A stretch of 63,548 bases of DNA, the filler included, from a bacterium (lineage in GTDB: Bacteria; JAMORN01): the NCBI GenBank assembly GCA_027063545.1. It is 10 parts of 10 records of this genome, joined end to end, with 100 filler letters (N's around TTAATTAATTAA, not from the genome) between each part and the next. Parts side by side here need not be neighbours in the genome. Positions count along the whole stretch, not along the records: positions 45,342 to 52,605 come from JAMORN010000136.1; 9 more parts are not named here. One strand, 5' to 3'. Below, piece by piece: positions 1 to 63,548 of the stretch (positions are counted from its first letter, which is position 1; each line of letters begins with the position of its first letter). Under the pieces are notes generated by a model. That model was given only the letters and a program-made list of their open reading frames with translations. It searched no databases and was not told where the DNA came from. Position numbers and translations under genes: made by a program.

Positions 1-309
1 ATAGGTATGCTCATGGCAGCAAATTATTCATATAAAATAGGAAAGTTGTCTTCAGAGAAAAGAGATTATCATTATTCAATTATTTTACCCTATTTAAAAT
101 ACATAAAAATTGATGTTAGTAAATTGAAAATAGATTTTAAGGAGTTTAAAAATATTATTTCTAAAGATAAGAAGGCAAAGGTAGGTGAGCTTACATTAGT
201 CCTTCTTTCCGATTTAGGTAAATATTTATTTTATAAAGAAAATAATATTGAAAAAGTTTATAATGTTTATATAGAGACATTAGATGAGTTAGAGGAGGTT
301 TTTAAATAA
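1..309 (+). CDS. aroB: 3-dehydroquinate synthase, C-terminal fragment (5' truncated)
   Basis: Frame open from position 1; [18 protein letters not shown] matches the AroB C-terminus; directly upstream of aroQ. Confidence 0.8.
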
Positions 310-755
310 TGAGAATTTTGGTAATTAATGGTGTTAATCTAAATATGCTTGGTATAAGAGAAAAATCTATATATGGGTCAGGAACTCTTAATGATATAGA
401 AGAATTATTAAAGGCTAAAGCAAAAGAATTAGATATTGAGATAGAGTTTTTTCAGTCAAATTATGAAGGAGAAATTGTAGAAAAGATACATTCAAGTTTA
501 AATAATATAGATGGTATTTTAATAAATCCGGGGGCTTTTACCCATTATAGTATAGCAATAAGGGATGCTCTTTTGGCTGTTAATATTCCTTTTGTAGAAG
601 TTCATATTTCTAATATTTATAAAAGAGAGGAGTTTAGGCAAAAATCTTTTTTTAGTGATATAGCAATTGGCGTAATTTCAGGTTTTGGCCTTTATTCTTA
701 CCTACTTGGTCTTGAAGGTATTGTTAATTATTTAAATAGAAATAAGGAGGAATAG
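309..755 (+). CDS. aroQ: Type II 3-dehydroquinate dehydratase
   Basis: [37 protein letters not shown] and [14 protein letters not shown] motifs. Confidence 0.97.
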
Positions 756-1612
756 TGATGAACTTTTTAGATGAAATAGAATTTTTTATAGATTTATTAT
801 ATAAAGTTAGATGGGAGGTTTATGAGATCTATTTTAAACAAGCAATAGATATAGAGATAAAGAGTGATAACTCTCCAGTTACAGCTGCAGATAAAAAGGC
901 TAGTGAAATACTAATTACTATGCTGGAAAATAAATTTGGGATTAAAACTATTACAGAAGAAGATTTTCCTGAATGGGAAGTAAGAAAAGGTTGGGAAGAA
1001 TTTTTCTTAATAGATCCAATTGATGGAACAAAATATTTTATTTCTCAGGATGGAGAATACTTTTCTTTAAATATCGCGTTAATTAGAGATAATAAGGTAG
1101 TTTTTGGTTTAATTTATAATTATATTACTCAAGAGTTTGTAATATCACAAGAAAATTTTGGAACTTATTATGGAACATTGTCTAAGTATTTAAACTCTTT
1201 AATAAAAATAAAACATAGTATAGAATATTTAAAGAAGGATAATAATTTATTTATTAAGTTAGTTGGGAATAGATCTTTTTCACCTAAGAGTCCTGAAAAT
1301 AAAGAAATATTTGATATTATAGAAGAGTATAGTTATTCTATTAGGAAAATAGCGAGTAGTGCAAAATTTATAGAGTTGGTTATGGGAAGAGGAGATGTAT
1401 ATATAAGACCAACTACAATACATGAATGGGATATTGCTCCGGCTGATATTATTTTAAAAGAAGCAGGTCTTATGATTTTAGATTATAGTGGTGAAGAAAT
1501 TAAATATAATAAAAAAGAACCTTTAATAAACGGCTTTATAGCGGGTTTACCTCATATAGTAAATTTCTTTTTAGATGAAAAAAAGAAAAGAACAAAGTTT
1601 AATTTTCTATAG
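755..1612 (+). CDS. cysQ: 3'(2'),5'-bisphosphate nucleotidase, CysQ/inositol monophosphatase family
   Basis: KSDNSPVTAAD, TEE, IDPIDGTKYF and EWDIA motifs. Confidence 0.88.
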   Translation: MMNFLDEIEFFIDLLYKVRWEVYEIYFKQAIDIEIKSDNSPVTAADKKASEILITMLENKFGIKTITEEDFPEWEVRKGWEEFFLIDPIDGTKYFISQDGEYFSLNIALIRDNKVVFGLIYNYITQEFVISQENFGTYYGTLSKYLNSLIKIKHSIEYLKKDNNLFIKLVGNRSFSPKSPENKEIFDIIEEYSYSIRKIASSAKFIELVMGRGDVYIRPTTIHEWDIAPADIILKEAGLMILDYSGEEIKYNKKEPLINGFIAGLPHIVNFFLDEKKKRTKFNFL

Positions 1613-1613
1613 A

Positions 1614-2216
1614 TTATTTTTTTAAAGTAAAAATAAAGCCATCAATACCTTTTGATTTTATATAACGTAAATATTTTTCAGCATTTTCTCTACTGTTAAA
1701 AGGTCCTATAAGAAGTTTATAGTAGCCATTTAGTTCTTTTATCATAATTTGATAATTTTTTAAATCAATTTTATTAGAAATAATAGCTTTATTCTTTTCA
1801 GCATTAGGATATTCTCTAAAGGAGCCCACTTGAATAAAAACTAAATTAGAATTATTATTAATTATATATTCATCATTATTCTTTTTATTATTTTTATTTT
1901 TTACACCATTGTTTATTTTTTCTAAAGTATTTTTACTAATATTCTTATTTGAAGAACTTGGTGCTTTATTATTAAAAATAAACTCATCAAATTTAGATAT
2001 ACTATTATTTGAAGAATCAATTTGTATATGCTTAATTTCAGATTTTTGTTGTTTTATAGAATCCTTATAATTATTTGTATTCGTTTTATTAGTATTTTCT
2101 ATTTTTTCTGAATTATCAGAATAAAGAGAATCTTTTATTTCATTGGTATTGTTAGAGCAAAAAATAATGTTTATATTTAGAGTAATAAACCATATTAAAA
2201 ATATAATCTTTTTCAT
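1614..2216 (-). CDS. SPOR-domain peptidoglycan-binding protein
   Basis: Signal peptide, N/K-rich linker, C-terminal IQVGSF...NA...YKLLIGPF.SRE.A; AAGGAG RBS. Confidence 0.85.
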   Translation of the reverse strand: MKKIIFLIWFITLNINIIFCSNNTNEIKDSLYSDNSEKIENTNKTNTNNYKDSIKQQKSEIKHIQIDSSNNSISKFDEFIFNNKAPSSSNKNISKNTLEKINNGVKNKNNKKNNDEYIINNNSNLVFIQVGSFREYPNAEKNKAIISNKIDLKNYQIMIKELNGYYKLLIGPFNSRENAEKYLRYIKSKGIDGFIFTLKK

Positions 2217-2232
2217 AGGTGTATCTCCTTTT

Positions 2233-2904
2233 ATGAAAAAAAATAAAATAACAAAGATTAAAATACAAGAAGAGAAGTTAAAAGATTTGTATGAAAAATA
2301 TCCATGGTCTTTTGGTATTTTTTTTCATAAGGATTACTCTTACGTAATAAAGTCAATTATCTTAGTATTACTATTTTTAGGGCTTTTATATATAGCTGGT
2401 AATAAAAGAAATGTTTTCACTTCAAAAACAGATAAACTATTTGTTTATATAAAAAAAGGAGAATATTATTTTTATTTATATGATAAAGAGTTAAAAAAAG
2501 AATATGATATTCCCTTAAAAAATATAGAAAAGTTAGATAGTGAAGTATTAAATAAATATTTTCTTTACAATATGAATAAAAATAGCATTTTTTTTAATTT
2601 TAAAGGTGTAAAATTAGGATTTTTTAATGGAAAATCTAGCATTGATAGTATAAGAGAGGATATAGATATTATAATATTTAATTATATAGAAAATGATACA
2701 AGTTATTTAAATAAACTCCTAAAGCATACAAATTACTATTTGGCTTTTTTTATTAAAAAACCTAATTTATTAAAAGATAGAAAATATTATGTTTATCCTG
2801 AAAAAATAAAGAAAGATCAACTTATATATGGAGATAAACATATTTTTATAGTTATAAAACAAAAACCCTTTGGATTAAAAATTTTAGATTTTAGTAGAAG
2901 ATAG
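2233..2904 (+). CDS. Hypothetical membrane-anchored protein
   Basis: ORF with one TM segment. ATG 2233 preferred over TTG 2143, which would overlap the SPOR gene. Confidence 0.6.
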   Translation: MKKNKITKIKIQEEKLKDLYEKYPWSFGIFFHKDYSYVIKSIILVLLFLGLLYIAGNKRNVFTSKTDKLFVYIKKGEYYFYLYDKELKKEYDIPLKNIEKLDSEVLNKYFLYNMNKNSIFFNFKGVKLGFFNGKSSIDSIREDIDIIIFNYIENDTSYLNKLLKHTNYYLAFFIKKPNLLKDRKYYVYPEKIKKDQLIYGDKHIFIVIKQKPFGLKILDFSRR

Positions 2905-2913
2905 GAGGATGCT

Positions 2914-4086
2914 ATGATTCTTGACCCAGACAAACTTGAAGGCATGAATTCCAGAAAAGATGATTTAAAGATTTCTCAAGGAATTTCTGGACCCGGACAA
3001 GAGGCAACAAAAAGAGTTCCTTCTTTAAAGGAATTATTAATTGAGATGATAAAGAGAGATGCTTCAGATTTACATTTAACTGTAAATGCTCCTCCAATGT
3101 TAAGAATAAATGGAAAGTTAGAAAAAACACCTTATGCCAAGCTTACTCCTGATCAGGTAATGAAAATGGCATATTCTATAATGACAGAACAACAAAGAAA
3201 AGAGTTTGAAAAGAACTGGGAAGTAGATTTATCTTTTTCTGTTAGAGATGTTGATGCCCGTTTCAGAGCAAATGTTTTTCATCAAAGGGGAGCTGTTGCT
3301 GTTGCTATAAGACAAATACCTAAGAAGATTAAAAGCTTTAAAGATTTAGGATTGCCACCTGTTATAAAAGAATTTTGTGATAGACCTAATGGTTTAGTTC
3401 TTGTTACAGGGCCTACAGGTTCGGGTAAATCAACAACTCTAGCAGCCATGATTGATTATATAAATGAATCTAGAAAAGAGCATATAATAACAATAGAAGA
3501 CCCTATAGAATTTGTTCATGAACATAAAAATTGTATTGTTAATCAAAGAGAAGTTAAAGCAGATACCCATTCTTTTGCAAACGCTTTAAAATACGCTTTA
3601 AGACAAGATCCTGATGTAATTCTAGTGGGAGAGATGAGAGATTTAGAGACAATAGAAGCAGCTTTGACATTGGCAGAAACAGGTCACTTAACTTTTGCTA
3701 CTTTACATACAAATTCTGCAGCTCAAACTATCCACCGTATTATAGACGTATTCCCAGCTCACCAACAAGCAACCATAAGAGCTCAGCTGGCTTTTGTTCT
3801 TCAAGGAGTTATTACCCAAGCTTTAATTCCAAAGATGGATGGGACAGGAAGAGTTTTGGCGATGGAAATCATGAATGTTACACCAGCAATTAGAGCTTTA
3901 ATAAGAGATGATAAGATACATCAAATTCCTTCAATGATAGAAGCAGGACAAAGATATGGTATGATCACTATGAATCAATCTTTAGCAAAGTTGGTTAAAA
4001 GGGGGCTTATTTCTGTTGATATGGCTTTAGCAAGAAGTCCAAATCCAGAAGAGTTGTCTCAATTACTTAATAAAGGGATAATATAA
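2914..4086 (+). CDS. pilT: Type IV pilus retraction ATPase
   Basis: ASDLHL, GPTGSGKSTT, TIEDPIE, ALRQDPD, AETGHL.FATLHT, AIRALIR. Confidence 0.95.
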   Translation: MILDPDKLEGMNSRKDDLKISQGISGPGQEATKRVPSLKELLIEMIKRDASDLHLTVNAPPMLRINGKLEKTPYAKLTPDQVMKMAYSIMTEQQRKEFEKNWEVDLSFSVRDVDARFRANVFHQRGAVAVAIRQIPKKIKSFKDLGLPPVIKEFCDRPNGLVLVTGPTGSGKSTTLAAMIDYINESRKEHIITIEDPIEFVHEHKNCIVNQREVKADTHSFANALKYALRQDPDVILVGEMRDLETIEAALTLAETGHLTFATLHTNSAAQTIHRIIDVFPAHQQATIRAQLAFVLQGVITQALIPKMDGTGRVLAMEIMNVTPAIRALIRDDKIHQIPSMIEAGQRYGMITMNQSLAKLVKRGLISVDMALARSPNPEELSQLLNKGII

Positions 4087-4101
4087 AAGGAGATGTAGTG
4101 T

Positions 4102-5298
4102 ATGGCCACTTTTGTATATAAGGGTATTGTTAAAGGCGGAAGAGAAGTTACAGGAGAAATTGAGGCAAAAAATAAAAATGAGGCAAGAAATCTTTTAGTA
4201 AGAAAAGGTATAAGAGTTATAGAATTAAAAAGAGCCCCAATAAATATATCCCTTTTTGGGGGAGGGGTTTCAATAACAGATATTGCAAGATTTACAAGAC
4301 AGTTTGCAGTTATGTTTGCTTCAGGTCTTCAAATTACCCAATGTATAGAGATTTTAGCCGTTCAGACCCCAAATCCTGTGCTAAGAAAGGCCTTAAAACA
4401 GGTATACAATGATATCCAAGGAGGAAATAATTTAGCAGATAGTTTAGCAAAGCATCCTAAGATTTTTAATAATTTATATGTTAGTATGGTAGCGGCCGGA
4501 GAAGCTGGAGGTATCTTAGAGGATGTTTTAAATAGATTAGCTGATTATTTAGAAGCTCAAGAGAGGCTTATTAGAAAGGTAAAAGGTGCAATGATGTATC
4601 CTATTGTAATAACAATTGTAGCAATACTTGCTATAATAGCCATGCTTAAGTTTGTTGTTCCAACATTTGCTAAGTTATTCCAAGAAGCAGGAGCTCCTCT
4701 TCCTTTACCAACAAGAATAGTTATGGGACTGGCTGATTTTATAAGTAATAATTTTCTTTTAATAATAGGTGGATTTATTGGAATTGGTGTAGCGTTAAAA
4801 TGGTGGTTTTCTACAGAGAAGGGTAAATATACTATTGATAAATTACTTATAACTATGCCTATCTTTGGTGAGATAAGCACAAAAAGTATTATAGCTAGAT
4901 TTTCTAGAACATTAGGAACACTTCTTCATAGTGGTGTAGATATTATAAATGCTTTAAGAGTAACAGCAAAAACAACAGGGAATAAAATATTTGAAGAAAC
5001 AATTAATAGAATTATTATGAAGGTTACTGGAGGTGAAAATATTTCTGATCCTTTATCTAAAGAGCCTATTTTTCCTCCAATGGTTGTTCAAATGATAAGT
5101 GTAGGTGAAAAAACAGGTAATTTAGATGGTATGTTAATGAAAATAGCTGATTTTTATGAAGAAGAGGTAAATGCAGCTGTAGAGAGTTTGACATCTTTAA
5201 TAGAGCCTCTTGTTATAGTATTTATGGGAACTATAATAGGTGGTATTTTGATAGCAATGTACTTACCAATGTTTGATTTATTCCAACATATAGGATAA
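4102..5298 (+). CDS. pilC: Type IV pilus platform protein (T2SS F family)
   Basis: FTRQFA, AGEAGG.L, GEKTGNLD.ML and YLPMF motifs; follows pilT. Confidence 0.93.
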   Translation: MATFVYKGIVKGGREVTGEIEAKNKNEARNLLVRKGIRVIELKRAPINISLFGGGVSITDIARFTRQFAVMFASGLQITQCIEILAVQTPNPVLRKALKQVYNDIQGGNNLADSLAKHPKIFNNLYVSMVAAGEAGGILEDVLNRLADYLEAQERLIRKVKGAMMYPIVITIVAILAIIAMLKFVVPTFAKLFQEAGAPLPLPTRIVMGLADFISNNFLLIIGGFIGIGVALKWWFSTEKGKYTIDKLLITMPIFGEISTKSIIARFSRTLGTLLHSGVDIINALRVTAKTTGNKIFEETINRIIMKVTGGENISDPLSKEPIFPPMVVQMISVGEKTGNLDGMLMKIADFYEEEVNAAVESLTSLIEPLVIVFMGTIIGGILIAMYLPMFDLFQHIG

Positions 5299-5314
5299 TA
5301 GGGTCTGAAAGAAA

Positions 5315-6589
5315 GTGAATAGACCTAGTGAATTAGAATATAATAAAGAGTTAGTTATTATCTCAATAATTGTAAAGGTATTGCTTTTTACCCTTTTTTA
5401 TATTCCAATTATTTTTTTATTTAAAGATAAGACTTTTTTCTATATTCTTTTAATTTTATATGGATTAACTAGTATTTTTTCAATTTTAATAACATTTTTT
5501 TTCTTAAAAAAAGAAATCGAGAATGATAAGGTTATTACCTTAATCAATTACTTTTCAATTATTATAGAATTGATTTTAGAAACTTATATTATTCTTTATA
5601 CAGGAGGAATCTATTCTAACTTTCTGTTTTTATATATGTTTACCATCCTTTCTTCTATTTTTTTATTAGGTTTTAAGGGAATGAGTTTTTCTATAGTTGT
5701 TATAATTTTTATTCAAACATATCTTTTTTATTTTACTTATAAAAATAGAATATTTTTCGATATATCTGAGGTATTGAAAATATATTACTTTAATATAATA
5801 AGTTATATTTTAGTTTCAGGAATAGTATGGTTTTTGATAAAAAAAATCTCTATATCTGCTATAATATTAGAAGAAAAGGATAAAATGGCTACTATAGGGG
5901 AAATTACTGCTAAGATTATACATGAAATAAAAAATCCCCTTTCCACAATAATTGGAACTACCCAGATTTTGGAAGCATCTGCTTCTGAGGAGGATAAGCG
6001 TTTGTTGGATTTAATATACAGGGAATCTATAAGATTAAGGGATTTAATGAATAATTTTTTCTCTTTTATTCGTAGGGTTGAACCTAAAATAGAAAGTGTA
6101 AATATTGTAAAATTAATCGATGGAATAGTTTATCTATATTCTAAAGATTATAAAAAGCGCTATAATGTAGATATAGAATTTAATACAGAAAATATATCCT
6201 CATTTTTCGTTGAAACAGATGCTAATTTATTAACAACTATTATTGTTAATATTTTGTTAAATTCTTTTGAAGCAGTAAAGGATAAAGATATAAAGAAAAT
6301 ACAGATAAATTTAGAAGAAGAGTCTAAATATTTTATTTTAAAAATAAAAGATACAGGAGGAGGAATTGACCAGAAAGTGTATAAGAAGATATTTTTACCT
6401 TTTATTTCAACAAAAGTAAAGGGTACAGGCTTAGGACTTACTATTGTAAAAAGTTTGACAGAGGTTTTAAATATAGATATTTTTTATAGAAATTGGGAAG
6501 ATAAAAGGTCAGATGTTAAAGGAGTAGAATTTACATTAATAATACCAAAAGTATATAGGAGAAAGGAGAGCAGAGATGAAAAAAATTAA
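5315..6589 (+). CDS. Membrane sensor histidine kinase (PilS-like)
   Basis: Multi-TM N-terminus with TGG..S.F.FLY; HEIKNPL H-box; DTGGG and GTGLGL boxes; follows pilC. Confidence 0.85.
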   Translation: MNRPSELEYNKELVIISIIVKVLLFTLFYIPIIFLFKDKTFFYILLILYGLTSIFSILITFFFLKKEIENDKVITLINYFSIIIELILETYIILYTGGIYSNFLFLYMFTILSSIFLLGFKGMSFSIVVIIFIQTYLFYFTYKNRIFFDISEVLKIYYFNIISYILVSGIVWFLIKKISISAIILEEKDKMATIGEITAKIIHEIKNPLSTIIGTTQILEASASEEDKRLLDLIYRESIRLRDLMNNFFSFIRRVEPKIESVNIVKLIDGIVYLYSKDYKKRYNVDIEFNTENISSFFVETDANLLTTIIVNILLNSFEAVKDKDIKKIQINLEEESKYFILKIKDTGGGIDQKVYKKIFLPFISTKVKGTGLGLTIVKSLTEVLNIDIFYRNWEDKRSDVKGVEFTLIIPKVYRRKESRDEKN

Positions 6590-7166
6590 TTTAATTTCAA
6601 TTTTTCTATTCTTTATTGTAACAATAATACAAGCAGGGTATTATATAACTCCTAGATATGATAAAGTTTTTTTATATAAAACAGCAACATCTAAGAAAAT
6701 GTTAAAGGATAAATATATAGAGTTCGGTAAGATATATGAGGTTACGAAGGAAAAGAATAATAGATACTATATAAAAGATTTAGGTTTATGGGTTGACAAG
6801 ATAATGGTTGTTGGAGATTTCTCTAAAAAATTGGTAAAATATAAAATATCCTATTTAAAACAGTATAGAGAAGAAAAGATGAAAGAAAAGAAAAGGGTAG
6901 AAAATGAGGTAAAGAAACATCCTGAATGGCCAGAATATATAAAAAAAGCTGTTTTAAATTTTGAAATATGGCCCAATTGGCCTGAAAGCTTAGTGGTAGC
7001 TTCTTGGGGTAAGCCTGATACAATAATAAAAACAAAATATAACGATACATTATTTACTTATATGAGATATGGAAATCAAGTTTTAATATTAAAGAATAAT
7101 AAATTGAAATTAATAAAATATGATCCAAGTAGAGAAGATAAATCAATTCAGATTATGATAAAGTAA
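6576..7166 (+). CDS. Hypothetical exported protein (possible SH3-like N-terminal domain)
   Basis: Signal peptide, AAGGAG RBS, SWGKPD motif. Confidence 0.65.
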   Translation: MKKINLISIFLFFIVTIIQAGYYITPRYDKVFLYKTATSKKMLKDKYIEFGKIYEVTKEKNNRYYIKDLGLWVDKIMVVGDFSKKLVKYKISYLKQYREEKMKEKKRVENEVKKHPEWPEYIKKAVLNFEIWPNWPESLVVASWGKPDTIIKTKYNDTLFTYMRYGNQVLILKNNKLKLIKYDPSREDKSIQIMIK

Positions 7167-7176
7167 TTTTTTATTT

Positions 7177-7553
7177 ATGGATTATTTTCGTCCATCTAAG
7201 TCTAAAGGACAAAATTTTTTAATTAATCCTTATTTGATTAAAAAGCTTTCAGATTTTATTCCCGATAAAGGGGATATTTTAATAGAAATAGGACCTGGAA
7301 AAGGAGATTTTTCTGAATTTCTATTACAAAAAGATTATAACCATTTTTATCTTATAGAATTAGATCATATTTTATATAATTACTTAAAGGAAAGATATAA
7401 AGAAAAAGTAGCAAGTAATAAAGTTACTATAAAAAATTTAGATGCAACAAAATTAGATTATTACTCTTTTGGTATTAAAAATTTAATAGTGGTTGGAAAT
7501 TTACCATATAGTGTTGGTAGTTTAATAATTTTGAATATTGTAAAGCATTATAC
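7177..7553 (+). CDS. rsmA: 16S rRNA dimethyladenosine transferase (3' truncated)
   Basis: KSKGQNFL, EIGPGKG, IELD, VGNLPY. Confidence 0.92.
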
Positions 7554-7653
7554 NNNNNNNNNNNNNNNNNNNNNNNNNNNNNNNNNNNNNNNNNNNNTTA
7601 ATTAATTAANNNNNNNNNNNNNNNNNNNNNNNNNNNNNNNNNNNNNNNNNNNN
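7554..7653. other. Artificial contig linker
   Basis: N44-TTAATTAATTAA-N44, giving stops in all frames. Confidence 0.99.
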
Positions 7654-7990
7654 AAATATAGTAGGAAAAAAATTCCATATTACTGAGGATGGCGAAGTTT
7701 ATGTAGATGGTAAATATGTAGATCAAATTCTTGTGGTAGATTTTTCCGATAGAGAAAATACCCTAATTTCCCATGAAAATGGATATTTTGAAGCAAAAGA
7801 TCTTTCCACTCAAATATGGACTAAAGATGTAAAAATTATGCAGGGTTTTTTAGAAACAAGTAATGTTAATCCAATAAATGAAATGGTAAAATTAATTGAT
7901 CTATATAGAACATTTGAGATAAATCAAAAGGTTATAACAACAATAGATACAACTTTAGACAAAGCAGTAAATCAAGTAGGAAGAGTATAA
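7654..7990 (+). CDS. flgF: Flagellar basal-body rod protein FlgF-type, C-terminal fragment
   Basis: Frame open from the contig edge; QGFLETSNVNPINEMV; precedes flgG. Confidence 0.8.
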
Positions 7991-8014
7991 AAATTTAAAT
8001 AAAGGAGGTAGAAG

Positions 8015-8803
8015 ATGATAAGATCATTATATACAGCAGCAAGTGGAATGAATGCACAACAACTTTTAGTTGATACTATATCTAACAATATTGCAAACGC
8101 TAATACAAATTCCTTTAAAGAAGATAGAGTTGAATTTGCTGATCTCTTGTATCAAATAATAAAAGATCCTGATGCAAAAGTAGATTCAAGAGCAAGAAAT
8201 ATCTTAGGAATCCAAATAGGTTTAGGAGTAAAAACTGTTGCAACTAAGAAAAATTTTAAAGCAGGTTCTCCTCAAGAAACAGGAAATCCAACTGATCTGA
8301 TGATAAATGGCTCAGGTTTCTTTCAAGTAGAACTCCCCAACGGAAAGATTGCTTATACTAGAAATGGTAATTTTAATATATCTGCAGATGGATATCTAAC
8401 CACTGCTGATGGATACAAAATAGAACCTGAAATTATAATTCCAGAGGATGCAGAACAAATAACAATTACAAGTGATGGATATGTTTTAGTAAAGGTGGCG
8501 GGTGAGGAAGAGCCAGAAGAGGTTGGAAGAATTGAACTTGCTTATTTTATCAATCCAGCCGGTCTCAAAAATCTTGGTGGAGGATATTATGAAGAAACTG
8601 TTGCAAGCGGTGAACCAAAGGTAGAATATCCGGGTGAGGAACTAACAGGACAACTTATGCAAGGGTATTTAGAAGCCTCAAATGTTAATGTAATTGATCA
8701 AATGGTTAGTTTGATTACAGCCCAAAGAGGATACGAAATGAACTCTAAATCAATTCAAGTAACAGAAGATATGCTTGCCTTAATAGCCCAACTTAAGAGA
8801 TAA
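8015..8803 (+). CDS. flgG: Flagellar distal rod protein
   Basis: SLYTAASGM.AQQ, SNNIAN, YTRNGNF, GYLEASNV. Confidence 0.96.
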   Translation: MIRSLYTAASGMNAQQLLVDTISNNIANANTNSFKEDRVEFADLLYQIIKDPDAKVDSRARNILGIQIGLGVKTVATKKNFKAGSPQETGNPTDLMINGSGFFQVELPNGKIAYTRNGNFNISADGYLTTADGYKIEPEIIIPEDAEQITITSDGYVLVKVAGEEEPEEVGRIELAYFINPAGLKNLGGGYYEETVASGEPKVEYPGEELTGQLMQGYLEASNVNVIDQMVSLITAQRGYEMNSKSIQVTEDMLALIAQLKR

Positions 8804-8805
8804 CT

Positions 8806-9531
8806 ATGAAAGGGAAAAATATAAAAGTCTTGTTTTGCTTGCTGGTTAGTTTTGTTTTACTTTTTAATATCAAGATAAATGCTAAAAATGAAGATTACTC
8901 TAAAATTAGTTTTAACACATTAGACTATATAAAAAGTATAGTAAAAGATTCTTTAATTTCTAAAGATACAACTATAATTAAACTTGTTCTAACACCTTAC
9001 TCTTCTTTAAATAAAATAAAAAAAATATCCCCTCTTGATATAAAAAAAATTGAGATTCTTCCTCAAAAAACAAGAAAATATTTGAGTGTAAAATTACTTT
9101 TAAAAAACAAAAAATTTGTGTTCTTTAAGTTTGAGATAGAAAAATATAAAAAAGTGCCTGTTTTGAAAAAAATTGTTCAAAAAGGGGAAAAAATTTCCTC
9201 TGATATTATTATTGAAAAGGTTATTAATATATCAAATTATAATGCTCAAGATATAATATATGATAAAAATAAGTTAATAGGAAAAATTGCGGATGTAGCT
9301 TTAATAGACAACACTCCTATAAGAGAAAGTCAAATAAAAACTCCTCCTTTAGTAAAAAGTGGAGAAACAATAAAAGTAATTTTTAATTACTCAAAATATG
9401 TAACTATCACTTTTACTACCAAAGCACTAAATAGTGGAAAACTTAGAGATAAAATTCTATACAAAAATCCTTTTAACAAAAAATTAGAATACGGAATAAT
9501 TATTGGAAAGGGTAAGGTAAAGAAACTATAA
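8806..9531 (+). CDS. flgA: Flagellar P-ring assembly chaperone
   Basis: Signal peptide; PPLVKSGETI and KAL..G..RD.I motifs; lies between flgG and flgH. Confidence 0.8.
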   Translation: MKGKNIKVLFCLLVSFVLLFNIKINAKNEDYSKISFNTLDYIKSIVKDSLISKDTTIIKLVLTPYSSLNKIKKISPLDIKKIEILPQKTRKYLSVKLLLKNKKFVFFKFEIEKYKKVPVLKKIVQKGEKISSDIIIEKVINISNYNAQDIIYDKNKLIGKIADVALIDNTPIRESQIKTPPLVKSGETIKVIFNYSKYVTITFTTKALNSGKLRDKILYKNPFNKKLEYGIIIGKGKVKKL

Positions 9532-9534
9532 AAC

Positions 9535-9550
9535 TGGCACAAGATTTGTA
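9535..9550 (+). promoter_or_regulatory. Putative sigma54 (-24/-12) promoter for flgH-flgI
   Basis: TGGCAC-AAGAT-TTGTA; consensus spacing but GT instead of GC at -12. Confidence 0.45.
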
Positions 9551-9633
9551 TTTAAAATATTTAAAGTAAGAAAACTACTTAAATTAATACTACAACAAAA
9601 TAAGTTAGAAATTTAAGGAAAGGGAGGGAAATT

Positions 9634-10203
9634 ATGAAACGAAAGCTATTAAAAATAATAATTTTTATTATCCTATTTTCGTCAATAACTTATGCTTATG
9701 ATATTTACTCTCTTTATACCCCCAAACGTCCATATAAAGAGGGTGATATTATAACTGTTATTATTGCAGAAGAGGCAAATGCTCAAAACATAGCAGCAAC
9801 AAAAACAAAAGTCTCAGCAGAACAAAATTTAAATGTTAAAGCAGGAACAGGAATTTTAGATTTTATAAAAGCTTTTAGTGGTGGTTCTTCTCAAAAATCC
9901 GATTATTATGGCAATGGATCTACTCTAAAAAAAGGAGAACTTGATGCTAAAATTTCTGTTAAGGTGATTAAAGTTCTTGATAATGGAAATCTTTTAATAG
10001 AAGGCTCTAAAGTTGTAGAGATTAATAATGAAAATGAAATTATAGAAGTAAGAGGGATAATAAGACCTTCTGACATTGCTCATGACAATACAATTTATTC
10101 CTACAAAATTACAGACGCAAGAATTACATATAAAGGAAATGGTGTTGTAAATAATTCTCAAAAACCGGGAATTATAACAAGATTTTTTAACTGGTTGTTC
10201 TAG
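9634..10203 (+). CDS. flgH: Flagellar L-ring protein
   Basis: GDIITVII.E, NGNLLIEG.K, RGIIRP.DI and ARITY.G motifs. Confidence 0.93.
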   Translation: MKRKLLKIIIFIILFSSITYAYDIYSLYTPKRPYKEGDIITVIIAEEANAQNIAATKTKVSAEQNLNVKAGTGILDFIKAFSGGSSQKSDYYGNGSTLKKGELDAKISVKVIKVLDNGNLLIEGSKVVEINNENEIIEVRGIIRPSDIAHDNTIYSYKITDARITYKGNGVVNNSQKPGIITRFFNWLF

Positions 10204-10248
10204 TTTTTTAATATGATAATCTAAAATAGTAAAAAGGGGAAGGGAAAG

Positions 10249-11490
10249 ATGAGAAAAGATTTAATAAAAATTGGTATAATAATTATAATCTTATTCCTCC
10301 TTTCAACATATGCAGCTTTATATGCGCAACAAAATCAAGGCTTTATGAGAATAAAAGATATGGCTCATATTCAAGGATATAGTAAAGTAAAACTTATAGG
10401 GTATGGCCTTGTTGTTGGTCTTGATGGGACAGGAGATTCAAGAAGCGCAAGATTTACAATAAACTCTATTGCTAATATGCTTGCTAAATTTGGAATAGAA
10501 ATAGACTCTAAAAGACTCAGAACAAGAAATGTTGCTGCTGTTATGGTTACTGCAGAAATTAATCCTTTTATGAAAAAAGGAACACCTATTGATGTTACAA
10601 TATCTTCTATTGGAGATGCAAAAAGTTTAAAAGGTGGAACACTTCTTATGACTCCTCTTACAATAAATGGAGAGGATATTTATGCTGTTGCACAAGGCCC
10701 AACTTTTGTAGGTGGATATGAATATACCACACGAGATTTAGGATATTTAAAACACAATCATACTCTTGTTTCAAGAATTCCAAATGGTGCTGTATTAGTT
10801 AAAGAACTAAAATCTCCTTTAGAATCAATTAAAGATAGCTTTTATATTTATTTAAATAGACCTGACTTTACAAATGCTTTGAGGGTTGCAAATGCAATTA
10901 ATAATAATCTATCTCAAAATTATGGTGTTCAGTCTCTTGCTGAGGCTATTGATCCATCTACAATTTTAGTTAGAATACCACAAAACTATAATAATAAAGT
11001 GGGAATAATGAAATTAATTTCTGATATAGAAGGGCTTTATATAAACCCTGATACTGAAAATAAAATAGTTATTAACGAAAGAACAGGAACAATTGTTATT
11101 GGGGGTGATGTTAGAATTAGACCTGTTGCTATTGCTCATAGTAATTTATCTATAAGAATAGGTTCTCCAACAAAGATATATAGAAAAATGGTTAATGTTG
11201 CTCAAGGAGATATAAATGTAACTCCACAACTTACTACTGGTGATGTTATTCTAACAGATTCTTTAATCGTTAATGTTTCTGGTGGAAATGTAAATGTTAA
11301 TCCTACCCAAATCAATCAAGTAAATCCTAACAATCCAAGGGAAAAATTTATAAATCTTCCAGCAACAACAACTATTCAAGATTTAACAAACGCTTTAAAT
11401 CAATTAGGAGTAAAACCAAGAGATATTATAACAATTATTCAACTATTAAAAAATGCTGGAGCAATTAATGCAGAAATTGTTGTGATGTAG
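10249..11490 (+). CDS. flgI: Flagellar P-ring protein
   Basis: RIKD, LIGYGLVVGLDGTGD, NVAAVMVTA, GDAKSLKGGTLL, INERTGTIV. Confidence 0.96.
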   Translation: MRKDLIKIGIIIIILFLLSTYAALYAQQNQGFMRIKDMAHIQGYSKVKLIGYGLVVGLDGTGDSRSARFTINSIANMLAKFGIEIDSKRLRTRNVAAVMVTAEINPFMKKGTPIDVTISSIGDAKSLKGGTLLMTPLTINGEDIYAVAQGPTFVGGYEYTTRDLGYLKHNHTLVSRIPNGAVLVKELKSPLESIKDSFYIYLNRPDFTNALRVANAINNNLSQNYGVQSLAEAIDPSTILVRIPQNYNNKVGIMKLISDIEGLYINPDTENKIVINERTGTIVIGGDVRIRPVAIAHSNLSIRIGSPTKIYRKMVNVAQGDINVTPQLTTGDVILTDSLIVNVSGGNVNVNPTQINQVNPNNPREKFINLPATTTIQDLTNALNQLGVKPRDIITIIQLLKNAGAINAEIVVM

Positions 11491-11558
11491 ATTTCCCTCC
11501 CTTTTCCCTTCCCTCCCCAGATGACTTGGGAGTGTTTACTCTTAAAGTTGTCTGGGGA
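11491..11558 (+). promoter_or_regulatory. GC-rich intergenic element: C-rich tract plus long stem-loop between convergent flgI and recG
   Basis: TTTCCCTCCCTTTTCCCTTCCCTCCCC followed by a 20-bp stem (11514-11533 with 11538-11558; 4 G:U pairs, 1 bulge). Confidence 0.65.
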
Positions 11559-11575
11559 ATATCTATATTAATTTT

Positions 11576-13693
11576 TTATGCTTCAAGTCTTACTAATTTA
11601 TCCTTATACTCCTCTGCCAGATATTCAATTAAATCTGAAGAGAATCTCTTATCTTCTATAGATAAACTATCAAGATTCTTTATATACACCCTTATAAAAT
11701 CCTTGATCTTTGCTATTAAATTTCCATCTCTTATTAGATTTATAAATCTAAATTCAGTAAGACCAGATTGTCTTACACCTGTTAATTCTCCGGGTCCTCT
11801 TATTTTTAAATCCTCTTCTGCTATTTCAAAACCAGAATTTGTTTTTTCTAAAATATAAAGTCTTCTTAAAGAATCGGGAGAAATATTCTCTGAGGTTATT
11901 AAAAAACAATATGATTCATACTCCCCTCTTCCAACTCTACCTCTTAATTGATGAAGTTGAGAAAGACCAAACCTTTCAGCATTTTCAATAACCATTACTG
12001 TTGCATTTGGCACATCAATTCCAACTTCAATTACAGTTGTAGAAACAAGTATATCATATTTTTTATTTCTAAAATCATTTAAAATCCTTTCCTTTTCTTC
12101 ACTCTTCATTTTTCCATGAAGAAGCCCAACATTAAACTCTTTAAAAACAACCTCATTAAGCCTGTTTGCACTTTCTATTGCACTTTTTAAATTTAACCTT
12201 TCATTCTCTTCTATTAAAGGATAAATAAAATAAGCCTGTCTCCCCTTTTTTAATTCTTGTTTTAGAAAATTATAAACTTTTTCTATTTTATCTGATTTAA
12301 TAACATAAGTTTTTACTGGCTTTCTTCCCGGAGGCATCTCATCAATTATTGAAACATCCAAATCACCATAAAGGGTTTGGGTTAAGGTTCTTGGAATAGG
12401 CGTTGCTGTCATATAGATCAAATGTGGCTTAAAAGGTGCTTTTGAATGCTCTATTAGTTTACCTCTTTGCTCAACACCAAATCTATGCTGCTCATCTACA
12501 ATTGCAAGTGCTAAAGAAGAAAACTCAACATCATCTTCTATCAAAGCATGGGTTCCTATAACTATTGCTGGATCTCCATTTTTTAGAATTGTTTTTATTT
12601 TATCCTTTTCTTTCTTTTTTGTATCTCCTATTAATAAATAAATTGGGAAATTTTTTCCAAAAAGCATTGAGGTTAATTTTTGATAGTGCTGACGAGCTAA
12701 TACTTCTGTAGGAGCCATCATAACAGTTTGATAACCAAAAGATGTAAAAAGAATCATAAAGAAAAAAGCAACTGCAGTTTTTCCACTACCAACATCTCCT
12801 TGAATTAATCTATTTACAACCTTTCCATCTTTTATATCTTTTAGAATTTCAGAAACAACTCTTTTTTGTGCATTTGTAAATTCAAACGGGAAAAAAGAAT
12901 ATAAGTGTTTAACATCATTTTCTGTTATATCTATTCTAATACCTCTTGATAATTTATCCTTCTGGCGTTTATATTCAAGTAAAAACATTAAAGGATATAT
13001 CTCCTCAAATTTCATTCTAAGAATAGCTTTTTTGTAATTTTCTCTATCTGTGGGAAAATGAAGTTCTTTTAAAGATTCATATAAGGGTAAAAATTTTATT
13101 ACCTTTAAAAAACTCTCTGGTAAATACTCAGTTATTTCATCCTTAACATAATCAAGGGCTGTTTTTATTATTTTTGAAAGAAATTTAGAATCTATGGAAA
13201 AAGATTTCATCTTATCAGTTATTCTATATACTGGATAAATACCTGTTTTCTCCTTTAATTCTTCATCAGAAAAAACCTTTTCAAACTCTGGATGAACAAT
13301 CTGCCACATATTAAACATATAATGAGCCTTACCTGATGCTATAATCTTATCACCTATTTGAAAAAAATTTTTAAGCCATGAGGAATATTTGAAAAATATT
13401 AAACTTATAAAAAAATTTTCACAATAAAGAAGTACTCTTAAACGTTTAGTATTTTTTCCAATCTCTTCAACTGACTGAACCTCTCCAAATACAGTTATAT
13501 ATTTATTCTCCTCTATTGTTTGATAGGTATCTAAATTAGACCTATCTATATATGTTTTTGGAAAATAAAGTAGAATATCACCAATAGTATAAAAGCCCAG
13601 CTTGTTAAACTGGGCTTTTCTTTTTTTTCCTATACCTTTAAGATTATCAATTGGCTCTTTTAAAACAGGATAAAACCTTTCAAAATAGAACAT
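11576..13693 (-). CDS. recG: ATP-dependent DNA helicase RecG
   Basis: QGDVGSGKT, DEQHRFGV.QR, TATPIPRTL, QLHQLRGRVGRG, DL.IRGPGE. Confidence 0.97.
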   Translation of the reverse strand: MFYFERFYPVLKEPIDNLKGIGKKRKAQFNKLGFYTIGDILLYFPKTYIDRSNLDTYQTIEENKYITVFGEVQSVEEIGKNTKRLRVLLYCENFFISLIFFKYSSWLKNFFQIGDKIIASGKAHYMFNMWQIVHPEFEKVFSDEELKEKTGIYPVYRITDKMKSFSIDSKFLSKIIKTALDYVKDEITEYLPESFLKVIKFLPLYESLKELHFPTDRENYKKAILRMKFEEIYPLMFLLEYKRQKDKLSRGIRIDITENDVKHLYSFFPFEFTNAQKRVVSEILKDIKDGKVVNRLIQGDVGSGKTAVAFFFMILFTSFGYQTVMMAPTEVLARQHYQKLTSMLFGKNFPIYLLIGDTKKKEKDKIKTILKNGDPAIVIGTHALIEDDVEFSSLALAIVDEQHRFGVEQRGKLIEHSKAPFKPHLIYMTATPIPRTLTQTLYGDLDVSIIDEMPPGRKPVKTYVIKSDKIEKVYNFLKQELKKGRQAYFIYPLIEENERLNLKSAIESANRLNEVVFKEFNVGLLHGKMKSEEKERILNDFRNKKYDILVSTTVIEVGIDVPNATVMVIENAERFGLSQLHQLRGRVGRGEYESYCFLITSENISPDSLRRLYILEKTNSGFEIAEEDLKIRGPGELTGVRQSGLTEFRFINLIRDGNLIAKIKDFIRVYIKNLDSLSIEDKRFSSDLIEYLAEEYKDKLVRLEA
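13591..13619. terminator. Intrinsic-terminator-like hairpin inside the 5' end of recG
   Basis: AAAAGCCCAG-9nt-CTGGGCTTTT perfect 10-bp inverted repeat with T runs on both strands, about 90 nt after the recA stop. Confidence 0.55.
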
Positions 13694-13706
13694 AAAAGAA
13701 TATTAT

Positions 13707-14756
13707 CTATTGTTCCTTTTCTACCTTATTAGAATCGTTTTGCTCTTCCTCTTCTAAGCCTAAATATATCCTCACACTTCTATAAATCTCTTCAAAAATA
13801 TCTGGATGATTTTTCATAAATTCTATAGCATTATCCTTTCCTTGGCCTAATTTTTCGTTTTTATATGAATACCAAGAGCCACTTTTATCTACAATTCCTG
13901 CTTCTACAGCAATATTTAATACATCACTATAAACCGAAAAACCTTCGCCATATATAACATCAACACTTGTTTGTCTGAATGGAGCAGCAAGTTTATTTTT
14001 TACTACCTTTATTGTTACTGTATCACCTAAAACTGCATCATTCTTTTTTAGTGTTTGAGATTTCTTTTTTAACTCAATTCTTATTGAAGCATAAAACTTT
14101 AAAGCATTACCTCCTGTTGTTACCTCTGGATTTCCAAACATCACGCCAACTTTGGATCTTAATTGATTTATAAATATCATACAAGTTTTTGATTTATTTA
14201 CAGAAGAGGTTAATTTTCTTAAAGCCTGAGACATAAGCCTTGCTTGTAGAGCAATGTTAGCATCACCCATATCACCTTCCAACTCTGCTCTTGGCACCAA
14301 GGCTGCAACTGAATCTATTATTATAACATCTATTGCTCCACTTCTAACAAGTGTTTCTGCTATTTCAAGAGCCTGCTCTCCATAATCAGGTTGGGAAACT
14401 AAAAGAGAATCAATATCAATACCTAAAGCTTTGGCATAATTTGGATCAAAAGCATGTTCTGCATCAATAAAAGCAGCCACACCACCTTGTTTTTGAGCCT
14501 GAGCAACTACATGAAGCGCTAAGGTTGTTTTTCCTGAAGATTCATTACCATATATCTCAATTATTCTACCCCTTGGCATTCCACCAATTCCTAAAATAGC
14601 ATCTACTGAAGGAATCCCTGTTGGTATAACCTCTGTTTGAGTGTGAGCCTTTTCCCCTAAAGCCATTATAGAGCCTTTTCCATAGGCCTTTTCTATTTGA
14701 CTAATAACAGATTCTATTGCTTTTTTCTTATTTTTGTCTATATTTTCAAATGGCAT
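13707..14756 (-). CDS. recA: Recombinase A
   Basis: [48 protein letters not shown]. Confidence 0.99.
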
Positions 14757-14849
14757 AGATTTACCTCCCTATCTTTAATTATTGAATTTATAAAAAAATA
14801 AAATAGGTTGGGTATATTTTCAAGAAAGAATTTTTTGTGAAAACAATAA

Positions 14850-15139
14850 TTAAAATAAATAAGTGTCTAATTCATTATATATTCTATCAAGTTCTTTTTT
14901 GAGTCTTGGATCTTTTTTATCTAACCAACCTTTATCAAACCAATAATGATAAGAAGTATGGACAATATTCCAACCTGCTCTTTTTAAAACCTTAATTCTT
15001 TCAATATGTTCATCTACTAGATATTTTCCTGTTTCATCAAAATGATTTTTACCATCAACTTCTATTGCCACATATTTTTTATTATTTGTGTTATATAATA
15101 CAAAATCTAATCTATATTTATTAACTGTTTTAACTTGAT
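14850..15139 (-). CDS. Vsr/DUF559-like (PD-(D/E)xK) endonuclease domain, C-terminal fragment of a 5'-truncated gene
   Basis: Frame extends to the contig edge: QVKTVNKYRLDFVL...VAIEVDGKNHF...R..VLKRAGWNI. Confidence 0.75.
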
Positions 15140-15239
15140 NNNNNNNNNNNNNNNNNNNNNNNNNNNNNNNNNNNNNNNNNNNNTTAATTAATTAANNNNN
15201 NNNNNNNNNNNNNNNNNNNNNNNNNNNNNNNNNNNNNNN
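15140..15239. other. Artificial contig linker
   Basis: N run with TTAATTAATTAA. Confidence 0.99.
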
Positions 15240-15430
15240 GTAAAATAAGCTCCAAAATCAAAAAAATCTATATCTGAAAAGTGATCTTTAATCTCAAAAT
15301 TTAAATCTCTTTCCAAACCAAAACCAGTACCTATAATAAATTCATTACCTATATCTTGAATAATATCCTGACTATATAAATAACTCTGTAGAAAAAACAT
15401 AAAAATTATTAGATTTAATATTACTCTCAT
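15240..15430 (-). CDS. Hypothetical exported protein (3' truncated)
   Basis: Signal-peptide-like start; follows the HD gene on the same strand. Confidence 0.55.
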
Positions 15431-15441
15431 AAACCTGAAAT

Positions 15442-16059
15442 CTATAGGTAATCTAATATTTTTATATCATCTAATAAAGAATAATCTAATTTCTTTGTTT
15501 CTTCTCCATTATAATCAATCTCAAATCCATGTTCTACCAAATAATTATGTTGATCTATCATTCTTTTGGCGTAATCTTCTCCTATTTCTTTTAAGTATCT
15601 TTTTATTGGAAAAATAACATCTTTAATCTTATCTCCTTTAACCCTATTATCAGCATAAGAAACAATTATCTCCTCTATGGTTATAGGAACATAATTATCT
15701 AATTTCATTGGTAATTTTTGCTTTTTTATATCTTCCTCTGTAATTCCTACTCCAACATGATTTCTGGCAATCATTGCTATTTTTTCATCAATCCCTTCTT
15801 TTAAAAGAATTTCATATCCTTTAACCCCATGATTTATTGAATTTATATCCCCTAATTTATACAAAGCCCTTGCAATATCATGTAGTAGAGCTCCTCTTGA
15901 AATAATCTCTAAATCAATATCATCTTTTATTTGTTCTGCTATAAATAAAGAAAGCTTTTCTACAGCCAATACATGAGATAAAATTATCTCAAAAAATTCT
16001 TTTGTATATTTTTTTAATAACTCAATTGCTTCTTTCCTTGATGGTATATATCCATTCAT
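15442..16059 (-). CDS. HD-domain phosphohydrolase (HDIG, TIGR00295-like)
   Basis: SH..AV, GALLHDIA, HG..G, NHVGVGI, YADN. Confidence 0.85.
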   Translation of the reverse strand: MNGYIPSRKEAIELLKKYTKEFFEIILSHVLAVEKLSLFIAEQIKDDIDLEIISRGALLHDIARALYKLGDINSINHGVKGYEILLKEGIDEKIAMIARNHVGVGITEEDIKKQKLPMKLDNYVPITIEEIIVSYADNRVKGDKIKDVIFPIKRYLKEIGEDYAKRMIDQHNYLVEHGFEIDYNGEETKKLDYSLLDDIKILDYL

Positions 16060-17711
16060 ATCTTATACCTCACACTTCTTAATCTATGTAATGCAAATAT
16101 TATTTCATATTTTCTTGGTAAGATATAGCTTGGAGAATCTTTAACTAATAAATTTTCGAAATTGTTTATTTTAATATCTTCCAAAAATTTCTCTACCATA
16201 TCAACAATATTATATTTTTTTCCATACTTTTTATAACTTAAATATACTATCTCTCCTATAGTTTTTAATTGATTTGAAGAAATAATAGTTTCTATTTTAG
16301 ATGTATCAATACTATAATTACCAAAAATAATTGTAGTTTTATCTTTAGATTTAATCTTTATTTTCTTTCCTTTATAAGGATTTATTACATTCTCTTTGAG
16401 TCTTCTAGGAGAAATTATATAAAAGTCTTCATAATTATAATTTTTAATATTAGAATTTTTAGTCTTAAAAAAATCTTTTACTTTTATAGTAATATCCTCC
16501 ATCTTATATTCCCTCATCAGAAAAACTCTGTCTGCAACCTTAAGATATTCTCCTACACCTCCTGTTATTATAATAGATGAAATCTTATATTTTTCATATA
16601 TTTCTCTAACCCTGTACAAAAAAGGAATAATAGGCTCTATATCATGAGTAATAAAATTTGAAATTATCTCATCCTTTACCATAAAATTTGTTGCTGAAGT
16701 ATCCTCATCTATTAATATAAATCTACTTCCAGCTTCCAGTGCCTCAATTATATTAGCCGCCTGGGATGTTGAACCACTACTATCTAAAGTATAAAATCTC
16801 TTTGTATCTTTACCATAGGGTAAATTTCTTATAAAAGGAGATATATCCAGATCAGCTACATATCTTCCATCTTCTGCTCTAATCTTAACAGCATCATCTC
16901 TAGTTATAACAAATTCTCTACCATCACCTTTTATATGATTATAAATCCCTGCTTCTATAGCTTCTAATAAAGTAGTTTTACCATGAAATCCTCCGCCTGT
17001 AATAATATTAACTCCTTCCTTTATTAAAGCTCCTCTTATTATGTTACCTGAAGGTAATTTAATTTCAACTTCAATAGAAGAAGGAGATATAAATTTTATA
17101 GCATTTTTTAAAGGTTTATCTGAAATTCCAGATTCTCTAGGTAATATTGAACCATTGGCTATAAATACTAAAGCATTATTTTTCTTTAAAAAGTCTCTTA
17201 TAAATTGTTGATCTAAATAAAGTTCTATATGCTTATTTAATTTATCTTTATCTAATGAATCATAAAATAATGAATTCTGAACAATTTTAGGGAGGTTATT
17301 TAAAATTATCTTTATAGCTTCATTTGCTAATATTCTTCTTCCTTTTGCTGGAAGTTGTATATTTATTTTAAATACTAAAGTATCATCATTATCAAAAAAA
17401 CCTATACTTCTGTATAATACTTTCTGAAGAGGCTTAGGTACAATTATATTTTTATCATTTATATTCCGGAAAAATTCTCTATGTAAATAATCAATTAAAG
17501 CAACCCTTTTATCAAAACTATCTCTTAATTGTAAGGGTATATTATGAGACTTTACCTTTATTATTGCTGCTGAAGGTGGAGCATATGGGTCTGATTGTAT
17601 ATGACTAAAAAATATGGAAAAATCTTTAAAATAAAATTCTTTTTTTTCTAAAATTTTATAATGTTTATATCCTTTAAAATCTATGTTCAATAGTATATCT
17701 TTTAGCTTCAT
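16056..17711 (-). CDS. ABC-ATPase domain protein (COG3044-like)
   Basis: HIQSDPYAPPS, GGGFHGKTTLL, RAEDGR, SGSTSQAANI, DEDTSATNFM. Confidence 0.88.
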   Translation of the reverse strand: MKLKDILLNIDFKGYKHYKILEKKEFYFKDFSIFFSHIQSDPYAPPSAAIIKVKSHNIPLQLRDSFDKRVALIDYLHREFFRNINDKNIIVPKPLQKVLYRSIGFFDNDDTLVFKINIQLPAKGRRILANEAIKIILNNLPKIVQNSLFYDSLDKDKLNKHIELYLDQQFIRDFLKKNNALVFIANGSILPRESGISDKPLKNAIKFISPSSIEVEIKLPSGNIIRGALIKEGVNIITGGGFHGKTTLLEAIEAGIYNHIKGDGREFVITRDDAVKIRAEDGRYVADLDISPFIRNLPYGKDTKRFYTLDSSGSTSQAANIIEALEAGSRFILIDEDTSATNFMVKDEIISNFITHDIEPIIPFLYRVREIYEKYKISSIIITGGVGEYLKVADRVFLMREYKMEDITIKVKDFFKTKNSNIKNYNYEDFYIISPRRLKENVINPYKGKKIKIKSKDKTTIIFGNYSIDTSKIETIISSNQLKTIGEIVYLSYKKYGKKYNIVDMVEKFLEDIKINNFENLLVKDSPSYILPRKYEIIFALHRLRSVRYKI

Positions 17712-17734
17712 ACTTTTACTCCTTTCACAATGCT

Positions 17735-18858
17735 TTACTTATCTATAAGAATCAATAAATTTATCATTGTATTAATAATATTATCCTTTGTTTTTGAGAT
17801 AGCTTCTTCTAAACTTAAAGGTTCGTTTAATATAGAAAAAATAGAAACATTATCCTTTAATAAATCTTCTGTATAATCTACAGCTCCAGATAATACTACT
17901 ACCTTTTTATTAAGGGATTTTCCCTCTTGAGCCAATTTTCCTATTACTTTATGAAATAAAGATTGAAAATCTGTCCTACCCTCTCCTGTAATTAATATAT
18001 CTGAACTTTCAAGTTTTTCTCTAATATAAAGTCTATTCCAAAAATAAGTTCTGATTTTTCTAGCATTGAAAAACCCCAAGAAATACCACCTGCTACTCCC
18101 ATTTTTTCTTTAGTATAATTTCCCTGTTTATTAAAAGCCTTTTCTACAAGTCTTACAATTCTACTAGCATCCTTTTCCAATCTAGAAAGTTCCTCTTGTT
18201 TTACACCTTTTTGAGGAGCATAAATTAAAAGTCCTCCATTTTCTCCTAATAAAGGATTATTAACATCACAAAAAATCTTTATTTTTGGTAATTTTTCTAT
18301 ATTTTCCTTGACTATCTCAATCTCCTCTACCTTATTCCAAACAATAGGGGTAATATTTGTTACCTCTCCAAATTTCCATAAAAACCTTACAACCTCAAGT
18401 CCTTCTAATATTCCAAGTCCTAAATCAACAGTTGTACTACCCCCTAACCCTATATATATTTTTTCAACATCTAAATTTTCAATGACCTTTTTTATTAATA
18501 TACCTATACCTTTAGAAGAATAATAAAATGGCTTTCTTTCATCTACCTTTTTATAATGTATACCTATAACTCTGGCTGATTCGATAACTACGATTTTTTC
18601 ATCCCTATAATACAATACTTCAGCTTCTATTTTATCAAATTCAAAATCAATAGTTTCAAATTTTATAATCTCACCTTTTTTATGAAAATTAAATACCTCT
18701 AAAAATCCTTCTCCCCCATCACTCACAGGAAACATTTCATAATCTATCTCTCTATTATATAAGAGATTATATTTTTTTATTGCTTCTTTTATTATATTAG
18801 AAACTTCAATGGTAGAATAAACACCTTTATAACTATCTGGAGCTATTAACACTTTCAT
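17735..18858 (-). pseudogene. garK: Glycerate kinase split by a frameshift near 18015
   Basis: N-part has IAPDSYKG, DGGEG, GLGGS.T.D.G, DV.NPL.G..G and APQKG; C-part in another frame has ITGEGR.D.QS..K. Confidence 0.85.
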
Positions 18859-18872
18859 TACTACTCCTCCTT

Positions 18873-19754
18873 TTATTTATAATAAACATTTATAGAACTT
18901 TCTTCTGTATAATATTTCTTTATATTTATATCTAAATATTTAAAAAAACTATCCATTAAATCATCTATTAAAATATCCATAAATTTCTTTTTTTTCTTCA
19001 TTTTATATATCTTCAACTCTTTCCCTACAACTTTTTCAGCAATATCAACGGCATCGTAAAAATTGCCAATTTTATCAATAAATCCTAGTTTTAAAGCCTG
19101 AGTTCCTGTAATAACTCTTCCGTCTGCATATTTTTTTAAGGTATCAAGTTCTATTCTTCCTTTTCTAGAACTATATACATCATCAAGAAAATCTTGATAT
19201 GTTATATTAACAAGATTCTGTAAGTACTCTCTTTCTTCTTTTGACAACTCTCTAAATGGATTTCCCACATCTTTAAATTTTCCTGTTTTTATAACCTCTG
19301 TTTTAATCCCTATTTTATCAAAAAGCTTCTTATATTGTTGAAGAAACATAATAACCCCTATAGATCCTATTAAAGAACCTTTATTTGCTACTATACTATC
19401 ACACGCAGAGGCTACATAATAAGCCCCACTTGCTGCTATATTTTCAATTGAGCATATCACAGGCTTTTTCTCTTTTACTCTTATAATTTCTCTATATATT
19501 TCCTGCGAAGCTCCTACAGCCCCTCCAGGAGAATTTATTCTTATAATAATAGCTTTTATATTATCATCATCTTTAGCTTCTTCTAATTTTTCTATTATCT
19601 TTTGAGAGGTAATTATATCACCCATTAAATCTATTACTGCTACCTTATCTGCTGTATCTTTTACATCCGTTATTTTAATCTCTTTTTTATCTGAAAAAAA
19701 TATTTTGTAAACTATTACTATAAGTATTAACCCCCAAAATAATTTCTTTAACAT
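18873..19754 (-). CDS. sppA: Signal peptide peptidase (36K type)
   Basis: RINSPGG, AASGAYY, GSIGV, KTGKFKD, ADGRV.TG.QA. Confidence 0.94.
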   Translation of the reverse strand: MLKKLFWGLILIVIVYKIFFSDKKEIKITDVKDTADKVAVIDLMGDIITSQKIIEKLEEAKDDDNIKAIIIRINSPGGAVGASQEIYREIIRVKEKKPVICSIENIAASGAYYVASACDSIVANKGSLIGSIGVIMFLQQYKKLFDKIGIKTEVIKTGKFKDVGNPFRELSKEEREYLQNLVNITYQDFLDDVYSSRKGRIELDTLKKYADGRVITGTQALKLGFIDKIGNFYDAVDIAEKVVGKELKIYKMKKKKKFMDILIDDLMDSFFKYLDINIKKYYTEESSINVYYK

Positions 19755-19756
19755 TT

Positions 19757-21199
19757 CTAAACACCTCCTATCTTATAAGTTTGTGTTAGTTTAAATATTA
19801 AAGTTAATATAAAAAAAGTTAATATAAAAATTAATATGGCTAACTTAACAAACTCCATATTTAGTTTTAATCTATTTAACCCCTTATAAATAAAATATAA
19901 ATTTAGATAACTATTAATAATAAATGCAATACCTGTTGCTAAAGCAATACCTCCAGTGGAGAGGATTTTATATAAAAAATAGTTTAATATTATATTCATC
20001 GACAATGAAATTGTTGATGAAAATAATACCAATTTTTGTTTTTGTAAAACATATAAAGCCCTACTAAATATAGAAGTTAATGACATTCCCAATAAAGATA
20101 ACATATAAAAATTTAAGGTAAACGAAACACTTTTTACATCGTTTAAATTAAAATTTCCTCTTTTATAAACTATTTTTACAATATCCTCTGAAAATATAAT
20201 AGTAAATATAATTATGGGTATAATAAATAAAATGTTGTATAACACACCTTTTTTTAATCTATTCAAGAAAACTCCATAATCCTCATAGCTATTTGTTAGC
20301 TCTATCATAACAACTCTATTAATAGCCAAACTAACCAATGCAAATGGTAATTGAACCAATCTAAAGCTATAATAAAGAGAAGAAATAGCACCTTCAAATA
20401 GTAAAGAAGCTAAATGTCTATCTACAACTATCGATGCTTTAGAAAAAAAAGTTTCTATTAATATGGGAAAAAATCCCAAAAATACATTTTTTTTCTCTTT
20501 GTTATATAATTCTAATTCTACTGATACTTCTATATTTTTTAATATTCTTCGATTTTTTATATTATCTTTGAAATTTTTTATTCTTTTATATGAAATAATA
20601 AAAAATAAGATACTAAATAAAGCCATAGAAAATCCTGAAAGTAAATAGCTCCATGGAAGTACATTAAAGCTTAAATATCCAATAAAAGCAATAATTGTTA
20701 ATATTAATGTTAGATTTCCAATTAATTGTAAGATAGAATATAAAAAGAATTTTTTAAAAAAAAGTAAATATGTACCAAAATAAGCATAAATAGTTATAAA
20801 TATAAGATAAAATATAACAATCTGAGAAAACCTAACCGCTAAATTAAAATTTTTTACCCCTGGAGCTATTATATTAACTATATGACCAATATTAAAAAAA
20901 AGAATTAAACTTAAAATAATACTCATCCAAAAGAATAAATTAAGAAAATAGATAAAAAATTTTTTATGATATTGGCTATCCAGACTATTGTAAATTCGGG
21001 AAAAGGCAGGTATTACTGCTCCCTCAATTACTTTTTCACCTACTATATCCCTTAGTAAATTTCCTATTGTTACAGCAACAACCCATGAATCCATTACAAC
21101 AGAAGCACCAAAATAATAGGCATATATAAGTTCTCTAAAAAAACCTGAAATTCTACTTAAGAAGGTCCCAAATATTAGCTTTAATATATTATAAATCAT
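19757..21199 (-). CDS. murJ: Lipid II flippase
   Basis: SRISGFFRE..AYYFG, RLVQLP, YKRG.F; multi-TM. Confidence 0.88.
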   Translation of the reverse strand: MIYNILKLIFGTFLSRISGFFRELIYAYYFGASVVMDSWVVAVTIGNLLRDIVGEKVIEGAVIPAFSRIYNSLDSQYHKKFFIYFLNLFFWMSIILSLILFFNIGHIVNIIAPGVKNFNLAVRFSQIVIFYLIFITIYAYFGTYLLFFKKFFLYSILQLIGNLTLILTIIAFIGYLSFNVLPWSYLLSGFSMALFSILFFIISYKRIKNFKDNIKNRRILKNIEVSVELELYNKEKKNVFLGFFPILIETFFSKASIVVDRHLASLLFEGAISSLYYSFRLVQLPFALVSLAINRVVMIELTNSYEDYGVFLNRLKKGVLYNILFIIPIIIFTIIFSEDIVKIVYKRGNFNLNDVKSVSFTLNFYMLSLLGMSLTSIFSRALYVLQKQKLVLFSSTISLSMNIILNYFLYKILSTGGIALATGIAFIINSYLNLYFIYKGLNRLKLNMEFVKLAILIFILTFFILTLIFKLTQTYKIGGV

Positions 21200-22699
21200 T
21201 ACTTATTCTTTTTTAAAAGATTATTTATATATTTATTATATAACTCTGGATGATTAAGTTTATTTTTATAATTTAATATAAAATAAATATAATTTTCATA
21301 ACTTTTTATATAAAAATCATTAACCTCAATAGAATCTTTATATACTCTTTGATAAAAACTCTTTTTTGCTACCTCTGCCTTTCTTTTCTTATCCTCGCTT
21401 TTTTTATATGAAATACCTGTTATTGTCTTTTTTAAGTTCTCCAGTAAATCTTTCTGAACCTTCAATATATTTTGTTTATTAACCATTAAATTATTTAACT
21501 TATTATAGGAATCTTGAGCCTTCTCAATTAATTGAGAAAACTGAGACTTTAAAGCAGAATTACTACTTTTTCCTATAGTCCCTTCCAATTCCTTTAATTT
21601 TTCTAAAACATCCTTTTGCATCTTTTTTATAGTTTCTATATCATTTTTTAAACTTTCAATATTTTTTCCTTTGGAAATCTGCTTTAGTATAGAATAAGTT
21701 AGAGAATTTATAAATGCCTGTTGAAGAGAAATATTTTTTAAAGTTGATAATATATCTTTTAATGATTTTTGTTTAGAACTTCCCGAAGATGATCCCTGTC
21801 CCTTAGCTTGATCTTCTATTAAATATAAAATATAAGAAAGATTATCTAACTCTCTTTTTATTAGCTTTAAATAGAAAGGAACTTTATATACAGCGAGGTT
21901 ATCTTGGACTTCTATATTTTTTATATAACTATTTATTCTATTAAAATAATCTTTTATCATATTATAAGCTCTTATATCAAAATTATCGCTCTTAACAAAA
22001 TTATAAAAGTCATTATAATAGTTTTTAAACAAGTCATAAAAAAAATCATCTTTGTTTTTTAAATACTTAGTTATTATCATACTTAAGTAAACAGGAGAAA
22101 TCCATAATCCTTGAGGTATAGAGATGCCTGAAGAACTGTTTAAGCTATTTTTATCTTTTGTTATGGATGATAATTTATTTATAGCACTATATATATTCTT
22201 TTTAAATTCTATTTCATTATTTATGTTTTTATAGGCTTTATTTAAATCAGATATTGCTTTATTTATAGAATCATTTTCTGCTTTTGAGAATTCATCTCTT
22301 GGTAAATTTTCTAAGTCTTTTATATCCTTTTTTAAAGAATTCTTTATTTCTTTTCTATTATAATTTTCTTTTTCCAATATATTCTCTAAATCTTCTTTAA
22401 TAGTATTTATCTTCTTTTTTAAAAATTCCTTCTTCAATAACTTTTTTAATCTTTTCAATTGTTTTATTGCCATATCTAAATTTTTTAATTCCTTCTTTAT
22501 ATCTAAATTATACTTCTCTAACATTTTCTTTAATCTTCTATTATCCAAATTTTTTAAAGAATCTTCTAAGTTTTTTTCAAACATACTTTTCCATTTTTTA
22601 ATTAAACTATCATTTAATAGTTCATCTAAAGCTTTAAGTTTTTCTCTTAACTCTTTATTATCTATTTGGTTATTATAATCAAACAATCTCTTTTTTATT
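21199..22699 (-). CDS. Large coiled-coil protein (DUF4175-like C-terminal region), 5' truncated
   Basis: Frame open to the contig edge; helical K/E/Q-rich sequence. Confidence 0.6.
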
Positions 22700-22799
22700 N
22701 NNNNNNNNNNNNNNNNNNNNNNNNNNNNNNNNNNNNNNNNNNNTTAATTAATTAANNNNNNNNNNNNNNNNNNNNNNNNNNNNNNNNNNNNNNNNNNNN
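22700..22799. other. Artificial contig linker
   Basis: N run with TTAATTAATTAA. Confidence 0.99.
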
Positions 22800-22800
22800 G

Positions 22801-23097
22801 ATAGATAAAGGCTTAGAAAATGAAGTAAGATTTCTTTTTTCTAAATATAAAGATTTTAATAAATATAATGTTTTAAATACAGTAGGGTATAAAGAATGGG
22901 TAAAATATTTTGAAGGAAATAAAGCTAAAGATAAAGTAATAAAGGAAATTATAAGAAACACTAAGAAATTTGCGAAAAAACAAAATACATTTTTTAATAA
23001 TAAATTTACGAACAAAATCGAGATAAAATATAGGGATATAAATTATGCTATAGAAGCACTATTCTATCACCTTCAACAGCATTCATTATTTTATTAG
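22801..23097 (+). CDS. miaA: tRNA dimethylallyltransferase, C-terminal fragment (not in ORF track)
   Basis: Manual translation IDKGLENEV...TVGYKEW...NTKKFAKKQNTFF matches the MiaA GL..EV, IGYKE and T..YAKRQ.TWF motifs. Confidence 0.85.
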   Translation: MDKGLENEVRFLFSKYKDFNKYNVLNTVGYKEWVKYFEGNKAKDKVIKEIIRNTKKFAKKQNTFFNNKFTNKIEIKYRDINYAIEALFYHLQQHSLFY

Positions 23098-24031
23098 GAT
23101 ATTTAAAGTTCTGAGTAGATGCGTATAATTTTGTTCTTAAAAGATTTTTCCATAAAGTAGAATCAGAATTATCTGGTTCATGATGGAATAAAACAAGTTG
23201 AGGTATATCAAACTCGTGACATATTTCTACTCCTATTATACTAGTAGAATGACCCCATCCTATTTTACCAATAGGTGAAAATGAACTTTCCATAAATGTA
23301 AACATAGCATCAAATATTAAAAGATCTGTATCTTCAAAGAACCATCTATTTTTTTCTATATAATCTTTTATTACTCTGTGATCAATCTCTGTATCTGTCA
23401 TATAAATAAAAGATTTTCCTTCAAATTTAAATTTGTATGCAAAGGATTGTCCAGGATGTATGTTTTCAGTATAAAATATTTCTATATCATTTATTTTTAT
23501 TGGGTTATTTAAAACATGAAATTTAATTTTAGCTGATAGCTCTTTAAAGGTTAAAGGAAAATATCTTGTATCAAATATATCTGCAATTCTTTTTTTTATA
23601 TCTTTGAATGGAGAATAAATATGTATTGTATAACCTTTACTGAATATAGGGAAGAAAGATGTTAACCCTATTATATGATCATAATGAGTGTGGGAGATAA
23701 AAATATGTATTTCATTTAGATTTGGAGTTGTGAGAATATTATCACCTATATTTTTTATACCTGTTCCTGCATCCAATATAATAGAGATATTTTCATAGGG
23801 ATGGATAAGCTCTATTGCTGGCGTATTGACACCTATCATTTTTGAATTTTCAGGATTGGAATATATAAGTTGATATAACTCTTCTTTTGTTCTTTTTTCT
23901 GGGTGTTGAGCGATAATATCAATAATAGCATTTATTTTATTTTGATATTCTCTATTGATATTTCCCCCTGCAATAGTGCCTACAACCCCATAAAACTCAA
24001 CACCAAAAACACCATTTTCAAAAATTTCCAT
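23048..24031 (-). CDS. MBL-fold metallo-hydrolase (RNase Z/phosphodiesterase-like)
   Basis: LDAGTG, SHTHYDHIIG, HPG, TDTE, GWGHS, FHHEP. Confidence 0.88.
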   Translation of the reverse strand: MEIFENGVFGVEFYGVVGTIAGGNINREYQNKINAIIDIIAQHPEKRTKEELYQLIYSNPENSKMIGVNTPAIELIHPYENISIILDAGTGIKNIGDNILTTPNLNEIHIFISHTHYDHIIGLTSFFPIFSKGYTIHIYSPFKDIKKRIADIFDTRYFPLTFKELSAKIKFHVLNNPIKINDIEIFYTENIHPGQSFAYKFKFEGKSFIYMTDTEIDHRVIKDYIEKNRWFFEDTDLLIFDAMFTFMESSFSPIGKIGWGHSTSIIGVEICHEFDIPQLVLFHHEPDNSDSTLWKNLLRTKLYASTQNFKYPNKIMNAVEGDRIVLL

Positions 24032-24046
24032 CTCTCTCTCTCTCTC
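24031..24046. repeat. (TC)8/(GA)8 dinucleotide tract abutting the MBL start codon
   Basis: TCTCTCTCTCTCTCTC seen directly. Confidence 0.9.
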
Positions 24047-24137
24047 ATAATAATACTTTTTTATAATGTTCTTATTATATATATTAAAAATTTAAAATAA
24101 TTTATACTATTTTGACAAGTATAAAACTACCAAAAAT

Positions 24138-25304
24138 CTAAAAATTTTTGATGTTTTTAAAACTATTTAATCTATCAATAGCCTCTTTAATATCATTAAT
24201 ATGAGGCATTCCATACTCATATAGTATTGCCTTAGCAAGAGCAATAGCTATTATATTTTCCCCGACAACACTAGCAGCTTCAATAGCACATACATCTGAA
24301 CGCTCTTTATGCGCTTTTGTCATTTTCTTTGTTTTTAAATCTATAGTATCTAAAGGTTGCATTAGAGTAGGTATAGGTTTCATTGTAATTTTTATTCTTA
24401 TTACTTCAGAATTGGATATTCCTCCTTCTATACCACCCGCATTATTTGTTTTTCTATATATTCTCCCATTTTCCTCTATATATATTTGATCATGAACCTG
24501 ACTTCCATAATATTTAGAAGTTTCGGAGCCTAATCCAATTTCCATAGATTTAAATGCTTGAGTACCAAATACTTCTGACGCGATAAAATGAGTGAGTCTT
24601 CTATAATATTCTGAATAACTTCCTATTCCTGGAGGAAAATTGTAGATTCTAACTTCAAAACTCCCACCTATAGTATCTTTTTTTTCTTTGGTTTTTAAAA
24701 TAATATCCTTCATTTTTTCGCCAATTTCTTTATATGGAGCTCTAACAGGATTTTTATCTATTTCTTCATTACTTAATATTTGGTTTATTTCTTCAGGATT
24801 TATGTAGGCATTTCCTACTCTATATACAAATGAAGATATTTTTATATTAAAGTATTCTAAAAATTGTTTAGAAATAGCTCCTATTGCAACCCTAGTAGCA
24901 GTATTTCTTGCTGAACTTCTTTCGATTACATTTCTTATATTTATATCTCTATTTCTAATAGCCCCGCCTAAATCAGCATGTCCTGGTCTTGCAATATATA
25001 CTTCTTTAGAATCATCCACTGGTGGAGAAAATGGAGACATGTAATTTTGCCAGTTTTCCCAATCTTTATTTTTTATAATAATTCCTATTGGGGTTCCTAA
25101 TGTTATAGAATTTCTAACACCAGAGACAATAATAGCCCTATCTTTTTCTATTTTCATTCTTCCACCACGTCCTACACCTATTTGTCTTCTTTCTAATTCT
25201 TTATTAATATTTTCTAAAGATAACTTTAGTCCGTATGGAAGTCCTTCAACAATAGCTAAAAGCATTTCTCCATGAGATTCTCCAGCAGTTAAATAGTTAA
25301 GCAT
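24138..25304 (-). CDS. aroC: Chorismate synthase
   Basis: TAGESHG, RPGHAD, ERSSAR, NNAGGIEGGI, MKPIPTL, ERSDVC. Confidence 0.97.
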   Translation of the reverse strand: MLNYLTAGESHGEMLLAIVEGLPYGLKLSLENINKELERRQIGVGRGGRMKIEKDRAIIVSGVRNSITLGTPIGIIIKNKDWENWQNYMSPFSPPVDDSKEVYIARPGHADLGGAIRNRDINIRNVIERSSARNTATRVAIGAISKQFLEYFNIKISSFVYRVGNAYINPEEINQILSNEEIDKNPVRAPYKEIGEKMKDIILKTKEKKDTIGGSFEVRIYNFPPGIGSYSEYYRRLTHFIASEVFGTQAFKSMEIGLGSETSKYYGSQVHDQIYIEENGRIYRKTNNAGGIEGGISNSEVIRIKITMKPIPTLMQPLDTIDLKTKKMTKAHKERSDVCAIEAASVVGENIIAIALAKAILYEYGMPHINDIKEAIDRLNSFKNIKNF

Positions 25305-25306
25305 TT

Positions 25307-26161
25307 TTACTCCTTATCTAGATATTTTTCTAATTCTTTTTTTACTTCATCTATAGGAAGCTCTTTCCCTGTCCATATATTAAAAGCTTTTTCTGCTTGA
25401 TATATTAGCATATCAATTCCATATATAAAGGTTGCATTCTTTTCTTTAGCATATTTTATTAATAAAGTATTTAGAGGAGAGTATACTATATCATAAACAA
25501 TATGACTAGAGTTGATTAGTTCTTTATTTATAATAGACATATCCTTTTGATTTCCCATACCTACAGATGTTGCATTAACTAAAATGTTAAATTCATTTTC
25601 TTTTATTTTTGCTTTAAATTCTTTAGAATTAAGGTCTATTATCTCAATAGAATAGTTAAATTTATTTTTAATCTCATTTTTTAGATTGAGTAATTTTTCT
25701 TTATTTCTTCCAGCAATTGCAACTTTAGGATGTTTATCAATACCTATAAGCCCATTAACAATCGCTTTTGCAGCTCCACCTGTACCTATTATTAAAATAG
25801 AAAATTCTTTATAATTTATATTTTTTATTGTTAGAGCTTTAATAAAACCATAATAATCGGTTGAATATCCTATTAATTTAGAATTATCGTTTTTTATTGT
25901 ATTTACACTATTAAATATAGATATCTCCTCAGATAGTACATCCAGATATTTTATTACATTAATTTTATGAGGAATAGTAATATTTACTCCTAAAATTCCA
26001 AGAGCTTTAATTCCTTTTATAGCTTCTTCTAATTTTTCAGGGGGAGTTTCAAATATTCCATATACAGCATTTATATTATGATATTTAAATCCTATGTTAT
26101 GTATTATTGGTGATAAGGAATGAGAAATAGGATATCCTATTACTCCATATACTCTTTTCAT
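25307..26161 (-). CDS. aroE: Shikimate dehydrogenase
   Basis: HSLSP, NITIPHK, SVNT, TD..G, GTGGAA, NATSVGM, DIVYSP. Confidence 0.95.
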   Translation of the reverse strand: MKRVYGVIGYPISHSLSPIIHNIGFKYHNINAVYGIFETPPEKLEEAIKGIKALGILGVNITIPHKINVIKYLDVLSEEISIFNSVNTIKNDNSKLIGYSTDYYGFIKALTIKNINYKEFSILIIGTGGAAKAIVNGLIGIDKHPKVAIAGRNKEKLLNLKNEIKNKFNYSIEIIDLNSKEFKAKIKENEFNILVNATSVGMGNQKDMSIINKELINSSHIVYDIVYSPLNTLLIKYAKEKNATFIYGIDMLIYQAEKAFNIWTGKELPIDEVKKELEKYLDKE

Positions 26162-26203
26162 ATTTTTTTACTCTTTTGATATTATTTATTATTTTTAGAT
26201 AGT

Positions 26204-27130
26204 ATGAAAAATAAAATAGAAATAGAAATAACTCAACATAATTTTTATAAAAGATTGGATAAGGTATTAAGAAAATCTTTATCTCAAGTTCCATTATCAA
26301 AGATATATTACATAATTAGAAAGGGACATGTTTCTATAAATGGGAAAATTGTAAGACAACATAATTATAATCTTCATATTGGAGATATAATAGAAATTGA
26401 TACCAATGAAATAGAAAGTTTTTTACTTCAAGATACTAAAGATGATGGACTAAAGCCTGTTAAAATGGATATAAATGTAATATATGAGGATGAATATATA
26501 TTAGCCATAAATAAGCCTTCGGGAATATCTGTTCATCCCGGTAAGGATACTAAAGATTATTCAATCTTAAATTTCCTACTTTATTTAGGTGAGAAAAAAA
26601 AGTTTACCCCTCATCTTGTTCATAGACTGGATAAGTATACTTCTGGTGTATTATTAGTTGCTAAAAATAAGGATATGGCAAGAAGATTATCTGATATGTT
26701 TTCTGGAAAAAAGATTAAGAAAAAGTATAACGCTTTAGTATGGGGAGAGGCTAAGGAAAACTTTAGGATAAGTATTCCTTTAGACAATACAAATGCTATA
26801 ACAAATTACACCTTAATAAAAAGATTAAAATATAGAGGATTTGATCTTTCATATCTTGAGGTAGAAATATTAACAGGTAAAAAACATCAAATAAGGCGGC
26901 ATTTATCTATGGTTGGTCTTCCTATTGTTGGTGATGATAAATATGGAGATTGGAATAAAAATAAAATTTTTAAAAAGGATTTTAAAAAGTTTAAAGGGTA
27001 TTTCCTCCATTGTAGAGATATAAGTTTTATTCATCCTGTATACAAAGAGGAGTTTTTAATAGAGGCTTCTATGGAGATTGAAAAAAGGGATATCTTAGCA
27101 AAACTTTATAAGTTATCTTCAAATAAATAG
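26204..27130 (+). CDS. RluA-family pseudouridine synthase with S4 domain (RluC-like)
   Basis: RLDK S4 domain, NKPSG, VHRLDK.TSG, TGKKHQIR.H, PIVGD.KYG. Confidence 0.92.
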   Translation: MKNKIEIEITQHNFYKRLDKVLRKSLSQVPLSKIYYIIRKGHVSINGKIVRQHNYNLHIGDIIEIDTNEIESFLLQDTKDDGLKPVKMDINVIYEDEYILAINKPSGISVHPGKDTKDYSILNFLLYLGEKKKFTPHLVHRLDKYTSGVLLVAKNKDMARRLSDMFSGKKIKKKYNALVWGEAKENFRISIPLDNTNAITNYTLIKRLKYRGFDLSYLEVEILTGKKHQIRRHLSMVGLPIVGDDKYGDWNKNKIFKKDFKKFKGYFLHCRDISFIHPVYKEEFLIEASMEIEKRDILAKLYKLSSNK

Positions 27131-28542
27131 GGTTGAAGTTTTTTAAGTTTTTGTAAAAAAAGTTTTACCAAATTAGGATTTTTTATAAGTTCAGAGTAAT
27201 TAGTAAATATAAATAAATACAATTTATAAAAATCAGCAATATATGGATATTTTTTAATGTATTCTTCTAATAAAGATATAGCTTCTTGTACTTCCCCATT
27301 ATAAATTAAAAGTTCAATATATCTTTTTATTAGATTAATAGAGAATATATTTTTTTCAAATATAGCTTCTTTTATTTTTTCTAAATTATTGTAATATTTT
27401 TTTAAAATAAATAAAGGATGATTAAATTCTTTTTTTACTTCTATCTTGCCTATTAAAAATTCATATAGTTGTGGAAATTCTGAACTTTTATCTATCCAAA
27501 TTAGCTCACCTCTTCCTTTAGTAATTTTTTTATTAATAAATTTTTGATAAAACTCAATTCTTTTATAAGAGTTTAATTTTTCAATTCTGGAATTTTTTAC
27601 ATAATTATAAAATTTTTTAAGAAATACTTCTATTTGCTGAGGATTATTTATAAAAAATTCAATTTTTTCTTTTAATTCGTGTTTATTATTGTATAGAATA
27701 CAATTTTCCTTAATTAAAGAATAAGGCCCAAAATTAGAGCAAATAGGTAATACACTATTAGCTACATATTCTAAATATTTTATATCACTTCGTGTATAAT
27801 TAAAGTTATCTTTTTTGATTGTGCATATTCCTATATGAAGTTTTTTCAAAAAATTATAATAAGAATCAAGACTTCCAAATTCTTCCCATATGAATTTTTT
27901 TTCAGGAAGTTTTGAGGAGAATATCTCTTTAATTTTTCTATCACTTTTTATAGCTAAATAAACATTTTCATATTTATTTACTAGCTCTATTAATATATCA
28001 GAAATTTCTTTTATGTCCTCATAATGTCCCGAAGATCCACCCCAGCCTATATATATTTTTTCAGATTTTTTTATTTTTAAAGGAGATATACTTTCAATAT
28101 TATTAGGAAATATAGCAATATTTTTATTCTTGATATTTAATTTTTCTATAAGTAGAGGAGTAGTAAGAGTTATTCCATCAGCATATGATATAATTTGATA
28201 CATTAATGCTTGATTATTTTTATCTGAGTAGAATTCATACATCGGATTTGATGGTTGAAAGCTTAAAAAATTATCATTTATTTCATATATAACTTTAATA
28301 CCTTTTTCCTTCACAAATTCTATTATAGGTAGAATATCATTATCACACACAAAATTTATAATAAAAAGATCTGTATCTTTCACAATTTCTAATTTATTTT
28401 CATATAGATTTATGATATTATACCATTTAATATTATATTGTTGAGTAATTTCTTTGGCAGGTAAGTGAATTCTATAATAGAAATCAGCAGATGTAGAAGG
28501 TTGATTATTGTATATCTGAACTATTTTTACATTATTATCCAT
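27106..28542 (-). CDS. Putative GT-B glycosyltransferase with helical C-terminus
   Basis: YYRI..P, YEINDN, IGWGGSSGH..D, FN..RSDIKYLEY. Confidence 0.7.
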   Translation of the reverse strand: MDNNVKIVQIYNNQPSTSADFYYRIHLPAKEITQQYNIKWYNIINLYENKLEIVKDTDLFIINFVCDNDILPIIEFVKEKGIKVIYEINDNFLSFQPSNPMYEFYSDKNNQALMYQIISYADGITLTTPLLIEKLNIKNKNIAIFPNNIESISPLKIKKSEKIYIGWGGSSGHYEDIKEISDILIELVNKYENVYLAIKSDRKIKEIFSSKLPEKKFIWEEFGSLDSYYNFLKKLHIGICTIKKDNFNYTRSDIKYLEYVANSVLPICSNFGPYSLIKENCILYNNKHELKEKIEFFINNPQQIEVFLKKFYNYVKNSRIEKLNSYKRIEFYQKFINKKITKGRGELIWIDKSSEFPQLYEFLIGKIEVKKEFNHPLFILKKYYNNLEKIKEAIFEKNIFSINLIKRYIELLIYNGEVQEAISLLEEYIKKYPYIADFYKLYLFIFTNYSELIKNPNLVKLFLQKLKKLQPYLFEDNL

Positions 28543-29563
28543 TTTGAAGCAGCTTCTTAACCAACTCTTTATATTCGTTATATATTACATACTTTTTATT
28601 AATGCCTAATTTTTCTATTTGCTTTATATAATTTAAAGCTTTTTGTTTATTTCCTCGTTGATAGTATATAGATGCTAGACGATACAAGATAAATATTTTT
28701 CTATTTTTAGTGATGTTATAGCTACGTTTTTTATAAATATTTAGGACCTTATTATATAAATTTTCAGCAAATTCTAATTTACCATTTGCAAAGTAAGCTT
28801 CTGCAGTTGGTAATATAAAAATAGAAGAATTAGAATATTCTTTATATTTTCTTCTTGCTATTTTTAATGCCTCATCTTTTCTGTTTTCATCTAATAATAT
28901 ATTTATAAGGTATAAAGCTGACAAGTCATTAATAAATTCTCCTTTTCTATAGCTAATATACATCTCTTCAATCCCTTTATCAGAGTCGTTATACATAGCA
29001 CTTGGAATATACCAAACGTTTTTAGCTAGTTTACTAGCAGAGTAATCAAATAACCCTATCCCAAAATAAGCATCATATAAATCACTTTTTATTTTTAAAG
29101 ATTTTTTTAAAATATTAACTCCACTATTTCCATATCTATAAGCAGATAAAAGATTATTATTTTTTAAATAGGTTATTCCTATAAATCCTTTAGCTCCTCC
29201 TATAACAAATAGTAAATAAGGATCATTTTTATTTTTAGAATATTGTTTTTCACCAACTTTTATAGCATCTTTAGATAATTCTATAATTTTATTATCCCAA
29301 AGATTTACATTATATTCTATAGCTTTTAAATAATAGACAATTGCTACCATCAAATAGCCAACAGGATTTTCAGGATATTTTTGTATAAGTTTTTTAAATT
29401 CATTTTCAGCTATTTTATAATTACCATGAAATAAAATTTTTAAATTTCTTTTTATATCAGGTAATAACTCATAAAATTGACTTTCTGTAGAGGAGTATGA
29501 TATAAAAAAAGATAATAAAATTATAAAGATACTATAAATTATTATCTTTTTCATAATCCCCAA
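28535..29563 (-). CDS. Exported TPR-repeat protein
   Basis: Signal peptide; TPR-like helices (DAYFGIG, YRLA.IY...G). Confidence 0.75.
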   Translation of the reverse strand: MGIMKKIIIYSIFIILLSFFISYSSTESQFYELLPDIKRNLKILFHGNYKIAENEFKKLIQKYPENPVGYLMVAIVYYLKAIEYNVNLWDNKIIELSKDAIKVGEKQYSKNKNDPYLLFVIGGAKGFIGITYLKNNNLLSAYRYGNSGVNILKKSLKIKSDLYDAYFGIGLFDYSASKLAKNVWYIPSAMYNDSDKGIEEMYISYRKGEFINDLSALYLINILLDENRKDEALKIARRKYKEYSNSSIFILPTAEAYFANGKLEFAENLYNKVLNIYKKRSYNITKNRKIFILYRLASIYYQRGNKQKALNYIKQIEKLGINKKYVIYNEYKELVKKLLQNG

Positions 29564-29570
29564 AAAATTA

Positions 29571-29957
29571 TTAGTCTAAGTTAAATTCTTTCTTTAAAAT
29601 ATTTGCAATTCTAGGAGAAATATTTTCTAAAAATTCAATAATTTCATTTTTTGTATATATAATAATCTTTACCTTTTCTTCCTTTAATATATCAGGATTT
29701 TTATGGGATTCAAAGTTTTCCTGAGCTTCCTTTATCATTTTAAATGTTTTTTCATGCATTGATATAAGAAACTTTTGAGATTCTTTAATAACTTTGTCTT
29801 TATCTTCTATTTCATCTATGTATTCATTAAGCAATTCTATAACTCTTTTAGAGAAAATTTTTATATGTTTATTTAAATGATAATCATCTAAATCTTCAAG
29901 TTGAACTTCTTGAATTAAATTATTTATTGCTTTTTTTATATCATGTTCCGTATTCAT
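29571..29957 (-). CDS. Hypothetical protein
   Basis: 128-aa helical ORF with RBS, co-oriented with its neighbours. Confidence 0.65.
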   Translation of the reverse strand: MNTEHDIKKAINNLIQEVQLEDLDDYHLNKHIKIFSKRVIELLNEYIDEIEDKDKVIKESQKFLISMHEKTFKMIKEAQENFESHKNPDILKEEKVKIIIYTKNEIIEFLENISPRIANILKKEFNLD

Positions 29958-30001
29958 ACGTTTCTTCCTTGTTTTCTATTATTATATAAAAAAAATATAA
30001 T

Positions 30002-30256
30002 TTATTCAATAATTATTTTAAATCTATTTTTATCTACCCTATCGGCTTTTACAGCTTTTAGATATAATATATATATTCCTTTTCCCAATATTTTGTTTAT
30101 AGATAAATCACTATTTTTAATCTCTAAGCTATTTTGTCCTAATTTTAAAGAATTTTTGTATAATTTTTTATCGAATATTTTTTTTCCTTTACTATTATAT
30201 AGATATATATCAACATGATCGGGTATTTCAGTTAGAGAGAAAAATACTTTAATAGG
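30002..30256 (-). CDS. C-terminal fragment with T9SS-CTD/FlgD-Ig-like domain (not in ORF track)
   Basis: Manual translation ...VDIYLYNSKGKKI...LGKGIYILYLKA...FKIIIE* fits the IYN..G.. / L..GIY.. / K... pattern. Confidence 0.6.
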   Translation of the reverse strand, partial: PIKVFFSLTEIPDHVDIYLYNSKGKKIFDKKLYKNSLKLGQNSLEIKNSDLSINKILGKGIYILYLKAVKADRVDKNRFKIIIE

Positions 30257-30356
30257 NNNNNNNNNNNNNNNNNNNNNNNNNNNNNNNNNNNNNNNNNNNN
30301 TTAATTAATTAANNNNNNNNNNNNNNNNNNNNNNNNNNNNNNNNNNNNNNNNNNNN
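30257..30356. other. Artificial contig linker
   Basis: N run with TTAATTAATTAA. Confidence 0.99.
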
Positions 30357-31153
30357 CCAACACCTTTTCTATTATAGATAATGAGTCTAATAATACCTAT
30401 AATAATTTTACAATAGTTTATATGTACCCTGTAAGCTTTATAAAACAACTATATTATTTATTACTAAGAGAATTTAAAATTACTTTCAGAAATAAGGGGA
30501 TTTTAATTTTTTGGATGCTACAGGGTATTATTATGTCTGTATTAATTGGGATTTTATATTATAATGTGGACGAATACTTTACTTTTTCTTTAGTTGTAAC
30601 AATTGCATTATTTTGGATAGGGGCTAATAATGCTTTAAGAAGTATTGTAAAAGAAAACAATTTATATATAAGAGAACGGCATATAAATCTTAGTTTATTA
30701 TCTTATTTATTTTCTAAAACCATTGTTTATACTATTTATACTATAATTGAAATATTGATCTTTATGGTAATACTCTTTTTATTTATCGAGTTGTCTCATA
30801 TAAGTACACTAATTTTATATTCCATTTTAATAGGAACTACAGGAGTATTTTTAGGACTTTTAATATCTTCTATTTTTAAAAAAGAAGAGAATACACTTAT
30901 TGCATTACCTTTAGTCCTTATTCCTCAAATAATATTTTCAGGAGGGTTAATAGAGACAGATAAAATGAATGAAATATCCCAGATTATTTCTAAAATTATA
31001 CCTTTAAACTATTTTTTTTATTACTTTAAAGAGTTATTAATATGGGATAATGCAAATATAAAAGGTTTTATTTATATAAATTTAGTATTCATAGTTATAT
31101 TTTTTATATTTATGATATTAAGCCAATGGAGAAAGGATAAATGGAGTATTTAA
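30357..31153 (+). CDS. ABC-2/ABCG-type permease domain (5' truncated, probably fused to an ATPase)
   Basis: Frame open from the contig edge; IVKE..LY.RER, YLFSK, GLLISS, LIPQIIFSG. Confidence 0.8.
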
Positions 31154-32592
31154 ATAAATTATCTCCAGAGTTTAAAAAATTTTTAGAGTCTAAGTATGAG
31201 ATAATTGAAGAAGTCGGCTCTGGAGGGATGGGTTTTGTTATTAAAGTAAGAAATAAAAAGCTAGATAGATTAGAAGCAATTAAAATTCTTTATCCAACTG
31301 TTTTATTAAATGAACATTTAACTCGTTTTGAACAAGAAGCTTATATAATAGCTCAGCTTGACCATCCTAATATTGTTACAATATATTCTTATGATAATTT
31401 TGATGAATTAAGATATATTGTAATGCAATACTTACCAGGTGGAAGTTTAGATAATTTATTAAAAGAGAAAGGAAGATTATCTGAAGAAGAAGCAATAAAA
31501 ATTACAATAGATATACTTTCAGGTTTAGATTATGCCCATTCAAAAAATATAATACATAGGGATATAAAACCCTCAAATATTCTTTTTGATTCTTTAAATA
31601 GAGCAGTTATTACAGATTTTGGTATAGCAAAGATAATAAATGATGATTCTAGATTAACTAAAACAGGAGAGTTTGTCGGAACTCCAGAGTTTGTTTCGCC
31701 AGAACAGGCTCAAGGAGAGAAAGGGGATCAACAAAGTGATTTATATTCTGTAGGAATTTTGTTGTATTATATGGTGACTGGTAGATTACCATTTTATGGT
31801 GATAATCCAATGAGTATATTACATAAACATATATATGAAGAACCTAAACCTCCTTCAGAGATTGTACCTGTTAGTATAGAACTTGAGAATATTATATTTA
31901 AGGCTTTAGAGAAGGATAAAAAAAATAGATATTTATCAGCCCAAGAATTTATAAATGATTTACGTATGATTGAAAATATGACTAAAGTATCAAACACTAT
32001 TACTTCAAATGCTATATATATATCAGATTATAAAGAAAAATCATACTGGAATCGTGTTTTTTTTCTTTTATTTATTTTTTTTATTGTTCTTTTGATTTTT
32101 TTTGGATATAAATATTATGTGAATAGCTATAAAGGAGAGCATAAAATAAAAGAGGTAATTATAACAGCTTCAAGTTATGATATTGAAAAAAATGGAGTTT
32201 CATATTCTCCTAGTAATGTATATGATGGCAAAAGAGAAACTGCATGGGCAGAGGGAGTTGAAGGAGATGGAATTGGCGAATATTTAATTTTTAAGTTTAA
32301 ATACCCTGTATATGTGACAAAAATAGGAGTAATTCCAGGATATGATAAAAAAATGGATGATAAGTTTGGAGATAGATGGTATAAGAATCCAAGAATAAAA
32401 AAAGCAAAGTTAGTTTTTTCAGATGGATCATTTATGATATTAAATTTAAGAGATTCAAGGGAAATGCAGTATTTTAAAATTAATAAAACGACCAAGTATA
32501 TTAAATTTATAATATTAGATGTTTATAAATCACAAAAATGGCATGATACATCTATTTCAGAAATTGAGATATGGGGGATAAAAGCGCAATGA
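31141..32592 (+). CDS. Hanks-type Ser/Thr kinase with TM segment and extracellular discoidin-like domain
   Basis: GSGGMG, AIK, HRDIKPSN, DFGIA, SPEQ; TM; YDG...TAWAEGV.G.GIGE...ISEIE. Confidence 0.92.
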   Translation: MEYLNKLSPEFKKFLESKYEIIEEVGSGGMGFVIKVRNKKLDRLEAIKILYPTVLLNEHLTRFEQEAYIIAQLDHPNIVTIYSYDNFDELRYIVMQYLPGGSLDNLLKEKGRLSEEEAIKITIDILSGLDYAHSKNIIHRDIKPSNILFDSLNRAVITDFGIAKIINDDSRLTKTGEFVGTPEFVSPEQAQGEKGDQQSDLYSVGILLYYMVTGRLPFYGDNPMSILHKHIYEEPKPPSEIVPVSIELENIIFKALEKDKKNRYLSAQEFINDLRMIENMTKVSNTITSNAIYISDYKEKSYWNRVFFLLFIFFIVLLIFFGYKYYVNSYKGEHKIKEVIITASSYDIEKNGVSYSPSNVYDGKRETAWAEGVEGDGIGEYLIFKFKYPVYVTKIGVIPGYDKKMDDKFGDRWYKNPRIKKAKLVFSDGSFMILNLRDSREMQYFKINKTTKYIKFIILDVYKSQKWHDTSISEIEIWGIKAQ

Positions 32593-33278
32593 ATGAGAAA
32601 AAGTTTTATATAGCATTTGATATTGATGGAACAATTTTTTCTTCTGAGGATATTTTACTAGAAGCATATAAAAGAGGAATAGAGGAGTTTAATATATTAA
32701 AAGGGTATAAATTATCTCCACCTACAAATGAAATGTTATTTTCTTTAGTAGGAAGACCTTATAGAGAAATTTTTAAAACATTATATCCTCAACTTAAAGA
32801 GGAAGATTTAGAAGATTTTGGTTTTTATATAAGAAAGTATTTAAATTCTTTAGTAAGAGAGGGTAAGGGACTATGGTATGATGGAATATGTGAGACTATA
32901 AAAGAGTTAAAAAATAGAGGCAATTTAATATTGGTAGCTTCAAATGGTAATGAGACTTATATAAAAAGTGTTTTAGAAACAAAGGATATATTGGATTTTT
33001 TCGAACCAATAATAACATTAGATTTTAATAGAATAAATACAAAAGGTGATATTCTTTTAGAATATATTAATAAATATGATATTGATCCTAAAAGATTAAT
33101 AATGGTAGGAGATAGAAAATCTGATATAGACGCAGCTAAAACAGCAGGATGTTGGTTTGTTGGAACATTATATGGGCATGGAGAAATAGAAGAGATAAGC
33201 CAAGCAGATTTTTTAATAAATTCTCCAAGAGAGTTATTAGATATTATAGATGATATACTACATTATGAAAAAGTATAA
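32589..33278 (+). CDS. HAD-family hydrolase (Gph-like)
   Basis: FDIDGT, ASNG, MVGDR.SD; ATGA overlap with the kinase stop. Confidence 0.88.
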   Translation: MNEKKFYIAFDIDGTIFSSEDILLEAYKRGIEEFNILKGYKLSPPTNEMLFSLVGRPYREIFKTLYPQLKEEDLEDFGFYIRKYLNSLVREGKGLWYDGICETIKELKNRGNLILVASNGNETYIKSVLETKDILDFFEPIITLDFNRINTKGDILLEYINKYDIDPKRLIMVGDRKSDIDAAKTAGCWFVGTLYGHGEIEEISQADFLINSPRELLDIIDDILHYEKV

Positions 33279-33633
33279 TTTACGTTTTATAGGCTCTAAT
33301 ATTGAAAAATATTGCATTGATTATTTAAAAAATATAGGTTATGAGATAATAACACAAAATTATAGATCTAAAGTAGGAGAGATAGATATAATTGCAAAAG
33401 ATAAAGATCAATATGTATTTATAGAAGTTAAATATATAGCAGATAATAAATATTATAATATTAGAAAAAAAATCTCAAATAACAAAATTTATAGAATATA
33501 TAAAACAGCTTTAGTATTTTTAAAAGAACATAAAATAGATATAGACAAAGTTAAACTGAGAATAGATGCTATATTTGTTGATAAAAATTTTAATATAAAT
33601 TATATAAAAAATATCTTTCAGGAGTCAAACTAG
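33265..33633 (+). CDS. YraN (UPF0102) family endonuclease-like protein
   Basis: G...E, NYRSKVGEIDIIA, FIEVK, RID. Confidence 0.85.
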   Translation: MKKYNLRFIGSNIEKYCIDYLKNIGYEIITQNYRSKVGEIDIIAKDKDQYVFIEVKYIADNKYYNIRKKISNNKIYRIYKTALVFLKEHKIDIDKVKLRIDAIFVDKNFNINYIKNIFQESN

Positions 33634-33651
33634 AAAAAAATAGGTAAAATT

Positions 33652-34617
33652 ATGATAGATCCAATATCAGAATTCCATGAAGGAAAGGTAATTTCAAAAC
33701 AATTTCAGCTTGTATCTATAGATGAGAGAATTGCTTCAACAGGTAGTAAGTACTATATTTTTCATTTAAAAGATGATACTGGAAAAATCTCAGGTTTTTA
33801 TTTTCAATCTATAGATAAAGAGGTTTTTGAAAAATTAAAAAATGTAAATATTGTATTTATTGAGGGTATTGTTGAAAAAGATAAGAATTCGGAATTAGTA
33901 ATAAAGATTACCCATTTTAAAGGGATAGATAAAAAAGAAGATATAAGGAAAGAAGATATTTTTAAAAGAGAAGATAATATTGAAGTTTATTGGAAAGAAT
34001 TGGAAAAGTTAATAGATTTAGTTGATGATGGAGAAATAAAAAAGCTTTTAACAATAATTTTTTCCCATGAAAAAATTAGAGAGCGATATAGTGAATATCC
34101 TGCTGCGAAAAGTGTTCATCATATTAAATTAGGGGGACTTTTAAGACACACAATAGAGGTTGCTAAAATTGCCTATAATATCTATAAAGTTTTTCCTGAC
34201 AAATTAGATAAAAGTTTATTAATTGCAGGAGCTTTACTTCATGATTTGGGAAAAATAGAGGAATATGAGGTTTATTATGATAGAGAAATTACCGATAGAG
34301 GACGTTTTTTAGGTCATATAATAATGGGTGTTATGAGGGTAAGGGATGTTATAAAAAAAATAGGCGATTTTTCTCCCAAAAAGGCAGTTTTATTGGAGCA
34401 TATAATATTAAGTCATCATGGAAGATTAGAGTACAATTCCCCTGTTGTACCTTTAATTCCAGAGGCTTTTATTATTCATTATGCTGATGAGATATCGACA
34501 AAATTAGATATTTTTGATATCCAAAAGGAAAAAAATAATAAGGAAGAAAATTGGTCAAATTATGTAAGAAGTATAGAAAGAAAGTTATATATAGGTGACT
34601 ATAATGATTTAAAATAA
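33652..34617 (+). CDS. YhaM/Cbf1-like OB-fold + HD 3'-5' exoribonuclease
   Basis: D.TG.I OB domain; PAA..VHH...GGLL.H, LHDLGK, GHI, SHHG.LE. Confidence 0.87.
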   Translation: MIDPISEFHEGKVISKQFQLVSIDERIASTGSKYYIFHLKDDTGKISGFYFQSIDKEVFEKLKNVNIVFIEGIVEKDKNSELVIKITHFKGIDKKEDIRKEDIFKREDNIEVYWKELEKLIDLVDDGEIKKLLTIIFSHEKIRERYSEYPAAKSVHHIKLGGLLRHTIEVAKIAYNIYKVFPDKLDKSLLIAGALLHDLGKIEEYEVYYDREITDRGRFLGHIIMGVMRVRDVIKKIGDFSPKKAVLLEHIILSHHGRLEYNSPVVPLIPEAFIIHYADEISTKLDIFDIQKEKNNKEENWSNYVRSIERKLYIGDYNDLK

Positions 34618-34651
34618 ATTGGAGAATTGTATAAAAAAGAGAGGTTAATAA

Positions 34652-35311
34652 ATGGATAATAAAGAAAATTTTAAAGCAAATATAGTTTCAAAAAAGATTG
34701 TAGAAAGATTAACTATATATAAAAGAGAAATTGAAAAATTAATAAAAGAAGGTAAAGAGACAATATTCTCTTACGAATTAGAAAAAATAACAGGTATACC
34801 TGCTACAACAATAAGAAAGGATTTTTCAATACTTGGAGTAAAATTAGGACATGTAAAATATGGATATAATTTAATCTATTTAAAAAGAGTATTTGATGAA
34901 ATTTTAGGAGTAAAAAAGCCGTGGAATATAGCAATTGTTGGTATAGGGAATTTAGGAAGGGCTTTAATGGGTTATACTGGATTTGAAAAAAGAAATTTTA
35001 ATGTTATTTGTGGATTTGATATAGATGAAAAGGTGGTTGGTACTAAATATAATAATAAACCAATCTTTCATCTTAATGAAGCCCCTCAAATTTTAAAAGA
35101 GTATGATATACATATAATAGTTTTAACTGTACCATCAGAGGTTACTGAAAGTGTTTTTAAGTATTTTTATGATTTAGGTATTAGAGCCTTTTTAAATTTA
35201 ACACCTGTTATAATAAATTGCTCTTCATGTGTTTATGTGGAGAATGTAGATTTAACTTCTCCTTTAGAGAAGTTAACATATTATGTTGATAAAAATATTT
35301 GTAATTCATAG
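34652..35311 (+). CDS. rex: Redox-sensing transcriptional repressor
   Basis: RL..Y, IRKDFS..G, GY, IVGIGNLGRAL. Confidence 0.92.
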   Translation: MDNKENFKANIVSKKIVERLTIYKREIEKLIKEGKETIFSYELEKITGIPATTIRKDFSILGVKLGHVKYGYNLIYLKRVFDEILGVKKPWNIAIVGIGNLGRALMGYTGFEKRNFNVICGFDIDEKVVGTKYNNKPIFHLNEAPQILKEYDIHIIVLTVPSEVTESVFKYFYDLGIRAFLNLTPVIINCSSCVYVENVDLTSPLEKLTYYVDKNICNS

Positions 35312-35335
35312 CAAATTATATAAAAGGAGAAAATA

Positions 35336-35686
35336 GTGCTTGATTTTGTAGAGTTTGAAATAGAAGAAGGAAGGTTTTATATAAAAACTCTAAGTTTAGA
35401 AAAGTTATCTACCAGTGAAGTTGACTTATTTACAGAATCTATCATTGTATATTGGAAAAAAAATGAGGATAAATATACTCATATTGTAGAAAAGTTCCCT
35501 ATAATTTCGATAAAAGATTTGAAAAATCTTACATTATTTGGAGTATTATTTTTGAGATTTGTTCTATACAAATTAAAAGAAAGTAAAATAAGTGTTCAAA
35601 TCGAAATAGAAGATAAAAGTTGTTATAGTAAATTAGAAAATTTAATATTGGACCCTTATTATGATAATGTTATTATTAATGATTAA
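35336..35686 (+). CDS. Hypothetical protein, possibly a degenerate STAS domain
   Basis: AAGGAG RBS with GTG start; STAS-like size and pattern but TLFG in place of DSSG. Confidence 0.5.
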   Translation: MLDFVEFEIEEGRFYIKTLSLEKLSTSEVDLFTESIIVYWKKNEDKYTHIVEKFPIISIKDLKNLTLFGVLFLRFVLYKLKESKISVQIEIEDKSCYSKLENLILDPYYDNVIIND

Positions 35687-35719
35687 TGAAGTAAAATTTA
35701 AAATTAATGTAGACGTATT

Positions 35720-37141
35720 ATGAAGGAAATTGTTTTTCTGTTTTTTCTAAAGGATAAAAGTTTAGAAGCAATATTAAGAAAATTTGGTGTAAATATTATC
35801 TCTGTTTTAAATAGTAAATTTAAACTTAATTTTTTATATAGTTTAGATGAGTTTTTTAATCTAGAAATCACAGGTGATGAGTTTTTCTTTTTAATAGAAG
35901 ATGAATTTTTTGAAGAGAATAGACATTTTTTTTATCATTATAAAAAAATTTTTAACTATTGTTTTATTGTATTTCTTTCCTATTTTAGATATCAAGAATA
36001 TAAAGATTTAGGCATATTCAATTATTTAATAATAAAAGATACAGAGTCAATATTACTCCAGCAGTTATATACTGTATATAGATTGGAACAGGCAAGAATG
36101 AAGATTACATCTTTAAATATAGAATACAAAGAATTTTTTAATAATAGTTTAGAGGCTTATAAAAGAGCAATTAAATATGAATTAAGTAATATCCCTAATT
36201 ATTTACATGTGGATTTTCATATAATTCATGGTAAAAATTTTCCCAACTGGCTATTTCATATAAAAGAAGATAAAAAAGAAAAAAGAACTCTTATCGTTTA
36301 TATAGAAAAATTAGGAGATATGACAGTTGATAGTATAAGGGAATTATTTTTTATATATGGACGAGTAAGAGAAAGAGGTATAGATAAAGTAAAAGAGTTT
36401 GTTCAAGGTATATCAAAAGATGAAGAATTTGGATTTATTTTAATTGAGGTGAATAATTTATTGAAATATAATATATCATACTACAATATATCTAAAGATA
36501 GAGTGTTTAGATATAATGATACTAAAGGGAACTATAAATATTTCCTTATAGATAATTTTATTGGTAATAATTTTCAAATGTTAAAGTATAGAAAGAAGAT
36601 TTTTTTAGAAAAGAACATAGAAAAGGTTATTTTTAGTAAGACAGAAAGGGTTATAAATAATGATACTCTTTTCTCATTAGTTATTAAAATAACAAAAAAA
36701 GAAAAGGTATTCCATTCTACTATTAATTATAATGTGTATAATAGATTTTATTTATCAAAATTATACAGAATTATAGAAGTAAAAGATATAGAGGAAGTTA
36801 TGAAAGATTTAGATAATATTGATATAAAGAATAAATTTTCCCAAAAAAAATATAATAATTTAAAAATAGTACTTATGGAAGTTTTGAAAAATAGTATTTA
36901 TCATGGTTTTGAATTTAATCCTAATTTAATGGTTTATTTATTATTATTAATAAGAAAAAATAAAGTAATTTTTATACTCGAAGATATTTCATTGAGAAAA
37001 TTTAAATTTGCAAAAAAGAAAAAAGAGTTATTCTCCCTTGGCGGTAGAGGACTTTTTTTAATAGAAAAATTAAGTGATAAAATAGATGAATATAAAAATG
37101 TATATTTAAAGATAGAGTTTAATTTTGATAAAAAAAAATAG
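35720..37141 (+). CDS. Protein with C-terminal RsbW/SpoIIAB-like HATPase domain
   Basis: E.LKNSIYHG N-box and GGRGLFLIEKLSD G2 box. Confidence 0.7.
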   Translation: MKEIVFLFFLKDKSLEAILRKFGVNIISVLNSKFKLNFLYSLDEFFNLEITGDEFFFLIEDEFFEENRHFFYHYKKIFNYCFIVFLSYFRYQEYKDLGIFNYLIIKDTESILLQQLYTVYRLEQARMKITSLNIEYKEFFNNSLEAYKRAIKYELSNIPNYLHVDFHIIHGKNFPNWLFHIKEDKKEKRTLIVYIEKLGDMTVDSIRELFFIYGRVRERGIDKVKEFVQGISKDEEFGFILIEVNNLLKYNISYYNISKDRVFRYNDTKGNYKYFLIDNFIGNNFQMLKYRKKIFLEKNIEKVIFSKTERVINNDTLFSLVIKITKKEKVFHSTINYNVYNRFYLSKLYRIIEVKDIEEVMKDLDNIDIKNKFSQKKYNNLKIVLMEVLKNSIYHGFEFNPNLMVYLLLLIRKNKVIFILEDISLRKFKFAKKKKELFSLGGRGLFLIEKLSDKIDEYKNVYLKIEFNFDKKK

Positions 37142-37157
37142 ATAAGGAGAGAAGAAA

Positions 37158-37753
37158 ATGTTAATGAAGATTTTGAGAAAAATTTTTGGATCAAGAAATG
37201 AGAGAATAATAAAAAAATTGAGAAAAGATGTAGAAGTAATAAATTCTCTGGAAGAGGAAATATCAAAATTAACTGATAAACAATTAAGGGATAAAACTAA
37301 TGAATTTAGAAGAAGATTGGCAAAAGGAGAGAAGTTAGATGATATAATGCATGAAGCTTTTGCAGTGGTTAGAGAAGCTGCTAAAAGAACCTTAGGGATG
37401 CGTCATTTTGATGTCCAAGTAATTGGGGCTATTGTTCTTCATCAAGGTAAAATTGCTGAAATGAAGACAGGAGAGGGAAAAACTTTAGTTGCTACAATGC
37501 CTGCTTATTTAAATGCATTAGCTTTGAGTGATAAATGGGTAGAAAGAGCAAGAAAAGAGTTTGGGAAGGATCCAGAAAATTGGATATTTGAACCTTTTGA
37601 TGATAGAACACCTGTTGGGAAAGGAGTACATGTAGTAACAGTAAATGATTATCTAGCAAAAAGAGATGCCGAGTGGATGGGACCTGTTTATGAGTTTCTT
37701 GGTTTAAAGGTGAGTTATATTTTAACTACATCTTCGCATAAGGAGAGAGTAGA
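37158..37753 (+). CDS. secA: Preprotein translocase ATPase (3' truncated)
   Basis: [43 protein letters not shown]. Confidence 0.97.
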
Positions 37754-37853
37754 NNNNNNNNNNNNNNNNNNNNNNNNNNNNNNNNNNNNNNNNNNNNTTA
37801 ATTAATTAANNNNNNNNNNNNNNNNNNNNNNNNNNNNNNNNNNNNNNNNNNNN
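37754..37853. other. Artificial contig linker
   Basis: N run with TTAATTAATTAA. Confidence 0.99.
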
Positions 37854-37855
37854 TA

Positions 37856-38161
37856 GGTGAGAATGGAAAGTATCTTTCTGGAGGTGAAAGACAAAGGGTT
37901 GTTCTTGCTAGAACAATAATTCCAGATAAAGATTTTATCATATTTGATGAGCCAACATCAGCTTTAGATACAAAAACAGAAGATAAAGTAATAGATTATT
38001 TATTCAATGAAAAAAAGGATAAAACAATAATTATTGTAACCCATAAATTTAAACTTATAAAATATACAAATAAAGTATTAATGATAGAAAATGGTAAAGT
38101 TAAGTATTGGGGTGATACAGAAAAGTTTATAGAACAAAACAAAACAGAGCTTGGGATATGA
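37856..38161 (+). CDS. ABC transporter ATP-binding domain, C-terminal fragment (not in ORF track)
   Basis: Manual translation GENGKYLSGGERQRVVLAR...FDEPTSALD...IIVTH; TGA overlaps the pcrA ATG. Confidence 0.88.
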   Translation, partial: GENGKYLSGGERQRVVLARTIIPDKDFIIFDEPTSALDTKTEDKVIDYLFNEKKDKTIIIVTHKFKLIKYTNKVLMIENGKVKYWGDTEKFIEQNKTELGI

Positions 38162-40167
38162 TTGATTATAGAAAAGAATTGAATTCTCAGCAGTATGAGG
38201 CAGTTACAACTATATGGGGCCCTATTTTTGTATTTGCTGGTGCAGGAAGTGGTAAAACAAAGGTTTTAACTTATAGGATTGCTTATCTAATAGAAAAAGG
38301 TTATGCTTCTCCTTCTGAGATTTTAGGTATTACTTTTACCAATAAAGCAGCAAAAGAGATGAAGGAAAGAGTAGGAAGGTTAGTTGGGAATAAAGCTTCT
38401 GATATATTTTTATCTACATTTCATTCTTTTTGTTTGAAAGTATTAAGGGAGGATATAGAAAAAACAGGAATTTATCATAATAATTTCGTTATATATGATG
38501 AAACTGATCAATTATCTTTAATAACAAAAATAATAAAAGAAAACTATGCTGACACGGGTTATTCACCTAGGGAAATGAAAAGGCTTATTTCTCATATAAA
38601 ATCTAATATAGATAGAAAAGAAAAAGATTCAGATGATTTAGTTTATAGAATATATAGAGCTTACCAAAAATCATTGATTAGTTATAATGCTTTAGATTTT
38701 GATGACTTATTATTAATAACCTATAGACTATTTAAAGAAAATGAAGAAATAAGAAAAAAATGGGCTTCAAAATTTAAGTTTATTATGATAGATGAGTTTC
38801 AAGACACATCGCTTTTGCAATTTAATTTAATTTATGAGATAGCAAAAGATCATGAAAATATTATGGTAGTTGGTGATGATGATCAAACAATATACTCATG
38901 GCGGGGAGCAAATATTGATAATATATTTAATTTTGAAAAAATATTTAAAAAAGCAAAAATTATAAAATTGGAAAGAAACTATAGATCAACACAAGAGATT
39001 TTAAATGTAGCAAATAGTGTTATAGAAAAAAATATAAAGAGAACTCCTAAAAAATTATGGAATGATCAAAAAGGCGAAAAGGTTGAGATAAGAATATATC
39101 AGACAGAAGAAGAAGAGGCAGAGGATATAATAAGTGAGATTTTTAAGCAGGTTGTTATAAAGAAAAATTTTAAATTTTCAGATATAGCAATATTATATAG
39201 GGCAAATCATAATTCTAGAATCTTTGAAGAGTACGCCCGTTTAAAACAAATTCCATATAAAGTTGTTGGTGGTAAAGATTTCTATTCAAGAAAAGAAATT
39301 GTTTATGCTTTGTCTTATTTAAAAGTATTAGTAAATCCTTTAGATACCTTATCATTAATAAGAGTATTAGAGTATCCTCCTAAAGGTATAGGAGAGGTAA
39401 CTATAAATAGGATAAATGAATATATAAAAGAGAAAAAGATTAGTTTTTTTGAGGGGTTAAATCAGATTGATTTTATAAATAATATTCCAGATAGGGCAAA
39501 AAGGGCTATAAAAGAACTTTTGGACCTATTTAATATTGCAAAAGAATATTTTGATAGACTTGAAAGTTGGCAAGATGCTTTAGATAGATATATGAGTCTT
39601 GCAGGTGTTTATGATTATATTAAAGTTTCAGAGAAAGAGAAGTCAAAGGCAGAAAAGAGGATTTTAAACATAAAAGAATTGGGGAGAAGTTTAGACTTAT
39701 TTAAAAGTAGAAGTAAGAATAAGAGTTTAAAAGGATTTTTAGATATGATTTCTCTTATCTCTGATTCAGATATTTCAAAGGGTAAAAAAGAAGGAATAAC
39801 TTTAATGACAGTTCATGCTTCAAAAGGACTTGAATTTCCATTTGTAATACTTCCTTTAATGGTTGATGGGAATTTTCCAAGTAGAAAGAGTATAGAAGAA
39901 GATGAGAAAGCAATAGAAGAGGAGAGAAGATTATTTTACGTGGCAATAACAAGAGCAAAAAGGAAGCTTCTTATTACAGCCTTTTTAAATAAAATGATAA
40001 GAGGGAATTTTATTCCTCAGGAGATTTCGCCTTTTATTGAGGAAGCAAAAAAAAGCAATGCTGTAGAAATAAAATTTTTGGGAGAGTTTAAGAATAATAG
40101 ATATAATAAGTTTGATAGAGAATTAAAAAGTAAGATTAAGGATATTTTATCATCACTGGGAGATTAG
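38158..40167 (+). CDS. UvrD/Rep/PcrA-family DNA helicase
   Basis: AGAGSGKT, TFTNKAA.EM, DEFQDT, VGDDDQ.IY.WRGA, NYRST, HASKGLEF, EERRLFYVAITRA. Confidence 0.95.
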   Translation: MIDYRKELNSQQYEAVTTIWGPIFVFAGAGSGKTKVLTYRIAYLIEKGYASPSEILGITFTNKAAKEMKERVGRLVGNKASDIFLSTFHSFCLKVLREDIEKTGIYHNNFVIYDETDQLSLITKIIKENYADTGYSPREMKRLISHIKSNIDRKEKDSDDLVYRIYRAYQKSLISYNALDFDDLLLITYRLFKENEEIRKKWASKFKFIMIDEFQDTSLLQFNLIYEIAKDHENIMVVGDDDQTIYSWRGANIDNIFNFEKIFKKAKIIKLERNYRSTQEILNVANSVIEKNIKRTPKKLWNDQKGEKVEIRIYQTEEEEAEDIISEIFKQVVIKKNFKFSDIAILYRANHNSRIFEEYARLKQIPYKVVGGKDFYSRKEIVYALSYLKVLVNPLDTLSLIRVLEYPPKGIGEVTINRINEYIKEKKISFFEGLNQIDFINNIPDRAKRAIKELLDLFNIAKEYFDRLESWQDALDRYMSLAGVYDYIKVSEKEKSKAEKRILNIKELGRSLDLFKSRSKNKSLKGFLDMISLISDSDISKGKKEGITLMTVHASKGLEFPFVILPLMVDGNFPSRKSIEEDEKAIEEERRLFYVAITRAKRKLLITAFLNKMIRGNFIPQEISPFIEEAKKSNAVEIKFLGEFKNNRYNKFDRELKSKIKDILSSLGD

Positions 40168-40234
40168 TAGGAGAAAATGAATAGTTCATATTTAATTTTG
40201 ATTTAAAAAAGATAATATAAATTAGGTTTTCCCT

Positions 40235-40263
40235 TTGTAAAACTCCATAAATTTTTTTATATT
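40235..40263 (+). promoter_or_regulatory. Putative sigma70 promoter of rpsU
   Basis: TTGTAA-17nt-TATATT; weak evidence in such AT-rich DNA. Confidence 0.35.
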
Positions 40264-40316
40264 TTTCTACAATAAAAATTAAAAATCCCACAAAAACGGA
40301 AGGGAGGTGAGTTTAA

Positions 40317-40523
40317 GTGGGAGAGATAGGAATTATTGTTAGAGAAGGTGAAGACTTTGAAAAGGCTTTTAAAAGATTTAAAAGGGTATTTGAAAGAGCA
40401 GGAGTAATTAGACAACTTAAAAGACACATGTATTATGAAAAGCCTTCAGAAATCAAAAAGAAAAAAATGAATGCATTAAAAAGAGAGTTAGAACAACTAA
40501 GAAAAAGAAACAAAAAGAAATAA
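40317..40523 (+). CDS. rpsU: 30S ribosomal protein S21
   Basis: VREGEDFEKAFKRFKR, YEKPS; strong GGAGGTGA RBS with GTG start. Confidence 0.95.
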   Translation: MGEIGIIVREGEDFEKAFKRFKRVFERAGVIRQLKRHMYYEKPSEIKKKKMNALKRELEQLRKRNKKK

Positions 40524-40532
40524 TATTAAAAT

Positions 40533-40564
40533 ACCCTGCCAATTTATGGCAGGGTTTTGATTTA
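40533..40564 (+). terminator. Rho-independent terminator after rpsU
   Basis: ACCCTGCCA-ATTTA-TGGCAGGGT followed by TTTGATTTT. Confidence 0.8.
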
Positions 40565-40566
40565 TT

Positions 40567-40992
40567 ATGAGTTCCCAAAATTTCAAAGAATCTTCGAATT
40601 ACGAAGAACTTATTAATATTTTAAAATTTCAAGATAATGGATTAATCCCGGTTATTGTTGTAGATTATAAAACAAAAGATATATTAATGTTTGCATATAT
40701 GAATAAAGACGCCCTTTATAATACATTAAAAACAGGTAAAATGACCTATTATTCTAGAAGTAGAAAAAAACTTTGGATAAAAGGTGAAACAAGTGGTAAT
40801 TATCAATTAGTAAAAAGAGTTTTAGTAGATTGTGATGGCGATGTTCTTTTATTTTATGTTGAACAGAAAGGTGTAGCTTGTCATACAGGACATTATAGTT
40901 GTTTTTATAGAGAATATGATCCTAATAGTAAAGAAATAAAAGAAATTTCTCCTGTAATAATTGATCCTAAAGAACTTTATAAAAATTCCTAA
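40567..40992 (+). CDS. hisI: Phosphoribosyl-AMP cyclohydrolase
   Basis: YSRSR..LW.KGETSG, DCDGD, ACHTG..SCF. Confidence 0.95.
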   Translation: MSSQNFKESSNYEELINILKFQDNGLIPVIVVDYKTKDILMFAYMNKDALYNTLKTGKMTYYSRSRKKLWIKGETSGNYQLVKRVLVDCDGDVLLFYVEQKGVACHTGHYSCFYREYDPNSKEIKEISPVIIDPKELYKNS

Positions 40993-41000
40993 ATAAATTT

Positions 41001-41771
41001 ATGGATTTATCAAAAATCAATTTTAATATTATAGGCATAGACGAGGCTGGACGGGGATGTATTGCTGGAAGTTTATTTGTCACTGCTGTTTATATAGAAA
41101 AGGAGTTTATAGAAAAATTTAAATATTTAGATAAAATAAAAGATTCTAAAAAACTTACAGAAAAAGAACGTTTTTTTTTATATAAAGAAATTGAAAAAAC
41201 TTCAGGAATATATTATAAAATAAAAAAAATTACTCCTCAGGAAATAGATCAATCAAATATTTTAAGAGTTACTTTAGAAGCTATGAAAGAAGTTGCTTTA
41301 TCATTACTCAACACTATTTATAAGAAAAATAAGTCAAAAGAGAATTTTTTAATATATGTAGATGGTAATAAAGCTTTCAATCTTAAAAATTATATAGTTA
41401 AACCTATTATAAAAGGTGATAGTAAAATTCTACAAATTAGTTTAGCTTCTATTATATCAAAAGTGAATAAAGATAAGGAATCTATAGAGTTACATAAATT
41501 ATATCCTAATTATAATTTTAAAAAACATAAAGGATATGCCACAAAAGAACATTTATCTCTAATACAAAAAAACGGAATAATAAAAGGAATATATAGAGAG
41601 ACTTATTTTCCTGTAAAAGAACTTAATTTTTCCAAGAAATATTTTTATTTCAAAGAAAAGATTTTGAACGGAGAAAACCAAGAATCCATTCTATTTGAAA
41701 TAAATTTTTCTGAACTTTCTATAGATGAAAAACAAGCTCTAAATACACTTATTAAAAAAAAGTTTTCATAG
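41001..41771 (+). CDS. rnhB: Ribonuclease HII
   Basis: GIDEAGRG, DSKKL, VDGN, KGD, ASIISK, HKGY.T..H. Confidence 0.92.
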   Translation: MDLSKINFNIIGIDEAGRGCIAGSLFVTAVYIEKEFIEKFKYLDKIKDSKKLTEKERFFLYKEIEKTSGIYYKIKKITPQEIDQSNILRVTLEAMKEVALSLLNTIYKKNKSKENFLIYVDGNKAFNLKNYIVKPIIKGDSKILQISLASIISKVNKDKESIELHKLYPNYNFKKHKGYATKEHLSLIQKNGIIKGIYRETYFPVKELNFSKKYFYFKEKILNGENQESILFEINFSELSIDEKQALNTLIKKKFS

Positions 41772-41849
41772 TTTTTTCTTTTATAGAAAAATTTCAATTT
41801 TAATTTTTTTCAAAAATAAAGTGGAAAAATTTTTAAAAAAACTTAATTA

Positions 41850-42408
41850 TGTATTTATAACGATGTAGCTGGAGATCATCAAGAATGGCAAACTTTAATT
41901 TATGATAATAGTATATAATATATTATTTTCTACCTCTTTTGAAGAAGATAATTTGGATAGTTTTATTGTAATAGATCAAGATGGAGATGGTTATTCATGG
42001 ACCATTGTAACAGATGATGCTCATACTGGTTAAGCTTCTGCCTACGTTGAATGGGATGATAATGCTCCTAATAATGATTGGTTAATTACACCTATAATTG
42101 ATATTTCAGCAGGTGTTGATTCTTTAATTTTTTGGATTAAACCTTTTTCTTTTTATGAAGAAAAATTAGAAATTTTGGCTGTATCATTAACTAATAGTTT
42201 AGATTTAGATACATCCAATCCTGTTTCTATTACAACAATTACAAATGAGTCTCCTGATCAATGGAAAAGATATTCCATTTATATAGGAAATATTTTAAAT
42301 TCTAACTTAAATCGTATAGCATTTAGATATATTTCAAATGATCAAATGTATATCTATTTAGATGATATTCAAATAACAAAATCAACAGCTATAATAGGTA
42401 GATATTAA
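41850..42408 (+). pseudogene. Degraded cleaved-adhesin (choice-of-anchor J) domain gene
   Basis: SFE...IDQDGDGYSW...AHTG*ASAY...NDWLITP...RIAFRY...YLDDI; in-frame TAA at 42031-42033; probable upstream frameshift; no proper 5' end. Confidence 0.75.
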
Positions 42409-42426
42409 AACAATTTTGCCATTTTC

Positions 42427-42454
42427 AAGGAGCCTTATAGAGGCTCCTTTTTTT
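42427..42454 (+). terminator. Rho-independent terminator
   Basis: AAGGAGCCT-TATAG-AGGCTCCTT followed by a T run. Confidence 0.85.
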
Positions 42455-42469
42455 GGCATTTATATTGCA
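42454..42469 (+). promoter_or_regulatory. Sigma54 (-24/-12) promoter of the flgJ-like/flgN/flgK operon
   Basis: TGGCAT-TTATA-TTGCA with exact consensus spacing, 37 nt before the ATG. Confidence 0.75.
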
Positions 42470-42506
42470 TCTCTATAAAAAAAGCAGAAAAAAATAGAGG
42501 TGCATA

Positions 42507-43307
42507 ATGCAGAAGTTATCAAATACTACTCATATTAATTCAGTAGAGTATAAAGAATTAGAGAAATACAAAAAAATAAAGAAAATAGGTGATGATTTTG
42601 AAACTTTTTTTATTTCTTTTCTTTTAAATAATATATCTAAAAATATAGGAAGCTCTGGTTATTTACCATTAACTACAGAAGGGAAAATATATAGATCTTG
42701 GTTCTATGATGCTATAGCAAAAGAAATAGCAAAAAGTTATGATTTTCATATAAGTGAAAATATTCAAAAAGAGTTATCAGAAATAGAAAAATTAGATTAT
42801 AATAAACTTAGAGAACTTGAAAGGAAAAAATTTCTTGATATAGAAATTATTCCAAGAAAAAATTTCTCTATTAATGAAAATGTTCTTTATTCTCATATAG
42901 AAAATGTAATAGAAAGAGTTTCAAAAAAGTATGGAATAAGAAAATCTTTAATAAAGGCAATAATAAAAGTAGAATCAAATTTTAATCCTTATGCAATTTC
43001 TTCTAAAGGTGCAAAAGGACTAATGCAGCTTATGGATTCAACCGCTAAAGATTTAGGTGTAAAAAATGTTTGGTCTATAGTCGATAATATAGAAGGAGGA
43101 GTAAAATATTTAAGATCTTTAATAGATAGATTTGGTGATGAAAAATTAGCTTTGGCTGCATATAATGCTGGTCCAGGAAATGTAATAAAATATGGAAATA
43201 GAATTCCTCCATTTAGGGAGACACAAAATTATGTAAATAAAGTTTTGTATTGGGATAAATATTATAAGGAGAAGGAAAATGAAACAAGAGAATTTGCAGG
43301 AGATTAA
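42507..43307 (+). CDS. FlgJ-like rod-binding domain fused to an SLT lytic transglycosylase
   Basis: N-term DFE.FF...IY.S......A..IA; C-term AIIKVESNFNP.A.S.KGA.GLMQLM, ALAAYNAGPG, ETQNYV. Confidence 0.85.
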   Translation: MQKLSNTTHINSVEYKELEKYKKIKKIGDDFETFFISFLLNNISKNIGSSGYLPLTTEGKIYRSWFYDAIAKEIAKSYDFHISENIQKELSEIEKLDYNKLRELERKKFLDIEIIPRKNFSINENVLYSHIENVIERVSKKYGIRKSLIKAIIKVESNFNPYAISSKGAKGLMQLMDSTAKDLGVKNVWSIVDNIEGGVKYLRSLIDRFGDEKLALAAYNAGPGNVIKYGNRIPPFRETQNYVNKVLYWDKYYKEKENETREFAGD

Positions 43308-43785
43308 TAAGTTATTCAAAAAATTACAAGAGCTTAAAGAATTATATCAAGAATTTTTAGAAGTTCTCCTAAAAGAAAGAGAAATGATATTAAATAATAA
43401 ATTGGATAATTATATAGAGCTTTTAAATACCAAAAACTTTTTAGCAGAAAAAATAGATGTTCTAAATAAACAATTAGATGAAATTTTCGAATCTGTAAGA
43501 AATATTCTTTCTTTAAATGAAATTAAAATCCCTAATATAATAGAAAAATTACCAGAAGAAGAAAAGGAAAAATTAAGAGTTTTAAGTAAAAACTTAAAAG
43601 TTATTTTAGAAAAAGTGTTAGAGGAAAATAAAATAAATATGGAGATAATAGAAAATAGAATAAAATTTTCAAATCAATTATTAAAGATTATAGAAAGTTC
43701 AAGTAGCAAAAATCTTTATTCTAATAATGGAGAAAAGAAAACTATAAAAGAAAAAGAGAAAAAGATAATAGACAGGAGGGTATAA
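43279..43785 (+). CDS. flgN: Flagellar export chaperone FlgN-like
   Basis: Helical protein with N..N..I and LY...G motifs; directly before flgK. Confidence 0.75.
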   Translation: MKQENLQEINKLFKKLQELKELYQEFLEVLLKEREMILNNKLDNYIELLNTKNFLAEKIDVLNKQLDEIFESVRNILSLNEIKIPNIIEKLPEEEKEKLRVLSKNLKVILEKVLEENKINMEIIENRIKFSNQLLKIIESSSSKNLYSNNGEKKTIKEKEKKIIDRRV

Positions 43786-43786
43786 G

Positions 43787-45241
43787 ATGGGCTCAAATAT
43801 ATTTGGAATATTATATACAGGAATTTCAGGAATTATGGCAAGCCAAATAGCTATGGATGTAACAGGGGATAATATTGCTAATGCTAATACAGATGGATAT
43901 TCAAGAAAAAGATTGGAACAAGCAGCTGTATATAGAAGAGACCCTCAATTTGGTGCTATTGGTTATGGAGCTCATCCTGTAAAGATACAGAGATTAAGAG
44001 ATTTTCTTTTAGATCAACATATAACATTGTTGACATCTGATTTAGGTTATTATAAACAATTAGATGAAGGAACAAGTAGAGTAGAAGATATATTGGTAGA
44101 ACCAGATGATACTGCTTTAAATAAATTTATTAATGATTTTTGGAATTCTTGGCAAGATTTAGCTAATAATCCTGATGATATGGCATCAAGAGCAGTAGTA
44201 TTAAGAACGGCCAAATCGTTAATTAATAAATTTAAAACAATTGTAGGAAAACTCAGAGATCTTCAAGATGCTTTTAATGAAGAAATGGAATATACCATAA
44301 AACAAATCAATGAATATATCGGAGAAATATATAAACTTAATCGAGAAGTTGTTGCTATAGAAACAAATGGGCAAGTAGCAAATGATGCAAGAGATAGAAG
44401 AGATTTTTTAATAAAAAAGTTGGCAGAGCTTGTTGATATCACCTATTACGAAGATGATAAAGGAGCATATAATGTTTTTATAGATGGAAATCTTGTGGTG
44501 TCAGCAACAGAAAAGATAGAAATAGCGCCAACATATGAGTATAAAAAAAGATATGATAATACAACCCAAAAGATAATAAAAGTACAATTATCAACAACAA
44601 AAAAGGAACTAGATATAAGAGGAGGTAAATTAAGGGCATATATGGAGTTAAGAGATAATATTATAAATAAGAAATTGGAACAACTAGATAATTTAGCCTA
44701 TAATATAAAGGAAAGGGTAAATGAACTTCATGAGAGTGGATATACACTTGATGGTTTGACAGGAATTCCATTTTTTGATCCTAAAAGTAAGGGTGCTATG
44801 GATTTGGAAATTTATCCAACTGTAGATCAAAATTTAAGAAATATAGCAGCGGCAACAGGTGGTTCCTCACTTCATGGAACAGATACTATTACAGTTCCTA
44901 ATCCACCATATGGAGTTCCTTTAGAATTTGATACAACTCCTAGAGATAATCTAGTATATGATTCTGTAGTTTTAACTAATAGCTCTAATGGATATGTGTA
45001 TAAAGAAGGTATAGATTATGTTGTAAACTATCAAGAAGGTACAATTGTTTTGCTTGCAGATTCTTTAATACCTCCGGGAGCAGTTTTGAATGTAGAATAT
45101 GATTATAGAGTAGCGGATTTTAAAGGAGAAGGTGATGGATCAAATGCTTTAGCAATAGCAGGTTTAAGAGAAAAGAACACAATGGATGCTAATGTTTTTG
45201 GAGAATATACAAAAACATTTAATGAATTTTATGGTTCAATA
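43787..45241 (+). CDS. flgK: Flagellar hook-associated protein 1 (3' truncated)
   Basis: G.NIANANT.GYSR, FWNSWQDL.NNP, ND.RD.RD, GDG.NALAIA. Confidence 0.94.
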
Positions 45242-45341
45242 NNNNNNNNNNNNNNNNNNNNNNNNNNNNNNNNNNNNNNNNNNNNTTAATTAATTAANNN
45301 NNNNNNNNNNNNNNNNNNNNNNNNNNNNNNNNNNNNNNNNN
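45242..45341. other. Artificial contig linker
   Basis: N run with TTAATTAATTAA. Confidence 0.99.
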
Positions 45342-45758
45342 ATAAAAACTAATATAGGATTATCAAAGAAAAAAAGTGAAGAGATTATAAGAGAGTTAAA
45401 AGGGAGCGAATATAAATTAAAAGGAAATATAAGGGATTTAGCATTAATGGCTTATACTATTTATGCATATTTAAATTCTGATTCTTCTGAGGAAGAGGCA
45501 GTAAATAAGGCTATAGAAAATTATTGGAAAAGATCAGAATATGAAGATGAAGGTATAGATGAATTATCTTTAAGGAATATTATAGATAAAATGGTAGATG
45601 AAGGTAGCATTGATGCTCAAAAGTTATTAAAGGATTTTCAATATAGATTTGCCAAAAAGGCAATGGAGTTATCTGGGGGAAATAAAAGAAAAGCTGCAAA
45701 GATGTTAGGATTAAAAGACGGAAAAAGTATAGATAATTGGTTAAAAAATAAAATTTGA
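45342..45758 (+). CDS. Sigma54-interacting AAA+ transcriptional regulator with Fis-type HTH, C-terminal fragment
   Basis: Frame open from the contig edge with KGNIRDL (cf. WPGNIREL); AMELSGGNKRKAAKMLGL HTH. Confidence 0.75.
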   Translation: MKTNIGLSKKKSEEIIRELKGSEYKLKGNIRDLALMAYTIYAYLNSDSSEEEAVNKAIENYWKRSEYEDEGIDELSLRNIIDKMVDEGSIDAQKLLKDFQYRFAKKAMELSGGNKRKAAKMLGLKDGKSIDNWLKNKI

Positions 45759-45759
45759 T

Positions 45760-46335
45760 TTAAAAATTGTTTATTATTGTATCTATATCATCTTCTATGT
45801 AGCCGTAAACTTTGATACTTCCGTTATCTTCATCTATAGATATTTCTATTTCGTTATGTGGGGTTAAATCTTTTAAGGTATATTTAGAGGAATAAAAAGT
45901 TATTTTCTGATTTGTTGAGCCTATAATGCCACCATTTGTAATATCTCTTTTAGTTTCATTATAGGGTTCGCTAATGAGAATATCAATATAATTTAGTATT
46001 TCATTATATTTTTTTTCAACAATTTTTAAAGGATAGCCTGTATAAAGTATAATAGATAAATTAAGGTTTTTCACTTTTTTAGAAAGTTCTAGTATTTCTT
46101 TATATTGATCTAAAGGTTCTCCTCCTAATATAGTAATACCTTCTATATCATTTTTTATTTTTTCTATTTGCCTTATTAAATCTTCAATTTTATATAAATT
46201 TTTTGGTTTAAATTCCCACAATTCCTTATTCCAGCAGCCTTTACATCTAATAGAGCAACCTTGTACCCAGAATACAAATCTAATACCAGGTCCATAAATT
46301 AAACTTTTTTCTTCAATAAAGGCTATATTTAGCAT
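45760..46335 (-). CDS. NrdG-like radical SAM protein (4Fe-4S single cluster)
   Basis: GPG.R....QGCSIRCKGCWN (CxxxCxxC), GITILGGEPLDQ, YTGY, GSTNQ. Confidence 0.9.
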   Translation of the reverse strand: MLNIAFIEEKSLIYGPGIRFVFWVQGCSIRCKGCWNKELWEFKPKNLYKIEDLIRQIEKIKNDIEGITILGGEPLDQYKEILELSKKVKNLNLSIILYTGYPLKIVEKKYNEILNYIDILISEPYNETKRDITNGGIIGSTNQKITFYSSKYTLKDLTPHNEIEISIDEDNGSIKVYGYIEDDIDTIINNF

Positions 46336-46339
46336 ATTA

Positions 46340-46801
46340 TTAATAATTATGTCTAACTAAAATTAGTTTTATTTTATTCCCAACTTTTTTCTCCTTCACA
46401 GTATATCCTTTTTCTTTTGCTCGTTTGATTATTTCATTTTTTTGTTTTTCTATAAAATCTTTTTTTTCTTCTTCTATTTTTCTTAATTTTTCTTCAAATC
46501 TTTTTCGTTCTTCTTCTAATTTTGCTTCTTCTATTAATTTTTTTTGTTCTAAATATACTTTATTATACTCTTTTTCTAAGGAAGCTAAAAAGGTTTTATT
46601 TTCCTTTTCATGCCAGCTATCATATTGGTATATAAATTGTCCATTTTCATATAAAAACTTTTCTTCTATATACACTTTATTTTTATTCTCTATAATAAGT
46701 TCATTGCCTTGATCTATATATGAAATATTTAAATTATTTAATGCTTTTAATAGTAATTCTTTATTAATAAATGGTGTTGTATAAATTCTTCTTTGGCTCA
46801 T
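46340..46801 (-). CDS. DUF1257/Ycf35-like protein with coiled-coil insert
   Basis: MSQRRIYTTPFINKELLLKALNNL N-terminus and A...GYTV.E......IKL.LVR C-terminus; ATG 46801 lies 1 nt after the upstream stop. Confidence 0.6.
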   Translation of the reverse strand: MSQRRIYTTPFINKELLLKALNNLNISYIDQGNELIIENKNKVYIEEKFLYENGQFIYQYDSWHEKENKTFLASLEKEYNKVYLEQKKLIEEAKLEEERKRFEEKLRKIEEEKKDFIEKQKNEIIKRAKEKGYTVKEKKVGNKIKLILVRHNY

Positions 46802-46802
46802 T

Positions 46803-47009
46803 TTATTTTCTCCTATTTTCAATTTTTCTTTTATTTACAATATTATTTTTTTGATAGAATTCATCAGTTTTTTTACTCTCCAGCAGATGTAAATCTTTTC
46901 CTAATATATCATCTAATTCTGATATACACATTTCACCTTTAATTCCTTCTGTTTTTGCTATAATTTTTCCATCTTCATCAATTGTTATTATAATTCTTTC
47001 TTCCCCCAT
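46803..47009 (-). CDS. DUF2997 family small protein
   Basis: ITIDEDGKI...EGIKG..C.......LG.......KTDEFY; GAGGT RBS. Confidence 0.8.
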   Translation of the reverse strand: MGEERIIITIDEDGKIIAKTEGIKGEMCISELDDILGKDLHLLESKKTDEFYQKNNIVNKRKIENRRK

Positions 47010-47020
47010 AATAATACCTC

Positions 47021-48946
47021 CTAGTTTTGTTTTTTAGCAGATAATTTAGCCTTCAATCTTTGTGCTTCTTCTTTAGCTTCTTCATAATCTTCCCAGAATT
47101 CTATTTCTAAATATTTTTCATTTTTATTAGCATATAATATACCTATCTTAGGAAGAGACTCCAAAGATTCTAATTTTTCTTCTATATTTTTATCTTTTTC
47201 TTTTTTTGGAGTATTATTATTCTTATTACTTACGTTTTTCACGACCATTTGTAGAGAGGTTTTTTCTTCATCAATTTGTTCTTTATTTTTTCTATTTAGA
47301 TAATTTTTGGTTGTATCTATTTTAGTATTTAAATCTTTAATTTCTTCTTCCAGAGTTTTTATCTCTTGTTCTAATTGTTTTAATTTATCTTGAGGGATTT
47401 TATCTTTATTTTTTAATTCTTTTCTTTTATACTCTAATTTTTTTGTTATCTTTTCTTTTTCTTTAGTTAGCAGGTTATAATATAATTCATTTAAACTTTT
47501 ATTAATTCTTTTTCTTTCTTCTTTTGATTTTGTAGGAAGTTCATCTTTTAATTTTTTTAGTTTTTTTATAATATTTTTTTCTTCATTCAATTTTAAATCT
47601 ATAATTAACTCTTCTATTTCATTTAATTTTCTTTCAAAGTTTAGCTTAACATATTCCCACTCACTATATAGTTTATCTTTTGTTGAATTATTTGGAGTAT
47701 AGAATGGTATTATTTTATATCTATAAGTTATTTTAACGTTTTTCCCATCATCACCTATATTTTTAGGGGTATAATTTTCAAAAGAGTCTTTATTAATTAA
47801 TTCAGATAATTTAATCTTCCCTAAATCTACTTCTTTACTTTCTTTTATATTTATTACTTTACCATTATATATAATCTCTTTATTAATTAAGTTTTGTCTT
47901 ATTTCTTCAGGAATAAACTTATAAACATGAAATTTTTTTAATTCATTAAAAATTTTTTCAATCTTTTCTTTTTGATTATTATCTTCTAATTTAATAGCAT
48001 AAAAATAGTTGCTATTTTCTATAAACTGTTTAGGAAATATATAAATAAATTTAGAATTACCATAAAATATAGGAAGTTTTATTTTTTTCAATTGCTCATA
48101 ATCAAAAGCATATATTTCATTTTCTAAAGAAAGATTTTTTATAATATCAAAATCAGACTCTTTAGAGGTTATAATTGTTGTATTTTCTACTCTTTTAATT
48201 ATATCAAAAATAGGATCGTTTTTTTCTATTTTGGGGATATATAGAAAGGAGTAGTTTTCATCTTTATATTTTGAAAGTTCTTTTTTTACATATTCCATAT
48301 CGCAAAAGTCATTTTTATTGGGATATACATATATAGGTGTTTTATATTCTTTATTTGAGAGTTCTGTTATTTTCCCATTTATTATTTCATAATTTGTATT
48401 CTCCCAAAAGTTATAAGAGAAATATCTATGTAAATATTCTATTTGATTTTTATTTAATTCAATTATTAGACTTTCGTTAGATAGTGTTGTTAACGCCATT
48501 GGAAGAAAATAGCCTTTAGATTTTTTTTCTTTAGGATTTATTAAAATAAAACTACCTATAAACTTTTCTTCTAAATTTTTTATATCACCCGCAGTTTTTG
48601 TTCTTATAAATACATATTTTAGACTTTCTAAATATTTTTCATTTTCAATTTTATTTGTTATTAAATATATTCTATTTTTATTTTGAGGTTTTGATATATT
48701 AAATATAAGTTTTATTATACCATCACTATCTAATTTTTCAGTATATATAAGAATAGAGCTATTTTTAGCAGTTTCTAAATTATATACTAAATCAGTGTAA
48801 TTCCCATAAAAATTTTTAATATTATCAATAGTAGTTTTTGTGTTAATTGGATTATTTTTTAGCCAAAAGTTTTTATATTTGAAATTATAAAAATATAAAG
48901 TTTTAATTTTTTGTTGAGGAGAGATAAATGTTTTTTCTTTTTTCAT
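47021..48946 (-). CDS. Hypothetical protein: degenerate PLD-like N-terminal domain plus long coiled coil
   Basis: AKNSSILIYT / RIYLIT / GSFILIN / YF...FW pattern resembles a PLD fold without HxK; K/E-rich heptads in the C-terminal third; AAGGAG RBS. Confidence 0.7.
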   Translation of the reverse strand: MKKEKTFISPQQKIKTLYFYNFKYKNFWLKNNPINTKTTIDNIKNFYGNYTDLVYNLETAKNSSILIYTEKLDSDGIIKLIFNISKPQNKNRIYLITNKIENEKYLESLKYVFIRTKTAGDIKNLEEKFIGSFILINPKEKKSKGYFLPMALTTLSNESLIIELNKNQIEYLHRYFSYNFWENTNYEIINGKITELSNKEYKTPIYVYPNKNDFCDMEYVKKELSKYKDENYSFLYIPKIEKNDPIFDIIKRVENTTIITSKESDFDIIKNLSLENEIYAFDYEQLKKIKLPIFYGNSKFIYIFPKQFIENSNYFYAIKLEDNNQKEKIEKIFNELKKFHVYKFIPEEIRQNLINKEIIYNGKVINIKESKEVDLGKIKLSELINKDSFENYTPKNIGDDGKNVKITYRYKIIPFYTPNNSTKDKLYSEWEYVKLNFERKLNEIEELIIDLKLNEEKNIIKKLKKLKDELPTKSKEERKRINKSLNELYYNLLTKEKEKITKKLEYKRKELKNKDKIPQDKLKQLEQEIKTLEEEIKDLNTKIDTTKNYLNRKNKEQIDEEKTSLQMVVKNVSNKNNNTPKKEKDKNIEEKLESLESLPKIGILYANKNEKYLEIEFWEDYEEAKEEAQRLKAKLSAKKQN

Positions 48947-48958
48947 TTTTTACTCCTT

Positions 48959-50584
48959 TTATTTTTGAATGATTTCTTTAATAAAATTAGTTAATGTAGG
49001 ATCAAGAACTTCTAATCCATATTTAACTTTTGAGATATTTGTTGTTTCACATATTTTTAATTTATCAGGATTATTATTATCTAAATAGATAAAATTATTT
49101 AAAGAAGACGGAGATTCCCATATACTGTATTGATTTAGATCTTTAAAAAACATAAAATATCTATTATGAGGACCTAATTTATTGTTTTCTTTAAAGATAT
49201 CTTCGATATAAAATATCCTAACATTAGGAGCTTCACTTTTTACTATCTCTAATTTATTATTTTGTCCTTTAATATTTTTTAAAGTTATTAATGTTATATT
49301 AGATAAATTATTAAAATTTTTTATAATATTTAAAAATATTCTTTGTTGAATTTCATTAAAGACATATCTATCGTAATAAATAATATAGTTAATTGGGAAA
49401 TCTACTTTTCTTTGGAAGATCTCTGTCAGTTCCTCAAATTTATAGGTTTTGTTTAATTCCAAAGATATTAAAGGCTCTAAATAAGAATTTATACTAGAAT
49501 CATTATCTGGATTTAGATCATCATAGGCTACTAAATGAAATAAATGATCTATTTTATTGTGAGAAAAATAATTATCAATTTTTCTTTTTTTATAATCATT
49601 TTTAAAAATATAATCGTATAACTCATGGGAAAATGTACTTAATGCCTTGTTATATATAATATTTTGTAATTTATTTTCTACACCAATAGAATAAAAATTG
49701 CTTTCTAAAATATTATCATAAATAAAGTCAATAATTTTTTTTGCTTCATCAATATCAAAAGGTTTTATAGGTAATTTTTTAATTTCTATATAATCAAAAT
49801 TATAAAAATCATTTTTTAGTTCCAAATAATTATTCTCATGGTTATAAATAAATGTATCAATATAAAAATTTTGAATTTCTTCTATATCAATATTATCTTT
49901 TATTTGTTTTAATTTAACTTTTAATCTGTTAGACTTTTCGTCCCATAAATTATTAAAGAAATTTTTTAATATTTTTTCTTTATTAATATTTTTTAAATTT
50001 AAAGTTTCTTTTTTTATTTGGCGAGTTTCGATTTCCCCAGAAAAATATATTACTGCTGAATCATTAGAATCTGCAATTTCTAAATGAATTTCTATATTTC
50101 TATTTTTTTCATTTTTTTCATTTATCCCATAAATTTTGTTATCTTCGGGTAATATCTCTATTTTAGAAATATTATTTTTATCATTTTTCAATGATAACCA
50201 GAATCCTTCTTTTTCTATAGGTATATTTAGTTTTTGTATTTTATCATCATTTATGGGCTTTACTCTTTCTAAATAAATTACTTTATTGTTAAAAAATGTA
50301 TTAGGTCTATCATCTATATACCAAATTTTATATTTTCCAAATTCGATTTCTTCCATCATATGTGTATCAATAACTTTTTGCCCTTTTGAAGTAAGATTAA
50401 GAGAATTTTTTTCAATAAGGTCTAAATTTCTTAAATATTCTATAATTCTATTATTAATAAAATTATCCTCAAATCTTTTTCCTTTTAAAAATTTAACAAC
50501 ATCCTCTCTTCTTATATATTTTTTAACTTTCAATATACTTATAAACCAGGAAATTTCTATATTTTTTTTGGCTTTAATAATCAT
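48959..50584 (-). CDS. Hypothetical protein with C-terminal PLD-like (MIT_C-type HxR) domain
   Basis: YYDRYV...Q and PHNRYF...W...SSL motifs; N-terminal wHTH-like LTSKG; AAGGAG RBS. Confidence 0.7.
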   Translation of the reverse strand: MIIKAKKNIEISWFISILKVKKYIRREDVVKFLKGKRFEDNFINNRIIEYLRNLDLIEKNSLNLTSKGQKVIDTHMMEEIEFGKYKIWYIDDRPNTFFNNKVIYLERVKPINDDKIQKLNIPIEKEGFWLSLKNDKNNISKIEILPEDNKIYGINEKNEKNRNIEIHLEIADSNDSAVIYFSGEIETRQIKKETLNLKNINKEKILKNFFNNLWDEKSNRLKVKLKQIKDNIDIEEIQNFYIDTFIYNHENNYLELKNDFYNFDYIEIKKLPIKPFDIDEAKKIIDFIYDNILESNFYSIGVENKLQNIIYNKALSTFSHELYDYIFKNDYKKRKIDNYFSHNKIDHLFHLVAYDDLNPDNDSSINSYLEPLISLELNKTYKFEELTEIFQRKVDFPINYIIYYDRYVFNEIQQRIFLNIIKNFNNLSNITLITLKNIKGQNNKLEIVKSEAPNVRIFYIEDIFKENNKLGPHNRYFMFFKDLNQYSIWESPSSLNNFIYLDNNNPDKLKICETTNISKVKYGLEVLDPTLTNFIKEIIQK

Positions 50585-50587
50585 ATA

Positions 50588-52605
50588 TTAATCTCCTTTT
50601 TGAGAAATTATATATATACTATTTGCTAAATTTTTTAAGTCTTCGGATTTTGAATAGTTTGAAAAGTAAGTATGATTTCCTATTATAACTAATTGGTATC
50701 TTGCTCTTGTTATAGCAACATTAAGTCTATTTGGATTATCCAAAAATCCATCTTTTTTAGTTTGTACCATAGAGAGAAATACAATATCAGCTTCATGTCC
50801 TTGAAATTTATCTACAGTATACAGCATTATTTTTATTTTTCTTCCCAGTTCTTCTCCATATCTGAATATAGAATATGCATTAAGTCCTGTTAATTCTCTG
50901 AGTTTATCTCTTATTCTACTTTCTTGTCCTCGATAGAATGTAAGGCAGGCAATTGTCCAATCTTTATTTTCTTCGGGATAAGGATGTTGTAAGGCCCACT
51001 CTAGAAAATCTTTAAGTTCTTTAATTAATACTTTTATTTCTTCTTGATTATAATTTTTAATGGTTTCCCCTCTAACATCAATCCATACAGATCTTTGAGA
51101 ATATTTATTATAATTCCAATTTCTTAATATTTTTATTTGTTGAGGTTGCTCTAAATCTTTTAAAGCATTTTTTTCTTTATAGAATTGTTCACGAGGAAAT
51201 CGAGAAATATCTGGATGCATTCTATGTTGATATACTAAAATTTCTCTCCTTTTTTCTAAATCTTCTTTATTAAAACCTTCATTAATTACTCTAGATTTAT
51301 TTATTTTAATTCCTTGTATTCCATGGATTAAACTTTCTAGAATGGAAGGGAAGAATATAGCAGCCTTTTCATCTATTAACTCAATAATTTCTTTCTTATT
51401 ATATTCTTTATATGTTAAAGGAATTAATCTATTAATAGTTTCTTTATAATGTTTAATTTTTTTATTTTCACGAAGTCTTAACTGATAAATTCTATCAAGT
51501 CTCCAAGCAATTTCTTCAGCCCAATTTTTTTCTGTTAATAATGTGTTTATATTTTGTACTATTTTAAAAAGATTATTTGAGTTATTGTCCTTATTTTTTA
51601 AATATATTTTATTATAATTAAAATAATATGAAGTTAAATATGCATGTTTTGTTTCTTCCCAATTATTTTTTCTTAATATTATATGAGTTTCAGGGAGATA
51701 GTCTAAAACTTCATTAATATAAGCCTGGTTTATAAGAATTAAATCATAGGCAACTAGCTTAAGACGTTGGTCTGTTAGATTTTTTATATCTAAAAATTCT
51801 ATATTATCTATAACATAGTTTTTAGTATTTATTAAAGTTAAATTTTCAATAACAAGAATTCTTTTTTCAAAAATTTTTTCATGATACTGATTTTTATATC
51901 TATTTATATATTCGTTAAGAAATTCTTTTAAAGTTGAAGAGCCTATAGGAAATATAATTTTTAAATCATTATTATATTTAAAGATTTGATTTAGATGAAA
52001 GAGAAAAAAGATAGCTTCTTTTAAATCTTTATCATTTACAATAGTATCAATATTTGCTACTATATATTCTTTATTTGTAAATGGAGAAAGTTGCATAACA
52101 TCACCAACTAAAATCCATTTTTTAGCATATAAGGCTGGCACTAAAAATTCTTGAAATGTTGTTTTACTTGATTCATCTATTATAAGATAATCAAAAGAAG
52201 GTACAATTGGGGTATTAACATTTTTTCTACCTTTAAAATAAGGATGCTGTAGAATTCCAATAGTTGTCCCACATACTAGATTGGCACTATCAAGAATAAG
52301 TTTTAAATCTTCATCTGACATATTATTTCTTTCTTTAATATCATCTAATTGAAATTCCCTAACATTTTCACTAATTCTATTTTTATCACCAATTCTTATA
52401 GGTAGAATATTAAAATATTCTAAGTAACTTTTTCCATCTTTAAATTTATTCTTTAATCTTTCTAAAACATTATCAACAGCAACATGAGTTGAACCAGCTA
52501 AAAGAATTTTTTTTCCTTGTTTGATTAGTTGTAAAATAAGTTCCAATATAACAGTTGTTTTTCCCGAACCAGGAGGCCCTTCTAAAATTGCAAAATCAGG
52601 AGTGG
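50588..52605 (-). CDS. UPF1/DNA2-like superfamily 1B helicase (AAA_11/AAA_12), 5' truncated
   Basis: Frame extends to the contig edge with EGPPGSGKTT; STHVAVDNVLERL, IIDESSK, LVGD..QL.P, QHRMHP.I, TVDKFQG.EAD, NRLNVAITRAR. Confidence 0.93.
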
Positions 52606-52705
52606 NNNNNNNNNNNNNNNNNNNNNNNNNNNNNNNNNNNNNNNNNNNNTTAATTAATTAANNNNNNNNNNNNNNNNNNNNNNNNNNNNNNNNNNNNNNN
52701 NNNNN
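52606..52705. other. Artificial contig linker
   Basis: N run with TTAATTAATTAA. Confidence 0.99.
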
Positions 52706-52706
52706 G

Positions 52707-52922
52707 ATAAAACCTAAAAAGATAAAAAAGTTAGCAAAATCAAAAGAAGTTAAAGATAGATTAAATGATTATAGTTATATATTTTCAGATATACCTATAA
52801 CATTTTATATGTATGTATTAATAGATAATAGAGAACTTATACCTTTAGATGATATAAATAAATTATTTAAAGTAATAGACTATAATATAAAAAGAAGAAA
52901 GTTATTAAAAAAAGAGGAATAA
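52707..52922 (+). CDS. Hypothetical protein, C-terminal fragment
   Basis: Open frame from the contig edge ending 4 nt before der. Confidence 0.5.
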   Translation: MKPKKIKKLAKSKEVKDRLNDYSYIFSDIPITFYMYVLIDNRELIPLDDINKLFKVIDYNIKRRKLLKKEE

Positions 52923-52926
52923 AGAT

Positions 52927-54300
52927 ATGAGAGATGGATTACCAGTTGTAGCAATAGTAGGAAGACCAAATGTGGGAAAATCAACCCTATTTAACAGAAT
53001 AGTAAAAAAAAGAATAGCAATAGTTGATGAAACTCCTGGAGTTACAAGGGATAGAAAATATTATAAAATTTTATGGAATAAAAAAGAGTTTTATCTTGTT
53101 GATACTGGAGGACTTTTACCTAAAAGTGAGGATATTTTTCAGAAGTCCATAGATACCCATGTAGAGTATGCAATACAAGAGGCAGAGGTAATATTATTTT
53201 TAGTAGATGGAGAGACTGGGCTTGTTGATATTGATATGGACGTGGCTGGAATGCTTCAAAGATATAAAGATACTAAACAAATAATTGTTGTTGTAAATAA
53301 ACTTGATTATTATGAGGATCATACTCCAATTTATGAATTTTATAGATTAGGTTTTGATGAGGTTTTCCCTATATCAGCCTTACATGGCTATGGAGTAGGG
53401 GATTTATTAGATAAAGTGGTAAATGCTTTAGATAGAATAAATATATTAGAGGATAAAAAAGAGGAAATAAAGACAATAAATGTAGCAATAGTTGGAAAGC
53501 CAAATGTTGGGAAATCTTCACTTCTCAATAAACTTACAAGAGAAGATTTTGCAATAGTATCTGATATTCCGGGGACTACAAGGGATCCTATAGATACAAT
53601 TGTTAAATTTGATGATATATACTATAAATTTATAGATACAGCAGGTATAAGAAAAAAGAAGAAAATTCAGGATCATATAGAGTTTTATTCTGTAGTAAGA
53701 ACAGAGAGAATGATAACAAGAAGTGATGTGATACTACTTGTTCTTGATGCATCAAGAGAACTATCAAATCAGGATGAAGAGGTTGTAAAAAGGATTCAAG
53801 ATAGTGAAAAAGCAATTGTTGGTGTTGTAAATAAGTGGGATTTAGTAGAAAAATCTACTTATACTGTTGAAATTTATAAAGAGATCTTTTATAGTAAATT
53901 TCCTAGTCTAAAATATGTTCCTTTAGTTTTTGTTTCAGCAAAAACAGGGCAAAGAGTTAATAAAATTTTTAAATATATAAATGAGGTTTATAATTGGTGG
54001 AAGTATTTTATAGAGGATCAACAAGAACTTCAAAGATATTTTAAAGAGGAAATATTAGAAAAACATCAACATAAGAGTGTTAGAAATAAAAATATTTATT
54101 TTAGAAAGATAGAGCAGGTAGATGTTTCTCCACCAACATTTCATGTATATGTTAATTTCCCTAATTTAGTAAAAGATGAATATAAAAGATACATAGCAAA
54201 TAAGATTAGAAATAAATATATTTTTACAGGAACACCTTTAAAATTTATATACAAAAAGTCAAAAGTATATACACAAGATGTTATAAAAGTTTTATATTAA
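52927..54300 (+). CDS. der: Ribosome biogenesis double GTPase
   Basis: Two G domains: GRPNVGKS/DTGG/NKLD and GKPNVGKS/DTAG/NKWD. Confidence 0.97.
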   Translation: MRDGLPVVAIVGRPNVGKSTLFNRIVKKRIAIVDETPGVTRDRKYYKILWNKKEFYLVDTGGLLPKSEDIFQKSIDTHVEYAIQEAEVILFLVDGETGLVDIDMDVAGMLQRYKDTKQIIVVVNKLDYYEDHTPIYEFYRLGFDEVFPISALHGYGVGDLLDKVVNALDRINILEDKKEEIKTINVAIVGKPNVGKSSLLNKLTREDFAIVSDIPGTTRDPIDTIVKFDDIYYKFIDTAGIRKKKKIQDHIEFYSVVRTERMITRSDVILLVLDASRELSNQDEEVVKRIQDSEKAIVGVVNKWDLVEKSTYTVEIYKEIFYSKFPSLKYVPLVFVSAKTGQRVNKIFKYINEVYNWWKYFIEDQQELQRYFKEEILEKHQHKSVRNKNIYFRKIEQVDVSPPTFHVYVNFPNLVKDEYKRYIANKIRNKYIFTGTPLKFIYKKSKVYTQDVIKVLY

Positions 54301-54320
54301 AGAAAAAAGGAGGAAAGGCT

Positions 54321-54971
54321 TTGAGTTTACCATCAAGTTGTCCAATTCTTACTCCAAAACTTTTGGGACTTTTTATATTTTCATATCTACTTGGTTCTAT
54401 ACCAACAGCAGTATGGATAAGTAAAGCATTTTGTGGTTTTGATATAAGAGAGAAAGGTTCTGGAAATGCAGGATTTACTAATGTTTTAAGAGTTTGTGGC
54501 CTTAAATATGCTATACCTGTAGGAATAGTTGATTTATTAAAAGGATTTATACCGGTAATTTTAGCTAAGTTTCTTTATCCTTTAGATTATAATATTCATG
54601 TAATTGTGGGATTATATACTGTATTAGGTCATATCTTCCCTATTTTTGCATCTTTTAAAGGCGGTAAAGGTGTATTTACTTCGTTGGGTGTTATGGTAGG
54701 ACTTTTTCCTGTTTATTCTTTTGTGGCTTTATTAGTATTTTTAATAGTTTTTTATATTAGTAAAATTGTTAGTTTAAGTTCCCTTTCTGCTACCCTTATT
54801 TTTGTGATCATATCAGTAATAGATTATTTAAAGTTTTCTAAATACATTAATAACAAAATATATCTTTATTTTGTTATTCTAGTTGGAACTTTAATATTTA
54901 TCACTCATAGAAGTAATATTAAAAGACTAATAAAAGGCGAAGAGTTATCTTTTAAAAAAAGAAAGGAGTAA
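54321..54971 (+). CDS. plsY: Glycerol-3-phosphate acyltransferase
   Basis: YLLGSIP, GSGNAG.TN..R, D.LKG, GH.FP.F..FKGGKGV, HR.NI.RL. Confidence 0.95.
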   Translation: MSLPSSCPILTPKLLGLFIFSYLLGSIPTAVWISKAFCGFDIREKGSGNAGFTNVLRVCGLKYAIPVGIVDLLKGFIPVILAKFLYPLDYNIHVIVGLYTVLGHIFPIFASFKGGKGVFTSLGVMVGLFPVYSFVALLVFLIVFYISKIVSLSSLSATLIFVIISVIDYLKFSKYINNKIYLYFVILVGTLIFITHRSNIKRLIKGEELSFKKRKE

Positions 54972-54974
54972 AAG

Positions 54975-55985
54975 ATGAAGAAAGTTGCAATATTGGGAGC
55001 AGGTAGTTGGGCTATTGGTTTGGGTAGTGTTTTATGGGATAATGGCCATTATATAAAGATGTGGGAGATTGATAAGAATAGAGCAGAGGAATTATCTAAA
55101 AAAAAAGTATTGTACGATAAACTACCAGATGTAAAAATTCCAGAAAATAATTTTGAGATTTCCTCTGATTTAGAATATGTGGTAAAAGATGTTGATTATA
55201 TAGTTGTAGTTGTTCCAAGTGTTTATTTTAGAGGAACAATTCAGTTATTAAAAAATTTTTATAAAAATAAAATTCCAATAATTTCCGCTACAAAAGGCCT
55301 TGAAAACAAAACATTTAAGTTTATGACTCAGATTATAGAAGAGGTGATAGAGGAGAGTTTTGGTAGGACTGTTGCTTTAAGTGGTCCTACTCATGCTGAA
55401 GAGGTTGTAAAAAGAATGCCAACAACAATAGTAAGTGCTTCAAAAAATATTAAATTGGCAAAAGAGGTTCAAAAACTTTTTTCTAATAAATATTTTAGGG
55501 TATATAGTCATTACGATGAATTGGGAGTTCAACTATCTGGAGCAGTAAAAAACGTTATAGCAATTGCTGCTGGAATAGGAGATGGGTTGGGATTAGGAGA
55601 TAATGCTAAGGCTGCTCTTATAACAAGAGGTCTTGTAGAAATGGAGCGTTTAGGAAAAGTGTTAGGGGCGCAATCAGAAACAATAACAGGACTGGCGGGT
55701 ATTGGAGATTTGATTGTTACATGTACTTCAAAACATTCAAGAAATAGATATTTAGGCGAAATGCTTGGAAAAGGGAAGAAATTAAAGGATATTTTAGATG
55801 AAATGACTATGGTTGCAGAGGGAGTCCCTACATGTGAGGCTATTTATAATTATGCAAAGAAATTAGAATTAGATCTTCCTATTGTAGTTGAGGTTTATAA
55901 TATCTTATTTAAAGATAAATCTCCAAATAAAGCATTAGAGGATTTAATGAATAGAGAATTAAAACAAGAAGGTTTTTATTTATAG
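54975..55985 (+). CDS. gpsA: NAD(P)H-dependent glycerol-3-phosphate dehydrogenase
   Basis: GAGSW, TKGLE, SGPTHAEEV, KNVIAIAAG, GDLIVTC.S.HSRN. Confidence 0.96.
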   Translation: MKKVAILGAGSWAIGLGSVLWDNGHYIKMWEIDKNRAEELSKKKVLYDKLPDVKIPENNFEISSDLEYVVKDVDYIVVVVPSVYFRGTIQLLKNFYKNKIPIISATKGLENKTFKFMTQIIEEVIEESFGRTVALSGPTHAEEVVKRMPTTIVSASKNIKLAKEVQKLFSNKYFRVYSHYDELGVQLSGAVKNVIAIAAGIGDGLGLGDNAKAALITRGLVEMERLGKVLGAQSETITGLAGIGDLIVTCTSKHSRNRYLGEMLGKGKKLKDILDEMTMVAEGVPTCEAIYNYAKKLELDLPIVVEVYNILFKDKSPNKALEDLMNRELKQEGFYL

Positions 55986-55989
55986 AAAT

Positions 55990-56376
55990 ATGGAAAAACT
56001 TTATTATACTATAGGTGAAGTAAGTCAACTTCTTGATATACCAGAATCAACAATAAGATATTGGGAGAAGGAGTTCCCATTTATTATTCCTAAAAAAAGG
56101 CTTCATGGAAGAAGGGTTTATAGAAAAGATGAGATTGAAAAAATAAAACTTATAAAAGAACTTTTATATGATAAAAAATTCACAATAGAAGGAGCAAAGA
56201 AATATTTTTATAATTTGTATCAAGAGAGTAGTTTATTTAAAAAAGTAAAAGATGTAACCCTCCCCTCTAAAAGATCTAATAAAAGAGGGGAGAATGAAAG
56301 AGCAAAGCTATTAAAAGATATAAAGAAAGAACTATTAAGTATTATAGATTTTTTGGATAACTTCTTTCTCAAATGA
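55990..56376 (+). CDS. MerR-family HTH protein
   Basis: YYTIGEVS......IRYWE.EF, R.Y, FTIEGAK. Confidence 0.9.
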
Positions 56377-57312
56377 ATCTAAATTGTCTAATAAATCTTG
56401 AGTAATAGATGTTAATTCTTTTACTTTTTCTTCTATTTCTTTTTCATTATTGTTCATTTTTAATTCATATATTTCCTTAATTTTTTCATGCCATTTTTCA
56501 TGATTTTCTATAATTTGATGATAATATATAGAATCTTCTTTTACCTGTTCAAATATTCCTTCTTCTCTAAATATTTTAGTTAACATACAAGAATTAGAAT
56601 CAACAATTTCAAATTCTTTTATATTATCCAATATAAAAAGTAAAAATTTATATATAGAATTAATATGAACAGATTTTATTGTATCAATTTTTAAAGATAT
56701 CATAGAAATTGTAATATCTGAATCTAAAGAATTAGAGTTTTTTAAAATTTTTTCTATCTTAGTTTTTACTTGTTCAAATAATTCAACAGTTTTATCAGAT
56801 GCTTTAACCATTTTATCAACAAACTCTTTTAAGTTATCAATATTTTTTGACAATCTTTCAATACTTTCAGAAATAACAGAGGTTACTTCTTTAGTTTTTA
56901 TAGACAGATTTTTTATTTCTTCTGCAATTACTGCAAAACCTTTACCTATTTCTCCAGCACGGGCTGATTCAATAGAAGCATTAAGAGATAGAATTTTTGT
57001 CATTTCAGATATGTTATTTATTAAATCTATTTGTTTTTTTATATTTTCGGTTTCTTTAATAACAAATTCGAATTCCTTTAGTTGTTCTTTTATATTGGTT
57101 ATTATAATATTATTTTCTTCATATAGAGATTCTATTATACTTGTAAATTCCTTTAAAATTGATATATTTTCTTTAGAAAAATTTGAATTTTTTATAATTT
57201 TTTCTATATTATTTAAAAATTTAGTTTGAAGTTCTTCATTGTATACTGATATAGTCTCTAAAGTTTCAAAAACTGCCTTTAATTCATTTGAAATTATTTT
57301 TCCTATACCCAT
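56335..57312 (-). CDS. Soluble methyl-accepting chemotaxis protein with C-terminal CZB-like domain
   Basis: [27 protein letters not shown]; no TM; H...C.L...HEKWH. Confidence 0.85.
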
Positions 57313-57335
57313 CTAACTAACCTCCTTTATAAATT

Positions 57336-58778
57336 TTAAATAACAAAATTTTTTACTTTTTGGTTTTCGTATTTACCAAAAATTACCTTTGATATTGCCA
57401 TTCTCTGACTTTCATCAAAACCGAAAGATATGATTTTAACCCCATCAATATCTTTATAATAGTTTAAAATTTGGGGATCATCAACAAAAATCATTATAAG
57501 AGGAATATCTAACTTATTAATTGTTTTTAAATAATTCTTTGTTTTATTATCGGCGGAATCTATTAAATAAATAATATAAGAATATTCATGCCATTTAGTA
57601 TTTTCATCTGGTACTATTTGATATATATATTTATGATAGTTCTTTAGATATTTAGTAAATGTAAAAATATCACTATATTCTTCTTGAGTCATAAATTCTT
57701 TTAAAAGTTTAGAAGGTTCTACCACACCTATTATATCAAATTCTTTAGCTTTTATAGGAAAAAATTTCTTTTTTTCGTATACATATATAGCTTCTTCAGC
57801 CATTTGATCTATATATTGTTGAAATATAGTTTGTTCAAGTTCTTCTATAGGAGATTGGGAATAAAATACTTCAAGTTTTTTTAAGAGAAACTCTATTTTA
57901 TTATAGTTATCTTCTATAGTTTTAGTTATTTCCTCATATTTATATAGATTATTTATAATTTCTGGAAGTTTTTCAATGTTTCTATCTATATATAGAACAT
58001 TCACACCATTTTTTAGTCCATTATATATTAAGTATTCCAATTTATATTCTCCTAAAAGTTGGACATCAGATATATAAGCACCAATTAGCCCTATATAATT
58101 TAAATTATTTTTCAACATATGAACAAACTTTTGAGATATGGAAGCAGGGATTTTATCAATATTAGCATATATATTATTTGATAAAAATATTATATCAATA
58201 TTGGAATTTATTAATTTTTTATATATTTCTAAGTTTTCACTAGAAAAGATATTATATATGTCTTCTTCCAATCTTCCGGGAAAGTTTTTGATTGTAGTTA
58301 GTATTCCATTTTCTTGAAGAGTTTGAATGTAAAAAGCTAAATATTTTGAAATTTCTGAAGATATTCCCATAGTATTTAGATAATTAAAATGATCAAAAGA
58401 GGCATTTAAAGAAAAATCCATATTAATACCTATAGATTTATATATCCTAGATAATATTTCAGCATGTCTTCTTATATAATCTTCTTTATTAGTAGCTGCT
58501 ATAGAGGCCAAAGAGGGTAGTTTTAATATATTATCAAATATTTTATTGTTAGAGTCTATAGAAAAATAATCTATACCAATAATAATATTATAGTCAGCTA
58601 ACTCTTTAATTTTACTTATAAAATTATGAAGAGATATTATATCATCAAAATTTTTTTCTGAAATAACAACACCTAAAACTTTATAATTTTTTATTAGTTC
58701 TATTAAATCATCTGTAATATCTGGAGTTTGTATTGATACAATAAATGATTTTGATATCTTTTCCATAATACCTTCCAT
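57336..58778 (-). CDS. Degenerate glycoside hydrolase family 3 (NagZ-like) protein
   Basis: GINMDF, KNFPG (cf. KHFPGHG), PAS.S, L.Y.GLI; C-terminal A...VIFG. Confidence 0.65.
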   Translation of the reverse strand: MEGIMEKISKSFIVSIQTPDITDDLIELIKNYKVLGVVISEKNFDDIISLHNFISKIKELADYNIIIGIDYFSIDSNNKIFDNILKLPSLASIAATNKEDYIRRHAEILSRIYKSIGINMDFSLNASFDHFNYLNTMGISSEISKYLAFYIQTLQENGILTTIKNFPGRLEEDIYNIFSSENLEIYKKLINSNIDIIFLSNNIYANIDKIPASISQKFVHMLKNNLNYIGLIGAYISDVQLLGEYKLEYLIYNGLKNGVNVLYIDRNIEKLPEIINNLYKYEEITKTIEDNYNKIEFLLKKLEVFYSQSPIEELEQTIFQQYIDQMAEEAIYVYEKKKFFPIKAKEFDIIGVVEPSKLLKEFMTQEEYSDIFTFTKYLKNYHKYIYQIVPDENTKWHEYSYIIYLIDSADNKTKNYLKTINKLDIPLIMIFVDDPQILNYYKDIDGVKIISFGFDESQRMAISKVIFGKYENQKVKNFVI

Positions 58779-58917
58779 GTTAAATAAAATAAAAAAATAA
58801 GTTTAAAAGTAAAATAGTTGAAATATATTTTTTCCAATTTTTTATTTACAACTTCATATCAGGTTATATTTTCTATACAATTTAGTTTACATAACACATA
58901 TTATACGAAATAATATA

Positions 58918-59886
58918 TCATGAATTTAATATAAGCTCTTCGAGATTTTCAATACTTGTTGTAACTATTGGATCAGATAGTTTGAGTTTTTCTTCTATAA
59001 TTTTTATGGAATAATCTATAGATCCTTTAGATTTATTAAAGGTTTGAGCTATATAAGTTTTAGAAACTCCAGCAATATTCTTCAATAAATATATAGTAAT
59101 ATACCTGATAAGAGTTAATTCCTGTTTTCTAGATTTTGATTTTATTTCTTCAGGATCAATTTTAAAATAATTGGCAACTATATTTAATATTTTAATTGTA
59201 GAACTTATATATGAAACTTCTTCAAATTTCTCTTTTTCTTCTTGTGATATAATTGATTGATTCTCTATAAGTTTTTTTACATTCTCAAAATTCAATTCTA
59301 AATTAAGATATTTATGGTAAAATATTATTTTATTTAATATTCCCTCTAAAACTCTTATATTTTCTTTTTCTGTAATACCAGCAATGTATATTAAAATTTC
59401 TTCTGGTATTTCTATATTATGAATTGTTTTAGATTTATTTCTTAATATAGCCATTCTAGTTTCAAAATCTGGATACCCTATATCAGCTACAACACCACTT
59501 TTTAAATTTTCAATTAGGTCTTTAGTTATAAACTTTAAATTTTCAATAGGTCTATCAAGTGTAAATATTAACTTTTTATTTTTTTCATAAAGATTTTTAT
59601 ATATCCTAAATAAGAACTTTTGGGTTTCAGGTTTATTTTCAAAAAATTGAATATCATCAATAATTAAAATATCAATATTTTTATATTTTTCATCAAGATT
59701 TATACTAGACTTTTTATTTATATAATCAATAAATTCAGATAGAAAAATTTCACTAGTAATATAGAGAATATTTATATTATTATCCTTTTCTTTTACATAA
59801 TTATAAATTGCTTGGACTAAATGAGATTTTCCAAGTCCTGTAGGACTATATAAAATAAAAGGATTAAATTCTATGGGTTTATTATA
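58918..59886 (-). CDS. Divergent DnaA-family protein (5' truncated)
   Basis: Frame extends to the contig edge: FNPFILYSPTGLGKSHL, IIDDIQF, DR, PDFETRMAIL, NIRVLEG, domain IV SKSR. Confidence 0.85.
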   Translation of the reverse strand, partial: YNKPIEFNPFILYSPTGLGKSHLVQAIYNYVKEKDNNINILYITSEIFLSEFIDYINKKSSINLDEKYKNIDILIIDDIQFFENKPETQKFLFRIYKNLYEKNKKLIFTLDRPIENLKFITKDLIENLKSGVVADIGYPDFETRMAILRNKSKTIHNIEIPEEILIYIAGITEKENIRVLEGILNKIIFYHKYLNLELNFENVKKLIENQSIISQEEKEKFEEVSYISSTIKILNIVANYFKIDPEEIKSKSRKQELTLIRYITIYLLKNIAGVSKTYIAQTFNKSKGSIDYSIKIIEEKLKLSDPIVTTSIENLEELILNS

Positions 59887-59986
59887 NNNNNNNNNNNNNN
59901 NNNNNNNNNNNNNNNNNNNNNNNNNNNNNNTTAATTAATTAANNNNNNNNNNNNNNNNNNNNNNNNNNNNNNNNNNNNNNNNNNNN
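59887..59986. other. Artificial contig linker
   Basis: N run with TTAATTAATTAA. Confidence 0.99.
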
Positions 59987-60046
59987 TAGACCCAGAGGAT
60001 ATAGCTAAATTAATAATAGATTAATATAAGAAATAACGGGGTATTT

Positions 60047-60934
60047 ATGCCTTTAGATCAAGCTGAAAATTTAAGACGTCTTGTAGAACAAAAAAAAGGT
60101 AATTTTTCAAGGATATTAAAACATACTATATGTATTACCTCTGGTAAGGGTGGTGTAGGAAAAAGTAATATTGCTCTTAACCTAGGTATAGTATTATCTA
60201 AATTGAATAAAAAAGTATTATTATTTGATGGGGATATATCTTTGGCAAATCTAAATATTTTATTAGGGGTATCTCCTGATTATAATATATATAATCTAAT
60301 TAAAGGAGATAAAAATATTAATGATGTTATATTTCAAACTCAATATAAAGGGTTAGATTTATTACCGGGAAGTTCAGGTATAAAAGAAATAACAAATTTA
60401 ATGGACTATGAGATAGATAGATTAAAATCTCAGCTTCAATTATTAGAAGATAAATATGATTATATAATTGTGGATACAGCTGCTGGAATAAGTAATATAG
60501 TAATGGGATTTGTCCTTTCATCTGATATGGTTCTACTAGTGGTAACTCCTGAAACTACTTCAATAACAGATGCTTATGCATTACTTAAGATAAGTGTAAA
60601 TGAAAAACGAGATATAAATGTTAAGATAATAATGAATATGGTGGATTCTAAAAAGCATGGGAAGGAGGCATTTAATAAATTTAATCTTCTATCTAAGAAG
60701 TTTTTGAATAAGGAATTAGAATTATATGGAATAATCGAAAAGGAAAAGAAAGTATCAGAAGCTGTGATTATTCAGACACCTATAATAGAATATGCTCCTA
60801 ATTCGTCTTTTGCTTATGCTATAAAGAATATTGCAAATTTAATAGTTAAAGGAATTAAACCTCAAGAAGAAAAAGATTCATCTTTTGTAGAAAAATTTCT
60901 TGAAAAAATGAAAAATTTTAATATTTATAAGTAA
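60047..60934 (+). CDS. flhG: MinD-like flagellar number regulator FlhG/FleN
   Basis: DQAENLR N-terminal motif, TSGKGGVGKS, DTAAG, TPE.TSITDAY; near fliA. Confidence 0.9.
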   Translation: MPLDQAENLRRLVEQKKGNFSRILKHTICITSGKGGVGKSNIALNLGIVLSKLNKKVLLFDGDISLANLNILLGVSPDYNIYNLIKGDKNINDVIFQTQYKGLDLLPGSSGIKEITNLMDYEIDRLKSQLQLLEDKYDYIIVDTAAGISNIVMGFVLSSDMVLLVVTPETTSITDAYALLKISVNEKRDINVKIIMNMVDSKKHGKEAFNKFNLLSKKFLNKELELYGIIEKEKKVSEAVIIQTPIIEYAPNSSFAYAIKNIANLIVKGIKPQEEKDSSFVEKFLEKMKNFNIYK

Positions 60935-60942
60935 TAGGAGCT

Positions 60943-61155
60943 ATGAAAAAGAGTTTTCTACGTCTAATATTTTATTTGATGGTTCTTAAGTTTTTAATAG
61001 CAGTTATGCCTAATTTTAAAGATATTGATATTGCTTTTAGTATAGTATCTATAGTTGGCATAGTTTTTGTATTTGATATTGTTATAGAGATAACAAAGAT
61101 AGTATACAATGATATATTAAATTCTTCTGAAGAAGTTAAGAATAGAGTACAATAA
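60943..61155 (+). CDS. Small two-TM hypothetical protein
   Basis: AGGAG RBS; located between flhG and fliA. Confidence 0.6.
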   Translation: MKKSFLRLIFYLMVLKFLIAVMPNFKDIDIAFSIVSIVGIVFVFDIVIEITKIVYNDILNSSEEVKNRVQ

Positions 61156-61175
61156 AAAAATAAAAAGGTAGAGTT

Positions 61176-61892
61176 ATGAAAGAGACAAAGAGTTCCTACC
61201 AAATAGAAGAAAAGCAAGAAAGGTTAAATCAGTTATGGGATGAATATTTAAAAACAAGGAAAAAGAGTATAAGGGATAAATTAATAGTAGAATATTCTCC
61301 TCTAGTAAAGTATATAGTACTTAGATTGGCTTCTGATTTACCAAGTTCTGTTGAGATAGAAGATTTGATAAGTGTAGGTATAATGGGATTAATAAAGGCA
61401 ATAGAAAATTATGATCCTAAATTTAATACGAAATTCGAGACATATGCTACAATAAAAATAAAGGGAGCTGTATTAGATGAGCTAAGAAGGTTGGATTGGG
61501 TTTCAAGGGGAACTAGACAAAAGATTAAAATGTTAAATCAAGCTTATCAAGAGTTATCATCAAAGTTAGGAAGAGCACCGTATGACGAAGAAGTAGCTGA
61601 ATATTTAGGAATTTCAAAAGAAGAGTTTGATGACTTAACATCCAATATTGCGCCAGTTGTTTTTTCCTTAGAAGATGTATTATATAGTGGGAAAGATGAT
61701 AATGATGTAAGATTTGAGGATATGATAAAGGATGAAAGCACAGATAATCCATTAAAAAACATAGAAATACAGCAATTAAAAGAAATTTTAAAAGAAGCTA
61801 TAAATGAGTTACCAGAAAAGGAAAGGATAGTTATAGCTTTGTATCATTTTGAAGAGTTGTCTTTAAAAGAGATAGGAAAGGTACTAAATATT
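61176..61892 (+). CDS. fliA: Flagellar sigma factor FliA/WhiG (3' truncated)
   Basis: EDLISVG..GL, FETYA..KIKGA.LDELR..DWV.R, LPEKE, LKEIG. Confidence 0.93.
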
Positions 61893-61992
61893 NNNNNNNN
61901 NNNNNNNNNNNNNNNNNNNNNNNNNNNNNNNNNNNNTTAATTAATTAANNNNNNNNNNNNNNNNNNNNNNNNNNNNNNNNNNNNNNNNNNNN
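61893..61992. other. Artificial contig linker
   Basis: N run with TTAATTAATTAA. Confidence 0.99.
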
Positions 61993-63548
61993 TTAGGGTA
62001 TACTAAAATTGGTTTATCCTCTGCTATAATCTCAGAAGGTGAATTATAAAAATAAAAATCCAAAATACTTAAACTATTTTTTCCTAAAAGATAAAGTTTT
62101 TTTTCTATAGTATCTATAGCCAACTTTAATATTTTATTCTCTGGTAGAGTATAATTTACTCTTTTAAAATCTAAATTTGTAAAATTATATATATATAATC
62201 CACTATCAGTAGCAATTAAACCTAAATTTCTATATAATTTTAAATCATTAATATTGCCTATAACATCTTTTTTTTCTAAACTGAGTTTAAAATCAGTTAA
62301 AATCTTATATAAAAAAATACTATTATGAGTATATAAAATTATTCTATCATTATATAGGTTTAACCCTAAAATTCTATCATCTAAACTAATTGGAAGTGTA
62401 AATATTAAACTATCATCATTAGGATTTGAAAAGGTTCCATTTGTATTATACGCAAAAAATTCTTTATTATTCACAACAGCATACACTACTCCTTTATAAT
62501 ATATGACTGGATGATAGAATTCTCTATTATAAATAGGAAGTCCATTAACTTTATAATATTTAAATTTGGGGATAATCCCTAATACATTATAATAAAGGGA
62601 ATCTCCTGAGTATATATATGTAGCAAATGTATCTATATTTGTTATTGAAAAACCTCCTTGAAAATATATCTGTCTGGTAGAATCATCTTTATAATATGCC
62701 CAATGGCTTGTTAGAAAATTCTTTTCATCTATAACAAAAATATTATTTGTATATAAACTTGGATATCGATCTATATCCAAAGAAAAACTTGTATTATCCT
62801 CTGTGTTATAAAATCTTATAGTATTATTAAACCCACTTGCTATTAGGTATTTATCTATTCTTTTTAAATCGTAAAACTCCTCTTTATTTTTAAAAGTAAA
62901 TAGATCTACAATTCTAAATTTATTGTTAGAAAAATAAGCTAAATTATAGTTATCTAATGTATCATCATGAATATTTCCTAAGATAAAAAGTTTTGAAGTA
63001 ATATAATCATAATAGGCTACATCAACTCTATTATACCATGTTCTTATATCAATCTTTTTATATATATCATAGGATAAAGTATCCTTAGGTATATAAAATC
63101 TACTATCAATAGTACTATCATAAAAATTTATCCACACAGAAGGGTCCCCTAAATAATCATTTAAATATGCTTTTGATAGAGTTGTAGGGTTTTTAATATA
63201 TATTGTATCATTATCAATAAATAAAGAAAGAACTGTGTCTTGAATATCCCCAAAGTTTCTATATACATTATCTATTATAGTTCTTTTACTTATAGAATAA
63301 ATAGACAATCCTTTATCTGTCCCTATAAATAAAATATCATTATTATATCTATAAATAGAGTTTATTTTAAAAAAATCAAGTCCATAAGAATATGACCATG
63401 TTTTATTTTTTAAGTTATAAGAAAAAAGTTCATGCTTGTTTGTTCCTATCCAAAGAATAGAATCTCCGTCATTTAATAAAACTGTTAAATCTATTAAAAA
63501 TTTATTATCTATTTGCTTTATATAATATTCTTTAGACTCTTTTGTTAG
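61993..63548 (-). CDS. Beta-propeller protein (PorZ-like), truncated at both ends
   Basis: Frame open to the window end; blades LWIGT, LFIGTDKGLS and IATDSGL; ends in ILVYP, like the start of a T9SS CTD (VYPNP). Confidence 0.65.

Follow-up and report, generated by a model that had tools for sequence, protein, structure and literature searches.

A seven-gene bacterial operon joining an MkoA-like helicase and two PLD-fold proteins to a Ycf46-type AAA and radical SAM module, a candidate defence system

In cyanobacteria and plastids, the genes for Ycf46 (AAA), Ycf35 (DUF1257) and a DUF2997 protein form a set, which in cyanobacteria is a stress-induced operon. The type I Mokosh system consists of the helicase MkoA and the PLD nuclease MkoB (Millman et al. 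2022, preprint; 10.1101/2022.05.11.491447). Here we describe a bacterial operon that resembles both and matches no described system: PADLOC and NCBIfam name only its MkoA-like helicase and generic AAA and radical-SAM features, four of its seven proteins have no PADLOC match, and a literature search found no description of the seven-gene cassette. These searches, the PADLOC check among them, bear out the initial annotation of the locus, which had not recognised the combination as a named system.

The window, that is, the whole 63,548-nucleotide stretch of DNA analysed, consists of contigs chained via N/ttaattaattaa spacers, and the cassette lies on contig C136 (7264 bp, window positions 45342-52605). 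ORF listing and direct reading of the junctions gave six co-oriented minus-strand genes at 45760-52605, listed here in order of transcription with the basis of each call:

50588-52605, minus strand: helicase, 5' end open (AAA_11, AAA_12, PADLOC MkoA)
48959-50584, minus strand: 541-aa protein, winged helix and PLD-fold (AF2 model and fold matches)
47021-48946, minus strand: 641-aa protein, two-lobed PLD-fold and coiled coil (AF2 model and fold matches)
46803-47009, minus strand: 68-aa DUF2997 protein (Pfam PF11211)
46340-46801, minus strand: 153-aa DUF1257-like protein (Atlas structure search)
45760-46335, minus strand: 191-aa radical SAM protein (Fer4_12, Radical_SAM)

The gene-to-gene gaps are 3, 12, 11, 1 and 4 nt, exactly as first annotated, and the strong ribosome-binding sites claimed for several genes were found as AGGAG-type sites upstream of four of the five internal starts, the radical SAM gene being the one without. 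For the 153-aa protein, the TTG at 46822 given by the ORF finder was replaced by the ATG at 46801 when the junction was read directly. The helicase gene runs off the contig edge, and the edge is real: the window is a contig chain. The 5' part is lost there, as first suspected. The sole other gene on C136 encodes a convergent 103-aa HTH_8 protein, and the earlier remark that the contig carries no housekeeping gene is true and little informative. The cassette is also AT-richer, as had been noted (22.2% GC, compared to 26.6% for the genome), to a modest degree because, among 129 equally long stretches of the genome, only 3.9% have a GC content as low.

In full, the operon has seven genes, and the six on C136 are its 3' part. 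Its order (Ycf46-type AAA, MkoA-like helicase, 541-aa protein, 641-aa protein, DUF2997, DUF1257-like, radical SAM) is identical in 22 loci of other genomes, found via the 541-aa protein family in Bacteroidota, Spirochaetota/Treponema and Christensenella, and therefore the arrangement is not due to chance; a search for conserved neighbourhoods across phyla thus returned the same order in at least three of them. The helicase gene lies directly upstream of the 541-aa gene in 22 of 22 loci, and the 641-aa gene comes next in all 19 loci with room. Among loci reaching far enough, an AAA gene stands in front of the helicase in 15 of 16. Of the 17 that reach downstream, 16 carry DUF2997 and the DUF1257-like gene and 15 carry the radical SAM gene, in agreement with the initial proposal that the helicase/PLD arm is joined to these genes. 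In 3 of 16 loci (L011, L021 and L025) the helicase is split in two pieces or its start is missing.

The upstream AAA ATPase predicted by the initial annotation was recovered from this genome as well: contig C241 ends in its start, the first ~166 codons, which has 47-56% identity to relatives. The protein is ~520 aa long, sources name the SpoVK/Ycf46/Vps4 family for it, and identity among database matches is 68-89%. The usual AAA pore-loop motif is aromatic-hydrophobic-Gly. Here the corresponding position reads Gly-Ile-Val-Gly, and because of this it is uncertain, from sequence, whether the AAA protein would have unfolding activity.

One locus, L026 in Capnocytophaga gingivalis, carries the helicase/PLD trio alone, and the two arms are therefore separable and can work apart; another, L022, has no radical SAM gene. 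Together with the wide occurrence of the Ycf46 module without a helicase, these loci would fit two independent systems, a Mokosh-like trio and a Ycf46-type module, that happen to lie side by side. We regard this as quite improbable, given that the trio is nested within the other module (AAA in front, DUF2997, DUF1257-like and radical SAM genes behind) in 14 of the 15 loci that span both ends, in three phyla and with near-zero or overlapping junctions. Chance adjacency would not preserve such nesting. The genes of relatives overlap or abut, and junctions in L007, for example, overlap by 4 nt and 11 nt. The earlier view of one functional module made of two arms is supported by this pattern, and a role for it in anti-phage defence is what we infer below.

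The helicase had been called SF1B, and it is Upf1-like. It matches AAA_11 (2e-29), AAA_12 (7e-37) and PADLOC MkoA at 1e-76 to 1e-79 (1.2e-76 for the window helicase; 7e-79 and 264 bits for the full-length L007 protein), and among solved structures the L007 orthologue is closest to IGHMBP2, Upf1, DNA2 and Sen1. Its translation contains GPPGSGKT, which we take to be the helicase Walker A, and DESS. The 671 codons present compare with 1037-1161 aa in full-length relatives, which carry an N-terminal region of ~380-460 aa. As in Mokosh type I, the gene for a COG1112/Upf1-like helicase precedes a separate gene for a PLD-fold protein. Unlike Mokosh type I, the helicase N-terminus has no kinase or other Pfam domain in the three relatives searched, the PLD-fold proteins number two rather than one and match no PADLOC model, MkoB included, their motifs read H-x-R or have no histidine instead of HKD, and four extra genes (AAA, DUF2997, DUF1257-like and radical SAM) surround the trio.

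Both proteins annotated as PLD-like do have the PLD fold, with Z up to 12.5 for the 541-aa and 20.6 for the 641-aa protein. The 541-aa protein (AF2 model pLDDT 84.4) consists of a winged helix (residues 25-76), a beta-rich/helical middle and a C-terminal single-lobe PLD-fold (367-541), which matches the MITD1 PLD-like domain at the Z of 12.5 and the SauUSI, NucT and Zucchini nuclease domains at Z 7-8. It has no match in Pfam, PADLOC, NCBIfam or PHROG. His473 and Arg475 are invariant in 34 aligned members, and five distant, longer members show the same His-x-Arg spelling on inspection by eye. The His-x-Arg domain cannot be a universal effector, since the PLD domain is entirely absent from 5 of the 19 complete orthologues, short proteins of 328-357 aa. 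The 641-aa protein (pLDDT 81.5) has a two-lobed PLD-superfamily fold (35-360), a beta domain, a long coiled coil (~425-560) and a conserved C-terminal domain of ~40 aa. Residues 35-360 match F13 (Z 20.6), PLD3/4 (~Z 19) and PPK1 (Z 18) in Foldseek and VIA comparisons. An alignment of 14 orthologues, read by eye, showed no histidine at either HKD position, and no family match was found in searches including Pfam, PADLOC, NCBIfam and PHROG.

In the second arm, the DUF2997 call held, with PF11211 at 1.2e-5 and 25.5 bits (cut-off 24.1). Gly22, Lys24-Gly25 and Cys28 are invariant and its alignment has 73% mean column identity; this is the second most conserved protein in the set. The DUF1257-like call stands by predicted structure and not by the Pfam sequence model: DUF1257 misses the 153-aa protein and matches 1 of 15 orthologues (E 0.0073), whereas residues 1-93 align with a 96% DUF1257 cluster (TM 0.55/0.67, Atlas structure search), and so the protein appears DUF1257-like at the level of predicted structure only. 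As in the Ycf46/Ycf35/DUF2997 set, there is a ~520-aa AAA protein, a DUF2997 protein and a DUF1257-like protein. The cassette differs from that set in that three nucleic-acid-directed genes split the module, the DUF1257-like protein has an inserted coiled coil and escapes the Pfam model, and the operon ends in a radical SAM gene. Among 400 other sampled genomes, 25 have DUF2997, at 28 loci, and none of the 28 has a radical SAM gene of the cassette type within 1.5 kb; this enzyme does not generally accompany the Ycf46 module.

The radical SAM call was confirmed by Fer4_12 (1.2e-32), Radical_SAM (8e-11) and a CX3CX2C motif at residue 27, with the three Cys and GGEP invariant in 14 orthologues. 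Like NrdG and the PFL-activating enzyme (PFL-AE), the 191-aa protein is small and has both motifs, and its profile matches PFL-AE at 2e-15; it is of this glycyl-radical-activase kind. It departs from them in a conserved C-terminal extension of ~45 aa and in an operon with no glycyl-radical enzyme. That the gene encodes nothing more than the activase of anaerobic ribonucleotide reductase, NrdG, with the rest unrelated, is very hard to credit. NrdG is indeed its best family match (TIGR02491, 9.5e-31), PHROG gives the anaerobic RNR small subunit (1.4e-35) and public annotation names orthologues anaerobic RNR activating protein. However, its 106.8 bits fall below the curated NCBIfam cut-off of 126.1, nrdD adjoins it in none of the 15 loci carrying the gene, and its position behind the DUF1257-like gene is constant. 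Furthermore, it is not the housekeeping NrdG, because this genome has NrdD on contigs C64/C65, where an activase-like gene of its own adjoins it. Complex prediction hints that the enzyme may bind the DUF1257-like/DUF2997 pair, scoring 0.49 (best of three controls, 0.02), in the range up to 0.60 where only 18 of 157 solved complexes pass and where both passing mismatches also fall, the mark itself being reached by 116 of 157 solved complexes and 2 of 215 mismatched pairs. The runs share at least 36% of contacts, and partner pLDDT is at least 81.

On this evidence we somewhat favour a seven-gene operon inherited as one unit and acting against phage or mobile DNA; it would be a Mokosh-like defence system, hitherto undescribed, that also has an AAA/radical-SAM arm for control. 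In the first arm, the Upf1-type helicase, with intact ATPase motifs, would sense or translocate on foreign nucleic acid, and the winged-helix 541-aa protein would be its partner, with its His-x-Arg PLD-fold a likely phosphodiesterase or at least a phosphate- or nucleic-acid-binding head. The 641-aa protein, having lost the catalytic histidines and carrying a coiled coil, would be a scaffold or pseudo-enzyme. In the second arm, a widespread Ycf46-type module (AAA, DUF2997, DUF1257-like) is joined by the NrdG/PFL-activase-like enzyme, which may act within this arm on the DUF1257-like/DUF2997 pair; the AAA motor may remodel the complex. Together, the AAA and radical SAM arm would gate or arm the helicase/PLD arm.

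Genomic neighbours are in part consistent with such a defence role. Strong matches to defence proteins lie within ~7 kb in 5 of the 15 loci with flanks tested, a count that is only suggestive: pAgo (8e-231) with its REase partner in L025, a retron-type RT (1.6e-97) in L007, PDC-M51A (7e-128) and three PDC-S03 in L006, ZorA (5.5e-35) in L011, and an IetA-like ATPase (2e-38) with a caspase-like protein in L019. Some cassette copies, like Mokosh type I, are in defence-island neighbourhoods. The remaining 10 loci have housekeeping or weak matches only, with genes that vary from genome to genome. Cargo of a mobile element (plasmid, ICE or prophage), working for that element through maintenance, rival exclusion or counter-defence, would agree with the low GC and the spread across phyla. 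We consider it improbable: among 68 proteins (64 flank ORFs and four N-terminal segments of cassette proteins) no integrase, transposase, conjugation or phage structural family was matched in Pfam at E <= 1e-5, the only plasmid-type match was to a PcfJ-like fragment, in L011, no relative was found in a viral contig collection (0 of 70 candidate stretches), and flanking genes include gyrB, relA/spoT, prs, dxs and ruvX.

Another reading, unlikely in our judgement yet ahead of the other alternatives, is a cellular stress or quality-control machine in which a Ycf46-type AAA module and an Upf1-like helicase serve RNA/RNP surveillance and the PLD-folds bind or process RNA. The helicase's solved relatives are RNA-surveillance helicases, 13 of the 28 DUF2997 loci have an AAA gene beside them without a helicase match, and many flanks are housekeeping; in this genome, thiG, prmA and a hydrolase gene come before the operon. 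Against it stand the defence neighbours, the GC below that of the host, a different chromosomal site in every genome and a patchy distribution: the 541-aa family amounts to only 85 representative clusters in a set of 1.84 billion proteins, and it has no credible match in 60 sampled genomes. Rates of change point both ways. Mean pairwise identity over seven loci is 80% for the AAA protein, a high conservation across phyla that would suit a stress machine, followed by DUF2997 (74%), helicase (63%), radical SAM (61%) and DUF1257-like (58%). The 541-aa (45%) and 641-aa (44%) proteins are the fastest-changing in the cassette, and target-facing parts of conflict systems often change fast.

The six genes that the initial annotation had described on the cassette contig, and had read as one module joining a helicase/PLD arm to a DUF2997/DUF1257/radical-SAM arm, are part of a seven-gene cassette that is conserved across other genomes. 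We scanned one genome per species with an eight-row alignment of the 541-aa protein family and obtained 22 related loci; according to their titles, these come from several orders of Bacteroidota, from spirochaetes including Treponema, and from a Christensenella. Gene content was counted by tblastn and ORF mapping, and the denominators are the loci that reach far enough.

Table. Cassette genes at the related loci.
AAA gene (~520 aa), upstream of the helicase gene: 15/16 loci
Helicase gene, directly upstream of the 541-aa gene: 22/22 loci
641-aa gene: 19/19 loci
DUF2997 gene: 16/17 loci
DUF1257-like gene: 16/17 loci
Radical SAM gene: 15/17 loci

The conserved order of the seven genes supports both the six-gene observation and its reading as a single module, and the AAA ATPase that had been foreseen beyond the contig edge is present as the seventh gene. 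That two systems merely stand side by side is unlikely, because 14 of the 15 loci spanning both ends have the trio of helicase and two PLD-fold genes nested within the Ycf46-type module. One locus without the radical SAM gene was seen in a spirochaete (L022), and Capnocytophaga gingivalis (L026) has the trio only, flanked by a WYL regulator and a DUF1232 gene on one side and by ruvX/dxs on the other. A DUF1232 (YkvA-like) gene lies directly upstream of the cassette both there (L026:6089-6439) and in the source genome (G000:C241:3060-3449); it was not counted as a cassette part, being absent from all other loci. We found no published description of the cassette among the openly accessible titles and abstracts searched.

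The source is a genome bin of 1.57 Mb in 355 contigs, 83% complete. Ten of its contigs make up the window, with joints of 44 N, ttaattaattaa and 44 N (window 7554-7653, 15140-15239, ... 61893-61992), and no feature can be read across the joints, since the contigs are separate. The cassette lies on contig C136 (7264 bp, window 45342-52605), where the ORF listing gives six genes head to tail on the minus strand. Features of this contig used below are:

45447-45758, plus strand: HTH_8 protein, 103 aa, with a C-terminal Fis-type HTH_8 (E 1.1e-4)
47021..48946, minus strand: 641-aa PLD-fold protein
48959..50584, minus strand: 541-aa PLD-fold protein

Direct reading of the junctions returned the same gaps as first reported (3, 12, 11, 1 and 4 nt). 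The fifth gene, DUF1257-like, starts at an ATG at 46801, one base past the stop codon of the fourth; an upstream TTG proposed by the ORF finder was rejected on this reading. An AGGAG-type site precedes four of the five internal starts, and the first gene, the helicase, is open at the contig edge (52605). The AT-richness noted earlier also held, with a cassette GC of 22.2% vs 26.6% for the genome, and only 3.9% of 129 genome windows of equal length were as low. The only other gene on the contig encodes the HTH_8 protein and is convergent with the radical SAM gene, their stop codons being separated by 1 nt; it was rejected as a cassette part because none of the 22 related loci has a counterpart of it. 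An Rfam search of the contig gave no match, a promoter scan stayed at background level (62 found vs 59 expected), and the sole site resembling a terminator is beyond the operon. Contig C241 ends in the first ~166 codons of the AAA gene, which are preceded by thiG, a hydrolase gene, prmA and the DUF1232 gene; ~2.3 kb of the source genome, with the remainder of the AAA gene and the part encoding the helicase N-terminus, is unassembled. A metagenome scan for an extension of C136 returned the same 7264-bp contig only; a protein collection lists an identical 541-aa protein on a 14,333-bp contig.

The 671 helicase codons present in the window carry Pfam AAA_11 and AAA_12, with intact Walker A and DESS motifs. 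PADLOC matched the fragment to MkoA (PDLC03920) at 1.2e-76 and the full-length orthologue of L007 at 7e-79 (264 bits), a match that spans the helicase core, at about positions 480-1093 of the 1112-position profile. The solved structures related to a full-length orthologue are those of IGHMBP2, Upf1, DNA2 and Sen1. Full-length helicases in the relatives measure 1037-1161 aa, and in 3 of 16 loci the gene is split in two or is without its start.

Both middle genes were without a name in the family libraries: the 541-aa protein had no match in Pfam, PADLOC, NCBIfam or PHROG, the 641-aa protein none in any library, and the same held for the PLD-fold proteins of the relatives in PADLOC, Pfam and NCBIfam. 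A word-indexed protein search with the 541-aa protein, as a single sequence or as a 34-row profile, returned only itself, whereas an exhaustive HMMER search revealed a family of 85 representative clusters, mostly of ~500 aa; AT-rich, low-complexity words had probably swamped the word-indexed candidate list. A sample of 60 other genomes gave just two chance-level matches (E about 0.003), and 70 candidate stretches from a viral contig scan gave no relative of the family. In a model built on the 34-member alignment (pLDDT 84.4), residues 25-76 form a winged helix and residues 367-541 a single PLD-type lobe. The best match of this lobe is the MITD1 PLD-like domain (Z 12.5, rmsd 2.8, 136 aligned), followed by the nuclease domains of SauUSI (Z 8.2), NucT, Zucchini, NgoAVII and BfiI (Z 6.4-8.2). 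His473 and Arg475 are invariant across the 34 aligned members, and 5 of the 19 loci encode a short orthologue of 328-357 aa that stops before the PLD domain.

In the model of the 641-aa protein (pLDDT 81.5), residues 35-360 form a two-lobed body of the PLD superfamily that matches vaccinia F13 (Z 20.6, rmsd 3.7, 276 aligned), PLD3/4 (about Z 19, with PLD3 at Z 19.3) and PPK1 (Z 18); its first lobe alone aligns to Nuc at Z 13.8. This body is followed by a beta domain, then by a long coiled coil and last by a small C-terminal domain that is conserved. By these models, both middle proteins belong at fold level to the PLD superfamily, in which each HKD unit has one alpha/beta lobe. Where the first HKD motif would lie, the alignment of 14 orthologues of the 641-aa protein shows Leu-Ile-Arg and then Gly-Ser-Phe-Ile-Leu-x-Asn, and we read the protein as a putative pseudo-enzyme or binding module because no conserved histidine was seen by eye in either lobe of this alignment. 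The regular expression H-x-[KR]-x4-[DEN] gave no match.

In the part of the published account considered here, Mokosh type I pairs a COG1112 helicase gene that also bears a kinase domain with a PLD nuclease gene (10.1101/2022.05.11.491447). The cassette helicase is likewise Upf1-like (COG1112) and matches MkoA. Unlike type I as so described, the cassette shows no serine/threonine kinase domain when the N-terminal 387-460 aa of three full-length helicases (L007, L013 and L022) are searched with Pfam (no family at E <= 1e-5), and it has no HKD site, the 541-aa protein having H-x-R there and the 641-aa protein lacking the His. Its PLD-fold proteins also differ from MkoB in matching no MkoB model. 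A second named candidate, the PLuB system, is not matched: the helicase scores below the cut-off of NF040671, the PLuB helicase-like protein (103.8-110.6 bits, cut-off 999), the PLD-fold proteins lack an NCBIfam match, and our literature search on PLuB found nothing. Across the whole cassette, PADLOC reports an MkoA-like helicase, a generic AAA protein and viperin-level radical-SAM similarity, with nothing for the other four proteins, and NCBIfam gives sub-threshold matches only. Neither resource names the whole cassette, in agreement with the earlier view that the combination has no named system. Literature searches joining Mokosh, radical SAM and AAA, or Ycf46 and radical SAM, found nothing, and titles and abstracts on radical SAM in defense islands with helicase and PLD held nothing on the cassette. 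The cassette is best classed with helicase/PLD systems of the Mokosh kind, to which it adds an arm with a Ycf46-type AAA protein and a radical SAM enzyme.

The AAA protein and DUF2997 are shared with the Ycf46/Ycf35/DUF2997 module. The former is a classical AAA ATPase (PF00004, 8e-30 in L007) with AAA_lid_3, intact Walker A and B motifs and Gly-Ile-Val-Gly at the pore-loop position; all 15 AAA genes give IetA-like matches in PADLOC, and close relatives carry the source name 'SpoVK/Ycf46/Vps4 family'. The 68-aa protein exceeds the Pfam DUF2997 (PF11211) cut-off (25.5 vs 24.1 bits), was located at C136:1564-1653 in a six-frame search of its own genome, and has an invariant Cys28. DUF2997 occurs in 25 of 400 sampled bacterial genomes (about 6%), at 28 loci (L038-L066); a Ycf46-like AAA gene lies within 1.5 kb at 13 of them, often at 280-400 bits, and a radical SAM gene at none, so that this sample does not support the latter as a regular companion of DUF2997. 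Titles and abstracts on DUF2997/DUF1257 held no defence link. As for the 153-aa protein, its likeness to DUF1257 was upheld. The DUF1257 model (PF06868) found no match on the gene at E <= 10 and reached one of 15 orthologues (E 0.0073), while in the Atlas its feature score was 0.89 against a cluster where 44% of members carry DUF1257, and the Atlas model aligned over residues 1-93 at TM 0.55/0.67 with a second cluster, 96% of it DUF1257. On these results the label 'DUF1257-like' is fair, and plain 'DUF1257' would go beyond them. The spirochaete DUF1257-like protein (L022:9252-10103) reaches 283 aa through a much enlarged coiled-coil insert of Glu/Arg/Ala-rich repeats.

The last gene of the cassette encodes a small radical SAM enzyme (PF04055, 8e-11) of the glycyl-radical-activase type. 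It shares the cluster motif (CX3CX2C; C27, C31 and C34) and the SAM-binding GGE motif (G71-G72-E73-P74) of the radical SAM superfamily, all invariant in 14 orthologues, and PFL-activating enzyme matches it at 2e-15. Unlike NrdG, it falls below the curated cut-off of TIGR02491 (9.5e-31; 106.8 bits vs 126.1) and has no NrdD partnership, with no nrdD beside the cassette in the loci examined. A housekeeping NrdG was rejected, since NrdD of this genome, split across two contig ends (C64:6955-8352 and the C65:1-990 region), is followed on C65 by a separate activase-like gene of its own (C65:769-990). Public records name the cassette genes 'hypothetical', 'AAA domain-containing' and 'anaerobic ribonucleotide reductase activating protein', and in our reading the last label is wrong. 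In complex prediction, the enzyme scored 0.49 against the DUF1257-like and DUF2997 pair (best of three controls, 0.02), a weak-support verdict. The mark was reached by 116 of the 157 solved complexes and by 2 of the 215 mismatched pairs, and scores at 0.60 or under hold only 18 of the 157 and both passing mismatches. The score fell to 0.02 once the DUF1257-like chain was replaced; the runs agreed in at least 36% of contacts, and partner pLDDT was at least 81. The predicted complex fits, and does not establish, a protein target for the enzyme inside its own arm. A Gly in the conserved C-terminal domain of the 641-aa protein was dropped as a glycyl-radical site because that domain is also present in L026, where the radical SAM gene is missing.

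From these features we infer the function and mechanism of the cassette, and we lean slightly towards a defence system. Defence is favoured because of the Mokosh-like pairing of helicase and PLD proteins, the patchy spread over phyla with a different chromosomal site per genome, the low GC, strong defence neighbours at 5 of 15 loci (raw tally), and a rate pattern of conserved motors (mean identity 80% for AAA, 63% for the helicase) and fast-changing PLD-fold proteins (45% and 44%). Against it we counted the remaining ten loci, which have housekeeping or weak neighbours only, and a His-x-Arg domain that can be lost. A role in cellular surveillance or stress seems rather unlikely. If the cassette does defend against phages, it would extend the Mokosh idea by a protein-remodelling ATPase and a radical enzyme, and we know of no described role for either in the Mokosh family. 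It also ties Ycf46, Ycf35 and DUF2997 to a set of partners directed at nucleic acids, and so offers a concrete phenotype with which these proteins could be examined.

A more specific scheme, which we consider distinctly improbable, is that the DUF1257-like/DUF2997 pair would receive a glycyl-type protein radical, or some other radical modification, from the NrdG-like enzyme, and that the Ycf46-type AAA motor would use this mark to switch on the Mokosh-like helicase/PLD machine. If true, a protein radical would be the gate of an immune system, and Ycf46, Ycf35 and DUF2997 would gain a first functional handle. These proteins are conserved from bacteria to plastids, and to our knowledge their roles have gone unexplained for decades.

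Individual loci differed in their flanking genes. A pAgo gene (PADLOC 8e-231) with a helical-REase partner lies directly upstream of the AAA gene at L025:1731-4847. At L007:2662-5003, genes for a DnaB-C-like ATPase and a retron-type reverse transcriptase (1.6e-97) immediately precede the cassette. Other defence neighbours among the five loci were ZorA, and an IetA-like ATPase with a caspase-like protein. At L006, a 453-aa radical SAM protein matching the PADLOC candidate PDC-M51A (7e-128) is found upstream with an HTH_3 protein (L006:689-2459), and three tandem Uma2/PDC-S03 genes follow downstream of the cassette (L006:11973-13611).
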